The position numbers and the translations under genes are program-made. DNA of 64,000 bases, from positions 20,838 to 84,837 of the forward strand of contig CACMNK010000002.1 of the NCBI GenBank assembly GCA_902615145.1, written 5' to 3'. Shown here piece by piece: positions 1-64,000 of this stretch. The DNA comes from an uncultured Pelagibacteraceae bacterium. Lineage in GTDB: Bacteria > Pseudomonadota > Alphaproteobacteria > Pelagibacterales > Pelagibacteraceae. The first letter of the stretch is position 1; the number at the start of each line of letters is the position of its first letter. The notes beneath the pieces are model-generated. The model had not been told where the DNA came from, made no database searches, and was given only the letters and a program-made list of their open reading frames with translations.

Positions 1-254
1 GCAGCTGCTTGACCTATATCAATTTTTGCACCTGCACCTAAACCTTTAGTTAAATTTAAGCCGATTTGAATTTTTGATTTTGCTTTGCTGTGCTTTAAAT
101 CCTGCGCATCAGTATTTACTGCAATAAACTCAACTCCTTGCATTCCATTATCAATCATCTCATTAATTGCATTTCCACCTGCTCCACCAATTCCCATTAC
201 TAAAAGTCTTGGCTGTAATTCTTTAATTTCTGGTACCTTAAAATTAATTGTCAT
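1..254 (-). CDS. ftsZ: Cell division protein FtsZ (5' part; runs off window)
   Basis: Manual translation from ATG at 254: [53 protein letters not shown]...TKGLGAGA; GGGGG RBS at 261-265. Not in the ORF track because it is truncated. Confidence 0.97.
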
Positions 255-266
255 TTCTATCCCCCG

Positions 267-722
267 TTATTTGTTAAGTTGACTCTCCCATTTAAGACTA
301 GCTCTATGTAAATTTGCTTTTTTTCTAGCGTTAGTTTTAAATTTTTCAAATGCCATTGGTTCCCAAATTTGGAATGTTTTACCTTGACCAACAAAAATCA
401 TACTGTTTTTTATTTTTGCATGTTTTAGTAATTTTGAGGTTAGTGAAATCCTACCCTCACTATCAAATTGTAAATTTGTACTCTCAGATAAAATTGATGT
501 TGCAAAAAAATCTCTTTTTTCCTCAAATGGGTTTAAATTATCTATTGTATTAGAAATTTTTTCTATTCTGTCTTGAGGCCATGCCTCTATAGATTGATTA
601 TTAAAAGAAGGATAACAAATTATACCGTTATAACCAAGATTTGATAAATACGACCTAAAATTTGCAGGCACGGACACCCTTCCTTTTTTGTCTAGTTTGT
701 TTTCGTACGTCGATAAAAACAT
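267..722 (-). CDS. mraZ: Division/cell-wall cluster transcriptional repressor MraZ
   Basis: MFLSTYENKLDKKGRVSVPA and FDSEGRI: two DxxGR SpoVT/AbrB repeats; 151 aa. Confidence 0.95.
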   Translation of the reverse strand: MFLSTYENKLDKKGRVSVPANFRSYLSNLGYNGIICYPSFNNQSIEAWPQDRIEKISNTIDNLNPFEEKRDFFATSILSESTNLQFDSEGRISLTSKLLKHAKIKNSMIFVGQGKTFQIWEPMAFEKFKTNARKKANLHRASLKWESQLNK

Positions 723-752
723 AAGCCATAAAATTCTTTGTTCCCTTTATTT

Positions 753-777
753 TGGGATTTTATGGGATATTATGGGT
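753..777. promoter_or_regulatory. Probable MraZ operator: three TGGGW direct repeats at 10-bp period
   Basis: TGGGA at 753, TGGGA at 763, TGGGT at 773, ~30 bp upstream of mraZ; matches the known TGGGN-N5 MraZ box architecture. Confidence 0.75.
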
Positions 778-883
778 TTTTAGTGAAGGAGTCAACACTT
801 AGGTTAACGTAGAATAAATGTAAAAAATTTGATCAAAAATGAATCAAAACGTGAACATTTATATTGAATTTAATTATTTTAGA

Positions 884-1242
884 TAAGCCAGATAAACTGT
901 AAGCCGGGTTCTGTCATTTAAATTTATCATTTATCTAGACTCAAGATCACTCTTAAGCTCAAGCAACTAACCCTGATGACTAGCCAAGAATTGCTTTTAG
1001 TTTTTCAACATTGTCATCTCTACTTAGTTTTGCTCCCAGTGGGGTTTTCCAGCGTTCATTGTTACCAATAGAACCGGTGCGCTCTTACCACACCTTTTCA
1101 CCCTTGCCATGTTATGGCGGTTTGTTTTCTGTGGCACTATCCCTAGGGTTGCCCCTGCCAGGAATTACCTGGCACTGTATTCTTGTAGAGTCCGGACTTT
1201 CCTCTTTAAAAAATTAAAGCGATAAATCGTTCATCTGGCTTC
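884..1242 (-). ncRNA. rnpB: RNase P RNA (class A)
   Basis: Minus strand has GAGGAAAGTCCGGACTC near the 5' end and GACAGAACCCGGCTTAC near the 3' end; termini pair (AAGCCAGAT/ATCTGGCTT); GC-rich island. Ends approximate. Confidence 0.96.
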
Positions 1243-1283
1243 AATAATTTATAATTTAATCAAAAAATTTCAAGTTTAATTTT

Positions 1284-2012
1284 TTAATGAGAGACAAGGT
1301 TTTTGCTTATTATTAAACACTCTTGGTCTATTTTACCGTCAACTAAATCTTGTCTAAATCTCCTTTGGAAAGCCTTTGTAAGATATTCTGTATTTTTATC
1401 CGATTTTAAACCGTCTATCTTTTTATATCCAATCTTACAAAGATTTTTAAGAAAAATTTTTTCCTCAAATTTAGATAAAAGCTCAGCCTTTCTAAATTTT
1501 TCAATTTTATTTGAGTCTAAATTATGAAACCAAACCAATCCATTCTTAGCCAGCTTTTCCCATGGGAATTTTTCACCTGGATCTTTTTTTCGATCGGGAG
1601 ATATATCCGAATGACCAAGAATAGAATTTTTTTTAATTTTAAATTTTTTAATCAAATATTTTAATAGTTTTTCTAGAGAATAAATTTGTTTTTTTGAAAA
1701 ATTTTTATAACCATATTGGTGACCTGGATTAGTAATTTCGATACCAATTGAGTTTTTATTTAAATATTTGTGATTTTTCCATTTTGATAAACCGGCATGC
1801 CAAGCTTCATAAAGATCAGGGACTAGAATTAATATTTCACCATTTTTTTTTATTAAATAATGTGAACTAACTTTAGAACTAGGACTCTGTAGTCTCTTGA
1901 TCGAATCTATTTCTTTTTTCATACCTGTGTAATGAATGATTATAAATTTAATTCTTTTTTTTGGCCTTTTTGGTAAGCTAAAATTTGGTGAATAATCGTA
2001 GATTTTATTCAT
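1284..2012 (-). CDS. N-acetylmuramoyl-L-alanine amidase (AmiD/AmpD family)
   Basis: IIHYT, SSHY, AWHAG, SIGIE, GHSDISPDRKKDPG motifs; C-terminal peptidoglycan-binding AFQRRF. Confidence 0.93.
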   Translation of the reverse strand: MNKIYDYSPNFSLPKRPKKRIKFIIIHYTGMKKEIDSIKRLQSPSSKVSSHYLIKKNGEILILVPDLYEAWHAGLSKWKNHKYLNKNSIGIEITNPGHQYGYKNFSKKQIYSLEKLLKYLIKKFKIKKNSILGHSDISPDRKKDPGEKFPWEKLAKNGLVWFHNLDSNKIEKFRKAELLSKFEEKIFLKNLCKIGYKKIDGLKSDKNTEYLTKAFQRRFRQDLVDGKIDQECLIISKNLVSH

Positions 2013-2117
2013 TATTAATATTAATACAATTTTAGGCCATTTATAAACATTTTATGGACATTTTTAATTATTAAATGTTAATTTACATAATTAATATTAA
2101 TATATAAAGTAGAGCTT

Positions 2118-2912
2118 ATGTTAAAAAAATTACCGATAATTTTAATTTCAATTTTTTTATTAACATTGAATGCAAATGCTGGTTCTGATGGTGAATTAAA
2201 GTTAGAAAAAGAACCAAAACAAGTTAAAGATTGTTTCAAAAATTTAAATAAAGCAACTTTTGCATTTAATCAAGGTCTGGACAAAGCAATTATAAAACCT
2301 CTTGCCGAAAGTTACAGAAAATTACCAGATCCTGTCCAAAAAGGTACTCATAACTTTGTTACAAATTTATCAAGTTTAGTTACAATTCCGAATAATGTTT
2401 TGCAGGGCGATATCAAATTAGCAATAATTAATACGGCAAGGCTTGTGGTAAACTCAACTGTTGGAATATTAGGTACTATTGACGTAGCAAATAAAATTGG
2501 TTTTCCAAAATATGAAAGGGAGGATTATGGTCAAACTTTAGGTGCTTGGGGTGTCGGCCCAGGCTGTTACGTGGTTTTACCAGTTTTGGGACCTTCGACT
2601 TTAAGAGATACAACAGGTTCTTTCATGAATGTGTTAGGAGGTGATCCTTACTATAACGCTTCAATGCACGGAAATAATGAATATTTAAATGAGAGTTTTT
2701 ATATGGCAACCAAAGCTGTTGAGGGTATCGATTTTAGATCAAATAATATCGAGTCATTTGACAATCTAGAAATAAATTCTATTGACTTTTATGCGTCAGT
2801 AAAAAGTTTATATTTACAAGACAGAGAAAACAAAATTAGCAATGTTCGAAAAGGAAATATCGAGATTTTTTACAAAAATGAGGAAGATTGGGAAGAAATA
2901 GATAATAATTAA
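2118..2912 (+). CDS. mlaA: MlaA/VacJ family outer-membrane lipid asymmetry protein
   Basis: NSTVGILG, EDYGQTLGAWGVGPGCYVVLPVLGPSTLRD. Confidence 0.92.
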   Translation: MLKKLPIILISIFLLTLNANAGSDGELKLEKEPKQVKDCFKNLNKATFAFNQGLDKAIIKPLAESYRKLPDPVQKGTHNFVTNLSSLVTIPNNVLQGDIKLAIINTARLVVNSTVGILGTIDVANKIGFPKYEREDYGQTLGAWGVGPGCYVVLPVLGPSTLRDTTGSFMNVLGGDPYYNASMHGNNEYLNESFYMATKAVEGIDFRSNNIESFDNLEINSIDFYASVKSLYLQDRENKISNVRKGNIEIFYKNEEDWEEIDNN

Positions 2913-2934
2913 GATTTTAATTAAATAAAAAGAT

Positions 2935-3519
2935 ATGAAAAAAATTTTTTTAATATTATTATTTTTAAATTTTAACATTATTAATGTTTTTTCTGTTGAG
3001 CCTGATGTGTTTGTTCAATCTACAGTTAATAGAGCCTCAGAAATATTAGCTAAAAATATCTCACAAGAAGAAAAAATAAATAAGTTGAAAGTGATAGCAA
3101 AGGAAACTGTTGATATTCAGGGTGTGGGTTTTTATTCTCTAGGGTCAGCTAGAAAAAATTTGAGTGAGAAGGAAAAAATTCAATATTTACAATTATTTGA
3201 GGATTATTTTTTAAAAAGTTTTTCTAGTAGATTATCAGAATATACAAATCCAGAAATTGACGTTATATCAAAAAACGTATTAAGTGAAAATTATACTATT
3301 GTAAATAGTGTTTTAAAAGGAACCTCTGAAAGACCTGAGATAAAAATTGACTGGAGAATTTATACAAAAAATCAGGGTAACCCTCTTATAAGGGACCTAA
3401 TTATAGAAGGTTTAAGTTTAGCAAGAACTCAAAAAGAGGAATTTGCATCAATACTAAACTCTAATAATGGAGATATTAATTCTCTTTTCAAAACCTTGGA
3501 AGAATTTTCTTCAAAATAA
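2935..3519 (+). CDS. mlaC: MlaC/Ttg2D phospholipid-binding periplasmic protein
   Basis: Signal peptide; IDWRI...IRDLIIEGLSLARTQKEEF; follows mlaA. Confidence 0.88.
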   Translation: MKKIFLILLFLNFNIINVFSVEPDVFVQSTVNRASEILAKNISQEEKINKLKVIAKETVDIQGVGFYSLGSARKNLSEKEKIQYLQLFEDYFLKSFSSRLSEYTNPEIDVISKNVLSENYTIVNSVLKGTSERPEIKIDWRIYTKNQGNPLIRDLIIEGLSLARTQKEEFASILNSNNGDINSLFKTLEEFSSK

Positions 3520-3532
3520 TTTTTTTATAGAA

Positions 3533-3609
3533 TGGTGGGCCCGCCAGGACTCGAACCTGGGACCAATACATTATGAGTGTACTGCTCTAACCAACTGAGC
3601 TACAGGCCC
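3533..3609 (-). tRNA. tRNA with CAT anticodon (probably tRNA-Ile2, lysidine type)
   Basis: GGGCCTGTAGCTCAGTTGGTTAGAGCAGTACACTCATAATGTATTGGTCCCAGGTTCGAGTCCTGGCGGGCCCACCA; full cloverleaf with encoded CCA; Ile-like acceptor stem. Confidence 0.93.
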
Positions 3610-3683
3610 TTTTATAGGGATAACCTATTACAATAAATTGATATATTAAACAAGAATAGATCTTTTGCTATTAAAATTTTAAA

Positions 3684-3758
3684 TGGTGGGCCGTGTTGGT
3701 TACGCTCCAACTACCCCTGCAATGTCAATGCAGTACTCTACTATTGAGCTAACGGCCC
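3684..3758 (-). tRNA. tRNA-Val(GAC) with non-canonical D and T loops
   Basis: GGGCCGTTAGCTCAATAGTAGAGTACTGCATTGACATTGCAGGGGTAGTTGGAGCGTAACCAACACGGCCCACCA; stems pair, anticodon GAC, CCA end. Confidence 0.88.
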
Positions 3759-3769
3759 AAATGAAAACC

Positions 3770-5593
3770 TTAACTTTCTAAGAAACTTTTCAATTGTTTT
3801 GATCTACTTGGATGTTTTAGTTTTCTTAGAGCTTTTGCCTCAATTTGTCTTATACGTTCACGAGTAACTGAGAATTGTAGACCCACTTCCTCTAAAGTGT
3901 GATCTGTATTCATTCCAACTCCAAATCTCATTCTTAAAACTCTTTCTTCTCTTGGTGTAAGAGTTGATAATATTTTTGTTGTAGCCTCTCCTAAATTAGA
4001 TTTAATTGCTTGTTCAAGAGGCGCTAAGGCTTTCGTATCTTCTATAAAATCTCCTAAACTGCTATCTTCCTCATCACCCACAGGTTTTTCTAATGAAACT
4101 GGTTCTTTCGAAATCTTTAAAACTTTTCTAACTTTATCTAAAGGCATTCTCAATTTTTTTGCTAATTCCTCTGGAGTTGCTTCTCTTCCAAATTCACTAA
4201 GTATTAATCTTTGAGTTCTTACAATTTTATTTATAGTCTCAATCATGTGAACTGGAATTCTGATTGTTCTTGCTTGATCAGCAATTGATCTTGTTATTGC
4301 TTGACGAATCCACCAGGTAGCATAAGTAGAAAATTTATAACCTCTTCTGTACTCAAATTTATCGACTGCTTTCATTAAACCTATATTTCCCTCTTGAATT
4401 AAGTCCAAAAATTGTAAACCTCTGTTTGTGTATTTCTTGGCAATCGAGATAACTAGTCTCAAATTTGCTTCGACCATTTCTTTTTTCGCAATTCTAGACT
4501 CTTTCTCTCCTTTTTGTACTCTGCTGACTAATTTTTTAAAGTCAGTTACCGACATTCCTAATTTATTACTTATTTCAACTAATCTATCTCTGATATTTTT
4601 AAATTCATTTTTATTTTTTGAGAAAAATTGTTTCCATAAAGAATTTGTATCTAAAAACTTTTTTAAGTTAGGGTTAATTTCATTACCTATATAAAACTTT
4701 ATAAATTCATTTCGAGAAATCTTATGATCTATCGCTAATCTAAGTAAATTTCCCTCTAAAGAAACAATCTTTTTATTCTCTATATAGTGTTTTTGAACTA
4801 ACTCTTCTAAAACAGAGGGAGACAATTGAAGAGATTTAATATTTTCCAGGATATCATTTACAATTTTATCATGACCTTTTTCTTTTGCAGGTGAAAATGT
4901 CTTAGAATTTAGTACACAATCTAATTTTTCTTTTTGGTACTTAATTAGCTTATTATACTCTTTAGTTAATAAATTAACTGTTTTTAATACTTTAGGTTTT
5001 ATCTCACTTTCCATTGCAGCGAGCGTTGGATTAAAATCTTCATCTTCCTCACTAGCACCTTCCTCTTTCTCTAATTCTCCAGAATTTTTTTGCTTTGCAC
5101 TAGGACCTGTTGTTTCATCTTCCATATAGTTGGTATCAATATCAATAATCTCTCTTACTAAAATTTCATCTTTCTGAAGTTTTTCATTCCATTCAAAAAA
5201 TTGTTGGGCTGTTATAGGACTTTGTGACAACGCTATTAACATTACATCTTTTCCAGCTTCAATTCTTTTAGCGATAGCTATTTCACCTTCTCTAGACAAT
5301 AACTCAACGCCACCCATTTCTCTAAGATACATTCTAATAGGATCATCGCTTTTCTCGATAGTTTTACCTTCTTCTTTAGAAGAACTGTCTTTTTTTCTTA
5401 AAACTTTAAAATCTGATTTTTTTTCTACTAGAGTTACTTTTTCATCAAGAATATGTATGAATGCTTGAGCAAGATTTTCATCAGACAAATTCCTCTTTCC
5501 AAGAGATTTGCTTAATTCTTCATAAGTAATGAAACCTCTATGGGTTCCACGACCCATTAGTCTTGCAAACGATTTTGTAATAATTCTTTCCAC
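3770..5593 (-). CDS. rpoD: RNA polymerase primary sigma factor RpoD
   Basis: [62 protein letters not shown], region 4 HTH. Confidence 0.99.
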
Positions 5594-5659
5594 AGCAATA
5601 AATTTGAAGAGTCTTATATAATGTTAAATTTATAAAAATCCATTAATAAATGATGTGAA

Positions 5660-7435
5660 TTAATTGAGATTTTGCTTTTTTTTGAGCTCTTTTAGCTCAT
5701 TAAATGTTGTCTCACTTAGATCTTTAGAAAACTTCGATTCTAACTCCTGAATTCTAAGTTCGAGATTATAGCTATTCAAATCTCTATTAATGTCATCTAA
5801 TAGTCCAATTATCTCATGTTCATTTTTATTTTTTTTACCTAAGATGTATTTAATTGGAGCAAACTTATCAATTTTTTCAATTAATTGTTTATCGATTTCC
5901 AAATCTTTAAGAGTGAGTTTTTCACTAAGTTTAAGTTTAGATAAAATTTTTGAAAAAATTTGCTTATTTACTTCAGTAAATAAATTCACGTTCTCAATTA
6001 AATGAAAATTTTCTCTCATTAATTCTAAATTGTTCATTAAAAGATAAAGTAATGAAAATTCTTTAAGCTCTATTGCTGATAAAGATTTACTTTCATTAAA
6101 GTATTTTTTTGTTGTTTCAAGAGATTTAACTTTTCTTATGTAATTGAATTTTTTACTTAAATTAGTATGTGGTGTTAGCTCTGAAATTTTTTCCAAAAAA
6201 TACTCTAAAACATATCTTTTAATATATTCATCCTTAATAGTGTTTACTATAGACCTAAGCTTTTTATCAAAAATTGCCATAGATGATGGATTATTTTGAG
6301 TTTGTTTTTTGTAGTGTGCAAAAATAAACTGGTGTATCGAAATTTTACTGTTTTTTGCAAAATCTAAAAAATAATCTTTACCATTTTTGTTAACAAAGCT
6401 ATCAGGATCCTCTTTGTCAGGTAAAAATAGAAATGAAATTTGTTTTTCTGGTTTTAAATAAATAATAGAATTTTCTGCTGCTCTTAAAGCTGCTTTATAA
6501 CCACTCTCATCCCCATCAAAACAAATAATGATATCATCGAAAAATTGATTTAATGTTAAGATTTGTCTATCAGTAAGTGACGTTCCCAAGTTAGCAACTA
6601 CATTTTCAATACCATTTTTTGCCAATCCAACCACATCCATATAACCTTCAACAAGAAAAATATGATCTAACTTATTAGATAATTTTCTAGCCTGATCTAA
6701 ATTATATAAATTTGAACCTTTTTTAAAAAAGGGAGTTTCAGGAGAATTAATATATTTAGCAAGGTAATCACTTTTTTCAATTATTCTTCCGCCAAGTGCA
6801 ATTGGTTGGCCAGAAATATTATTAATAGGAAAAACTAAACGTCCTTTAAATCTCTCTACATAAATTTTTTTTTTTTCATCAAAATAAAATAACCCAGTAC
6901 TTATTAAAACTTCTTCACTGAAATCATTTTTTAATTTTTCAAAAAAATTTGGATTTTTTTTTATATATCCTATTTTAAATTTTTTAACTTGATCTTTGTT
7001 AATATTTCTTTCTTTTAAATAATTTCTTGCGTTATCATGAGTTTCATTTTTAATTAATTCATCATGGTAAAATTCAACATATTGACTATAAATCAAACAA
7101 TACTCTTTCCATTTTTTTTCTCTTTCTTCATCTTGTTTTGTAAACGTATAAGGTTGCATACCAGCCAAATTTGCAAGATACTTTACAGCTTCGCCAAATC
7201 TAAGATTTTGTGTTTTCATTACAAAATCAAAAATGTTGCCATGTTCAGATGTAGCAAAACAATGGTAAAATTCTTTTTCATCGTTAACTGTGAAAGATGG
7301 TGTTTTCTCATTTTTAAAAGGTGAAAGACCTACGAATTCTTTTCCTCTTTTTTTTAGACTTACAAATTTAGATACAACTGTAGAAACCTTTAATCTAGTT
7401 TTGATTTCATCAAGATATTCTTTTGGATATTTCAT
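5660..7435 (-). CDS. dnaG: DNA primase
   Basis: PFKNEKTPSF zinc-finger-like region, KYINSPET, VEGYMDV, CFDGDESG Toprim motifs. Confidence 0.98.
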   Translation of the reverse strand: MKYPKEYLDEIKTRLKVSTVVSKFVSLKKRGKEFVGLSPFKNEKTPSFTVNDEKEFYHCFATSEHGNIFDFVMKTQNLRFGEAVKYLANLAGMQPYTFTKQDEEREKKWKEYCLIYSQYVEFYHDELIKNETHDNARNYLKERNINKDQVKKFKIGYIKKNPNFFEKLKNDFSEEVLISTGLFYFDEKKKIYVERFKGRLVFPINNISGQPIALGGRIIEKSDYLAKYINSPETPFFKKGSNLYNLDQARKLSNKLDHIFLVEGYMDVVGLAKNGIENVVANLGTSLTDRQILTLNQFFDDIIICFDGDESGYKAALRAAENSIIYLKPEKQISFLFLPDKEDPDSFVNKNGKDYFLDFAKNSKISIHQFIFAHYKKQTQNNPSSMAIFDKKLRSIVNTIKDEYIKRYVLEYFLEKISELTPHTNLSKKFNYIRKVKSLETTKKYFNESKSLSAIELKEFSLLYLLMNNLELMRENFHLIENVNLFTEVNKQIFSKILSKLKLSEKLTLKDLEIDKQLIEKIDKFAPIKYILGKKNKNEHEIIGLLDDINRDLNSYNLELRIQELESKFSKDLSETTFNELKELKKKQNLN

Positions 7436-7437
7436 TA

Positions 7438-7899
7438 TTATTTATTTAAGAGTCCTTTGATAAGAGATCCCGCTTTAGCGAAATCAATTTTATCAGAATG
7501 TTCTTTTTTTAGTTCACCCATAACTTTACCCATATCCTTGAGTGAAGAAGCGCCTAATTTTGTTATAATTTCCTCACATATTTTTTTTGTTTCTTCATCA
7601 CCTAAAACCTTCGGTAAAAAACTTGATATAATGTCATATTCATTTTGCTCAACTTCAAGTAAATCAGTTCGATTATTTTTTTTGTAGATTTCAATTGATT
7701 CGGTTCTTTGCTTAACCATTTTTTTAAATAATTTTTTAATATCCTCATCGTCTGTCTCTTTCTTCTTGGGACCCGATCTATTTTGAATATCTAAATCTTT
7801 GATGGATGATAAAATTAACCTATAAGTTGATATTTTTGTTTTATCTTTAGATTTTAGTGCGTTTTTATATTCAGTTTCAATTGTTTCTTTTAAAGACAT
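7438..7899 (-). CDS. GatB/YqeY domain protein
   Basis: KQRTESIEIY, KDMGKVMG; usual carA-yqeY-dnaG context. Confidence 0.92.
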   Translation of the reverse strand: MSLKETIETEYKNALKSKDKTKISTYRLILSSIKDLDIQNRSGPKKKETDDEDIKKLFKKMVKQRTESIEIYKKNNRTDLLEVEQNEYDIISSFLPKVLGDEETKKICEEIITKLGASSLKDMGKVMGELKKEHSDKIDFAKAGSLIKGLLNK

Positions 7900-8024
7900 A
7901 ATTTTTAATCTACTTTAAAGCAAAAAATTCTCAAAAGAAAAATTGTTTTTTTTCAATTTTATAATACATCTCTGTTGCGATAATAATCCAATTATTGTAT
8001 TAACCTTTAACTTATGAGTTGTAA

Positions 8025-9221
8025 TTGATCAAAAAAGCAAAAAAAACTAACTCAAAAAAAATCTCAAATAAACAAACAGGTATTTTAGTTCTTGAAAATA
8101 GAAAAATTTTTAAAGGCATTGGTATTGGCTACCAAGGAACTGCCACTGGAGAAGTTTGCTTCAACACTTCTCTCACAGGTTATCAAGAAATAATTTCTGA
8201 TCCATCTTATGCTGGACAAATAATCAATTTTACCTTTCCTCATATTGGTAATGTGGGTACCAATAATGAAGATCATGAGTCTGATAAAATTTGGACAAAA
8301 GGTGTTATATTTAATTCGGAAATAACATCACCCTCAAATTATAGATCTTTTTTGCACCTAGATGCTTGGCTCAAAAAAAACAAAATAGTTGGAATCACTG
8401 GATTAGATACAAGAAATTTAACTAATTTTATTAGAGATAAAGGGGCACCTAAAGGCACAATATCAGTCTCAAAAACCGGAAAATTTAATATAAATAAGAT
8501 TATCAATTTAACTACGAAATGGAGTGGATTAAAAAATTTAGATCTTGCCAAAGAAGTTACGACAAAAAAAAATTATCTTTGGAAAGGTTTTAAAACTTGG
8601 AAAAAGCAAACTGGATATCAAAAAAATAAACAAAAATCTTTTCATGTCGTTGCTATAGACTATGGAATCAAAAAGAATATTTTAAGATATTTTTCTGACT
8701 TTAAATGTAAAGTTACAGTGGTTCCATGTAACACTAGTTATGAAAAAATTTCATCACTAAAACCTGATGGAATATTTCTATCAAATGGTCCTGGTGATCC
8801 TGCTGCAACAGGTAAATATGCTATTGGAATAATAAAAAATCTTATTAAAAAAGATTTTCCAATATTTGGAATTTGTCTTGGTCACCAATTACTTGGCTTA
8901 GCCTTAGGAGCAAAAACTAAAAAAATGAAACTTGGACATCGTGGAGCCAATCATCCAGTAAAAAACTTTATTAATGACGGTGTTGAAATCACCAGTCAAA
9001 ACCACGGTTTTGAAATTGTTAAAGAAGGTCTGCCAAGAAATCTAGAAATTACTCATAAGTCTTTATTTGATGGAGGTATAGAGGGAATTCGATTGAAAAA
9101 TAAGCCTGTGTTTTCTGTACAATATCATCCAGAATCAAATCCAGGACCGCAGGATAGTGTTTACCTTTTTCAAGAATTTATAAACAACATAAAAAAAAAT
9201 GCCAAAAAGAAAAGATATTAA
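8025..9221 (+). CDS. carA: Carbamoyl-phosphate synthase small subunit
   Basis: [33 protein letters not shown]. Confidence 0.99.
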
Positions 9222-12200
9222 AAAAATTTTAGTCATTGGAGCTGGCCCAATAATTATTGGTCAAGCTTGCGAATTTGATTATTCTGGAACTCAAGCATGC
9301 AAAGCCCTAAAGGATGAAGGTTATAAAGTAGTTTTGGTTAATTCAAATCCAGCAACAATAATGACTGATCCAGATGTTGCAGATAAAACTTATATAGAAC
9401 CAATTACGTTAGAAATTCTTGAGAAAATTTTAAGAAAAGAAAAACCTGATGCCATTTTGCCAACCATGGGTGGCCAGACTGCGTTGAACTTGGCAATGGA
9501 AGCAGAAAAAAAAGGTGTTCTTAAAAAATATAAAATAGAACTAATCGGTGCGAATTCAAAAGCAATCTCTAATGCTGAAGATAGGAAAAAATTTAGAAAA
9601 AATATGATGGATATTGGTATAGATTTACCTAAATCAAAAGTTGTCAATAAATTCAATCAAGCCTCAAAAGTTTTAAAACAAATTGGTCTACCTGCTATTA
9701 TTAGACCTGCATTTACACTCGGTGGTCTTGGAGGTGGAATAGCGAAAACAAAAAAAGACTTTTATAAAATAATTAAAAATGGATTACACGAGTCTCCAGT
9801 AAGCCAAGTTCTAGTTGAAGAATGTTTGGAAGGATGGAAGGAATTTGAAATGGAGGTTGTAAGAGATAAGAAAGATAATTGTATAATTATTTGTTCAATA
9901 GAAAATATTGATCCGATGGGAATTCATACAGGTGACTCTGTTACAATTGCACCAGCGTTAACACTTACCGATAAAGAGTATCAAATAATGAGAAACGCAT
10001 CTATTGCATGCCTTAGAAAAATTGGTGTTGAAACAGGAGGTTCTAATGTTCAGTTTGCCATAAATCCAAAAAATGGACGAATGGTTATTATTGAAATGAA
10101 CCCAAGAGTATCAAGATCATCTGCTTTAGCTTCTAAAGCAACGGGTTTTCCTATTGCAAAGATAGCAGCGAAACTTGCTATTGGTTACACATTAGATGAA
10201 TTAAAAAATGAGATAACAAAAGTCACCCCTGCATCTTTTGAACCAACTATTGATTATGTCGTTACAAAAATTCCAAGATTTACCTTTGAAAAATTTTCGA
10301 CTTCACCTGCAACATTAGGTACATCAATGAAATCAGTTGGGGAGGCGATGGCGATAGGTCGAAATTTTAAAGAGTCTTTACAAAAAGCATTGGTTTCTCT
10401 TGAAACAGGGTATTCAGGCTTAGATAGAGTTTTTAATATTAATAGAAAAAAAATAGAGAAAAAACTTAAAGAAAATATCCCTAATAAACTTTTACTTGTC
10501 GCAGAAGCTTTTAGAAAAAAGATCAATATAAAAAGAATTCACAATTTATCGAAAATTGATCCATGGTTTTTAGAACAAATTAAAGAGATCATTGATAATG
10601 AAAATAAACTTAAAAACAAAGGTGTTCCAAGAGACTTTGTTGAATTCAATCGTATTAAATCTATTGGTTTTTCAGACAAAAAAATATCTGAGTTAACTAA
10701 AATTCCTGAGAGTGTTGTAAGAAAAAGAAGAATGGCTTTAAAAGTATTACCTGTTTATAAAAAAGTGGATACTTGTGCTGCAGAATTTAAATCTTTTACA
10801 CCTTATATGTACTCAAGTTATCAAAGAAATTTTTCATTAAACTCTGAGTGTGAAGCAGAGCCAACTCAAAAGAAAAAAATCATTATCTTAGGAGGGGGTC
10901 CTAACAGGATTGGTCAGGGAATAGAATTTGATTATTGTTGTTGCCAAGCAAGTTTCGCCTTAAAAGATGCAGGATTTGAAACGATTATGGTCAATTGTAA
11001 TCCAGAAACTGTATCAACAGATTATGATACAAGTGATCGATTATATTTTGAACCTCTTAAAGAAGAGTATGTTTTCAACATCATTAAGAAAGAGCAAGAG
11101 AAAGGAAACTTAATTGGAGTGATAGCACAATTCGGTGGCCAAACTCCTATAAAGTTGGCTGAATTTTTATATCAAAACAAGCTTCCAATTTTAGGAACAC
11201 AATACACTTCAATTGATCTTGCTGAAGATAGAGATCGATTTAGAAATCTTTTAAATAAATTAAAATTAAAACAGGCTGAAAGTGGAATTGCTAAAACTTA
11301 CAAGCAAGCAATAAAAATTGCTGACAAAATTGGTTTACCTTTAATTGTAAGACCATCTTACGTTTTAGGTGGAAGAGCTATGGAAATTGTATATGAGAAA
11401 AATGATTTAAAAAAGTTTGTTGAAGAAGCCTTTAAAGCTGCAGAGGATAATCCAATATTAATTGATAAATTTATTAATCAAGCGATGGAAGTTGATGTGG
11501 ATGCATTATCTGATGGTAAGGATGTATTTGTTGCAGGTATCATGCAGCATATTGAAGAAGCTGGTATTCACTCTGGAGACTCGGCATGTAGCCTACCACC
11601 TATTTCGATAAAACCTTATTTAATTAAAGAAATAGAAAATCAAACAAGAAAATTAGCTTTAGCTCTTAAGGTCAAAGGATTTATGAATATCCAATTTGCA
11701 ATTAAAAAAGACCAAATTTATGTAATTGAAGTAAATCCAAGAGCAAGTAGAACTGTTCCTTTCGTATCAAAAGCAAAAGGTCTACCTCTTGCTAAAATTG
11801 CTTCAAGAATTATGGCTGGTGAAAAATTATCTAAATTTAATTTAAAAGATAAATCCAAAGGAATGTATGCTGTTAAAGAAGCTGTATTTCCATTTAACAA
11901 ATTTCCAAATAGCGATTTACTTTTAGGTCCTGAAATGAAATCAACTGGTGAGGTTATGGGTTTTGATAAAAATTTTGGTATGGCTTTTGCTAAGAGTCAA
12001 ATTGCCTCTGCTAATTCTTTACCAAAAGATGGTTTGGCTTTTATTTCATTGAAAGATGCACACAAAGATGAAGGGATTAGTTTAGCAAAACAATTGATCA
12101 AGCTTAAATTTAAATTATGTGCCACAAAAGGAACTGCTGAATATATTAGAAAATTTGGTATGAAATGTAAGAAGATTAATAAAGTTAGTTCAGGTACTCC

Positions 12201-12423
12201 TCACATTGTTGATGTTTTAGATGCTAAAAAAATTGCTTTAGTAATTAATACTGGTGGCGGTAATAGTGAACATCGAGTTAGTGATGCTATAGCTTTAAGA
12301 AGAGCAACCTTAAAAAATAAAGTTCCTTATTGCACAAATATGTCAACAGCTTATGCTTGTTTAGAAGCGATAAAGTCACTAAAAACTAAAAAATTAGAAG
12401 TCACAGCTTTGCAAAATATCTAG
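9199..12423 (+). CDS. carB: Carbamoyl-phosphate synthase large subunit
   Basis: [30 protein letters not shown]; duplicated ATP-grasp domains; 1074 aa. Confidence 0.99.
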
Positions 12424-12424
12424 T

Positions 12425-14668
12425 TTAAAAAACTTTTCTTAAATTAAAAAAAGCTTGCTTAATATCACTTATATTAAAAGGATCTTCATTTATTATCTTA
12501 AAATCTAATTCAAAATCATTAATGGTTTTGCTTAAGATATATTCTGATCTTAGATCATCAGATCCTTGAATATTAAAAGCATAATTTGTTTCTTTACTAG
12601 GTAAATATCCAATAGCTAAATGAATTTTATCAGTATGTCCTGATCCAAGCGCTTGATTTCTTTCATATATTAAAAAAACACTAAAATTATCCTGAAGCAC
12701 GATATCAATCCCAATCTCACCATTAATACTGTGTAAAGCTCCCGAAGATAAACTATCATCAAAAGTTACGCTTCTGTCACCTGTATATGTATATTTAAAT
12801 TTTGAGGATCGATCTAAATCCACAATGTATTCAATTTTTCCATGTCTTTTTAATGTATATTTTTTATTTGAGACATCTTCGACTGCAACAAAACCTGCTC
12901 TAACTTTTTTCGTTCGAATGTGTTGATTTTCAACATCAATACCACCGTTACCAGCTTCATTATAGGATCCTAAAATAGTGTGACCAATATCAAATCTTCC
13001 AGAAGGAATAAAAGTCAAATTATCTTTTTTAATTTCATCTTTTATTCTTATTGTTCCATAAATCTGTTTTCCTTTTCTGTTAGCAGTTAAATTTTTACCA
13101 TCTAGAACAGTTAATAAATCAGACTTTAATCCTCCGATCCCAATAAAGGTATCAAGAAATTTAGTATCATCTTCTATTGGGGTGGTAGAATAATAGGTAA
13201 TGTTAAATGTATCAGTGTCTAAATTACTTCCAGAATTTCCAACATCAACATTGTTTCTGGCAACTCTAAATGCTAATCCTTTAATTCCATTTTCATCAGT
13301 AAATTTATCTACACCAAAGGTGATTGCATCCGTATCAATTCTCTTAGTAGATGAAATACTTGTATCTCCTATTCTTCCAACTGCAATACTTCCTTCACTC
13401 CAATAAAATACGTCTTCTTCTTTGACTTTTGCTTTTTTTTTAGCAGCAACATTTTTAACAATCTCGGTTAAAGAAGCTAATCTTTGATTAGTAAAATTAA
13501 TATCAATATTTAAATTAGTTAAATTTTGTTTATCTTTATTTCTTCTAATCCATTTTAATCGATTAAGTGCACTATCTGTTGAATGATCAATAGTTCTTTT
13601 GGCAATTTCTATTTGAGCTAATGCCATTCCAGTTCGATCACTGTTATCTGTAATTGGAGGACATTTGCCTGCAAAAAGATTGAAAGGACAGACGAGATTA
13701 TATTCCTCAACAATTTGAGTTGTATCCCCACCAACATACATCTTTAAACCATTTGTGCTAAATGCAATTCCAGCAGGCTGTTCTTGATCTAGTGTAACAG
13801 AACCATCAATTGTAAATGTAGATGTAGAAAATGCAACGTCAAGAGAAATTTGAGTAACATTTCTTTGAGAAGTTTGATGATCCACCAACCAAAGTCTTTT
13901 TCCATCTGGACTAAATCTCATGTCTTTTGGGTTCATTACTTCATCTTCTAATTCTATTCCTGCGTTTGAAATAAGCGACAGACTACTTAAATCAAATGGT
14001 GTTGTGAGTGAGTATTCTAGTAGCCTGGTATTACGTACAGTTCCACCTGTATTATGACCATGCATAATTACAAATAATTTTTTTCCATCATTGCTGATTT
14101 CAATACCTTGAAGTCGGAATCTCTGTAAAGCATGTGTGTTTCCATTATCAAATTTTTCCCTGTCACCTGCATTACTCCCATCCTGTAAGGCATCAGTGTC
14201 AAGACCTGGAGTTTGGTTTGCAAATGAACATGTTGAAACATCATAAGGTGAAGTCAAATCAAACCTAAATACTCTATCTCTTTTTACTTCATTAGCTATA
14301 CCACCAGTACCTACAAACAATTTCATTCCATCATTGGAGAATTCCAAACCAAAAGTAGTATTCATATTGGGGCCAAAGCTGTCGCCACCACTACTATTAT
14401 CTAAATTACATCTCTCACTATCACCTGCATAACTTTGAGTAGAGATATCGAATGGTGTGGTTAAATCATACTCATCCACTAGCGAAAAATCACCGTCTTT
14501 AGATTGAGATACAATGAACATTTTTGTTCCATCAGGATTAAAATGAATACCACCTGGAACAACACCACTACTACTCACGTCTGTAGTTTGTAACAGGGTA
14601 TACATGGCCCCAAAGGAATTAGAAATTGGAAAAATTATTAATAAAATCCAAATTAGTTTTTTAATCAT
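12425..14668 (-). CDS. Autotransporter-like outer-membrane protein with repeat (probable beta-propeller) passenger
   Basis: Signal peptide; repeated FSxDGxK / YDLTTPFDIST units; C-terminal amphipathic barrel (YWSEG..., ITFGVD, FIPSGRFD) ending in F. Confidence 0.8.
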   Translation of the reverse strand: MIKKLIWILLIIFPISNSFGAMYTLLQTTDVSSSGVVPGGIHFNPDGTKMFIVSQSKDGDFSLVDEYDLTTPFDISTQSYAGDSERCNLDNSSGGDSFGPNMNTTFGLEFSNDGMKLFVGTGGIANEVKRDRVFRFDLTSPYDVSTCSFANQTPGLDTDALQDGSNAGDREKFDNGNTHALQRFRLQGIEISNDGKKLFVIMHGHNTGGTVRNTRLLEYSLTTPFDLSSLSLISNAGIELEDEVMNPKDMRFSPDGKRLWLVDHQTSQRNVTQISLDVAFSTSTFTIDGSVTLDQEQPAGIAFSTNGLKMYVGGDTTQIVEEYNLVCPFNLFAGKCPPITDNSDRTGMALAQIEIAKRTIDHSTDSALNRLKWIRRNKDKQNLTNLNIDINFTNQRLASLTEIVKNVAAKKKAKVKEEDVFYWSEGSIAVGRIGDTSISSTKRIDTDAITFGVDKFTDENGIKGLAFRVARNNVDVGNSGSNLDTDTFNITYYSTTPIEDDTKFLDTFIGIGGLKSDLLTVLDGKNLTANRKGKQIYGTIRIKDEIKKDNLTFIPSGRFDIGHTILGSYNEAGNGGIDVENQHIRTKKVRAGFVAVEDVSNKKYTLKRHGKIEYIVDLDRSSKFKYTYTGDRSVTFDDSLSSGALHSINGEIGIDIVLQDNFSVFLIYERNQALGSGHTDKIHLAIGYLPSKETNYAFNIQGSDDLRSEYILSKTINDFELDFKIINEDPFNISDIKQAFFNLRKVF

Positions 14669-14679
14669 TTTCTTTTAAA

Positions 14680-17160
14680 CTAAAAAGTACCAGAAATTTC
14701 TATATTTGCACCATAATCAGGAATTTTACTAAATAAACTATAATTAGAGTTTAGTTTTAAATTAAAATTACCTATTTGTTTTAGATAGCTGACTTTCGTA
14801 TTATTGTTGTTTATTGGATCAAAATCGAGAGCAAACTGATTATTTTCTTCTTTTGATTTACTAAATTTAATAATAAAAGTTTTGTTATTAAAATTTTGAG
14901 ATACTGCTGAATGTAAACAACTTTCACAATTATCTAAACTTTTTATGTATTTATAATCAAAAAGTATAGTGAAGCCATTTTCAAGTATATACTCTAAACC
15001 AATATTAGTTTTTAATTTTTTATTCGAATAGCTATTAATTGTCTCTTCATTTACAACAGTTGAACCTGCATATGAATATTTGTAGGCATTATCATCTGCT
15101 AGATCATAAATAATTTCAATTCCTCCCATGGGTTGGAATGTTACCCCATCTCTCTCAATTTTTTCCATTTCAAATAAAACACCACCAGTAAATTCTCCAC
15201 TTACAAATGTATCATCATGAAAACGAATATCTGTAGCTGGTCGATCGCTAGCTTTGCTAATAAAATCTGTAAATTCAGATAATTCTGTCACCCCATAAGT
15301 AAGTTTTCCAGTAGGAGTAATATTAAACTTACCATATGTCTTTTTAGTTCTGTAATTAATAGATGCAAATGCCTGTCTTCCATTTCGTTCACCTGATATT
15401 TTACCTAAGTACTTGTTATCAAAACGTAGAGCACTCAGGCCTAAAACTGCATTAATATACCGATTGTTATTTGTTGGTACAGTTCCATAAATATTTAATG
15501 TCAAAGACTCGAGGTCAACTTTTTGACTAGATCGTCTAATATTCGATGCACTATCTCCATACCTCAATGCCAAACCAAAAAACTTATTATCTCCAATTTT
15601 TCTATCTGAGCCAAATGTTATACCTTTCGTTTTAATACCTTTTGCTTTATCTACGAGTGTTTCTTGATAATCTCCTATTGATAAATCCAGTAAACTCCAT
15701 GACGACCATTTAGATTTTTTCTTTTCGTCATTTTTCTGAGTATTACTCACAAGGGATACTAAATTATTTTTTAATGAAGGTTCTAACTTACTTGCTAGAG
15801 ATTTTAATATAGGATTGGGGTAGTTTATATTTATATTGTGACTAGTTAAGTCTTCTTGATCTCTATTTCTTTTGATCCACTCAAATCTTTTAAAAATAGT
15901 ATCAACGTTTATACTTATATTTTGTTTAGCTAATTCAACTTGAGCATTAACAGATGCACTTGCATTGGATACACATGAAACAATGCCATAAGGACAATCA
16001 AGGTCAAATTGATAAATATTATCTACCGTTTGTCCATCATCTGCTTGTGAAATAAATAATTTCATACCATCACTTGAAAAAGAAAAACCCCATATTATTC
16101 CATGACCCGCTGGATAACTCTTCGCTTCGTCTGCATCTCGTAATGCTCCTCCAGGGGAGACACGATATAGAAAATCATGGCCTCCTAAATGAGTAGCTGT
16201 TGAAACATCAAAAGGTTTGCCTAAACTAAATTGCTCAATGCTATTAGTATGATTTTTATTAAAAAAAGAGACAAACATTTGACTTCCATCATCACTAAAC
16301 TCAATATCTCTAGCCGCTTGAAAATTAGCGACATCTTCAACTCCAATTGTAAATAGATTTACACTATGAATTTCTGTAGCAGATGTGATATCAAATGCTG
16401 GTGATAATGAAAAAGTTGCCACCACAGGTGTGTCAGCATCTTCGCCTTGATCCACAGAATACATTCTTGTACCGTCTCTGCTTAACGAAAAACCAGTAAC
16501 TTTTGTTGATGTGCTTAAATCAATTTGATGTATGTATTTTGCCGTTTTAAAATCAAAAGGTGTACTTAAATCATATCTATATACATCACCTGTGCTATTC
16601 AAAATATAAAAAATCCTACCACCTTTTGCTACATGAATACTTCTATATGCAGTAGAAAAAAAGCTCAAACCTTGTGCCAGAAATTCTGGATGATCAACAT
16701 CAAAACCATCAATATCATCACAAGTATGTGGTATATTATCTGTAGTATCAGTTTTTACAGTGTTTAATTCAAATGGAGTAGCAACTTTATTCATAGATAA
16801 ATCAAGGTCACCCATATAACCACTAGAAGGACTCTTATCCATGTTATTATTAATAGAAAAAACCATTGTGCCGTCATCACTCCACACGATATCTCTTAGA
16901 TTCTCGGTTCTATCGTGTTTAAGTTCTGTAAAGTAGCTTTGCACCGATGTTGTTTGGTTAATCTGTTCTAATTTAGAGCTAAAACAACCGGGTGCACTAT
17001 TTGGAATTCTATTTTCTTTATGTGTAAGTGTTAAAGCGGCGGCTAGAGCTAGTGTAGAAAAAAAGGCTGTAAATAAGAAAAAAAATATATTAGTACTTAA
17101 AACACCTGTTTTTAAAGACTTAAAAATCTTTTTAATATTTAATTTTTTAAAAATTTTCAT
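14680..17160 (-). CDS. Autotransporter-like outer-membrane protein, paralog of 12425-14668
   Basis: YDLSTPFDF, FSLSPAFDIT, FSLGKPFDVS repeats; WSSWS..., GITFGSD, ITPTGKLTY barrel strands; terminal F. Confidence 0.8.
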   Translation of the reverse strand: MKIFKKLNIKKIFKSLKTGVLSTNIFFFLFTAFFSTLALAAALTLTHKENRIPNSAPGCFSSKLEQINQTTSVQSYFTELKHDRTENLRDIVWSDDGTMVFSINNNMDKSPSSGYMGDLDLSMNKVATPFELNTVKTDTTDNIPHTCDDIDGFDVDHPEFLAQGLSFFSTAYRSIHVAKGGRIFYILNSTGDVYRYDLSTPFDFKTAKYIHQIDLSTSTKVTGFSLSRDGTRMYSVDQGEDADTPVVATFSLSPAFDITSATEIHSVNLFTIGVEDVANFQAARDIEFSDDGSQMFVSFFNKNHTNSIEQFSLGKPFDVSTATHLGGHDFLYRVSPGGALRDADEAKSYPAGHGIIWGFSFSSDGMKLFISQADDGQTVDNIYQFDLDCPYGIVSCVSNASASVNAQVELAKQNISINVDTIFKRFEWIKRNRDQEDLTSHNININYPNPILKSLASKLEPSLKNNLVSLVSNTQKNDEKKKSKWSSWSLLDLSIGDYQETLVDKAKGIKTKGITFGSDRKIGDNKFFGLALRYGDSASNIRRSSQKVDLESLTLNIYGTVPTNNNRYINAVLGLSALRFDNKYLGKISGERNGRQAFASINYRTKKTYGKFNITPTGKLTYGVTELSEFTDFISKASDRPATDIRFHDDTFVSGEFTGGVLFEMEKIERDGVTFQPMGGIEIIYDLADDNAYKYSYAGSTVVNEETINSYSNKKLKTNIGLEYILENGFTILFDYKYIKSLDNCESCLHSAVSQNFNNKTFIIKFSKSKEENNQFALDFDPINNNNTKVSYLKQIGNFNLKLNSNYSLFSKIPDYGANIEISGTF

Positions 17161-17170
17161 GAATTAAGAT

Positions 17171-19222
17171 TTATTTCTTTTTGATTAGCTCAGTATTACT
17201 GATATTTATTGCCATACAAGTAATATCATCCCTTAATTTTTCAGCACCCCAATTTAATTCTTTTTCAATAGACTCAACTATAGTTTTTGGTGTCACATCT
17301 GACATGCCATCTATGATTTTTTGCACTCCTTCTGCGCCTAATTCCTCACCATTTTTCAAATAGCCTTCCGTTACACCATCAGTATAAACAACAAATGTCT
17401 TATTTTTTAAGTTCATGGTATTTGATTTGACCATAGATTCTGTAAAATATTTAACAATTCCAATGGGTGGCATTTCTGATTTGATATATTCATAATTTTT
17501 ATTTTGATCAAAAGTTAAAATGCTTTCATGCCCTGCATTAATAAATACGAGTTCTCCAGTTTTAATATTTAATTTTCCAAAAACAGCGGTCACAAACATC
17601 CCTTTAAATTTAGCCTCAACAAGCTCATTATTGACACCGAACACAACTTTCTCTAGTGGAAATTTTAAATTAGTTAATGTTCTAAATATGGAAGATGCTT
17701 TAGCCATATACATACCCGCTTTTACCCCTTTTCCTGATACATCGGCTAATGTGAAAAAGTATTCTTCAGAGGTAGATCTTACCACATCAAAATAATCTCC
17801 CGATACATCTCTTGCAGGAACGTTTCTTGCAAAAATAAAATTTTCAAATTTAGATATGTCTGGAAATAAGCTTTTTTGAACTCCTGCAGCTAATTCTCGT
17901 TCTTTTAATAATTTTGCCTCTTTTTGTAAATTATCTAAAGCTATTTTGTTTTCCTCAATAAATCTAAAATAAAGACCGGTTAAGAAGGTAGCGGTTACAA
18001 TAAATATAGGGTAACTCATATCTACTAATTCAGATCTAAATTTATAAATAGAAAATCCAATAATTATGATCGCCAAAATATTTCCAAAGAAAATCGATAA
18101 ACTTAGTTTTGGTTTTACTTTTTGAGATAAAATAAATGTAATTAAAGCAACGATAATTGAGAACAATAACTCAAATATATATGTGTTTGGATTTCTAACC
18201 AAATAGGACTGATCTAAAATGTTTTCGATAACATTAGCATGAACTTCAACTCCTGGTATAGTTACTCCTAAAGGAGTTTTAACTAAATCGAATAAACCTT
18301 GTGCTGAGGCACCAATTAAAACATATTTGTCTTTAAAAAAATCTGTTTGAAATTTACCATCATAAACATCCCCGGCTGAAATATATTGATTTTTATCTGA
18401 CTTTTTATATTTAATCCAAATAATCCCATTAGGATCGGAGTCTATTTTGTGAGGTCTTGCACTAATTCTTTGAATTCCAACTTCATTTAATTCTACATAA
18501 ATATTTTTTTGTTTAGAACCAACTCTAACCATTTCTAAACCCATGGTTGGATACATTTTTTTATTGAATTGAACAATTAGTGGTAAAGATCTAATGATAC
18601 CGTCTAATTGATCTAAAAAAGAAATAGATCCTAATCCTTTGACATTTTTTTCTAATACTTCTAGTGAGCCTATGGAATAGGGATAAGAGTAAGTAAATTG
18701 TTTTGGTTCCCCACCTTTAGATAAAAATCTAGCTTTTGCTTTTCGATCATAATTTGAATGCGATGGAACGTTGCTACCTAAAACAGCAATTATTGATTTA
18801 GATTGTTTCAGTTTTTCAGAAAATATATCATCTGGACTTTTTAAATTCTGAAGTTCTGCTATGTCAGATGGAATTAAACCATATGATTTAATTATAGCAT
18901 CAGGCGATTGTTTATCTTTTTCAGTGAAAAAAATATCAAAACCTATTGCCTTTGGATTTGACTCATTTAACTTATCTAAAATTTCTGCAAAGACAATTCT
19001 ATTCCAAGGAAACTGACCAAACTTACCTAAACTTTTTTCATCAATATCTATAATTACAACATCTGAATTTTTTTTTTCTGCAAATACTTTTTGGTAAAGA
19101 TCAAAACTTAAAAATGATATTGATTTGATAAAACTTGGGTTAAGAATTTTTAAAAAAATTAAGAGAATAAGTAAGGCAAAGAAAACTACGTAATTTAGAT
19201 TTTTATGTAAAATTGCTTTCAC
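17171..19222 (-). CDS. CHASE2 sensor - PP2C/SpoIIE (RsbU-like) phosphatase
   Basis: IDIDEKSLGKFGQFPWNR, GFDIFF, PGVEVHA (CHASE2), 3 TMs, then SGDYFD, ADVSGKG, YTDGVTE, DDIT (PP2C). Confidence 0.92.
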   Translation of the reverse strand: MKAILHKNLNYVVFFALLILLIFLKILNPSFIKSISFLSFDLYQKVFAEKKNSDVVIIDIDEKSLGKFGQFPWNRIVFAEILDKLNESNPKAIGFDIFFTEKDKQSPDAIIKSYGLIPSDIAELQNLKSPDDIFSEKLKQSKSIIAVLGSNVPSHSNYDRKAKARFLSKGGEPKQFTYSYPYSIGSLEVLEKNVKGLGSISFLDQLDGIIRSLPLIVQFNKKMYPTMGLEMVRVGSKQKNIYVELNEVGIQRISARPHKIDSDPNGIIWIKYKKSDKNQYISAGDVYDGKFQTDFFKDKYVLIGASAQGLFDLVKTPLGVTIPGVEVHANVIENILDQSYLVRNPNTYIFELLFSIIVALITFILSQKVKPKLSLSIFFGNILAIIIIGFSIYKFRSELVDMSYPIFIVTATFLTGLYFRFIEENKIALDNLQKEAKLLKERELAAGVQKSLFPDISKFENFIFARNVPARDVSGDYFDVVRSTSEEYFFTLADVSGKGVKAGMYMAKASSIFRTLTNLKFPLEKVVFGVNNELVEAKFKGMFVTAVFGKLNIKTGELVFINAGHESILTFDQNKNYEYIKSEMPPIGIVKYFTESMVKSNTMNLKNKTFVVYTDGVTEGYLKNGEELGAEGVQKIIDGMSDVTPKTIVESIEKELNWGAEKLRDDITCMAINISNTELIKKK

Positions 19223-19281
19223 AAATCAAATTTATAGGTAATTGGATTAAAGTAAATAAATCTTATTTACGAAAGATCTGT

Positions 19282-20529
19282 TTATTTTTTTCTTCTTCTT
19301 TTCTTTTTAGCTTTTCTCTTCTTAGCAGCTCTTTTCTTCTTCACTACTCTTTTCTTTTTAACGACTTTTCTCTTAGGTTTCTTCTTAACTACTTTTTTCT
19401 TCTTTTTCGGTTTTTTCTTCACTGCTTTTTTCTTTTTAGCTGGCTTTTTCTTTACTGCTTTTTTCTTTTTAGCTGGCTTTTTCTTAGTAGCTTTTTTCTT
19501 AGCAGGTTTTTTCTTAGTTACTTTTTTCTTTTCAGTTTTTGTTACTTTTTTCTTAACAGCTTTTTTCTTTTTACCTTTTTTGTTTTTTCCTTTAGCTTTT
19601 TTCTTCTTACCTTTTTTCTTACCTTCGTCTAATTTAGCTTTTTTCTTTTGCTTTTTAGCTTTTGCTTTAGCTTTCTGAGCTTTTTTCTTTTCAGCTCTTT
19701 CAGCTTTAATCGCTACTTTCTTCTCTTTATCTTTTTGAATGTTCTCTTTAATTATTGTTTTAATTTCTTCTTTTTCAAAACCTAGTGCTTTTAATTCTTT
19801 TTTAAGATTTTTTCTTAATTGTTTTCTCTCAGCTTTAGTCTCATTAGGAGATAGCTTGGCTACTCTAAGAGCTTTCATTTTTTTATTAAATTTCTTTAAT
19901 TGATTTTTAGTAATTTTTTTCGCTTGACCTGGCGCTTTTCCTTTGGTCATCGAAGTCATACTATACGGGTTATCTAATAAAGTTTGACCAAGATTATTTC
20001 CAACTAGAACTGCTCCTGGTCTCATACCTAAGGTATTATTTTTTCCTGGACCAATTAATAAAGTATCTGTTTTTCCTTTTGAAACTATAGTTTGAAATTC
20101 TGTTCCTCTTGAACCTAAAGTTCCCTCAGGAACTTCGACTGTAAGGCTGTCAGGATTTTTTTTACTTATTAATCCTGAAATAACTTTTAAACTTCCTTGT
20201 TTTACGCTTGCAACGATTTTTCCATCATTTGTTTCTGGATCAAAAATAAAAGTATCCATCACAACTTCAGAGTCTTCACCAACTGTAAAAGTTGACTGAT
20301 CTAATAATAAAATCTGTGTACCTGAACCTGGTGCAGCATAAATCGTTTCATTTAAATAAATTTTATCGCCAGCCTTTAACTGTCTTGTTTCAGTTTTTAC
20401 CGTTCCAGATATGGCTCCAACTATTCCAACAAGTTGCTTTTCAATGCTAAGCTTCTCAGCAGAATTCACTTGAGAAGAAAGAATTAAAAATAGCCCAATG
20501 ACTGCACTAAAAATTTTTTTCATCACCAT
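19282..20529 (-). CDS. Secreted FecR-domain protein with very long Lys-rich C-terminal tail
   Basis: Signal peptide; LLLDQSTFTVGEDSEV, GSLKVISG, TLGSRGTEF (FecR); C-terminal part dominated by K/A/R/V/P. Confidence 0.85.
   Translation of the reverse strand: MVMKKIFSAVIGLFLILSSQVNSAEKLSIEKQLVGIVGAISGTVKTETRQLKAGDKIYLNETIYAAPGSGTQILLLDQSTFTVGEDSEVVMDTFIFDPETNDGKIVASVKQGSLKVISGLISKKNPDSLTVEVPEGTLGSRGTEFQTIVSKGKTDTLLIGPGKNNTLGMRPGAVLVGNNLGQTLLDNPYSMTSMTKGKAPGQAKKITKNQLKKFNKKMKALRVAKLSPNETKAERKQLRKNLKKELKALGFEKEEIKTIIKENIQKDKEKKVAIKAERAEKKKAQKAKAKAKKQKKKAKLDEGKKKGKKKKAKGKNKKGKKKKAVKKKVTKTEKKKVTKKKPAKKKATKKKPAKKKKAVKKKPAKKKKAVKKKPKKKKKVVKKKPKRKVVKKKRVVKKKRAAKKRKAKKKRRRKK
19421..19485. repeat. 33-bp tandem duplication encoding KKKPAKKKKAV within the FecR tail
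   Basis: ACTGCTTTTTTCTTTTTAGCTGGCTTTTTCTT at 19421 and 19454; degenerate copies flank it. Confidence 0.85.
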
Positions 20530-20566
20530 GAAACTAGCAAATTTAGACGAAAATAGGAATAATTAA

Positions 20567-20581
20567 TGTTCATTATGGGTT
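20567..20581. promoter_or_regulatory. Putative shared palindromic operator TGTTCA-TTA-TGGGTT upstream of the FecR gene
   Basis: One of six similar YYCA-N3-TGRR sites in intergenic DNA of this block. Confidence 0.55.
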
Positions 20582-20642
20582 AAAAAAAACTCAATAAAAC
20601 TAAGGTTAATCTAACCAAAAATTTAAATATTTATAAGAAAAA

Positions 20643-21944
20643 TTAATTTAACCTAAAAGATTTTGAAAAACTTAAAGAAAAGGAATCTGCGATATAATCA
20701 TAATTAATAATATTCGCTTCAGAAAAAAGTTTTTCATAAGATAAATTTATAAAAAGGCTTCTGTTAGGATCTATCCCTGGAAAAATGTCTCCAATAGCCT
20801 TTGTTAAAATTATATCAAATGTATTTGTAAAGTCTGATCTTATTGTATCATTAACTGACGTGTCTGCTTTCTTGTAATCATTGAAACTCATACTATTACT
20901 TACTGCGATATAAGCCCAAGGAAATGCAAAATTAATTCCAAAACCTACATCGTAGTTTTCATAATCATTTCCATCATCAACTCTTGAATCGGTATCACTG
21001 TAACCTAAACTAATATTAGTTGTGATCAGTTGATTTACTATAAAGTCGTGGCCTAAATTTATACTATGACCACTTGCATTCGTCTCGTTTGCAGTAGTAT
21101 CAGATATATTGTTATTTCCTTTCGAGTTTGAGTATGAAAATCCGTAACTAAAAGAATTTCTCTCACCGACAGAAAAGAAGCCTCCTAAACCATACATCTT
21201 AGAAAAACTATCAGCATCATGTTGGTAATCTGATTTGCTTAAAATAAGATACGGACTAACACTTTGTCCTAAAAAAACTGTATCTAAACCAAGAGTAAAA
21301 CCATAACTTTGATAATCATCATCAGCTTCATGATATTGTTCAGATGTAGTTTGGGACAAATTAATAAGTAACGAGGACTCCTCTCCAACAGGTCGAGATG
21401 CAGATAATCCCATACTGCCACTCAAAGTTCTGTCAAATTTTGGAGAATTAAAAGCTTCACGTGATCCAGATGAATCTTTAAATCTCGTACTTGAAACACT
21501 ATTAACATTATCAGATGCAATCACTCCAGTTGAAAAATCGGCAGCAAAAGTCCAAAGACCTGGTTCTCGATCTTTTAATTCCTCTTCAATTTCTTGTAAT
21601 GTTTCTAAATCTTCAGATGAAAGGTCCCTTCTTAATTTCATTTCTTCAATAATGGTTGATGCTTTTTCAGGTGAGTCAACTTGGACTAAAACTGATAACA
21701 AATATAATTTGATTTCAGTATTATCGGGATAAAGCATATTCAATCTTTCAAGTGTAGAAATTGTTTGCTTAAAATTTCCCATTTTACCTTGTTGCTGCGC
21801 ATATTTTAAATTCAAATCTAAATCATTAGGTTTTTGTAAAATTTGCATATAAGTAATATTTTTTTCGGAAGAGACTGCCAAGGTTGTCATCAGCAACAAA
21901 GTTGAGATGATAACTGCTATTAGCTTATTAGTATTTAAATTCAT
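20643..21944 (-). CDS. TPR-containing outer-membrane beta-barrel protein (Slam/DUF560-like architecture)
   Basis: Signal peptide; helical TPR-like N-terminus (PNDLDLNLKYA...LERLNMLYPDN); alternating aromatic beta-strands to FSLSFSKSF. Confidence 0.72.
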   Translation of the reverse strand: MNLNTNKLIAVIISTLLLMTTLAVSSEKNITYMQILQKPNDLDLNLKYAQQQGKMGNFKQTISTLERLNMLYPDNTEIKLYLLSVLVQVDSPEKASTIIEEMKLRRDLSSEDLETLQEIEEELKDREPGLWTFAADFSTGVIASDNVNSVSSTRFKDSSGSREAFNSPKFDRTLSGSMGLSASRPVGEESSLLINLSQTTSEQYHEADDDYQSYGFTLGLDTVFLGQSVSPYLILSKSDYQHDADSFSKMYGLGGFFSVGERNSFSYGFSYSNSKGNNNISDTTANETNASGHSINLGHDFIVNQLITTNISLGYSDTDSRVDDGNDYENYDVGFGINFAFPWAYIAVSNSMSFNDYKKADTSVNDTIRSDFTNTFDIILTKAIGDIFPGIDPNRSLFINLSYEKLFSEANIINYDYIADSFSLSFSKSFRLN

Positions 21945-22004
21945 AAAAGTGAAAGATATTAAGTCTATTCATTTTTTCAATTAATATTTTTTCGGGAATT
22001 AAGA

Positions 22005-24158
22005 CTATTTTCCAATACTTATTACTGTTAAGTCGTCAGTCAGTTTTTGATTTTTGCTCGTATTTACGACCATTTTAGTTATATCATTTAATTGTTGAGT
22101 GGTGTCTTTGTTGTAATTAGTCTCAATAATATCTATTGATCCGTCGATACCTATTTCTTGTCCTTTATCATTTAAGCTTTCAGATAATCCATCTGTAAAT
22201 GCATAAAATCTTGAACCATTTAGTTTCATCTTATTGATATTATAAATACTTTTGTCTTTCTGTTTGATAACACCCAAGGGAGGTGCTGAACTTAGAAACT
22301 GCTGATATTTCCCATTATCATCTCTAACAATTGCAGGCTGATGACCTGCGTTTACCCATCTAATTTCATCTGTAATTAAATTGTATTCACCAATTATTGA
22401 AGTTACAAACATTCCACCGGTTTTAGTATTATTTAAATCATTATTCATATGCAAAACCATTTCATCTGGATCTACTTTTGATTGGGACAAAACTTCAAAC
22501 AAGGTAGACGCTTTAGCCATAACCATTCCAGCATGAATACCTTTGCCAGCAACATCGGCAATTATAAAATAAATACTATCATTGTGAGGATAGAAGCTAA
22601 AGAAATCACCTGAGACCTCTCTAGCTGATAAGTTTATTCCGTGCACAGGATAATTTTTTAAATTTCTTTTTGGTAAAAAGTTTTCTTGAACTTTTACCGC
22701 TAATTTAACCTCTTTAGAAATTCTTTCACGCCACTTGTTTTTTTCCTCTTCTGTTGTTTCAAGCTTGCTCATTAACTTATTATAATAAAGACCAATCACA
22801 CCACCAGCGGTGAAAGGATCTTGAGGCCCTCTTACTTTAAGATCTCCAGATTCTGATTGTTTGTTTAAAATTGAAATTAAATCATGCTCAATTGAAACTG
22901 CATTATGCTCTGCAATATTTAATCCTAATTCTTCCTGAACAGTACTAACCCTTAATGGGTAAAATTTGTTGACAAAACTTAAAATTATAAAGGAAGATAT
23001 AAACGTAAATGATCCAATGGCCAGAATTCCTATCAATTGAATTTTAATTTGTGAAAATCTATCAAGACCAGTATCTAAAATATTTAAATCACTAAAAAAT
23101 CCAACAGCTAAAGTTCCCCAAATTCCTGCAGCCAAATGAACCGGAACAGCACCAACAACATCATCAATTTCAAATTTGTTTAAAATTTCATTTACAAAAA
23201 TTGCAATGATCGAACCAATGATACCAACAAAAATTGCAGTGACAGACGTCATTGAATTACATCCTGCAGTAATTGCAACTAAACCTGCTAATGGACCTAA
23301 AATAATATAAAAAGGATCGGGTTTTTTATGTTTAAAATATGAAATACCTAATCCAGTTAATAAACCAAAAGCAGCAGCTAAAAATGTATTGATTAAAATT
23401 AAAGGCACTACTTCATCCATCGCCCCATTGCTACCACCATTAAAACCAAACCATCCAAACCACAAAATGAGTGTACCTAAAACAGCAAGTGGAAAACTAG
23501 ATCCAGTGAATTTACCTCTATTAGCATCTGAATATTTACCAATTCTTGGCCCCAAAATAATTACTGCTGCTAAAGCAATCCATCCACCTACAGAATGTAC
23601 AATTGTACTTCCTGCAAAATCAACAAAGCCTAAATCTGAAAGCCATCCGGTTGTTCTTACTGAACCGGTAACAACTAGTAACTGATCTACCGTATCATAT
23701 TTTGAAAGATAACTTGAGGACCACGCCCAATGACCGACTATGGGATAAATTATTCCAGTAGCTAAAACAGTCATAATCAAATAACCATTAAATTTCATTC
23801 TTTCAGCAACAGCACCAGAAATAATTGTTGCAGCAGTTGCAACAAACATTGCTTGGAATACAAAGTAAGTCATGTATTCCGCTTTGTTAGTTTTGAAAAA
23901 AAATAAATCAGTGCCAAAAAAACCGTAATAAGAAGTACCAAACATGATACCAAAACCAAATATCCAGAAAATAACTACAGATACTCCAAAGTCTGCAGCA
24001 TTTTTAAGGGCAACATTAATGCTATTTTTATGCCGTGATAAGCCAGTTTCCATACACATAAAACCTGCTTGCATTATGAAAACTAGAATTGCACAATCTA
24101 TCACCCATAAAGTATCAATGTTACTTGTTAGTACATCAATTACTTCTTGGGGCATCAT
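22005..24158 (-). CDS. Ammonium transporter (Amt) fused to a PP2C/SpoIIE phosphatase
   Basis: FIMQAGF, FQAMF, SGAVAER, DFAGSTIVH, WFGWFGFNGGS, DDVVGAVPVH (Amt); HAMP-like linker; SGDFF, ADVAGKG, FTDGLSE, DDLT (PP2C). Confidence 0.95.
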   Translation of the reverse strand: MMPQEVIDVLTSNIDTLWVIDCAILVFIMQAGFMCMETGLSRHKNSINVALKNAADFGVSVVIFWIFGFGIMFGTSYYGFFGTDLFFFKTNKAEYMTYFVFQAMFVATAATIISGAVAERMKFNGYLIMTVLATGIIYPIVGHWAWSSSYLSKYDTVDQLLVVTGSVRTTGWLSDLGFVDFAGSTIVHSVGGWIALAAVIILGPRIGKYSDANRGKFTGSSFPLAVLGTLILWFGWFGFNGGSNGAMDEVVPLILINTFLAAAFGLLTGLGISYFKHKKPDPFYIILGPLAGLVAITAGCNSMTSVTAIFVGIIGSIIAIFVNEILNKFEIDDVVGAVPVHLAAGIWGTLAVGFFSDLNILDTGLDRFSQIKIQLIGILAIGSFTFISSFIILSFVNKFYPLRVSTVQEELGLNIAEHNAVSIEHDLISILNKQSESGDLKVRGPQDPFTAGGVIGLYYNKLMSKLETTEEEKNKWRERISKEVKLAVKVQENFLPKRNLKNYPVHGINLSAREVSGDFFSFYPHNDSIYFIIADVAGKGIHAGMVMAKASTLFEVLSQSKVDPDEMVLHMNNDLNNTKTGGMFVTSIIGEYNLITDEIRWVNAGHQPAIVRDDNGKYQQFLSSAPPLGVIKQKDKSIYNINKMKLNGSRFYAFTDGLSESLNDKGQEIGIDGSIDIIETNYNKDTTQQLNDITKMVVNTSKNQKLTDDLTVISIGK

Positions 24159-24167
24159 TGATATGTA

Positions 24168-24458
24168 TTATCTATAAATACTCATGGGGTCGTAAATGCA
24201 ATCTGATTGATCTATAGTCTCAAAAAAAATTTCATTTAATTCAGATGAATGAAAAGTCTGACAAAATTTTTCCTCTGGTACTTCTGCTTGTAAACTTTTC
24301 TTTGCCTCATTGACAGCCAGTGAACTCGCTAAAGATGTGGAGGCTTGGGAAATAGTTCCACCAGTTGCTAATGTAATGCCTGGATTCATCATAGCAGAAT
24401 ATTGAGTACAATTAGTTAAAAGTGGGAAAACTATTAAAATTAAAATTAATTTTTTCAT
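24168..24458 (-). CDS. Small predicted lipoprotein of unknown function
   Basis: MKKLILILIVFPLLTNC lipobox-like signal; two further Cys; 10 bp upstream of amt-PP2C. Confidence 0.7.
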   Translation of the reverse strand: MKKLILILIVFPLLTNCTQYSAMMNPGITLATGGTISQASTSLASSLAVNEAKKSLQAEVPEEKFCQTFHSSELNEIFFETIDQSDCIYDPMSIYR

Positions 24459-24505
24459 ATCAAATACTTTAAATATAAACCTTATGTATAATTAAAGCTT
24501 TCATA

Positions 24506-24520
24506 TATCCATTTTGGGTT
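24506..24520. promoter_or_regulatory. Putative shared palindromic operator TATCCA-TTT-TGGGTT upstream of lipoprotein/amt-PP2C
   Basis: Matches the block-wide motif. Confidence 0.55.
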
Positions 24521-24546
24521 AATTTACAATTTCATAATTGTAGCTA

Positions 24547-24984
24547 TTAACACGAAGAATCATCAATACTACCACTTTCATCAATATCTAACTGGCAATC
24601 ACCAAGGCCTACAGCTCTCACTGTATAAGAAGTTGTACCTGGGGAAAAAGAACAAAAAAGAAAACCATTTTGAAGCTTTATGTAACTTGGTTTTCCAAAT
24701 AGATCAGTTCCTATAGTCTCGGTTGTAGCTTTAGATGGTGTACACTCCGTTTCTGCAGTTGGTGGTACACAGTAACCATCTGTGGTAGAATAATAAGTTC
24801 CACAACTAGCATAATGATCTGTTTGAGCTAAACCTATCTGCATTAAGACGTTTTCTGCAGCTTTTTTTTTCGTACCACCGATGTAACCGTTATAAGCGAC
24901 AGTACCAACGGCAGATAAGATACCTATTATAGCAATGACTACTAGAAGTTCTATTAAAGTAAATGCAGAACTCCTAGTAGACAT
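24547..24984 (-). CDS. Type IV pilin (PilE-like minor pilin)
   Basis: SA|FTLIELLVVIAIIGILSAV class III signal with E5; QTDHYASCGTY PilE-like segment; several Cys. Confidence 0.88.
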   Translation of the reverse strand: MSTRSSAFTLIELLVVIAIIGILSAVGTVAYNGYIGGTKKKAAENVLMQIGLAQTDHYASCGTYYSTTDGYCVPPTAETECTPSKATTETIGTDLFGKPSYIKLQNGFLFCSFSPGTTSYTVRAVGLGDCQLDIDESGSIDDSSC

Positions 24985-25006
24985 TTTAAACTCAATTCAA
25001 AAAAAA

Positions 25007-25525
25007 TTAATCAATCGATATTGTGTTAGTCAATTTATTGCCAGCCACAGTGCAAGCATTTTCTGCTCCTTTACCGTCTGTGAAACAAGTAACAACTGTT
25101 ATCAAGTTATCATTTGTTGCAGTTATACTTACAAAACCTGCAGCCGCATCTGTACTTGATCTTACGGCAGCATTACCAGTAGAGTACGGATTTTTATCTT
25201 CTAAAGGAGTATCATCTCCTGTTAGATGAGTAACTATTTCTCCTGCAGTAACGAAAGTTATTGCACCTGTTCCAGCATCTGTAGTTGAACATTCTATTCC
25301 ACCTGCTCCACCTTTTTTCATGATAGTATCTGAATCATCTATAGTGCATTTAGAATATTCGGCCGCAGCATACTTAATTAAATTTGCATGAATTGTTTTA
25401 GCTGCATTTTTTTTAGCAGCACCAGTGTATCCGTTGTATGCAACAACACCTACGGCAGCTAAAATACCTATGATTGCAACAACAACCAATAATTCAATTA
25501 GTGTAAAACCTTTATTATTTTTCAT
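25007..25525 (-). CDS. pilA: Type IVa pilin, probably the major pilin
   Basis: MKNNKG|FTLIELLVVVAIIGILAAV; strong RBS (AAGAGGA); C-terminal Cys pair. Confidence 0.88.
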   Translation of the reverse strand: MKNNKGFTLIELLVVVAIIGILAAVGVVAYNGYTGAAKKNAAKTIHANLIKYAAAEYSKCTIDDSDTIMKKGGAGGIECSTTDAGTGAITFVTAGEIVTHLTGDDTPLEDKNPYSTGNAAVRSSTDAAAGFVSITATNDNLITVVTCFTDGKGAENACTVAGNKLTNTISID

Positions 25526-25625
25526 TTTAGTTCCTCTTTTTAATTAATACTTAATTCTTATTAATAATTTATGATATGTAAATACTTTATAAACATTATA
25601 TTATCTAATAAAAATAAATGTTTTT

Positions 25626-25640
25626 TGTCCATAATGGGTA
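25626..25640. promoter_or_regulatory. Putative shared palindromic operator TGTCCA-TAA-TGGGTA between divergent pilA and rsbV
   Basis: One of the most symmetric copies of the block-wide motif. Confidence 0.6.
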
Positions 25641-25689
25641 AAAAATATACATTTTAAGATCTATTTATGTTATCAGTCTTTATATAATT

Positions 25690-25989
25690 ATGACCTATAA
25701 AGTAACAGAAGAAGGAAATGTCAGCACTGTCTTTTTAAATGGAGAGATAGATATGGACGTTACCGAAAAAGCCAAAGAGGTGATTTTACCTATAGTAGAG
25801 TCAGGAAAAGAAGTTCATTTAAACTTGAAAGATGTTTCCTACATGGATTCTTCAGGAATTTCTGTTTTAATTGAAAGTCATCAAAAAGCTTTGGAGCATA
25901 ATACCAAGGTTATTGTCAAAGAGGTAAGTAAATCTGTTTTAAAAGTGATAATGATGGCAAAACTTGAACAGATTTTAAACTTGGAATAA
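25690..25989 (+). CDS. rsbV: STAS-domain anti-anti-sigma factor (RsbV/SpoIIAA family)
   Basis: LNGEID, VSYMDSSG with phosphorylatable Ser; 99 aa. Confidence 0.92.
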   Translation: MTYKVTEEGNVSTVFLNGEIDMDVTEKAKEVILPIVESGKEVHLNLKDVSYMDSSGISVLIESHQKALEHNTKVIVKEVSKSVLKVIMMAKLEQILNLE

Positions 25990-26402
25990 TGAATATAGAA
26001 GAGTCTAAAGATTTTCTTGTAAGTACGGCTAGTTTAAAAGAAGTAAGAACTTTCTCTAGAGAAGTATTTGAAAAAATTAATTTACCACAAGATCAAAAAG
26101 ATGAACTTGTATTAGCAATTGCTGAGGCAGCACAAAATATCGTTAAGCATGCCTATAAAGATATTGCAGAAACATCAGATAGAATGGAAATTAAAATCTC
26201 ACTTAAAAATAGTGATTTAGAGATCGGTTTTTTTGATAAAGGCAAAGCAGTAATACCAGAAAATATTCAACATAGAAAATTAGATGATATTAAACCAGGG
26301 GGTCTTGGGACTTTTTTTATAAAGCAAATTATGGATGCAGCAGTTTTTAAAAAAGACCAAAAAGAATGGGTAAACCATTTGGTACTTACTAAAAAAATTT
26401 AA
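25989..26402 (+). CDS. rsbW: Anti-sigma factor / Ser kinase (RsbW/SpoIIAB family)
   Basis: LAIAEAAQNIVKHAY (N box), FDKGK (G1), GGLGTFFI (G2); translationally coupled to rsbV. Confidence 0.92.
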   Translation: MNIEESKDFLVSTASLKEVRTFSREVFEKINLPQDQKDELVLAIAEAAQNIVKHAYKDIAETSDRMEIKISLKNSDLEIGFFDKGKAVIPENIQHRKLDDIKPGGLGTFFIKQIMDAAVFKKDQKEWVNHLVLTKKI

Positions 26403-27634
26403 CCTATTAACGCTCCAACATTAAAGATTGGTGAATACATCGCAATCATTAACCCACCGATCATAACTCCCATAAAAACAATCATTATCGGTTCAATCAA
26501 ACTTGACATATTATCGACAGCTCCATCGAATTCTTCTTCATAATACATTGCAACAGAACCAAACATTTCATCTAACTGCCCCGTTTGCTCACCCACAGAA
26601 ATTAATTGACTAAAAGTTGGGGGAAAGAGTGGTTCTTTTAAAAATAATTTTGTCAAAGTATCTCCAGAAAAAACTCCTTTTTTAACATTTTCTAAAGCCT
26701 CTGATACAACCACATTGCTGCTAACTGATTTTGCAATCTCTATACTTTCCAATAAATTTACTCCGGCTGCACTCAAGTTTCCCATTATTAAGGAAATTCT
26801 TGCAAGCAATGATTTTAATATTAAATCACCAAAGACTGGAAGTTTTAAAACTTGTTTGTGCCATCTATACTTAATCTTTTCATTTTTAGCTGTTAAATAT
26901 TTAAATGCTACAAAAAAGGAAATTAAACTTATTAATAAAACCATTCCTCCAGTTCCTCTTAAAAAATCACTCATTGACATGATAACTGCTGTTGGTTTTG
27001 GTAAATCTAAACCCATTCCATCATACATCTTTGCAAAAACAGGAACAACTTTGATTAACATGAATGCACTAACAGTTATTGCTACAGAAAACATTATAGC
27101 AGGATACATAAGTGCAGATTTTATTTTCTTTTTTATCTTTTCTTTTTTTTCAAGAGCGTCTACAATTTTCAATAAGAATACATCCAACTTACCACTGGCT
27201 TCTCCAGCTTTTATCAAATTACAATAAACGTTATCAAAATATTGAGGATATTTTTCAAAACATTTAGAAAGTGTTACCCCGCCCTCTAGGCTTTTCCTTA
27301 TATCTTCGATTACTTCTTTAATAGCTGGACCCTCCAACTGATCTCTCAACATGGCTAAAACCTCTAATATTGGTAAGCCCGCTTTAACCATTGTTGCAAA
27401 TTGCTTAGAAAAAATTAAGACATCTTCCACTTTGACTTTTGGTTTACGAAAAGAAAAGCCTTTACCTTTTGCTTTAGCTTTGGTCTCTACTTTTTTCTTT
27501 TTTGATCTTATTAAATTAGTAATAATAATTTTTTGCTCTTTAAGCTTATGAGATGCTTCCTCTTGATTGATAGCCTCAATATCGCCTTCAACGTATTTAC
27601 CGTCTGCAATGCCTTTGTAAGTAAATGCTTCCAT
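26399..27634 (-). CDS. pilC: Type IV pilus inner-membrane platform protein PilC
   Basis: FSKQFATMVKAGLP, AGEASGKLD, ALMYP, VGEQTGQLD, IEP. Confidence 0.95.
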   Translation of the reverse strand: MEAFTYKGIADGKYVEGDIEAINQEEASHKLKEQKIIITNLIRSKKKKVETKAKAKGKGFSFRKPKVKVEDVLIFSKQFATMVKAGLPILEVLAMLRDQLEGPAIKEVIEDIRKSLEGGVTLSKCFEKYPQYFDNVYCNLIKAGEASGKLDVFLLKIVDALEKKEKIKKKIKSALMYPAIMFSVAITVSAFMLIKVVPVFAKMYDGMGLDLPKPTAVIMSMSDFLRGTGGMVLLISLISFFVAFKYLTAKNEKIKYRWHKQVLKLPVFGDLILKSLLARISLIMGNLSAAGVNLLESIEIAKSVSSNVVVSEALENVKKGVFSGDTLTKLFLKEPLFPPTFSQLISVGEQTGQLDEMFGSVAMYYEEEFDGAVDNMSSLIEPIMIVFMGVMIGGLMIAMYSPIFNVGALIG

Positions 27635-27656
27635 GACTCTTTAAACTATATAATAA

Positions 27657-29408
27657 TTATGAGGTAGTTAAAACCCGCTCATATTCCCTAAAATTAAGCT
27701 CACCATTAGCAATTAGTCTTCTTCCCATATCTTGCATGGTTTGAAAGCCCTCTTTAACTGCAATTTCTCTTAGCTCAGGTGTTGTTGCTTTTCTAAGTAT
27801 TGCCTCTTTAACTGGTTTTGAGACAACCAAAATTTCGTATAGACCTTGTCTTCCTTTATAACCAGTGTCTTTACATTTAGGACAACCTTTCCCTTTGAGA
27901 GCTTTTACTCTTGAAGCCAATTCTGCTGTAAAGCCTAGGTCTTGCAAAACTTTTGGATTAACATCGTCATCTGGAACTCTACAATCTTTGCAGGTCCTTC
28001 TTGCTAGTCTTTGTGCTAAAACCAGTTGGCAAGCAGCACTTATTAAATAATCAGGAGTGCCCATGTTTTGTAATCTGGTTATGGTGCTTGGAGCGTCATT
28101 TGTGTGCAAAGTACTAAATACTAAGTGACCAGTGAGTGCAGCCTTCAGTCCGATATCAACTGTTTCTTTATCTCTCATCTCCCCGACAAGTATTATTTCC
28201 GGGTCTTGTCTTAAAAAAGATCTTAAAGCAGCAGCAAAACTTAATCCAATGTCGTCTTTTATCTGAACTTGTCCTACACCATCTAATTCATATTCAACAG
28301 GATCCTCGGCTGTTAGAATATTTAAGTGAGGCTTACTCACCTCTTTTAAAATACTATAAAGAGTTGTTGATTTACCAGATCCTGTTGGTCCAGTTACAAG
28401 TATTAAACCTTGAGTTCCATGAATTGCTTTTCTTAAATTCTGTAAATCAACATCTTCAAAATTTAATTGCTCTAAAGTTATGTCACCAGCATCTTTATTT
28501 AAAACCCGCATTACTATTCTCTCATTATTAGCGGTTGGTAAAATCGATAATCGTAAATCAACAACTTTACCATCTATCTTAAAATTTATTGCTCCATCTT
28601 GAGGTAATCTTCTTTCAGCAATATCTAATTTACCCATTATTTTAAATCTTGTAACAACCGCTCCATAATTATCATGAAGAAATTTTTTATATTGTTCCTG
28701 CTCTTGGAGCATTCCGTCTAATCTGTATCTAACTCTTGAGCTAAATCTGTACGGTTCGATATGAATATCACTGACACCTGATTTAATAGCCTCTGCCACA
28801 ACTGCTGTACTAAATTTTATTACTTCCGACTCATTTTCGATTGCTTCTATATCTTCCTCGGGAGCTTTTTCTAAAACTTCACCCGCCTCACCTAAATCAG
28901 AGTCAAAGGTTTTTGTTTTCTCTTTATTCTCTTGTCTAATTGTTGCAGTTGTAACGTCTCCACTTTCTGATTGAAGTTTTTCAATAAACTCTGAAATTTG
29001 AGAAACTTTTGCAGCGTGTAACTCTATATTTTTTTTTGTAATTGCTTTCAAATTTCTCATAAGACCAAGCTTTGAACTATCTGAAATCGCAATGTGAAGA
29101 GTTTTACCCTCAACTTTAAAGGGCGCTACAAAATTTACGTTTATGTAATTTGAGGGTAACACACTTTTAATTTCATCGCTTATTTGAATTTTAGAAAGAT
29201 CTACAATTTCAAGACTTTGTTCTTTTACCAAAACATCTAAAATTTTATTTTCATCAGTGAGCTTGAGTTCAAATACTGCATCTATCTGAGATTTATTTCC
29301 CTCAGTGCTAATCTTTTTAATGTTAATTAAATCTTTTCCAGAAATAATATCGTTATCAATTAACACATTGATCAAATTAATTTCACTTTCTCTGCTAATT
29401 TTAAGCAT
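27657..29408 (-). CDS. pilB: Type IV pilus extension ATPase PilB
   Basis: SDIHIEP, ERRLPQDG, GPTGSGKST, AEDPVE, LRQDPE, HTND, tetra-Cys zinc site. Confidence 0.96.
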   Translation of the reverse strand: MLKISRESEINLINVLIDNDIISGKDLINIKKISTEGNKSQIDAVFELKLTDENKILDVLVKEQSLEIVDLSKIQISDEIKSVLPSNYINVNFVAPFKVEGKTLHIAISDSSKLGLMRNLKAITKKNIELHAAKVSQISEFIEKLQSESGDVTTATIRQENKEKTKTFDSDLGEAGEVLEKAPEEDIEAIENESEVIKFSTAVVAEAIKSGVSDIHIEPYRFSSRVRYRLDGMLQEQEQYKKFLHDNYGAVVTRFKIMGKLDIAERRLPQDGAINFKIDGKVVDLRLSILPTANNERIVMRVLNKDAGDITLEQLNFEDVDLQNLRKAIHGTQGLILVTGPTGSGKSTTLYSILKEVSKPHLNILTAEDPVEYELDGVGQVQIKDDIGLSFAAALRSFLRQDPEIILVGEMRDKETVDIGLKAALTGHLVFSTLHTNDAPSTITRLQNMGTPDYLISAACQLVLAQRLARRTCKDCRVPDDDVNPKVLQDLGFTAELASRVKALKGKGCPKCKDTGYKGRQGLYEILVVSKPVKEAILRKATTPELREIAVKEGFQTMQDMGRRLIANGELNFREYERVLTTS

Positions 29409-30947
29409 CTATAAAATCCTTGGTGCGATAAACACTAATAATTCATCCATGTTATCAGTGTTTGATTTACCTTTAAATAAATTTCCAACAACTGGAACGT
29501 CTCCTACCCCAGGAGTTTGTTGTTTGCTGTTAGTTAAAGCATTCTTTTTAATACCACCTATAACTACAATATCGCCATCAGCTATTAATAATTTTGTGCT
29601 AATTTCCATTTTATTGATCGCAGGATCTCCTGGATTAGATCTATTAGGTGTATCATTATTAACTTGGATATCCAAAAGAACGTTTCCATCTCCAATAATA
29701 CTTGGTGTAACAGTCATTTTTAATGCTGCTTCCTTAAAGGAGGTATCTGAACCCTCTGCTGAACTAGAAGCGTAAGGTATTTCTTCACCTTGTGTGATAG
29801 TTGCGACCTGGTTATCTAAAGTAAATATTTTTGGATTAGATATAGTTTTTCCCATCCCCTGAGACTCAAGTGCAGTTATTTCAGTCTTCAAAACTGCAGA
29901 TCCTGTCTTCTTTAATATTCCAATACCACTTGTCTTACCAGCTGCTCCAAAATTTGTTATGGAGTCAGTAGTAGAACCTATAACAGCAGTAGCTGCACCT
30001 ATATCTGCATCTCCTGATGATCCTGCTTGAACACCACCTATTATCTCACCCTGTCTTCTATAGTATCCACCAAGAGCAGTACCTAATGCCCTTTCGAAAT
30101 CTGAATTTGCCTCAACAATAAAAGCTTCAATTAAGACTTGTCTTGTTCTAACATCAATTTCTTTAATTATTTTATCAACTACGTCTAAATCTTTTTCTTT
30201 TCCTCTTGCAATAATCGATCTTGTAGTTTTTTCTTCAGTAATTTGAACTAAAGAAATTCCTCCATCTGCTGCTTTAAATAACTCATCTAAAGTAGCTTTG
30301 GCCTCAGCAGGGCTTATATAATAAAGTCTGAATATTTCTGAAATTAATGGCTCTACAGAGTCCTCTAGTTCAACTTTTTTCCTTACAGCTGAAGCTCTAG
30401 CTGATTTTGTAGATTCTTGTTGAGTCAAATTTGATGGAGAGTGAACTCTTATTAAATTACTTTGAACATCAAAATCAGCTGCATAATTTTTTAAATCTAA
30501 AAGCGCATTAAAAGCTTTGTCCCATGGAATATCAATCAGTTGAGCTGTGACTGAGCCGGCAACTTCATCACCAATGAGGATATTTATCTCACCAGCTTTT
30601 GCCATCAATTCTATTGCTGTTCTATAATCTAGATTTTTAAAATTAAATGAAATATTTTGCTTTAATAATTTATATTCTTCACCAATTAACAAATAGTTTC
30701 TTGCTTTTTGTGAAGAAATTTGTTTTCTTTTGCCAAGTTTAATTACGTCAGCTTCAGCTGGTTTTGGCCCCATCTTTGCAGTTTTATCAACTTCTATTTT
30801 ACCTTTTTTCTTTATGTCTTCTTTTATTAAAGGAGTGTTATGTTTAAATTTTTTTGTTCCAAATTTACCGTCAGTAGCACAACCACTTAAAAGCACAGCT
30901 GAAAAAAAGCTAAATAAAATAAAAAATTTGATATTTTTAAAATTCAT
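29409..30947 (-). CDS. pilQ: Type IV pilus secretin PilQ (short, lipoprotein signal)
   Basis: LLSGC lipobox; IPWDKAF, QVLIEAFIVE, NPKIFTLDN, VIGGI, PVVGNLFK, ELLVFIAPRIL. Confidence 0.93.
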   Translation of the reverse strand: MNFKNIKFFILFSFFSAVLLSGCATDGKFGTKKFKHNTPLIKEDIKKKGKIEVDKTAKMGPKPAEADVIKLGKRKQISSQKARNYLLIGEEYKLLKQNISFNFKNLDYRTAIELMAKAGEINILIGDEVAGSVTAQLIDIPWDKAFNALLDLKNYAADFDVQSNLIRVHSPSNLTQQESTKSARASAVRKKVELEDSVEPLISEIFRLYYISPAEAKATLDELFKAADGGISLVQITEEKTTRSIIARGKEKDLDVVDKIIKEIDVRTRQVLIEAFIVEANSDFERALGTALGGYYRRQGEIIGGVQAGSSGDADIGAATAVIGSTTDSITNFGAAGKTSGIGILKKTGSAVLKTEITALESQGMGKTISNPKIFTLDNQVATITQGEEIPYASSSAEGSDTSFKEAALKMTVTPSIIGDGNVLLDIQVNNDTPNRSNPGDPAINKMEISTKLLIADGDIVVIGGIKKNALTNSKQQTPGVGDVPVVGNLFKGKSNTDNMDELLVFIAPRIL

Positions 30948-31443
30948 TTGCCTCTTTTATTTGATTTTTAAAATTCATAATTATGTACTGGTTATCGTCA
31001 GCTTTTTCAAAAACTGCTCTTTTTATACTAACGTCAACAAGTTTCACACCACTTAAGACTTCTTCAAATAATTCCACTGTCATAAATTCACCATTGTCAT
31101 CAACTAAAGTAATGAAACTATTATCTTGAGCGGAAAATGAACCAACAAGTTTATAAGATCTTAATTTTACTGCACTGGATGTAGGTGTTACTTCTGTAAC
31201 TATATCACTAGACGTTGATGCATCTCCAGCAAATGGATCATTCAAAGGTAACGGTTCTTCTTTTACAACAATTTGGTCTGTTTCTTTTTCAATGTTCTCT
31301 TGTTGTGCTGCTTGCTTCTCTTTTACTTGTTTATTAATCTCTTTTGCCTTTTCAACAATGTTTTGGTCGTGACTGTCTGACATTACTTTCTGAGAGAAAA
31401 TAACAACTATTAAAACCAAAAATATGAGCCTAAAAAAATTCAT
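30937..31443 (-). CDS. pilP: PilP-like pilus alignment protein
   Basis: NDPF motif, YKLVG beta-domain; position between pilO and pilQ. Confidence 0.65.
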   Translation of the reverse strand: MNFFRLIFLVLIVVIFSQKVMSDSHDQNIVEKAKEINKQVKEKQAAQQENIEKETDQIVVKEEPLPLNDPFAGDASTSSDIVTEVTPTSSAVKLRSYKLVGSFSAQDNSFITLVDDNGEFMTVELFEEVLSGVKLVDVSIKRAVFEKADDNQYIIMNFKNQIKEANEF

Positions 31444-32131
31444 CTGGTAAACCCACTATTGTTAATACACCAGTTACTGCTACCGTACTGGTTGTATCCC
31501 CTTTTATCACTTTAATTGTTTCTTTGTCAAAATTTAACATTTTTTGAGACATGGCCACTTGTCTCTTAAACTTAATATATCCAAGAAAATTGCCCTTTAT
31601 TTGAAAATTTACAGGTATTCTGTAATAAGCAATATTTTTTTTAACACCAGTATCAACTTTCTTCCTACTTTTTCTCTTTTTCTTCTTTTTCTTCTTTTCT
31701 GTAGAAGCAATAGCTGATGCCTTTGTTATAGCCTTTGGTTTGCCCTTTTCAATCTTTGAAATGACTAAGTTGTTAATCCCTGCGAATTGACTTAGTGTAT
31801 CGTAAAGACCCTCAACCTCGGCTTTGCTGTGAAATAAAGTAGAATATTGTTCATATCGAGGAGTAAGTTTTTTTATTTTAGCTTTACTAGATTTGATGTC
31901 TTGATTCATCTTTATTATTTCAGCTTGTTTTTTCTGCATGTTATCTAGCTGAGCTTTTTTCTTTTCAACGATAGGGCTTAAAACAGCGTAATAAATTATT
32001 AAGAATATAATAATTGATAAAAATCCAATACCAAATTTAATTAGAATCTTTTTATCTATCGATTTAATTTTAGCTTTTATACTTTCTAAATCGATGTTCT
32101 TTAAATCTAAATTAATATTTTTTAAATCCAT
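31430..32131 (-). CDS. pilO: PilO-like pilus alignment protein
   Basis: Single TM, coiled coil, YYRIPVNFQIKGNFLGYIKF; position after pilMN. Confidence 0.8.
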   Translation of the reverse strand: MDLKNINLDLKNIDLESIKAKIKSIDKKILIKFGIGFLSIIIFLIIYYAVLSPIVEKKKAQLDNMQKKQAEIIKMNQDIKSSKAKIKKLTPRYEQYSTLFHSKAEVEGLYDTLSQFAGINNLVISKIEKGKPKAITKASAIASTEKKKKKKKRKSRKKVDTGVKKNIAYYRIPVNFQIKGNFLGYIKFKRQVAMSQKMLNFDKETIKVIKGDTTSTVAVTGVLTIVGLPDEFF

Positions 32132-32134
32132 ACA

Positions 32135-34582
32135 TTATCCCTTAACATCCACAAAAACTGTAAAATCTTTTTTAATATCTGCAGAGTCTCCAGCCTTGCC
32201 TTTGAAATTCATTTTTCCAAGTGATGCTTGCACAACTAACTCCTGCGTTCCTAAATTATTAATTAACTTCAAAATGTCTTGATCGGTAGCAGCCTGCCCT
32301 CTGATAATTACTTTATTTTTGCCATCGTAATCAACTGATGAAAATTTTATTCTTTTAGGAACACTCATAGCAACTTGAGCTAAAACTCTATAACTCTTCT
32401 GTTTATTTGATTTTAAACTTTTACTTAATTTTAAAGTATTTGTAATTATAGCTAACTCTTTTTTAATTTTCTTTTGTTCAGATGTTTTAGCTTTATGAGT
32501 TTCTAGGACAGTATTGTAATTAATTAGTTTTTTATTGTAAGATTGGATGTTCCAGAAAGATAAACCAAAGAGAATTACATATATTGCTGCTACTGAAGCA
32601 GCTATACCTTTGAAAGCAAAACTTGAAAAAGCTTTCATCTTTTTTTCTTTAATCATGCCTTTTCTGTCAGGAAGTAAGTTTATATTTTTAACGGCAGTAA
32701 CAAATTTATAATAACCAAACACATCCAATTTTCTAAAAGCAAGACCTACAACTGATGATAAGTATGATCTGTTAATTAAATCTACTTTTTCTTTATTTTG
32801 CTGAGGGATTAACAATCCATCAATTGGATCAAATAAGTTAAAACCAACATTTAGTAGACCCTTTCTAAAACTTGACAAAAAATCCTCAACATTTTTTAAA
32901 TCTGAGACTACTTTTATGTTTCTTATTCTTCTCTCATATTTGGTTTCAAAATCTTGAACCGCTTGTTTTACTTGAGTTAAAAATCTTCTTACTAATGCTT
33001 CTTTTTCTTCAACATCTTGTGACTCTAATAATATTTTTCTATCTTGGCCTCTTAAAAAAATATCAGTAATTATTGGGTTATTATCATATAAAATCATTAA
33101 ATAATTCTCATCTAAACCAAATTCTAAAACCGCAGTAAGATTTACATCATCTGTTTTATTTGAGATTTGATTTATTTGATCGACAGCAGATTTTAATGCA
33201 AAGCATTTTACATCAATTATAACTGGGTTGAGATTACTTTGCTTGATTATAGAGGTATAATTATTTATATCAGCCAGCTTTGAAGCAACAAATAAAATAT
33301 CCATTGTATTAGCTTTTTCATTCCTATTAATAACTTGATGGAAAATTGAATAGTCATCTAAGTTATCAGTTAACTGAACTAAATTTTCCCAAAGTGAATT
33401 AGTTTCAATAGCTTTTTGCAATTCCTCTTCTTTCATCAATGGTGCTGTTACAACTCTTATAATCGCGCTTGTGACAGGTATGGCAATTGCAGCATTTAAA
33501 GTTGTAATTTTAGATTTTTGTAATGCAATTGTAAGTTCTGCTCCTAATTTTTCTCCATTATCTAAAACATTTGCATCATCTGGTAAGTCAACTTGGTGAG
33601 CATAAAATTTATCTAATACCCATTGATTTGATTTATTAGTTGATACTTGAGCTAATCTTATTTCTTTGTTTGTAATTTCAACTCCAACAATTTCCTCCCC
33701 TTTAACTGCTGACTTTCCAATTTTAGATTTAAAAAAACTAGTAACTTTTTTCGAAAGTTCATTAGTTTTGAGTGATGGTTTTGAAACTGAACTTTTTTCT
33801 AAGAAGCTTGGCTTTTTAAATTTAATATTTTTTATATTATCTAAAAAAGCAAATTTTGATTTTTTATTTTCTTGTTCGTCCTCTGGTGATTGATTTAAAA
33901 TAGGAGAGTCAATTTTAGGTTCGGTTAACGTAGTTGTTTGACTCGTTTGTTCTTTATTAACAATTTGAGTTGAAGTTTCTGGTTGAACAGATGTTTCTTC
34001 AGTTTTAACAGGTTGCTCTTGAATTTCTTTTTCTTTTTCTTTTCCCGCAACAACGTCATCAAACCATTTTTCTAAAATTGGTATTGCTTCCTCCAAATTA
34101 GGAGTTCCTGATGATGAAATTTTTTGTTTTCCATCATGATAAAGTCTTCCAACCCAATTTTTTGATTTTAATTCACCTTTGTATTTGTCTTGTCGGATAT
34201 AAATATGCAACCTTCCGTCTTTCTTATGGATTACCTCATGCGAGGATCCATTATTTTCATCTTTTTTTTCACTTGAAGGCTCGGATGTTTGTTGTTGGGT
34301 GGTTTCTTGATCGTTGTTTTGACTTGATTCTAAACTTTTTTCGTCATTTTGATTATCTAAAATTTTATTTTCCTCTTTTTTATCACTAGATGTATCTAAA
34401 TTTTGTGTTTGATCATTATTTTCGTTATTATTTTGATTTGATTCAGGGATAGGATCATTTTTTTGATTATCTACACCTTCAGGTTGATTATTTTCATCAA
34501 CTTTAGATTGATTCTCAGATTCAGACTGAGACTTATCTTCATCAATAATTTTTTTTTCGTCGTCTTGATCGTTCATATACAA
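32135..34582 (-). CDS. PilM-PilN fusion with N-terminal acidic linkers and integrase-arm-like domain
   Basis: PilM actin-like core (IVGVEI, AAIAIP, VIIDVKCFAL, VLEFG, VVGLAFR); PilN INLLP at 32669-32683 then TM and PilN domain; ~290-aa N-terminal extension. Confidence 0.88.
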   Translation of the reverse strand: MYMNDQDDEKKIIDEDKSQSESENQSKVDENNQPEGVDNQKNDPIPESNQNNNENNDQTQNLDTSSDKKEENKILDNQNDEKSLESSQNNDQETTQQQTSEPSSEKKDENNGSSHEVIHKKDGRLHIYIRQDKYKGELKSKNWVGRLYHDGKQKISSSGTPNLEEAIPILEKWFDDVVAGKEKEKEIQEQPVKTEETSVQPETSTQIVNKEQTSQTTTLTEPKIDSPILNQSPEDEQENKKSKFAFLDNIKNIKFKKPSFLEKSSVSKPSLKTNELSKKVTSFFKSKIGKSAVKGEEIVGVEITNKEIRLAQVSTNKSNQWVLDKFYAHQVDLPDDANVLDNGEKLGAELTIALQKSKITTLNAAIAIPVTSAIIRVVTAPLMKEEELQKAIETNSLWENLVQLTDNLDDYSIFHQVINRNEKANTMDILFVASKLADINNYTSIIKQSNLNPVIIDVKCFALKSAVDQINQISNKTDDVNLTAVLEFGLDENYLMILYDNNPIITDIFLRGQDRKILLESQDVEEKEALVRRFLTQVKQAVQDFETKYERRIRNIKVVSDLKNVEDFLSSFRKGLLNVGFNLFDPIDGLLIPQQNKEKVDLINRSYLSSVVGLAFRKLDVFGYYKFVTAVKNINLLPDRKGMIKEKKMKAFSSFAFKGIAASVAAIYVILFGLSFWNIQSYNKKLINYNTVLETHKAKTSEQKKIKKELAIITNTLKLSKSLKSNKQKSYRVLAQVAMSVPKRIKFSSVDYDGKNKVIIRGQAATDQDILKLINNLGTQELVVQASLGKMNFKGKAGDSADIKKDFTVFVDVKG

Positions 34583-34595
34583 CTTATAATTTTTT

Positions 34596-34911
34596 CTCTA
34601 ACACAATTTAACGAATCTCTAACACAAAATTATTATTTAGTCTAACACAAAATTATAAAATATATGTTCAAAATGGGCTTTATGTTAAAAAAGTAAGTAA
34701 AATAGCCATTTTTTACAAATTAAAATATTTCTTTAACTTTTTTTTTTAATTTAAATTTTTAATAAACTCTAACACAAATAATTAATTTTAAATTGTGTTA
34801 GAGTATTCTATTTTAATTTTTTTTAAAAAAGTCAATAAAATCAACAAAAATTAAAATGATGCTAAATTTAAAATTTCTTGTGTTAGAGTTTTAACTTTAT
34901 GTGTTAGAGTT
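34596..34911. repeat. Array of seven (C)TCTAACACA(A) sites upstream of pilMN
   Basis: Forward copies at 34596, 34617, 34641, 34766; reverse copies (TGTGTTAGAGT) at 34793, 34878, 34900; 34766/34793 form a perfect 12-bp inverted repeat with a 15-bp spacer. Confidence 0.92.
34665..34679. promoter_or_regulatory. Putative shared palindromic operator TGTTCA-AAA-TGGGCT upstream of pilMN
   Basis: Matches the block-wide motif; lies inside the repeat array. Confidence 0.55.
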
Positions 34912-35108
34912 AAATGTTTTAATAATACTACACTCAAAAATTGTAAATTTAATATTCAATTTATTAAAAAACTATCTATTCAATTACAAATTGAGCCTTT
35001 TTTTAAAAAAAAATATAGTTTTTTTCTCTTTTTGAGCGAAAATTGGATAATAATTAAATTTCTTACATGATTTATTAAAAAAATTTCTTTAAAACACATT
35101 TTTTTATT

Positions 35109-35411
35109 TTAATTAGGCTCTCCTCTTATATCTGTAGTTAACTTTTGATAAATCAAAACTGTAATTGCGTTAAAATTATTAATAATTCTGTTAAAATTCC
35201 AAATAGTATCAACGTTATTACAATTTAATTCTCTAAAGTAATAAACTTTTGCTATTGGAAGCGTTTGGAATATATCTTCTGAGATAATATTAAGCTAATT
35301 TGTTTTTTTTTCAATTGTAAAATTATATCTACAAACATTTAACGTCGCCCAAAACAAAAGAGCAGAAATAATTATTACAAACAAGACTATTGTCTTACTT
35401 ATCGCAAACAT
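35109..35411 (-). pseudogene. Possible 100-codon small membrane-protein frame interrupted by one in-frame TAG
   Basis: ATG at 35411: MFAISKTIVLFVIIISALLFWATLNV...KKTN, TAG at 35295-35297, same frame open for 61 more codons to TAA at 35109; no RBS. Confidence 0.25.
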
Positions 35412-35420
35412 AAAAAAAAA

Positions 35421-36704
35421 TTATGCACCGTCAACAACTACAATAGTCAGATCGTCTTTTTGAATACGACCAGACTTAATTATATCCTCAACAATTTTAT
35501 TTAATCTTTCGTGATTAGGTGTTTGTTGATACTTTGTAATATAGTTTTTGAATCCATCAGACTCTAACATATTACCTTCAGGATCTTTCATCTCTGTTAT
35601 ACCATCAGTGAATACATACATCGAACTTTCAGAAAATTTTATTTTTGTCTCTTTGTATTTAATCTTCGACATAATTCCTAAAGGTGGACCTGCTTCAGTA
35701 TAGTTTGTAAATTTTCCGTCTTTAGAATGAATTAATGGTGGTTCATGTCCTGCGTTAGCAAGTAGTAATTCTTTTTTATTACTGTCATAAATACCTATAA
35801 GCATTGTTACAAACATTCCACGTGCAGCTGTTTCACAAATTTCAGAATTAAGTAAGTTTAATAAATCAGCAGCAGAAAAAATTGTTTTACTTAAACATCT
35901 ATAAAGACTCGAAGCCTTTGACATTAAAAGGGAAGATTTAATTCCTTTACCAGATACATCTGCTACACCAAAACCAAATTTACCATCACCTAGATCAGAA
36001 AAATTATAAAAATCTCCTGATACAACTTTTGCTGGGATGTTTATTCCTGCTATAGGAAAGTTTTCTTTTTTATTTTGCGACAACAAAGTTTTTTGTATCT
36101 CGCCAACAATTTCAATTTCTTTTTGCATTCTATTCTTATCGACTAAATCTTTTGCCATCTTAGCATTGTTTATTGCTAATGCAGCCGGACCAGACAAAGT
36201 TTCTAAAAGTTTTCTATCATTCTCTTCAAAAAGTTTATTATTAGTTTTTTTGTTTAAGCAATGAATAACGCCAATACATTCATCCGATACAATTAAAGGG
36301 GAACATAGAACTGAATAAGTTGTAAAATTTGTTTTATTATCTAAATCGAAATAAAATTCTGCAATTTCTCTAATATCTTTTCTAACATCGCCAACTCTAA
36401 TACATTTTTTCATGACTGCAGCTTTTCCCATAACTCCTTGAGTAATTGGGATTTCAAAATCCTCAAGATATGCTTGATGTTTGGAAGCAATACATTGGAA
36501 CGATTGATTTTTTTTATCTATTAAAAAAATATTTGCTGCTTGTGCATTAATTCTTTTTATAATTAATTCTAATGAGTTATTAAGTGTTTCTTTTAAATCA
36601 AGAGACATTGCAAACTCTTGATTCATTTTAGTTACCAGCTCTAAATCTTTACTGCTAGTGTCATCTATTTTGATCGTTTCCTTTTTTTTTACACCAAAAA
36701 ACAT
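35421..36704 (-). CDS. rsbU: GAF sensor - PP2C/SpoIIE phosphatase (RsbU-like)
   Basis: GAF (SVLCSPLI...IGVIHCLNK, FEENDRKLLE); SGDFYN, ADVSGKG, FTDGITE, DDLT. Start taken at ATG 36704 (MFFGVK) rather than 36791. Confidence 0.92.
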   Translation of the reverse strand: MFFGVKKKETIKIDDTSSKDLELVTKMNQEFAMSLDLKETLNNSLELIIKRINAQAANIFLIDKKNQSFQCIASKHQAYLEDFEIPITQGVMGKAAVMKKCIRVGDVRKDIREIAEFYFDLDNKTNFTTYSVLCSPLIVSDECIGVIHCLNKKTNNKLFEENDRKLLETLSGPAALAINNAKMAKDLVDKNRMQKEIEIVGEIQKTLLSQNKKENFPIAGINIPAKVVSGDFYNFSDLGDGKFGFGVADVSGKGIKSSLLMSKASSLYRCLSKTIFSAADLLNLLNSEICETAARGMFVTMLIGIYDSNKKELLLANAGHEPPLIHSKDGKFTNYTEAGPPLGIMSKIKYKETKIKFSESSMYVFTDGITEMKDPEGNMLESDGFKNYITKYQQTPNHERLNKIVEDIIKSGRIQKDDLTIVVVDGA

Positions 36705-36869
36705 GTTATTTATAAATTGATATTCGTTAATTTTTTGATAATTTTGAAATTGATGGAAATCATTATTCATGCGCCTAATTTCTATTTGCACCTAACTGAT
36801 GCAATTATGTTAGTACAATACTGCATTAATGGGCTCATAGAATTTTCCTCTCAAATTAAACTCTAAACT

Positions 36870-37634
36870 GTGTTCTATATTACAGCATTTATCCTTGGAA
36901 GTATATGGGGGAGTTTCGCAAACGTTTGTATACACAGGCTTCCAAATGATGAAAGTATAGCAATTAAGAGATCTTATTGTCCAAAATGCAGTACAAGGAT
37001 CAAATGGTTTGATAACATTCCTCTATTGTCTTTCTTTATACTTGGTGGAAAGTGTAGAAGTTGCAAAGTTAAAATAGATATAAGATATTTTATAGTAGAA
37101 TTAATCAGTGTCTTAAGTTTTTTACTAGTTTACCATATTTATGGTTTAACCATCACAACTCTGTTGTTAGCTTTGTTAAGTATTTTTTTTATAATCATAT
37201 TTTTTATAGATTTAAATCATTTTATAATCCCTGACAGCCTTACTTTTCCATTAATGATAATTGGTTTTGCAAAATCATTTGCTCCAAATTTAGACTCAAA
37301 TCTCTTTCCTATTTATCTTAACTCACTTATTGGAGGAATTATGGGTTACTTAGTCATTTGGTTAATCATTCTTTCTTATAAAAAATTTAAGAATAAAGAA
37401 GGTATGGGACTGGGGGATGCTAAGTTACTCTCTGCAATTGGTTTCTGGTTCGGCTGGATATGTATCCCCTTTATAATTTTTATATCTTCTGTTGTAGCAC
37501 TTCTAATTGTAACACCATCTCTAATTAAAAAATCAAAAACAATGTCCTCACAAATTCCATTTGGTCCGTACATTATAATCGGTTGTGTGATTTATATTTC
37601 TTTTTTTGATAAATTTAAAATATTTTTGTTCTAA
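36870..37634 (+). CDS. pilD: Prepilin peptidase / N-methyltransferase PilD
   Basis: GSFANVCIHRLP, CPKC/CRSC, FIDL, GMGLGDAKL, IPFGPY. Confidence 0.96.
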   Translation: MFYITAFILGSIWGSFANVCIHRLPNDESIAIKRSYCPKCSTRIKWFDNIPLLSFFILGGKCRSCKVKIDIRYFIVELISVLSFLLVYHIYGLTITTLLLALLSIFFIIIFFIDLNHFIIPDSLTFPLMIIGFAKSFAPNLDSNLFPIYLNSLIGGIMGYLVIWLIILSYKKFKNKEGMGLGDAKLLSAIGFWFGWICIPFIIFISSVVALLIVTPSLIKKSKTMSSQIPFGPYIIIGCVIYISFFDKFKIFLF

Positions 37635-40600
37635 TAATTTTCTCGCCAATTTCCTCTGAATACTGAGATTGCTCCGTCATTAGAAAGTAAAGATATAAGT
37701 GTATCTTCTTGGTCTTCACTATCTGTTGTAATGTTTGCAAAAAGTTTATCTGCAAATACCTCTAACTTCGAAAGAACACCAGGTTGTAAATAATAACAAC
37801 CTGTCTTTTCATCAAAGCCTGCATTTGCATCCATCTGTCTGCTTGCTCGTCCAATTTCTTCTGAGGTATTAATTCCACATTCATCATCAGCTGCACAGAC
37901 ATAAGCGTTTCCGACATTACACTTTCCGCCCTCTGGTGGTTGATAAACAGGATAATAAACCGTGCCCTTAAACACAGTGGGTGATGCAGTAGCTTTGTGA
38001 TATAAATTTTGTGTTAAATTTGGAGCTCCTGTATCAGTAACTAAAGACTCGTCTTGTCTTTTGTCAAATGGCTTATCTAATTTAAAAACCCAGGCGTCCT
38101 TAGATATCGCAGGACAATCCCCCTGATCATTTGTTTCGTCAGCAGTATTTACACAATTTGAACTTAAACTATATCCGTCTTCTGCATCAATCTTTCTTGC
38201 ATTCATAGCCTCTGTTAAAGACCCGACGCCTCCAGAATTTACCATTCTAAAATTTGGAAAATCAAAATCTCTTATTCCATATAAGATGTTATCCATTCCT
38301 CTTGATCTCCGCGCGATGTCATTAAAGTCCCCAGTGGCTCCAAACAAATATAAGTTTTTAGTATCCATTCCAAAAGCAGCGTCCATTCCAAAAAAACTAA
38401 CTCTGCCGTTTTCCTCGTTTGTATTTAGAGAAAATAAAGTAGTATGATCATATAATTCTATTGGCGCCGGATTAGAGCCTTTAGAAGTCAGTTCATTAGT
38501 TAAGTTAATTTTTGAAATTTTCCCCTCATAATCGTTTACATAAACCATTGCTCCCCGCCATTTCGCACCTCTAAAAGTATCTGGAGTAATTACCACTGGG
38601 TCGCCCAGTACTGAATTAGGAAGATCGTTTAATGTACCTCCATAAGCACTTTCAAATGAATTATCGATATCGACTAAATCGATTAACCCATTCCCTCCGC
38701 TAGCTATTTTCCCAGGGTATTGGCCTCCACTTTGCTCACTCATGGACTCTAAATCTATTACATATACAGCTGAACCAACACCACCAACTCTACCAAATCC
38801 AGCGGGCATTACTGCAACATATCTGTCACTATCTATAGATTCTTCTCTTTCAACTGGAAGTCTGAATATTCTTGGCGTTGCCCAAGTTTCACCCATCTTA
38901 CTATAATCATATACTGGGTTTTCAGTTCCTATATTAGGAATTTTAACAGTAAAGAAAGTTGTCTCATCATCGGATGCTAGAGAACCGTCATCTTCACTCA
39001 GATTAATTACTAGTTCCTCTCTAAATGTAATTGTTGCTAATGATGCTTCTTGTACAATCGTATCTACGGTTAATGATGTAACGGTTCCATCTATAACTTT
39101 TTGAACAGGTAAAGTTGATGGATCATCAATAAATTCTTGCGGCATAATATATGGAAATCTCCAAACTCTGCCTTTGTAACAAGCGGCTGTACCACCCGAG
39201 TAAAAATTACTGTCGGTCACACAATCTCTAATCTTATCTCTTTCAGTATAATCATTACCAGTGCTATCAGTAGCTAGGTCAGCATTTCTAGCTTGTTCAA
39301 TATTAAATTTAGCGTTTTTAGCTTCCTCTGAGTCATTAATATTCAAACTTCCACCCGTATAATCTAATGCTGGAGCTGGTGAGTCTTCACTGTTAATTAT
39401 TGTACCATCACTTAAAGCTATCATAACTTTACTTCGAACAAAATCATTGTAAACAGAGAATACATGAATTGGTTCTAATGGCTCTGTCACATCTAAAATA
39501 GAATATCCTGCACCACCTCTTCCGTAAGGAATCATTAATATAGTACGCCAAGATTTTGTTGCCTCTGGCTGCCCATCAGGTTTCACAGCTTTAATAAACA
39601 TGTCATGTACAACTGGTGAACCATCAACTGCAAATATTGCATTCGTACCGCCTTTTCCATTACCAATTGCTTGATCTAGGTTATCATTTACCATCTCCGG
39701 TAACTTTCCAGCAATGAACGGTGGAACAAAACCCCAAAGCTCTTCTCCGTTTTTAGCATCAAATGCATGCAACATTCCATCATTAGCTCCTACATAAAGA
39801 ACTCTTTGCCTTTGGCTTAAACTAGAAGCAAAACCAGCATAACCATTTTTTTGTCTGTAGTATGCTTCTTGATTTGTGGCTGTGTAGTTTGTGTTTGCGC
39901 CTGGAGGTCCAACCTCAACAATCTGAGAATGATATATGTCCCCAAGAATATTTTCTCTCTTATCTCCTTTTCCAGAACATCTGTCGTTACCTGTGCGGTA
40001 AAGAAAGTAATCCGCACCTCTGACGAAATTAATCAAACCTTTTATATCATCATCATTTCCATCTGGTCCTGGACAAGTAGAACCCGTTTTATGATAATCG
40101 GTAACGGTGTTTCCTAAAATTTGAAATAATTTATTAATTTCAGAACTGTTTCCTTCAACCCAGTTGTTCCATCCACTATCTACGTAACTTACACCTTGCA
40201 GAGGGGTCCAAATTTTTCTACTAGATATATCCCTGTCTGCTAATTTTTTAGCTGCATCCCAATTATTTGCAGGGTCCTCATGAATAACAAAACCGTCTGG
40301 TGTAACGCCCTTTCTCATTAGATGTCCTATCCACTGTTGTCCTTGTGCTAATGAAAATTGTCCCTGAAACAAATCTCCACCTTCTTGCACGGTAGCAGTT
40401 ATGGCTGGAGCAGAAAATGAGAGCCTACTAGCAATGATTCTCTCTATCTCACTTTTTAATTTTGTAACTAACTCTTTTGGATTTTCTGCAATAATTCTTT
40501 GTCTACATTCTGGATCTGTTTGAGCAGATGTACCAAAATTAGGATCATCACAACTACCAGCTTTTGCTGCTTCTTGAAATTGCTCGTCTCCTCTATCTTT

Positions 40601-42493
40601 TATTCCTCCGCCATAGGCTATAAAAATTGTCTTAACTCCTTTTGCATTTCCAAACCGATCCTTGTTTACCCCCGCTGCTGCACTATCAATTCTTAAATCT
40701 CTAATTTGTCTCAAAGCCCGGTCGTGGTGTTGCCACATACCATCACCTATTACAATAACGTAGTTAAGTTGACACTCTGGACCGTCTTTAGTTATTCCAA
40801 TGTTTGGGTCTAACATATACTCGTAAGCAAGTTGAGAAAAAGCAGTACCATCTGTTCCAAATCTTGTTTTCATTCTATCAACAGCTTCAACTATTCGATT
40901 AGATGTATTTGGTCCAATTCCTACAGGTATACAAGAATTGTCATCACATTGGACAGATTTACCTATAGGATGTTGGGCAGCGTTAGACCACCCCCGATAA
41001 TAATCACAAAAATCATTACACCTTTGAAATTTTTTTGCCTTAGGACACATGTTGTGACAAGAATATTCTGTAAACGGTAACCATTTTCCCTTAGCTCCTC
41101 TTCCGTTTGCTCTTGTTCCAGCATTCCAATATCCATAACCAAAATACGCTCCGCTAGTCAATGAGCTGTCGTTAACAACTGCTTTAATTGCTCTTTTGGC
41201 TCCTTCAGCTCTACTTACTATTTTAGTTCCAAGTTCATCAACCCAAGTCATGGATCCTCCGCTTATATCAAATTCTTGAATTGAATTTTTCGCATTACCA
41301 ACCCAAACTCTGTCATTCGACACATGAAGACCCATAGGTATATTAAAAAGAATATTTGATGCTGTGGACGCTGCTGGACCGAACCCCCCAACAGTTGCTG
41401 TAGTAGTTATGTTCGATGAGTTAATTGATAATTTTTGCAGTGTGTGGCTAGTGTTACTTGTTGCATAGATAATACTTTCATCTTGTGGATCAATACTCAT
41501 TTTTGCAACTAGATTGTAAACATTGCCATTAACATTTCTTTGAAAACGCGTAGGCGCTCCAAGATCTGGACAAAAGTTACCGCCTCCAGATGAAATTGAA
41601 ATTCTATAAATTTCTCCGCTAACAACGTAGTAAAGATTATTTCCACTATCCATAGAAATTGAACTTGTAGATCTTAAGTGGGTTCTAAATGTTGGATGAT
41701 ATCTATCAACAGGACAAAGCAATTGGTTACCAGTCGAGAGATTTCTTGAAAAAACAAATTCTTCTTGACCATATCTAAAACAAACCCATCTCTTTCTTTT
41801 TTTCTTTCCTACCCTTCTTTCATCAAGGCAGACTTCTTGATGACCTGTTACAATTAAATGGTCTTGGCTATCAATAGTTTTAATATCCAAACCTAGTGGA
41901 TACAATTTATCAAATCTTCCAGTAGACATTTTCCCAAGTTCAGTACTACTAATAACCTCTACGCAATTTCCATCGGCATCTATAGCTACAACAGACTCAT
42001 AATCATACGAAATTGAATAAATAACTTCTTTACCTGCTGGTGAAACTCCATTTACATCTGATGACTTATCCATTTCACGAACAGTTCTAACTCTGCTATC
42101 TTGTCTGCCAGTTTCTAATTCACACGAGGGCATACTGTTTGATCCTTGGAATAGCCTATCTCCCTTGCCATCACCATCAGGATCAACAAATGTTGGATCA
42201 AAATCCTCTGTGTCGTAATCAAATTTTATAATTGCGCCTCTAGCTTGCCCAACCATTACATCACCATCATCAAGCAAAATTAAATCATTTGGATTATAAA
42301 TTGCTGCACCACCAAAAGGGTTTCCGTTCATACTAGCTGATGTATCAAGAAGAATTAATATATTTGCTTTAACGTCTCCCGTGCCTGAACCGGGTGGTAA
42401 TGACTTTGAAAAAGCATTTTGATTAAACATCATAACTAATGCTAATAGATAGAAAAATAATCTTTTTATTGAGTCCATTTTAAACATTACCAA
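37631..42493 (-). CDS. pilY1: PilY1/PilC-type pilus tip adhesin with vWA domain (1620 aa)
   Basis: ILILLDTSASM (MIDAS), VIVIGDG; LGDIYHS, LYVGANDGMLHAFD, ELWGFVPP, VDGSP, GETWATP PilY1 propeller motifs. Confidence 0.9.
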   Translation of the reverse strand: MVMFKMDSIKRLFFYLLALVMMFNQNAFSKSLPPGSGTGDVKANILILLDTSASMNGNPFGGAAIYNPNDLILLDDGDVMVGQARGAIIKFDYDTEDFDPTFVDPDGDGKGDRLFQGSNSMPSCELETGRQDSRVRTVREMDKSSDVNGVSPAGKEVIYSISYDYESVVAIDADGNCVEVISSTELGKMSTGRFDKLYPLGLDIKTIDSQDHLIVTGHQEVCLDERRVGKKKRKRWVCFRYGQEEFVFSRNLSTGNQLLCPVDRYHPTFRTHLRSTSSISMDSGNNLYYVVSGEIYRISISSGGGNFCPDLGAPTRFQRNVNGNVYNLVAKMSIDPQDESIIYATSNTSHTLQKLSINSSNITTTATVGGFGPAASTASNILFNIPMGLHVSNDRVWVGNAKNSIQEFDISGGSMTWVDELGTKIVSRAEGAKRAIKAVVNDSSLTSGAYFGYGYWNAGTRANGRGAKGKWLPFTEYSCHNMCPKAKKFQRCNDFCDYYRGWSNAAQHPIGKSVQCDDNSCIPVGIGPNTSNRIVEAVDRMKTRFGTDGTAFSQLAYEYMLDPNIGITKDGPECQLNYVIVIGDGMWQHHDRALRQIRDLRIDSAAAGVNKDRFGNAKGVKTIFIAYGGGIKDRGDEQFQEAAKAGSCDDPNFGTSAQTDPECRQRIIAENPKELVTKLKSEIERIIASRLSFSAPAITATVQEGGDLFQGQFSLAQGQQWIGHLMRKGVTPDGFVIHEDPANNWDAAKKLADRDISSRKIWTPLQGVSYVDSGWNNWVEGNSSEINKLFQILGNTVTDYHKTGSTCPGPDGNDDDIKGLINFVRGADYFLYRTGNDRCSGKGDKRENILGDIYHSQIVEVGPPGANTNYTATNQEAYYRQKNGYAGFASSLSQRQRVLYVGANDGMLHAFDAKNGEELWGFVPPFIAGKLPEMVNDNLDQAIGNGKGGTNAIFAVDGSPVVHDMFIKAVKPDGQPEATKSWRTILMIPYGRGGAGYSILDVTEPLEPIHVFSVYNDFVRSKVMIALSDGTIINSEDSPAPALDYTGGSLNINDSEEAKNAKFNIEQARNADLATDSTGNDYTERDKIRDCVTDSNFYSGGTAACYKGRVWRFPYIMPQEFIDDPSTLPVQKVIDGTVTSLTVDTIVQEASLATITFREELVINLSEDDGSLASDDETTFFTVKIPNIGTENPVYDYSKMGETWATPRIFRLPVEREESIDSDRYVAVMPAGFGRVGGVGSAVYVIDLESMSEQSGGQYPGKIASGGNGLIDLVDIDNSFESAYGGTLNDLPNSVLGDPVVITPDTFRGAKWRGAMVYVNDYEGKISKINLTNELTSKGSNPAPIELYDHTTLFSLNTNEENGRVSFFGMDAAFGMDTKNLYLFGATGDFNDIARRSRGMDNILYGIRDFDFPNFRMVNSGGVGSLTEAMNARKIDAEDGYSLSSNCVNTADETNDQGDCPAISKDAWVFKLDKPFDKRQDESLVTDTGAPNLTQNLYHKATASPTVFKGTVYYPVYQPPEGGKCNVGNAYVCAADDECGINTSEEIGRASRQMDANAGFDEKTGCYYLQPGVLSKLEVFADKLFANITTDSEDQEDTLISLLSNDGAISVFRGNWRENY

Positions 42494-43023
42494 TACTGCC
42501 TATATTCATTAGTTGTAATTATTAATTCTTCCTCGACCAAAACATCAAATCTTAAAGTTTTACTATAATAATATTTCTTATTATCCTTCTCCCAACTAAT
42601 ATGTCCAAGCCATTTCGGATCAAAAACTTCTTTGGCTTCTTCTCCATAATTTTCTTGAATATAATAAAAGAGAAAAGATTTTTTATCATTTATCTTAGAT
42701 ATATTGTTATTAAGAATTAACTCATAACCAATAACAGTTTCTCCACCTAGAGAGTGAATTCTAATTTCAGTTTCCTCTGGATGATGATCTGGACACCAAT
42801 TTTTAAAATTCGTTGTTGCAAACCAATAATTTGTTTTTTCAGCGCTAGGATTCATATCTATTAATTCAATATTCTTATCTATATCAGGCTCACCTAACAT
42901 TTCAGTGACACTTGAAAAACTTTCTCCAATTTCAAATTCAAGATCACATTCTTCAGAATAAACAGGATTAAATTTTAGAAAAGTTAGTAAAAACAAAGTT
43001 AGTAAAAATATATTTTTTCTCAT
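42487..43023 (-). CDS. Secreted hypothetical protein in the minor-pilin operon
   Basis: Signal peptide; acidic; tightly packed between pilX and pilY1. Confidence 0.75.
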   Translation of the reverse strand: MRKNIFLLTLFLLTFLKFNPVYSEECDLEFEIGESFSSVTEMLGEPDIDKNIELIDMNPSAEKTNYWFATTNFKNWCPDHHPEETEIRIHSLGGETVIGYELILNNNISKINDKKSFLFYYIQENYGEEAKEVFDPKWLGHISWEKDNKKYYYSKTLRFDVLVEEELIITTNEYRQYW

Positions 43024-43027
43024 AATT

Positions 43028-43924
43028 TTAAGTCGGCATTACCACAATACTTTCCAAAGGTATTAAAATTTCAACCTCTCCATTGTGGAATTCTCCTCTA
43101 CTCCCTGGCCCATAAAGAATCCCACAAGAATATATTTTATATGCTGTTCCTTGTGAGTCAACGTTACTGACGTCTGTTGCAATACTAGATCCATCATTTC
43201 TATATGCAGCTGCCCCCACATTTACGATAAAATATTCATAAGCAAATCTTTTTAAGAAATTGAATTCTGCGCGAATAAATTTTTCTTTTTCCTCAAAATC
43301 CCTAGGATTGTCGCCTCTCTCATTAACTACTTCATCATCAGTGTTAAAACTTGTACTGTCAGGATCTAAACATTCCGCATTTGTTCCTGTGCATAGAAGT
43401 GGTCCAACGATATCCAAAAAACTTTTTTCAACTGGAAGTTGGCCTTTTCCAATAATTGATACGTTATCATCTCCATCTGTATCTATGTTTTTAAAACTCA
43501 TTAAGCATTGTGAGCTATCTCTTGCAACTTTTGTATCATTTTGAGCTGGTCCTCGTATAAATGTATGTCTAAAGAAACCATTTTCTGATTTGCTTGTGTA
43601 CTCAGTTTTTGTATCCTGCCATATCTCATTTTTAACATCCCAGACTGCTGCCGGACCTGGTTCATCAGGACGACTTCCAAGAACTTTATCGTCTGTGGGC
43701 ACGCTATTCATCCAAGGTCCAAGATATTTATCCAGGATCCATTTCTCTCCCTCTAAAAGACCAGCTTCAGCAACATAAAAAGTTTGCTGGTACTGATCGC
43801 TACTATTGTTACTTTGGTGATCCCCTGATGAAATAACTATTAATGAACCGCCCATCAAAGACATTACTATTAAAAGTATAATTGATAAAACTAATGCAAA
43901 TCCTTTTTCTTTATTATTATTCAT
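43028..43924 (-). CDS. pilX: PilX-like minor pilin
   Basis: KG|FALVLSIILL lacking E5; TFYVAEAGL PilX signature. Confidence 0.85.
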   Translation of the reverse strand: MNNNKEKGFALVLSIILLIVMSLMGGSLIVISSGDHQSNNSSDQYQQTFYVAEAGLLEGEKWILDKYLGPWMNSVPTDDKVLGSRPDEPGPAAVWDVKNEIWQDTKTEYTSKSENGFFRHTFIRGPAQNDTKVARDSSQCLMSFKNIDTDGDDNVSIIGKGQLPVEKSFLDIVGPLLCTGTNAECLDPDSTSFNTDDEVVNERGDNPRDFEEKEKFIRAEFNFLKRFAYEYFIVNVGAAAYRNDGSSIATDVSNVDSQGTAYKIYSCGILYGPGSRGEFHNGEVEILIPLESIVVMPT

Positions 43925-44904
43925 TAATTAGTCATTCCTATTCCACCCAAGTTTCTTGTATGCACTGTTAAAAAAATTGGATCTCTTTTGAAAGCAGCAT
44001 CTTCACCAGTAAATTCTGTAGCTTCTCTTCCCAGTGATAAAATTTGTCTTTTTGTTCCCTGCCTAAGATTTTTAAAAAAACCCGATTTTGAAGCTGATCT
44101 AAATGTTAAAGTAATATCAACCGATCGAATATCATAAATATTTTCAGGATCTTTTGGATCTGCATCCACTGCTCGACCAAATTTATCCATAGCAACAAAT
44201 GACATATCGGATAAATATTCTCTAACTAACTGACCAGAATAACAATCATTATCTGGAGGACAATTGTTGACGACCCATTCACCATCTGGGTCATCTATAG
44301 CCTGTTTCCAATATTTCTTTGATCTAAAAACTCCATAAAATTTATCATTATCTTTTTGCATAGCATGAGCAAAATAAGAGATCTTATATCTTGTATAAAA
44401 TTGTTCTCCGGAACCAACATCAGCGTTTGCATCAAAGTCTCCATAAACAATATGGATCTGATCACAACAAACATTGTTTATTTTTTCATCAATCAAAGTA
44501 TATCCAGGAACAACAGGGTCTTGATCAGACAATCTAGTTGCATCCCCAAGTCTATTTCTATAAATAACAACTGGTGCATGGCTTTCTTTTTCTTCAGCAG
44601 CAGTATCACCTGGCACAAATTGCAGATAATCAATTCTAGGAATTCTCTCTGCTTCAGGTCTTGCTTCATTCTCAGCATTGTAACCATAGTAATATTTAAA
44701 ACCGGCCATCCTTACGTCTCTCATTATCATGGAAACTATATCTCTTCCTGACTTACTAATACCAGCAACATCCGATACCCTAGAATAAGTTTGGTTTATT
44801 ACTGAATAAGTGGTGTACATTGCACCAATTATTATTGCGGATATGACGATACCTATAAGCATCTCTATCAAACTAACTCCTGCATTTTGATGAGTTCTTA
44901 TCAT
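43924..44904 (-). CDS. pilW: PilW-like minor pilin
   Basis: AG|VSLIEMLIGIVI; MRDVRMAGF PilW signature. Confidence 0.85.
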   Translation of the reverse strand: MIRTHQNAGVSLIEMLIGIVISAIIIGAMYTTYSVINQTYSRVSDVAGISKSGRDIVSMIMRDVRMAGFKYYYGYNAENEARPEAERIPRIDYLQFVPGDTAAEEKESHAPVVIYRNRLGDATRLSDQDPVVPGYTLIDEKINNVCCDQIHIVYGDFDANADVGSGEQFYTRYKISYFAHAMQKDNDKFYGVFRSKKYWKQAIDDPDGEWVVNNCPPDNDCYSGQLVREYLSDMSFVAMDKFGRAVDADPKDPENIYDIRSVDITLTFRSASKSGFFKNLRQGTKRQILSLGREATEFTGEDAAFKRDPIFLTVHTRNLGGIGMTN

Positions 44905-45638
44905 TCTCCAGCTCCTCTAGCTCGATATTTAGGCTCATAGTCTGCTTGGAAATATAAAAATCTTCTTTTTTTTCCATCATTTAAATTGAATTGAATTCTT
45001 CCTACATACATTCGATCATCAAATATGTTATTATTGGTATACGTACATTTATTTGATTCCCAACGACACATATCAAACATCTTAATCGACTTTGTATCTT
45101 TTTCGGTTTTACATTTAATTAATTGATCTTGATTTAAAATTGCCTGCCATTTCAGTATTTGGTTTGAAGCAGCACTTTTTCCTCCCCAAATTGATGCCTC
45201 ATCTTTTTTATAAAGAGGCAACTTATCTTCTGTCGAGCATCTATCCGTATTTATGATAGAATTTATATTATTAAGCTTAGTGTCTGATCCACAAGCATTA
45301 GTATCGTCAGTTTCTTCAAAATCTAAATTTGTATAAAACTGTACAAATTTTGCACAAGCTTTTCGATCTAACTCTGATGGCATAAATGCTTTACCATCCT
45401 CAAAAATCAATGCTTGTTCATCATTTTCACTTACCCCTACATAAGTATCTTTATAACCGAGCACTCCTTCTGCAATCATTCCAACTAAATGTCCAGCTTT
45501 TGACCTCTCTCCTGAAACATCAATAGAATTTACTGCATAGCCAACCATTTGAAAAATTCCTATGAAACCAATACCAACTATTACGCTTGCAACAATTGCC
45601 TCTAATATACTCATTCCTTTTTCTGTATTATTCTTCAT
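44901..45638 (-). CDS. pilV: PilV-like minor pilin
   Basis: KG|MSILEAIVASVIVGIG; position in the fimT-V-W-X-Y1 order. Confidence 0.78.
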   Translation of the reverse strand: MKNNTEKGMSILEAIVASVIVGIGFIGIFQMVGYAVNSIDVSGERSKAGHLVGMIAEGVLGYKDTYVGVSENDEQALIFEDGKAFMPSELDRKACAKFVQFYTNLDFEETDDTNACGSDTKLNNINSIINTDRCSTEDKLPLYKKDEASIWGGKSAASNQILKWQAILNQDQLIKCKTEKDTKSIKMFDMCRWESNKCTYTNNNIFDDRMYVGRIQFNLNDGKKRRFLYFQADYEPKYRARGAGE

Positions 45639-45639
45639 T

Positions 45640-46323
45640 CTATTGAGTAACCCAATCTCCTTTTACTTCCGCCCATTTTTCAAGTTTTATATTTCCAAAT
45701 CTTGACCAAATAATGCGATAATCACATTGAGGACCTCTTCGTATATCCATTTCGTCCCTAGGATTTAAATGCTTATCACAAAGACCTCCAGTACCAAATA
45801 GTTCTAAAGAATTTTCTCCTTCTAAACCATCAGTAGTACTATACCATCTTCCGTCTTTAGAAAAACATACTCCTTCCTCAGCGTCAGGTTCTAAGGTTGT
45901 TTGAAGATTATCTAAAACTACACTAGATACCTCGGGCCTATCAGATATGGTACCATCATGATCCCAGTCAGCTATATCTGCAGAGCATCTTTCAGATGCA
46001 TTTCTAAAAGCTCCTGAAGTAATTTTGTCACCTAATGTATCAGCTGTTATTCCTCTTGATGTAATTGTAATAGAAGTACCAGCATCATCTGAAACCTCAT
46101 TAATTATGTAAACTTGAACAAACGCATATAGTCCTCTTTGCACTTGTGAATTTATTTTATCAAACACATTAAATGCTTTCAGGACATCTGATTGCACTGT
46201 TCTAGCTTTATTCCAATCTGATATTCGTGGATAAGAAATAGCTGCCAGAACGCCTACAATACATAGCACAACTATAACTTCTAAAGTTGTAAAACCTTTA
46301 TTGTTCTCTACCAGCTGATGCAT
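45640..46323 (-). CDS. FimT/FimU-like minor pilin
   Basis: KG|FTTLEVIVVLCIVGVLAAISYP; start probably ATG 46323, overlapping the pilT end (ORF track gives 46344). Confidence 0.8.
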   Translation of the reverse strand: MHQLVENNKGFTTLEVIVVLCIVGVLAAISYPRISDWNKARTVQSDVLKAFNVFDKINSQVQRGLYAFVQVYIINEVSDDAGTSITITSRGITADTLGDKITSGAFRNASERCSADIADWDHDGTISDRPEVSSVVLDNLQTTLEPDAEEGVCFSKDGRWYSTTDGLEGENSLELFGTGGLCDKHLNPRDEMDIRRGPQCDYRIIWSRFGNIKLEKWAEVKGDWVTQ

Positions 46324-47311
46324 CAATTTTACCTGCTTTAACAAGTTCTTCCAATGATTTGGTCATTGTAATCATTCCTTCCTTAACGGCGGTCTGCATG
46401 ATGCTTGGTATTTGGTGGATCTTAGATTCTCTAATTAAGTTTTGAATTGGTGCAGTACATTTCATTACCTCAAAGGCACCACAACGACCTTGCCCGTCTT
46501 TTGTTTTAAGAAGTCTTTGGGTTACGACCATTTTTAAAGATGTAGAAATTTGAGCTCTTATCTGCGCTTGTTGTTCTGGCGGGAATACGTCAATGATTCT
46601 GTTTATGGTACTTGGAGCACCGCTTGTATGCAAAGTTCCAAAAACAAGGTGACCCGTCTCAGCTGCAGTTAAAGCAAGTGAAACTGTTTCAAGATCTCTC
46701 ATCTCTCCTACTAATATAACATCTGGATCTTCTCTCAATGCGGCTTTTAATGCGCTAGCAAAAGATTGAGTTTGTTTTCCTACCTCTCTATGAGAAACAA
46801 TACTCTTTATATCTTTATGAATAAATTCAACTGGATCTTCAACCGTTATAATATTTGAAGTTCTTGTCTTGTTAATTTCATTAACTATTGCTGCAAGGGT
46901 TGTTGACTTACCCGAACCTGTTGGACCTGTCACTAAAACTAAACCTTTATGCATATCGATGATATCATAAAGAACAGGCGGTAGATCAAATTGATCCATC
47001 GTCGGGATTACACTCTCAACTCTTCTTAATACTGCAGCAGGACCATGAATAGTTTTGTAAAAGTTTGCTCTAAATCTTAGTCCACTCAAAGTTACTGAGG
47101 AATCTAATTCATGAGTATCCTTAAATCTATTCATTTCAATTTCATTACAGTTTGTTGATAATAAATCTTGAAGATCCTGGGCTTTGACTACAACCTCTTG
47201 AATTTTATGAATTTCACCAGTTTGACGATAAGCTAAAGGCCAACCACTTCTAATATGAAAGTCGGAAATTTTTTTATTATTTTTTGCAAGTTCTTCTAAT
47301 TTTTCAAACAT
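46298..47311 (-). CDS. pilT: Type IV pilus retraction ATPase PilT
   Basis: SDFHI, GPTGSGKST, EDPVE, ALREDPDVILVGEMRD, GTLHT, IQNLIRE (AIRNLIRE-like). Confidence 0.96.
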   Translation of the reverse strand: MFEKLEELAKNNKKISDFHIRSGWPLAYRQTGEIHKIQEVVVKAQDLQDLLSTNCNEIEMNRFKDTHELDSSVTLSGLRFRANFYKTIHGPAAVLRRVESVIPTMDQFDLPPVLYDIIDMHKGLVLVTGPTGSGKSTTLAAIVNEINKTRTSNIITVEDPVEFIHKDIKSIVSHREVGKQTQSFASALKAALREDPDVILVGEMRDLETVSLALTAAETGHLVFGTLHTSGAPSTINRIIDVFPPEQQAQIRAQISTSLKMVVTQRLLKTKDGQGRCGAFEVMKCTAPIQNLIRESKIHQIPSIMQTAVKEGMITMTKSLEELVKAGKIDASAGREQ

Positions 47312-47355
47312 AACAAATATTTATATATAATTATTAGAAAAAACAATATTAACTT

Positions 47356-47370
47356 AGCTCAGTTTGAGCA
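47356..47370. promoter_or_regulatory. Putative shared palindromic operator AGCTCA-GTT-TGAGCA upstream of pilT
   Basis: Perfect GCTCA-N3-TGAGC palindrome 45 bp upstream of pilT. Confidence 0.5.
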
Positions 47371-47383
47371 AAATAGTTCATTA

Positions 47384-47725
47384 TTAATAAAAAATATAAT
47401 ATAAAACCCAAGCTATTAATGAATATTCAAAAAATGTTTTTGTAGTAGTAAGTTGTTTTTCACTAAATTTTGACTTTAAATATTTACCTAAAAATTTAAA
47501 TCCAAGATGAGCTAAAATAATAGAGAAAATAATACCTGCCAAAATGTACTCAACAGAAAAATTTTTATACCCAAAATAAATTGCCACAATTAGAGTTAAC
47601 CAAGAAACCTTGGAGATAAACAATTTAAAGATTAGACCTGCTTTTTTACTAAAAATAGATTGTGTTTTAATTAAAGAGTAAGACCAGATCAAACCTACCA
47701 AAAAACTTAAATATTTTATAATCAT
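47384..47725 (-). CDS. Small integral membrane hypothetical protein
   Basis: 113 aa with about four hydrophobic segments. Confidence 0.7.
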   Translation of the reverse strand: MIIKYLSFLVGLIWSYSLIKTQSIFSKKAGLIFKLFISKVSWLTLIVAIYFGYKNFSVEYILAGIIFSIILAHLGFKFLGKYLKSKFSEKQLTTTKTFFEYSLIAWVLYYIFY

Positions 47726-47788
47726 CGGTAATTAAATAAATTAATAAATTCAACTATCAATATATAAATACGATTTATCAATCTTTTT

Positions 47789-47803
47789 GACCCAAAATGG
47801 TAA
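47789..47803. promoter_or_regulatory. Putative shared palindromic operator GACCCA-AAA-TGGTAA between divergent small genes
   Basis: Near match to the block-wide motif, centred in the 47726-47865 gap. Confidence 0.45.
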
Positions 47804-47865
47804 CTTTAACAAATATTACCTAGGACTCTTTTTATATTTTATTTTAGAATTATTAAAAAAAAAAT

Positions 47866-48105
47866 ATGAGTACAGAGAACCTTAAAAGCAACCAATTTCA
47901 CGATGCAGTTAGAAGCTCGGATATAAGTGAATATATTGAAAATAGTTTAGATAATTTTTCTAATAAAAATAATAATGAAGGTTACTGGAGACTTTATAGT
48001 AAAGATAATCCTAATGAAGATGGTGATCAAGTAAAAGCTGTTTCTGGTATATGTTTTACTTTTGTAACATTATTTGTTTTGGGAACTTATTCTTGTCTGT
48101 TTTAA
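47866..48105 (+). CDS. Small hypothetical protein with C-terminal membrane anchor
   Basis: 79 aa; polar N-terminus, hydrophobic C-terminus; fills an intergenic gap. Confidence 0.6.
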   Translation: MSTENLKSNQFHDAVRSSDISEYIENSLDNFSNKNNNEGYWRLYSKDNPNEDGDQVKAVSGICFTFVTLFVLGTYSCLF

Positions 48106-48131
48106 GTTATTAAATTTTTTAAAATTACATA

Positions 48132-48794
48132 TTATTCAACTTTCCAATCAGTTTTGAATGTTACATAATTTACTTGAATACATCTTCTCTCTTTAACTAT
48201 TTTTTTCTTTTCCATTCCGTGCCAAGTATTTGGGCCACTTGAAAACAAATAACCATAATTATGCTTATATGGCACTGTCTTAACTTTCTCTAATTTATTA
48301 TTGTAAAAATCGGTACCTAAATCTTCAGACTCATTTTCCTTATTTACAAAAATTAGTCCTGACATTAGTTTTTCTTTTATATCACAGTGAGGTTTCAACC
48401 AGAAACCTTCACGATCACAGATAACCTCTACTCTTACATAAGAATTGGAAAGATCTTTGTTAATCATTTTTGAAATTGACTCATAGGTTTCTTTGGATTG
48501 TAATTCATTTATAAATCTAACTAAGTTTGGAAATTGTGCTGAGTTTTCTTTTGTAACAAAGCATCTAAATTTTATTGCTTTACCACCAGATGCAATTCCC
48601 TCTCTAAATTCTGCAGCTCCACCATCGATTGCTCTTGTACCATCGTAAGATAGGTTATGTTTGCTTACATCTGGTATATCCGCTGTAATTACTTCCTGAA
48701 TTGCATTTTCACTTAAAGCATTATTATATTCCCAATGATCAAATGGGAAATCATACTTTTTGGATTGATTTAATATAGAATTAAGAAATGTCAT
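48132..48794 (-). CDS. 2OG-Fe(II) oxygenase family protein
   Basis: LKPHCD (HxD), GTDFY, TWHG, RRCIQVNY. Confidence 0.85.
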   Translation of the reverse strand: MTFLNSILNQSKKYDFPFDHWEYNNALSENAIQEVITADIPDVSKHNLSYDGTRAIDGGAAEFREGIASGGKAIKFRCFVTKENSAQFPNLVRFINELQSKETYESISKMINKDLSNSYVRVEVICDREGFWLKPHCDIKEKLMSGLIFVNKENESEDLGTDFYNNKLEKVKTVPYKHNYGYLFSSGPNTWHGMEKKKIVKERRCIQVNYVTFKTDWKVE

Positions 48795-49731
48795 AGTCTT
48801 TTAATTTGCTCTTTATATATCCTGATATTCTATCTGTTTCATTAAGTTTTTCATATTTCCAGACTTCTAAATTGTCACCTAAATCTTTAATGATATTGAG
48901 TTTTTTAAACATTTCAAAAAATTTTTTAAATCTATAGTTATTTTTTATATATGGCATATGCGCTACATAAATCGGTTTACCAGTGATTGCTGCCTCCGAT
49001 ATCATAGAGGTTGAATCACATGTAACGACAATATGATCTGCTAGTCCTAAAGAAGATAAGTAAGCTTTTTTATCAATTTCACTAACAATAATTTGATGGT
49101 CATCAAAATAATTTTTTGCTTTATCAATCACATTTTTTGGAGTTCGCATTGAGGGTATAAATATTAATTGATAGTCGTTATTAATGAAATTTTGTTTAAT
49201 TTTTGAAAATATTTCTTCTACTACTTTTGGTTTATAGTCATAATATTTATTAGGCCCTCCTACAACTAAAGTGACAATTTTTTCTTTCTTAATCTTTGGT
49301 TTTAAATATGAAGTATTTTCATCCAGCTCATTTTCTCTCAGGTAATGAATTGCTCCCTTAGTCGAAATTACATTTTTTCCTATTAATCCATCATGTTCTG
49401 GAGCCACAACAAAATCAAAGTTAGTTAATGAAACTTTGGGATCTTGAATGTGAATGTTAATAATTTTTTCTTTAAATTTTTTTTTTAAGTAAATTGATGG
49501 TATTACACTTTTTCTTCCGCAAGAAATAACAATATTAAAATCATGCAGAATATTATTTTTAAATACAAAACTTTTGATTGGTGTTATTTTTGGTGGAATA
49601 AGCTTCCAAAAATTATCAAGTTCAATTTTTTCGTGTATAAAATCAAGATCTAAAGCTTTTGCAAGTCCTTCAACCTGACTAATCATACCGTGCATTCCCT
49701 CGGTCAATAATAAACCTTTTAATTTAGTCAT
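48781..49731 (-). CDS. ELM1 (mitochondrial fission ELM1-like) family protein
   Basis: GMISQVEGLA, HIQDP, FDFVVAPEHD, SMRTP, VTCDSTSMISEA. Confidence 0.88.
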   Translation of the reverse strand: MTKLKGLLLTEGMHGMISQVEGLAKALDLDFIHEKIELDNFWKLIPPKITPIKSFVFKNNILHDFNIVISCGRKSVIPSIYLKKKFKEKIINIHIQDPKVSLTNFDFVVAPEHDGLIGKNVISTKGAIHYLRENELDENTSYLKPKIKKEKIVTLVVGGPNKYYDYKPKVVEEIFSKIKQNFINNDYQLIFIPSMRTPKNVIDKAKNYFDDHQIIVSEIDKKAYLSSLGLADHIVVTCDSTSMISEAAITGKPIYVAHMPYIKNNYRFKKFFEMFKKLNIIKDLGDNLEVWKYEKLNETDRISGYIKSKLKDYDIS

Positions 49732-49752
49732 TAATCACTATATAGCTTTCAT

Positions 49753-50697
49753 ATGAGTCAAAATCCAACTAAACACACAAAAGTGTTAATAATTGGATCT
49801 GGTCCCGCCGGATACACAGCCGCTGTTTACGCTGCAAGAGCAATGCTCAATCCAATTTTAGTGTATGGATCAGAGCCGGGTGGTCAACTTACTACAACAA
49901 CTGATGTAGAAAATTATCCAGGATTTGCTGATGTAATTCAGGGGCCTTGGCTGATGGATCAAATGAAAGAGCAAGCTAAAGCTGTTGGAACTGAGATGAT
50001 AGAGGATCACATTAGTTCAGTAAATTTAAAGACTTCTCCTTTTGAAGCTATGGGTGATACTGGACAGAAATACACTGCTGACAGCATTATTATTTCAACC
50101 GGTGCTCAAGCAAGATGGCTAAATTTAAAATCAGAGCAAGACTTTAGAGGGTTTGGTGTTTCAGCGTGTGCTACGTGTGATGGGTTTTTCTTTAAAGATA
50201 AAGAAGTTGCTGTTGTAGGTGGTGGTAATGCAGCGGTTGAAGAAGCGATGTTTCTTACAAAATTTGCGTCAAAAGTAAAATTAATCCACAGAAGAGATAG
50301 TTTGAGGGCAGAAAAAATGCTTCAAAAAAAATTAATGGAAAATAAAAAAATTGAAATTATTTGGGACTCAGTTGTAGAAGACGTTGTGGGAGATAAAGAC
50401 CCTAAAAATGTTAAGGGAATTAAAATTAAAAATGTTAAAACAAATAAAATCCAAGAACTTAAATTAGACGGAGTTTTTATTGCTATAGGTCATGATCCAG
50501 CTACTCAACTTTTTAAAGATCAATTGCAAATGGATAAAGAGGGTTATTTAATTACAAAACCAGACTCAACAGAAACAAATATTCCTGGTGTTTATGCAGC
50601 TGGTGACGTTAAAGACAAAACATTTAGACAAGCAGTAACTGCAGCAGGAATGGGTTGTATGGCGGCTTTAGAAGCGGAAAAATTCTTATCACACTAA
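49753..50697 (+). CDS. trxB: Thioredoxin reductase
   Basis: GSGPAGYTAA, CATCDG, GGGNAAVEEA, AAGD, RQAVTAAG. Confidence 0.98.
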   Translation: MSQNPTKHTKVLIIGSGPAGYTAAVYAARAMLNPILVYGSEPGGQLTTTTDVENYPGFADVIQGPWLMDQMKEQAKAVGTEMIEDHISSVNLKTSPFEAMGDTGQKYTADSIIISTGAQARWLNLKSEQDFRGFGVSACATCDGFFFKDKEVAVVGGGNAAVEEAMFLTKFASKVKLIHRRDSLRAEKMLQKKLMENKKIEIIWDSVVEDVVGDKDPKNVKGIKIKNVKTNKIQELKLDGVFIAIGHDPATQLFKDQLQMDKEGYLITKPDSTETNIPGVYAAGDVKDKTFRQAVTAAGMGCMAALEAEKFLSH

Positions 50698-50698
50698 C

Positions 50699-51646
50699 GT
50701 GAAAAATAATCTTCATGTATTTTTAGGTGCAACTGTAGCTGATGCTGCTGCAAGACCTTTGCATTGGGTTTATAATCAAAAAAAGCTAAATTCTTATATA
50801 AGAGGAAAAAAAGACTTTTCTTTTCTAAAAAAAAATAAAAGTCCTTTTTATAATATCAAAACAGGTAAAGTTTCTGGATATAATGAAATTGGTCAGGTCA
50901 TGTTCAAAACTCTGCTTGAGGGACATGATGATATCAACCAACGTTTTAAAAAAAATATTCTTAAAAATTTCGGCCCTGGAAGTATTTATTGGCGGAATCT
51001 GGGGCTTAGATCAAAGTATAAAAAAGTTAAAGACTGGCGTGGCATAGTTAAAGGACCCTGGATACATCAAAATGTAATTGAAACTGTAAAAAATATAAAA
51101 TTAAAAAAAAAATCTACTGGTGGAATTAAAGTGAACGAGTCAGATGGTTTTTGTGCCAGCCTTCCATATTTTCTTTATGGTTATGATTTTAAAAGTTTAG
51201 AAAAGATAATTACTACTGTAACGATTTCAAAAATCAGTCACAAATATGCATTAGCAAAATTTCACATTATTGATCTTGCTCTTAAAGGTGCGAAAAATCC
51301 AATAAATGAATTTGTCAAAAAATTTAAGAAAAGTCACAATTTTAAGATAATTATAAATGACATAATTAAAATTAAAAAATTAAAATCAAAATCTCACTCA
51401 TTCGTTGTAAAAAAACTAGGAATGGCATGTAGCTACCCAGGTACATTTAATAGCTCCATTCATGCAATACTAAGTTCAACAAATTATCAAAGAGCTATTT
51501 TAAAAACAATTAAGGCTGGTGGATGTAATTGCTCCAGAGCAAATTTTATTGGCGCATATTTTGCAGCATTAAAAGGATTAAACGCTATTCCAAAATCTTG
51601 GATCAAAAAAACTCTTCCAGCAAAAAAAATCTTAAATCAAAGATAA
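50699..51646 (+). CDS. ADP-ribosylglycohydrolase-fold protein
   Basis: GATVADAAARPLHWVY; C-terminal AGGCNCSRANFIGA...AIPKSW. Confidence 0.8.
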   Translation: MKNNLHVFLGATVADAAARPLHWVYNQKKLNSYIRGKKDFSFLKKNKSPFYNIKTGKVSGYNEIGQVMFKTLLEGHDDINQRFKKNILKNFGPGSIYWRNLGLRSKYKKVKDWRGIVKGPWIHQNVIETVKNIKLKKKSTGGIKVNESDGFCASLPYFLYGYDFKSLEKIITTVTISKISHKYALAKFHIIDLALKGAKNPINEFVKKFKKSHNFKIIINDIIKIKKLKSKSHSFVVKKLGMACSYPGTFNSSIHAILSSTNYQRAILKTIKAGGCNCSRANFIGAYFAALKGLNAIPKSWIKKTLPAKKILNQR

Positions 51647-51648
51647 AG

Positions 51649-55031
<3,383 letters not shown>

Positions 55032-55050
<19 letters not shown>

Positions 55051-55787
55051 TAATCACTGGTGGGGCAACTAGAATTGGCGCTGCAATAGCTGAGGAATTA
55101 TCTGGCCCGAATATAGAAATAATTATCCATTACAATAAATCAAAATCCAAGGCAGAGAAGTTAAGGAGAAAATTGCAAAAAAATGGAACAATTGTAAATT
55201 TAATTAAAGGTAACTTAAGCAAAGAAAAGGATATTTTAAAAATTATCAAATTTTCAAAATCCAAAATGAAATTTTTTGACTGCTTAATTAATAATGCCTC
55301 AATATTTGAGAATGACAAATTAGAAAATTTTAACTCAAAAAGTTGGGAGAAGCATCTTTCAACAAATCTCAAAGCCCCTGCTCTTTTATCGAAAGAGTTT
55401 TCAAAGAATACTAGGGGAAAAAATAATAATATTATAAATATTATTGACCAAAGAGTTTTTAAGCTCACTCCATTTTTCTTTTCTTATACGCTAAGTAAAA
55501 GTGGACTTTATACATTAACAAAAACTAGTGCTATGAGTCTTGCACCAAAAATACGTGTGAACGGTATAGCTCCTGGCCCAACAATAAAGAATAAAAGACA
55601 ATCTGATAAACATTTTAAAAAACAATACTTAGCAACACCATTAAAACAACAGGTGAATGTTGAGGAAATATGTAAAGCTGTAAAATTTTTAATTGAAAAT
55701 AGTTCTATTACAGGTCAAGTTTTGGCAATTGATAGTGGTCAAAATTTGAATTGGCAAACTCCCGATGTTATAAATAGCAAAGAATGA
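55032..55787 (+). CDS. SDR oxidoreductase, pteridine reductase/FolM-like
   Basis: [24 protein letters not shown]; near folB. Confidence 0.85.
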
Positions 55788-56692
55788 GATTTTTAATTCT
55801 TACTATCTGGTTATATCTTACAACAATAGTTTACGCGGATAATCATAATATTAATAAAAGCGGATTTTTATCAAAAAAATTAGAGGTAACAGAACTATCA
55901 AAAATAGATAATCCTAAAGAAAAAATAATTTTAATTTATAATCATGGTCAAAATACTTTTGATGGTTCGGGTAAGTCTTGTACCGATTATGGACAAATTA
56001 GAAATCAAGGTTCACTTGTTGGTGAGAGAATAAATGGAAAAGAGATTATGGTTTATAATCTTTGTACTCATAAATTCAAAGGTGATATGCCACTAAGATG
56101 GTGGATATCAAAAGATAAACCATATGTAGGAAAAACAAAAATAGACAAAAGGGTTGACGCTAATTTGCAATTAGTAAAGAAAATTAATTCTTTAGGTGTT
56201 CCAAAAAATCAAATTTTTGTAACTGGACATTCTTGTGGGGGTCTCACAACTTTATTATTTTTTTCAAGATACCCAGATCAAGCAGCTGGGGGAATAGCGT
56301 ATATGCAGGCATGTTTTGGTAAACTTTCGAAACAATATAAAGTTAAAAAACTAGGAGCTGATAAAGCTTTAGAAAATTTCAAAAAGAAAAGACCTGGACC
56401 ATATAAAATTCGTGAAAAATTTAATGATGAAATTAAAAATTTGAAAGTACCGCTACTAGCCTTTACCCATCCAAAAGATAATTATGAGGGATTACTATCA
56501 GACTGGCTGGAAGATATACCTGGCATGAAAAGAATAGTTATCTCAGATGATTTAAAAATTAACGGGATAAAATGTAAAAAGAAGGGAAAATATAAAACGG
56601 AGCCTATCAAGAGAGGACACGATATGGACCAAGGCACTTGTTTCCAGTACTATAATTCAGAAATAAAAAACTATATCAAATCAAGAATTTAA
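55784..56692 (+). CDS. Secreted alpha/beta hydrolase
   Basis: Signal peptide; YNHG, GHSCGG nucleophile elbow, late GH. Confidence 0.78.
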   Translation: MRFLILTIWLYLTTIVYADNHNINKSGFLSKKLEVTELSKIDNPKEKIILIYNHGQNTFDGSGKSCTDYGQIRNQGSLVGERINGKEIMVYNLCTHKFKGDMPLRWWISKDKPYVGKTKIDKRVDANLQLVKKINSLGVPKNQIFVTGHSCGGLTTLLFFSRYPDQAAGGIAYMQACFGKLSKQYKVKKLGADKALENFKKKRPGPYKIREKFNDEIKNLKVPLLAFTHPKDNYEGLLSDWLEDIPGMKRIVISDDLKINGIKCKKKGKYKTEPIKRGHDMDQGTCFQYYNSEIKNYIKSRI

Positions 56693-56695
56693 TTT

Positions 56696-57121
56696 ATGAG
56701 AAAGAATAATTTCAAAGTTGTAAAAATTGATAAGAAAAAATCTCTTTTTAATTACGAAAAAAAAATATTAATTAATGAACTAATTCTAGATTTAAAACTT
56801 GGTTATTATGATTTTGAGAAAGTTAAAGCTCAAAAAGTAAAATTTAGCTTAGAGATAGATTATGAGGACAAAAAACCTACCAATGATAAGGACATAAAAT
56901 CAATCGTTAACTATGGCACGGTGGTAAAATTAATAAAGAACTTAGTAAAAAAGAAACATTATAATTTTTTAGAGACATTAGCTGAGGCTGTATTTGATGA
57001 AATATTTAAAGATCAAAGAATAGGTAAAATAACTTTAAAAATTGAAAAACTGGAAATTGTAAAAAATTGCTCATCCGTTGGAATTCAAATTTCAAAAAAA
57101 AGAAGTCATGATAAGCTCTGA
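56696..57121 (+). CDS. folB: Dihydroneopterin aldolase
   Basis: LGYYDFEK...QKV, IVNY, FLETLAE, IEK, SVGI. Confidence 0.85.
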
Positions 57122-58943
57122 AGTTGGAAAAGAAGTTATTAAAAAAGAACTTTCATTAATTCCTAAACTGCCTGGTGTTTATCGAATGTTGAATGAAAAA
57201 GATGAAATTCTTTATGTTGGGAAAGCTAAAAATTTACCCAATAGATTAAAAAGTTATATCTCCGAAAAAAATCACATTATTCGAACAGAAAGAATGTTGT
57301 CCCAAACAAGGAAACTTGAGGTCACAACAACATCTAACGAAAGCGAGGCTCTACTTTTAGAAGCAAATTTAATTAAAAAATATAAACCTAAATTCAACAT
57401 ACTTTTAAGAGATGATAAATCTTTTCCATTCATATTTATTGGCAATAAAGACAAATGGCCCCAAATAAAAAGACATAGGGGAAAAAAAACTAAAGAGGGA
57501 TTTTATTTTGGCCCTTTTGCCTCTGCCGGTTCTGCAAATTGGACCATTAAAATGATACAAAAAATTTTTCATTTAAGAGTTTGTGATGATACTGTTTTTA
57601 AAAATAGAGAGAGACCTTGTATATTATATCAAATCAAAAGATGTTCTGCTCCATGTGTTGATTATATAAATAAAGAAGATTATCAACAAACAGTAAAGAA
57701 TGCGATTGAGTTTGTTTCTGGTAAGTCGAGAAGAATTCAAAAAAATTTATCAGATCAGATGGAAAAGGCTAGTGAGGATTTAGATTTTGAAAAAGCAGTA
57801 ATTCTTAGAGATAGAATAAAGTCTTTAAATATAATTCAATCATCTCAGAGAATAAATGAAGCCAATCTTGTAGAAGCAGATGTAATTGCTGGTTATAAGG
57901 AGTCTGGTAAAACTTGCATTCAAGTATTTTTTTACAGGTCAAAACAAAATTGGGGTAATCAGTCCTTTTTCCCAAAACATGATCCTGATGAAAAATTAAG
58001 TAACATTTTAAATTCTTTCATTTCTCAATTTTATGAAAATAAAAGTGTTCCTTCCTCAATAATTTTATCTGAGGAAATAAAAGAAAAAACTTTAATTGAA
58101 AAAACTTTGTCCCAAAAGGAAAATAAACAGATAGTTATTTCTGTAGCAAAAAAAGGAGCAAAATTAAAAGTTATTAACCAAGCTATAAAAAACGCAAAAG
58201 ATAGTCTTAATAGAAAACTATATGAGAGCCAAAATAATCGAGATTTATTCGACTCTGTAGCGAATAAATTTAATTTAGAAACAAATATCAATCTCATAGA
58301 GGTTTACGACAATAGTCATATTCAAGGAACAAATAGCGTTGGTGCTTTAATTGCTTATGGTGATGAAGGATTTATCAAAAAAAGATATAGAAAATTTAAT
58401 ATAAAAATAAAAAAAAATGAGCAAGATGACTATGGAATGATGAAAGAAGTTTTATCAAGAAGGTTCAAAAGAGCTGTCCAAGAAAAAGATAATTACCTAA
58501 CTTTTCCTGACTTAGTTTTAATAGATGGCGGAAAAGGCCAATATTCAGTTGCAAGAGAAAGTTTAAATGAGTTAGGGCTACATGATATTCCTATAATTGC
58601 AATAGCCAAGGGGAAATTAAGAAATAGTGGAAATGAGACATTTTTTCATAATGGTAAAGAATATAAATTTGAAAAAAATGATCCTACCCTTTTTTTTCTC
58701 CAAAGAATCAGAGATGAATCTCACAGATTTGCAATAAGTGCCCATAGAGCTAAACGAAAAAAGGGTTTAAGTAAGTCCCTTTTAGATCAAATAGATGGTA
58801 TTGGAATGATAAGAAAAAGAGCATTGCTTAATCATTTTGGTTCTGCAAGAGCAGTTGAATCTGCAAGTCTTGATGAAATTAAATCTGTTGATGGTGTAGA
58901 AGAAAAAGTTGCTAAAAAGATATATAACTTTTTTCATGAATAA
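57108..58943 (+). CDS. uvrC: Excinuclease ABC subunit C
   Basis: [14 protein letters not shown] (GIY-YIG), [20 protein letters not shown], HhH; start probably ATG 57108. Confidence 0.98.
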
Positions 58944-58951
58944 AAATAAAA

Positions 58952-59536
58952 ATGCTTAAGAAAATACCAAATATATTGACCATTGGAAGAATTTTGATTG
59001 TTCCATTTTTTGTTTTAGCATTTTATCTTCCTGGTTTTTATGGAGACTTTACTGCATTAATTCTCTTTTTAGTCGCATCATTTACCGATTTTTTAGATGG
59101 TATGTTAGCTAGATTACTTGGAGAAGAGTCTAAGCTAGGTGAGTTACTAGATCCAATTGCAGATAAAATAATTGTTGCTGCAGCTCTCATTCTTTTGGTA
59201 ATGGATGGTACTATTAAAAATTATGAAGTTATTGCTGCTATAATTATTCTGACGCGTGAAATATTAGTTTCTGGTCTAAGAGAATTTTTAGCTAAAGGTA
59301 AAATTAAACTTCCTGTTTCAAATCTAGCTAAATTGAAAACTGTCTTACAGATGGTTTCGATTGCTCTTTTACTGTCAGGAGATACTGGAAATAAAATTAT
59401 AAATTTTCAGGATTATAACGCTCAAACAATAGGAATTATTTTACTATGGCTCTCTGCAGCTTTAACTCTTTTTACCGGATACGAATATATGAGAAAAGGA
59501 ATTGATCACGCTATTTCAGAAGATAGTAGGGATTAA
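58952..59536 (+). CDS. pgsA: CDP-diacylglycerol--glycerol-3-phosphate 3-phosphatidyltransferase
   Basis: PNILTIGR, TDFLDGMLAR, GELLDPIADK; follows uvrC. Confidence 0.96.
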   Translation: MLKKIPNILTIGRILIVPFFVLAFYLPGFYGDFTALILFLVASFTDFLDGMLARLLGEESKLGELLDPIADKIIVAAALILLVMDGTIKNYEVIAAIIILTREILVSGLREFLAKGKIKLPVSNLAKLKTVLQMVSIALLLSGDTGNKIINFQDYNAQTIGIILLWLSAALTLFTGYEYMRKGIDHAISEDSRD

Positions 59537-60414
59537 GCTGCTTTTTTCTTTTTTACTAAAGTTTGATAGCTCTCATTAAGATTAATTATCATATCACAAA
59601 CTTTGTAATGATTTTCAGCAATACAAGATACTGGGGTTACCTCAGCAGCAGTGCCAGTTAAGAAACATCCAACAAAATTCGGGAGTTCACTTGGATTTAT
59701 TTTTCTTTCGTGAACTTTAATATTTTTAGATTTTGCAATTTCAATAACAGTCCTTCTTGTAATACCATCTAAAAATGAGTCAGGTATTGGGGTATGCAAC
59801 TCTCCATTTTTATCTTTGAAAAAAATATTTGCACCTGTGGCCTCGGCAACATTTCCCTCATAATCTAACATCAATGAATCTGTATATCCCTGTTTTTCAG
59901 CTTCGTGCTTTGAAAGAGTACATATCATATAAAGTCCTGAAGCTTTTGTATCCCAGGGAATAGTATCTGGCGCAGGTCTTCGCCATTTAGATATATTTAA
60001 CTTAATACCCTCTACTTTAAGTTTTGGATCAAAATAAGATCCCCACTCCCAAGTAGCTATCGCTACATGAATTTTTGTATGCTGAGCAGATATTGCCATC
60101 ATCTCACTTCCTCGCCAAGCAACGGGCCTAACATATCCATTTTCAACTTTTTGGGTTGCAATTATTTTTTTACTAGCTGAATTAATTTCCGCTTCTGTAT
60201 ATGGAATTTCGAAACCCATTCTTTTGGCTGAATAAAATAATCTTGAAGTATGCTCCTCTAATTTAAAGATCGAACCATCATAAACTCGCTCTCCCTCAAA
60301 AACACAACTCGCATAATGTAAACCATGACTTAAAACGTGTAATTTAACCTCTGACCAATCGACTAAATCGCCATTGTACCATATTTTTCCTGATCTTTTA
60401 TCGTAAGGTATCAT
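59533..60414 (-). CDS. ilvE: Branched-chain amino acid aminotransferase
   Basis: HGLHYASCVFEG, EATGANIF, LDGITR, TGTAAEVTP. Confidence 0.95.
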   Translation of the reverse strand: MIPYDKRSGKIWYNGDLVDWSEVKLHVLSHGLHYASCVFEGERVYDGSIFKLEEHTSRLFYSAKRMGFEIPYTEAEINSASKKIIATQKVENGYVRPVAWRGSEMMAISAQHTKIHVAIATWEWGSYFDPKLKVEGIKLNISKWRRPAPDTIPWDTKASGLYMICTLSKHEAEKQGYTDSLMLDYEGNVAEATGANIFFKDKNGELHTPIPDSFLDGITRRTVIEIAKSKNIKVHERKINPSELPNFVGCFLTGTAAEVTPVSCIAENHYKVCDMIINLNESYQTLVKKKKAA

Positions 60415-60480
60415 GAATGAAATATTTATTTATTAAAAAATATCTTTGTATCTATAATATGTCAATATAACTTACCTATA

Positions 60481-60918
60481 ATGAAAGAACTTTTATATCT
60501 AAAAGATGACCAATTGAAAGATTTGATTGAGAAAATATTTGTTGGCTATAGAGAAACCTTTTCAGACTCAAAGAAAATTCTAGATAAATACTCAATTGGT
60601 TTAGCTCATCAAAAAGTTATACATTTACTATCAATGTATGAGGGTATTTCAATTTCTAAATTACTTGCAAAACTAAAGGTAACAAAACAAAGTTTGAATA
60701 GGGTTTTAAAAGATTTGATAAAACTTGAGATTGTTGTTTTTAAAAAAGATGAGATAGATACAAGAATTAAACATGTTTATTTAAATGAAAAAGGTAAAAA
60801 AATTTTCGAGGAAATATTTTTGTTACAAAAAAAAAGAATTTATAACGCCCTTTTAGACTCAAGTTCTGAAGAGGTAATTAACTTTGATAAAGTACTAAAA
60901 AAAATCATTAATGGATAA
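60481..60918 (+). CDS. MarR family regulator (PetP-like)
   Basis: VTKQSLNRVLKDL wHTH, DTR; ilvE-marR-ompR context. Confidence 0.9.
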   Translation: MKELLYLKDDQLKDLIEKIFVGYRETFSDSKKILDKYSIGLAHQKVIHLLSMYEGISISKLLAKLKVTKQSLNRVLKDLIKLEIVVFKKDEIDTRIKHVYLNEKGKKIFEEIFLLQKKRIYNALLDSSSEEVINFDKVLKKIING

Positions 60919-61588
60919 TTTTATTGCTCATATATTGGTTGTAGATGATGACGATGGAATAAGATCTTTAGTAAAAAAGTATCTAAACGAAAATAAATTT
61001 TTAATATCTACAGCAGAAAATGCGGAAGACGCTAAAAAAAAAATAGAATTAATAAAGTTTGATTTGATTATATTAGATATAATGATGCCAGGTAAAAATG
61101 GATTAGAGTTTATTCAAGAAAATAAAAAAAAATTAGAGACTCCAATTATTTTATTAACTGCAAAAGGTGAGCCAAGTGAGAGAATTGAGGGTTTGGAAAT
61201 AGGAGCTGATGATTATTTGCCTAAACCTTTTGAGCCTAAAGAATTAATTTTAAGAATTAAAAATATTTTAAATAAAACAAAAAAAATTAGTCAAAAAAGA
61301 GTGATTGAATTTGATAAAATAAAAATTGATCTTAATAAGCTTATAATTCTAAAGAATAATAAAGAATTTAAGATTAATAATACCGAAAAAATTATTTTAG
61401 AGAAAATGATTAATAATCCAGGCAAGACTTTTTCCAGAGAAAATATTGGGACAATAATTAATTTAGATAAAGAAAGATCTATAGATGTAATTATTACTAG
61501 GTTGAGAAAAAAAATTGAGGATGACCCAAAAAATCCTAAATTTTTACAAACAATGAGGGGAGCTGGGTATGTTTTATGGATTAAATAA
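60911..61588 (+). CDS. OmpR-family response regulator
   Basis: VVDDD, LDIMMPG, GADDYLPKPF, RSIDV...RLRKKIE. Confidence 0.95.
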   Translation: MDNFIAHILVVDDDDGIRSLVKKYLNENKFLISTAENAEDAKKKIELIKFDLIILDIMMPGKNGLEFIQENKKKLETPIILLTAKGEPSERIEGLEIGADDYLPKPFEPKELILRIKNILNKTKKISQKRVIEFDKIKIDLNKLIILKNNKEFKINNTEKIILEKMINNPGKTFSRENIGTIINLDKERSIDVIITRLRKKIEDDPKNPKFLQTMRGAGYVLWIK

Positions 61589-62888
61589 AATTATCAAAAA
61601 TATACTTCCAAAAAGTTTGTTTTATAGAGCTCTGCTTATTGTAGCGGTTCCAGTTCTAGTGTTACAGGTTGTTGTAACAGTTGTTTTTTTTGACAGCTTA
61701 TGGATCAAAACAACCAAAGGTATGACAAGAGCATTAGTAAATGAAATGAGTACACTTCTCGAATTCTATAAAAATGAGAGCTATGATAAAAGTGAAATAA
61801 ATAATCTTTTTTCTATTTATCAAGACTTAAATTTTGAATTTGTAAAAGATGAAAAGTTTGATTTTAATTATACCGATAGATGGTTTAGTCCAATAGATCG
61901 AACTCTAAGACGCGAGCTGAAATCTAGGTTTAAGTTAGATAATTTTTGGTTTGATACAATCAACTATAAAGAGTTAATCGATATTAGAATTAAATATGAG
62001 GATGGTTATATCAAATTTCTCGTACCAAGAGACAGGGTTACAAGTTCATCTGCAAGAATATTTGCACTTTGGATAACTGTTCCAGCGTTGATTATGGTTT
62101 TGATATCTTTAATTTTTTTGAAAAATCAAACAAGACCCATAACTAACCTTGCTAGAGCAGCAGAAAAATTTGGTAAAGGTGAAGAAATTGAGGAATTTAA
62201 ACCATCAGGTGCTTCAGAGATAAGACGTGCAGGTTACGAATTCGATAAAATGAGAAAAAGGATAATAAGACATCTAAATCAAAGATCTGAAATGTTATCA
62301 GGAATTAGTCATGATTTAAGAACTCCCCTTACCAGAATGAAATTACAAATAACTTTCATAAAAGATAAAGAACTTTCAAAAAAATTAACAGAAGATGTTG
62401 ATGAAATGGAAAAAATGCTCAATGAGTATCTTCAATTTACAAGTTCATCTTTTTCCGAAAAAGATGAAACGTTCAATCTAACAGATCTGATCAATGAAAT
62501 TATAGAAAAATATGATAACGATAATATTTCATTAGAACTTATGCCAAGAGTTTATTTTAACGGAAGAAAAAATTTAATAACTCGTTGTATCAATAATCTT
62601 TTAAATAATGCGATTAAATATGCCAAAAAAGTCAATGTAGAATTAAACAAAAATAAAAATAATCTTTTCATTAAAATTGAGGATGACGGTCCAGGTATTC
62701 CAAAAACTGAGTATGAAAATGTATTTAAACCATTCTATAAAATTAATAAAGGCAGAGCAGACTCGAAATCTAGTGTAGGATTGGGATTATCAATCGCATC
62801 AGATATAATAAAATCTCATGGAGGTAATATTAGATTAGATAAATCTAGGATGAATGGTTTAAGTGTTAAAGTTTTTTTACCTGTTTAG
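61569..62888 (+). CDS. EnvZ-like sensor histidine kinase
   Basis: Two TMs, HAMP, SHDLRTPL, NAIKY, DDGPG, GLGL. Confidence 0.95.
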   Translation: MFYGLNKIIKNILPKSLFYRALLIVAVPVLVLQVVVTVVFFDSLWIKTTKGMTRALVNEMSTLLEFYKNESYDKSEINNLFSIYQDLNFEFVKDEKFDFNYTDRWFSPIDRTLRRELKSRFKLDNFWFDTINYKELIDIRIKYEDGYIKFLVPRDRVTSSSARIFALWITVPALIMVLISLIFLKNQTRPITNLARAAEKFGKGEEIEEFKPSGASEIRRAGYEFDKMRKRIIRHLNQRSEMLSGISHDLRTPLTRMKLQITFIKDKELSKKLTEDVDEMEKMLNEYLQFTSSSFSEKDETFNLTDLINEIIEKYDNDNISLELMPRVYFNGRKNLITRCINNLLNNAIKYAKKVNVELNKNKNNLFIKIEDDGPGIPKTEYENVFKPFYKINKGRADSKSSVGLGLSIASDIIKSHGGNIRLDKSRMNGLSVKVFLPV

Positions 62889-63117
62889 ATTTAAGATTTT
62901 TCTTTGATTTAATTTTTTCAATTTTTTTTTCTAAAATTTCAACTCTTTTAGAAAGGATTTCAAACTCATCTTTGCTTGTTAATTTAAGTTTAAAAACTAA
63001 TTCATCTCTTTTAGATTTTAAAATCGATAGTATCTCAGATGTGATATCTTTAGAAGAAACCAAACCTTGCTCAATTAACTTGGCAAATCTGTCGATTACA
63101 AATTTTGAGTTTTTCAT
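62866..63117 (-). CDS. UbiK/BMFP-family accessory protein
   Basis: LKLTSKDEFEIL plus coiled coil; divergent from lgt as in other alphaproteobacteria. Confidence 0.7.
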   Translation of the reverse strand: MKNSKFVIDRFAKLIEQGLVSSKDITSEILSILKSKRDELVFKLKLTSKDEFEILSKRVEILEKKIEKIKSKKNLKSKQVKKL

Positions 63118-63166
63118 ATATTTATATAATAACTTATTATAGTTTAAATTATAATTATTATTTAAA

Positions 63167-63949
63167 ATGTTTATTAATAATTTTGACCCAGTTGCTATTC
63201 AAATTTTTTCACTCGAAATAAGGTGGTATTCTCTAGCTTATATTGTTGGTATTTTATTAGGGTGGTTTTTAAGTAAAAAATTTTTTATTTCTGAACCAAA
63301 AGTAAGTGAAAAATTTGATGATTATCTAACTTATCTAATTTTAGGTTTAATTATTGGTGGTAGATTAGGATATGTTATATTTTATAACCTTGAATTTTAT
63401 ATTAACAATGCATTAGATATTTTTAAAATTTGGCAAGGTGGTATGTCATTTCATGGGGGCGTTATAGGGATCGTAATTTCAAGTTATTTTTTTGCAAAAA
63501 AAAATTCACAAAATCCATTTAGTTATTTAGATATTGTGTCCCTTGTTGCGCCTATAGGTATTTTTTTTGGTAGAATGGCAAATTTTATAAATTCAGAACT
63601 TTATGGTGTTGAAACTAATGTTGCATGGGCAGTTCAATTTATAAAAATAGATAACTTGTACCGACATCCTACTCAATTATATGAAGCATTTTTTGAGGGT
63701 ATAGTTCTGTTTTTAATTCTTATATATTTTAAAAATAAGAGTTACTCCAAAAGACCTGGTTTTATCTCAGGTATATTTTTAATTTTTTACTCAATTTTTA
63801 GATTTGCAATTGAATTTTTAAGAGTTCCTGATGACCAACTGGGTTATTTATTATTCAATCTGACCATGGGACAACTTATAAGTATCTTTTTTTTAATAAT
63901 TGGATGTTATTTATTAATTTCTAAATATGAAAACAGACAAAATAGTTAA
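63167..63949 (+). CDS. lgt: Prolipoprotein diacylglyceryl transferase
   Basis: IRWY, GGRLGY, GGMSFHGG, GRMANFINSE, RHPTQLYE, EFLR. Confidence 0.97.
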   Translation: MFINNFDPVAIQIFSLEIRWYSLAYIVGILLGWFLSKKFFISEPKVSEKFDDYLTYLILGLIIGGRLGYVIFYNLEFYINNALDIFKIWQGGMSFHGGVIGIVISSYFFAKKNSQNPFSYLDIVSLVAPIGIFFGRMANFINSELYGVETNVAWAVQFIKIDNLYRHPTQLYEAFFEGIVLFLILIYFKNKSYSKRPGFISGIFLIFYSIFRFAIEFLRVPDDQLGYLLFNLTMGQLISIFFLIIGCYLLISKYENRQNS

Positions 63950-64000
63950 TCTACCATTAGACAAGTTTATCAGTATCTCTATGTATAATAAAAAGTCTGG
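63927..64000 (+). CDS. 5' end of probable NDUFAF7/MidA-family SAM methyltransferase (truncated)
   Basis: MKTDKIVNLPLDKFISISMYNKKS; the usual gene after lgt in alphaproteobacteria. Confidence 0.6.
   Translation, partial: MKTDKIVNLPLDKFISISMYNKKS

Follow-up and report, generated by a model that had tools for sequence, protein, structure and literature searches.

Sequence comparison establishes that PilMN, a PilM-PilN fusion protein of an uncultured Pelagibacteraceae bacterium, contains a domain of 60 aa with homology to the N-terminal domain of a tyrosine integrase that targets tRNA-Leu. The gene was analysed within a window of 64,000 nucleotides, the whole stretch of DNA under study, and is preceded by an array of seven short repeats. 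The reading that we prefer, with a probability of roughly 0.6, is that an integrase module was captured, likely together with its arm sites, and that PilMN likely binds the array over the predicted promoter and represses pilMNOPQ from the inner membrane. The gene and its parts are as follows.

32135..34582, minus strand: pilMN fusion gene, 815 aa from a TTG start (open reading frame list)
32198..32389, minus strand: PilN periplasmic domain (weak Pfam match)
32549..32629, minus strand: transmembrane helix predicted in the PilN part, aa ~652–678, the only long hydrophobic stretch
32663..33699, minus strand: PilM actin-like cytoplasmic domain (Pfam)
33700..34051, minus strand: linker from the arm-type domain to PilM, ~115 aa, variable and largely predicted coil
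34052..34240, minus strand: integrase arm-type domain, aa ~115–177, beta strands and a C-terminal helix
34241..34582, minus strand: acidic N-terminal tail, predicted to be disordered

pilMN is the first gene of a run pilMN-pilO-pilP-like-pilQ-pilB-pilC. An alternative ATG start at 34576, common to relatives, would give a protein of 813 aa. PilMN is laid out like type IVa PilM/PilN, with a PilM domain, a transmembrane helix and a PilN domain, followed by genes in the pilO, pilP and pilQ positions in the usual pilMNOPQ order. The PilM part was matched by Pfam PilM_2 over aa 300–504 (E 1e-16) and the PilN part weakly by Pfam PilN over aa 732–795 (E 3e-4), slightly below the cut-off; the PilO match was likewise sub-threshold and the gene in the pilP position had no PilP match. 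That PilMN joins the inner-membrane alignment ring is assumed from the PilM/PilN family. A SAR11 PilM-PilN fusion and two pilus versions have already been reported (bioRxiv 10.64898/2026.10.07.757358), and the main text of that report, as searched, mentions neither the additional domain nor the array, "repeat" giving 0 matches and the one "DNA-binding" passage displayed concerning a phage domain.

The initial annotation had placed the domain between two acidic, Q/E/N/S-rich tethers. This describes the N-terminal flank, in which aa 1–112 hold 31 D/E against 11 K/R and Q/E/N/S make up 56%, but the C-terminal flank is acidic in its first half only, the whole of aa 181–290 having 21 K/R against 17 D/E. 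In one clade the acidic tail is missing and the arm-type domain opens the protein, the same as in the integrase. The AlphaFold model of full-length PilMN had a mean pLDDT of 50 (17 sequences), and its low linker scores are compatible with disorder but no proof of it.

The homology was evaluated against ~420-aa tyrosine integrases, to whose N-terminal domains the PilMN domain is 48–62% identical, with a pairwise identity of 57% over 77 aa (E 8e-22). These integrases are three-domain proteins that also carry SAM-like and catalytic PF00589 domains, which likens the PilMN domain to the arm domains of tyrosine integrases such as lambda Int and those of the HPI/P4-type and of Tn916. The similarity stops at about aa 194, and neither Pfam nor NCBIfam gave an integrase family (core-binding or catalytic) in PilMN. 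Unlike tyrosine integrases, PilMN therefore has no core-binding or catalytic domain, and its arm-type domain is fused to a subunit of a membrane machine. Modelled with AlphaFold2 (pLDDT 89.6), the domain forms strands at residues 13–17, 31–37 and 40–45 and a helix at 51–67. Among solved structures it came closest to the HPI arm domain 3jtz (58 residues aligned at rmsd 2.6, Z 5.2), with AP2 6sy0 (Z 4.9) level with it, and this tie counts against the preferred reading. For the domain alone Foldseek returned nothing at E ≤ 0.001 against PDB and viral structures, PDB sequences gave no significant match and one chance match, INPHARED phages gave nothing below E 0.3 and PHROGs gave one unnamed family (E 5.5e-4). 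There was no Pfam match to the domain alone, and for 46 homologs no arm-domain family stood among the 25 families listed out of 31; PF02920 and PF09003, which a language model scored as similar (0.91, 95/256 features), are a lead only. The integrase arm-domain origin put forward in the initial annotation is supported by the direct sequence homology to full-length tyrosine integrases at their N-terminal domain; the best fold match is shared with AP2, and the profile searches give no arm-domain family.

An array of seven ~10-bp repeats beginning 14 bp upstream of the gene had also been described, and was confirmed as seven exact copies of TCTAACACA, the first of which starts 14 bp 5' of the TTG. 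The features of the upstream region are listed below.

34597..34605, plus strand: site 1, TCTAACACA, in the proximal triplet and predicted 5' leader
34618..34626, plus strand: site 2, 21 bp from site 1, likewise within the predicted 5' leader
34639..34647, minus strand: predicted extended -10 element TGnTAGACT of pilMN, with a predicted start site near 34632
34641..34649, plus strand: site 3, 23 bp from site 2, overlapping the predicted extended -10 box
34669..34677, minus strand: CCCAWWWTG-like motif, found also 5' of domain-less pilM genes
34768..34776, plus strand: site 4, 127 bp from site 3, forming an inverted pair with site 5
34794..34802, minus strand: site 5, forming an inverted pair with site 4
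34825..34845, minus strand: conserved TTGATTTTA...T-tract motif between the site clusters, a partial IHF-site match
34879..34887, minus strand: site 6, 85 bp from site 5
34900..34908, minus strand: site 7, 21 bp from site 6

The orientation of the array is mixed, with four sites one way and three the other. The 843,588-bp assembly contains TCTAACACA exactly matched 10 times, 7 of these in the array, while Markov models of order 2–5 expect 5.2–6.2 in total. Genome-wide, one other 9-mer with at least 2 G/C reached 7 copies within 350 bp, a lysine/alanine-codon-like one on the same contig. The CCCAWWWTG motif resembled an att core and was considered as part of the captured module, and was rejected on account of its presence in 14/34 domain-less and 20/38 domain-bearing upstream regions. 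TTGATTTTA was found in 24/35 arrays versus 1/29 controls. The motif at 34825..34845 was compared with the IHF consensus; strict matches to the consensus numbered 3 in 35 arrays, below the 7 in 29 controls.

The integrase relatives of the domain are located on ~5-kb elements inserted in SAR11 tRNA-Leu(CAA) that encode a serine recombinase beside the tyrosine integrase; in one assembly the element is present in tandem copies. In gene content and arrangement these elements can be likened to the VEIMEs, which are marine and phage-satellite-like and are described as integrative elements of ~5 kb in Pelagibacteraceae with a tyrosine integrase as well as a serine recombinase and with tandem copies (PMC9618062). 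In two respects they also resemble KplE1, which is reported to be tRNA-targeted and to have its attL on the upstream side of the integrase gene (PMC2951348). A pair of TCTWACAC-type sites 11 bp apart (≤1 mismatch per site) was observed 64–65 bp from the ACTCAAAA core in 34/38 integrase entries, a distance from the crossover core that, read from the sequence, is arm-site geometry. A second pair was present in 14 integrase entries, all lacking the tRNA 5' half, and in 0/13 entries that have it.

The seven pilM repeats have the same motif as these paired repeats flanking the att core, and are like integrase arm sites in this respect, but are spaced at ~21 bp instead of 11 bp. The two motifs are near-identical, and some extant elements use exactly TCTAACAC. 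Unguided enrichment returned CTCTTAC, TCTTACA and CTTACAC as the top 7-mers upstream of integrases and CTAACAC, TCTAACA and TAACACA upstream of domain-bearing pilM. In two integrases the arm domain has diverged and TCGTACA takes the motif's place in the same geometry, so that motif and domain change together. Unlike the integrase regions, the array has no att core or tRNA: the tRNA 5' marker was found in 0/38 arrays and the core 8-mer in 3/38, versus 28/28 integrase regions. An invertible switch or recombination site was considered and rejected, as most genomes have no catalytic partner, the core is missing and the upstream regions of 20 genomes are collinear.

A survey of SAR11 pilM genes showed repeats upstream of every domain-bearing locus with enough upstream DNA (38/38, with 4–8 sites each) and of none of the domain-less loci (0/34). 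A paired site was found in 56/60 genomes with the domain versus 2/241 others, and those 2 are inside coding DNA. These co-occurrence counts are not independent, since the PilM tree needs just 2 state changes (41/75 rows), equivalent to about two independent gain or loss events, and are partly linkage, since the array adjoins the coding sequence of the domain. Monophyly of the domain-bearing PilM cores was rejected marginally (AU p 0.047). The domain is under purifying selection, with a pN/pS of 0.06 within one clade versus 0.19 for the PilM core; between two clades its identity is 85% versus 55% for the core. That the array is a candidate cognate site of the domain, as first suggested, has strong, if indirect, support from its tracking of the domain and by the same motif in arm-site geometry in the att regions of related integrases.

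Among the three functions offered by the initial annotation, which were tethering of the locus to the pilus motor, autoregulation and capture of incoming DNA, autoregulation has positive evidence in the site that overlaps the predicted -10 box. The inverted site reads also as TGnTAnnnT in 18/27 distinct integrase upstream regions, and in 14/24 pilM genes of the clade with the domain at the N-terminus it contains the -10 of a match to a TTGA..-16/17-TA...T promoter. Within the triplet, arrays of the window's clade show TAnnnT at the first site in 12/18 cases and at the other two in 3/18 and 1/18. The site consensus by itself tends toward TAnnnT, which weakens the -10 argument. The proposed promoter was missing from the 11 matches of a simple sigma-70 scan (7.3 ± 2.6 in shuffles), and an RNA-library contig from a related strain spans 34592–34692, beyond the predicted start; both count against it. 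RNA-library contigs from four studies cover the coding region of the domain; as contigs that perhaps include DNA, they do not define a start site.

IntS of prophage KplE1 is described as lowering expression of its own gene ~5-fold; its arm site P'1 lies across the -10 box, which is a precedent for our reading, while no single arm-site mutation lifted the repression, which speaks against it (PMC2951348). PilMN is like IntS in that its candidate arm sites overlap the predicted promoter of its gene, one of them on the predicted -10 box, but IntS is a whole soluble integrase that represses only itself, whereas PilMN keeps the arm domain alone and its array precedes a host operon, and repression has been shown for IntS while for PilMN we infer it. 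With a DNA-binding-type domain N-terminal to PilM and a single predicted helix, PilMN also has the layout of a membrane regulator. In VtrA/VtrB and ChiS/TfoS, as reported (PMC9977878, PMC11856585), a cytoplasmic DNA-binding-type domain is likewise placed on an inner-membrane protein, with the target promoter for a surface machine adjacent; these are dedicated regulators and, in the papers cited, activators, whereas PilMN is a structural subunit with an integrase-type domain.

Autoregulation could proceed as follows. The arm-type domain would bind TCTAACACA, and with site 3 on the extended -10 box and sites 1 and 2 in the leader, bound PilMN would block RNA polymerase. Arm domains of lambda Int reportedly bind weakly when alone. 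The re-spacing from 11 bp to ~21 bp, together with long gaps that stay in phase and perhaps a bend made by IHF, may favour several tethered domains, which oligomerised PilMN could supply, giving a feedback that would limit the number of pilus machines built. The locus would be kept at the membrane while PilMN is bound. Seven or eight phased sites across 310 bp exceed the needs of a simple operator, which counts against plain repression.

More speculative, and doubtful at present, is an extended form of this reading in which only assembled oligomeric PilMN grips the array, shuts off pilMNOPQ and holds the locus at the machine, and in which the element and a T4-like phage plug into the switch, so that infection or element induction toggles the pilus. 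A second copy of the arm-type domain, with a membrane tail, is encoded on T4-like marine phage contigs, and because the DNA code of the PilMN switch would be common to the element and to this copy, both could plug into it. The phage copy had no INPHARED match, and site clusters are absent from the phage contigs, where 5 contigs gave 40 dispersed TCTWACAY matches versus 31 in the reversed control.

We consider it unlikely that array binding mainly holds the pilus locus at the membrane beside the machine, for localised synthesis or assembly or for activation, with no repression. The transmembrane helix of PilMN would permit this, the many phased sites fit a strong multivalent grip, the phage protein independently couples the same domain to a membrane tail, and capture of loci by membrane regulators has been reported for T3SS2 (PMC9977878) and the tfoR promoter (PMC11856585). 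Against it, the sites lie over and after the predicted -10 box, where a repressor would be placed, and domain-less pilM forms (67–77% identity) are equally common in the genus. In the complete genomes that were checked (5/5), the pil locus is 13–26% of the chromosome away from dnaA and thus lies outside both origin and terminus; an anchor at either is not supported, and a role in segregation does not fit. Tethering would follow from binding; as the purpose of the module it is a possibility.

Less likely still is that the module senses or opposes the element, whether a replicating element titrates PilMN, PilMN sequesters the arm sites of the element or the integrase binds the array and switches the pilus genes. 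The near-identical motif, with its exact matches in extant elements, would fit, as would the tandem copies, which are like satellite concatemers (PMC9618062), the membrane-tailed domain in phage contigs that have no site array of their own and the one genome that has both the PilMN fusion and a full-length integrase. Element-bearing genomes are few, however, with a full-length integrase in 2/301 genomes versus 60 with the domain elsewhere, and defence by itself leaves the array at PilMN's own promoter unexplained.

It is improbable that an old insertion left domain and repeats behind as a hitch-hiking relic that no longer plays a part in binding. The two are adjacent and travel together, one locus having both on a short-type PilM core, and the gene is split or interrupted at 3/80 loci; yet selection on the domain is strong, the sites are 98% identical amid spacers at 51% (20 genomes), the motif and ~21-bp spacing are retained while layouts turn over (57 among 68 regions) and, as noted, the arrays are free of tRNA remnants and nearly so of the core. 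Least probable is that the domain catches incoming DNA at the pilus base like a DNA-uptake-sequence receptor. The domain is located at the machine's cytoplasmic base, but the DNA that arm domains bind is double-stranded while transforming DNA enters the cytoplasm single-stranded, and the genome-wide over-representation expected of an uptake sequence is not seen in TCTAACACA (10 copies versus 5–6 expected, at chance level outside the array). DNA uptake has been proposed for SAR11 pili (PMC12789548). The interpretation of the initial annotation is partly supported, in the origin of the domain and, indirectly, in the cognate array, and its proposal of incoming-DNA capture is disfavoured.

In the literature searched, no description was found of a link from machine assembly to transcription of the kind suggested for PilMN. 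If repression by PilMN is true, a structural subunit of the pilus would be a sequence-specific regulator of its own operon, and the locus would be a clear case of a mobile-element DNA-binding domain taken over along with its sites. Relatives of the element are still extant, making comparison possible, and the system is tractable: the domain has 60 aa and the site 9 bp, domain-less forms provide natural controls, and integrases that have a different site would serve to control for specificity.

The pilMN gene, first in a pilMN-pilO-pilP-like-pilQ-pilB-pilC run, encodes an 815-aa PilM-PilN fusion with a single long hydrophobic stretch at about aa 652-678. Its arm domain, which resembles the N-terminal DNA-binding domain of tyrosine integrases, spans aa ~115-177, and seven exact copies of the 9-bp site TCTAACACA lie upstream of the gene.

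32135-34582, minus strand: pilMN
34597, 34618, 34641 and 34768, plus strand: exact TCTAACACA sites, the first three forming the proximal triplet
34794, 34879 and 34900, minus strand: exact TCTAACACA sites
34647-34639, minus strand: predicted extended -10 element, a TGnTAnnnT-type pattern at the proximal triplet

These are seven of the ten copies in the 844-kb assembly, for the whole of which 5-6 would be expected; of the remaining three, two fall within long ORFs and the third overlaps an ORF that is short and doubtful. The carrier is PilM/PilN by domains and gene order, not a dedicated membrane regulator. An integrase or att site was likewise ruled out, as PilMN has no catalytic domain and the array no core, and so was a DNA uptake sequence. 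Named Pelagibacteraceae records among homologs and syntenic loci point to SAR11 as the source. Possible regulatory genes that could feed into pilus control lie inside the pilus cluster at 22005-24158, 25690-26402 and 35421-36791; a GAF-SpoIIE phosphatase was assigned by Pfam and an ammonium-transporter-phosphatase fusion, an anti-sigma antagonist and a kinase by eye.

Curated profiles gave no match to the arm domain. A profile built from 7 divergent short hits retrieved a family of proteins of mostly 418-436 aa that carry a Phage_integrase domain, several of them also a SAM-like domain. The first ~75 residues of an integrase shared 57% identity with the PilMN domain across 77 aa (E 8e-22; 48-62% identity across representatives), and no region outside the N-terminal arm domain aligned. 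This homology settles the identity of the domain and supports the integrase origin put forward in the initial annotation. The fold proposed there fared unevenly: a confident AlphaFold2 model (pLDDT 89.6) contained the strands and helix and had the HPI integrase arm domain as its best structural match, but at a Z of only 5.2, tied with AP2 domains, and Foldseek returned no significant match to the model. Arm domains of 13 PilM-borne representatives formed one clade (FastTree support 0.99, ~65 residues); as the tree is midpoint-rooted, we only infer that the domain was captured from an integrase. In a 50%-cluster library the arm-domain profile matched 147 proteins, of which 28 were scanned with Pfam and the starts of 74 read. 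Those examined were PilM fusions, integrases, fragments, a few apparent chimeras and a phage membrane-tailed protein. One 182-aa database fragment (P0002), possibly an assembly artefact, has two tandem arm-domain copies.

The integrase is carried by an element of ~5 kb that also encodes a serine recombinase, small genes (one likely a lipoprotein) and a full tRNA-Leu(CAA). It inserts at the anticodon region of the host tRNA-Leu(CAA), leaving the tRNA 5' half ahead of the integrase and the 3' half after the element; in the window's genome this site is intact and empty. The element's own tRNA-Leu(CAA) differs in sequence from copy to copy, and the element, which is satellite-like, occurs in tandem copies in one assembly.

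L120-L123 and L214 (L122:7840-12980): element at tRNA-Leu(CAA)
L215:3870-5257 and L247:1750-3212: integrases with a shorter arm domain and TCGTACA pairs, one at tRNA-Leu(CAA), the other beside tRNA-Leu(TAA)

A search with the pilM motif placed a TCTWACAC-type pair, its members 11 bp apart, at 64-65 bp from the core ACTCAAAA for 34 of the 38 integrase entries; many entries are close kin, and two share a contig. A second pair across the core occurred in 14 entries, none with a tRNA half, and was absent from all 13 entries with one; this distribution is the attP/attL layout predicted for arm sites. Without guidance from that motif, 7-mer enrichment over 16 non-redundant integrase regions ranked CTCTTAC, TCTTACA and CTTACAC highest, and some integrases use TCTAACAC exactly. 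In two integrases whose arm domain has diverged, the pairs at the corresponding positions are TCGTACA; motif and domain therefore vary together, the kind of co-variation that the initial annotation had proposed to look for among pilM orthologs, and these integrases provide a natural specificity control.

A search of 301 genomes of the genus gave 124 PilM matches in 121 of them, and 80 of the matches, spanning the identity range, were fetched. Excluding 7 domain-bearing loci with <340 bp upstream and 1 ending at a contig edge, all 38 remaining domain-bearing loci had 4-8 sites within 400 bp upstream, against 0/34 domain-less loci with any, in agreement with the proposal of a cognate array. Among the 301 genomes the arm domain occurred outside full-length integrases in 60 and a site pair at 19-23 bp in 58, with both in 56, counts that include kin and are hence not independent; a reversed control pattern matched in 1. 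Of the four domain-only genomes, two have the locus at a contig edge and two have arrays whose sites are unpaired, and in both pair-only genomes the pair lay within a coding sequence. Of the 12 genera of the order that were searched, 5 had the domain, one of them solely as a full-length integrase, and none of 45 genomes of the second family had it. The PilM-core tree (41 of 75 rows) needs just two changes, and the array is kept despite differing upstream neighbours. At one locus, L041, domain and sites accompany a PilM core of the short type, which has only domain-less forms as its closest matches; domain and sites therefore move as one adjacent cassette, L041 being a recombinant or a retained ancestral state. 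In another genus, one locus has an integrase-style 11-bp pair at -75/-64 before pilM. At L253, in a divergent pilM promoter, a perfect 8-bp inverted repeat 40-20 bp upstream of pilM adjoins an 11-bp site pair. In 3 of the 80 fetched loci (L042, L080, L087) pilMN is split or interrupted, by sequencing error or natural inactivation, and in two of these an ORF of its own, preceding PilM, encodes the arm domain.

Selection, as judged from sequence comparison, is a stronger argument than co-occurrence for the link between domain and array. Across 20 genomes the sites were 98% and the spacers 51% identical in an alignment partly anchored by the sites. The arm domain was 85% identical between two clades versus 55% for PilM cores, with an uncorrected pN/pS of 0.06 versus 0.19 within one of them. 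Array layouts numbered 57 among 68 regions; 152 of 262 same-direction gaps were 20-23 bp, and longer gaps tended to fall close to multiples of ~10.7 bp, the period that fitted best among 7 tried (mean cosine 0.41).

In the KplE1 prophage IntS represses its own gene ~5-fold, arm site P'1 overlapping the -10 box, and most tRNA-linked integrase genes are predicted to be autoregulated (PMC2951348). Of 27 distinct integrase upstream regions, 18 had an inverted site-like element 15-20 bp ahead of the start whose sequence fits an extended -10 pattern (TGnTATAAT, TGnTATACT, TGnTAGACT or similar). In the clade with the domain at the PilMN start, 14 of 24 genes had a -35/-10 match, mostly TTGAC[GC]-17-TAGAGT, with the predicted -10 falling within the inverted site. 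Among 18 arrays of the window's clade, 12 had TAGACT at the first site of the proximal triplet, the other two sites mostly reading TAGAGA. Against this, the site consensus favours TAnnnT anyway, a generic promoter scan did not return the promoter, and one RNA-library contig of a relative extends past the predicted start. Between the site clusters a conserved TTGATTTTA...T-tract motif (34825-34845, minus strand; 24/35 versus 1/29 regions) partially resembles an IHF site without meeting the strict consensus; the genome carries HU-like and IHF-beta-like genes. A weaker second copy lies at ~34690-34710 (minus strand). A CCCAWWWTG near-palindrome (34669-34677, minus strand) occurs upstream of both long and short pilM genes, and short forms also share a TTCTAGT..GTTGA motif; both are possibly sites for a native regulator.

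We favour, at a probability of about 0.6, repression of pilMNOPQ by an integrase-derived module on PilMN that binds the array from the membrane. On this view, pilMN would have gained the 5' end of an integrase gene along with the arm sites through which that gene was autoregulated, after which the array expanded and was re-spaced; PilMN would then reach the array through a flexible linker. At a spacing of 21 bp, neighbouring domains could not make the contacts that the 11-bp pairs suggest, from which we infer that stable binding would need several PilMN copies, as in an assembled ring (assumed from the family). That the domain instead tethers the locus to the membrane or activates is unlikely; an origin or terminus anchor is not supported, the locus lying 13-26% of the chromosome from dnaA in 5/5 complete genomes checked. 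A module that senses or opposes the element is somewhat less plausible still. We consider it very improbable that domain and repeats are a relic, and give capture of incoming DNA the least credence.

The logic of the proposed PilMN repression is likely borrowed from integrase autorepression such as that of IntS. The SAR11 PilM-PilN fusion has been reported (bioRxiv 10.64898/2026.10.07.757358), with no mention of arm domain or repeats in the main text of that preprint, and the full-text literature searched, with subscription journals mostly outside its scope, gave no description of the pairing on PilM. As judged from sequence, the architecture either does not fit or extends past every known family compared; its function is a prediction.

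Five T4-like marine phage contigs encode a 112-116-aa protein that combines an arm domain with a helix and a hydrophobic tail at the C-terminus (Kyte-Doolittle 2.3-2.4 across 19 aa in the three checked).

L124:7980-8327; L125; L126:7980-8330; L127:1828-2178; L128:1078-1416: phage arm-domain protein

One version is recorded on 359 contigs, and the NrdB of one phage contig is closest to those of pelagiphages Mosig (78%) and HTVC008M (69%). L260 and L261 match the tail part only. In the arm-domain tree the phage copy nests among element integrases. No site clusters were seen in the five partial contigs, and the target is therefore likely in the host or element; the protein may act against satellites or shut off the host pilus. 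That an arm domain was independently joined to a membrane anchor here suggests that attachment to the membrane is important.
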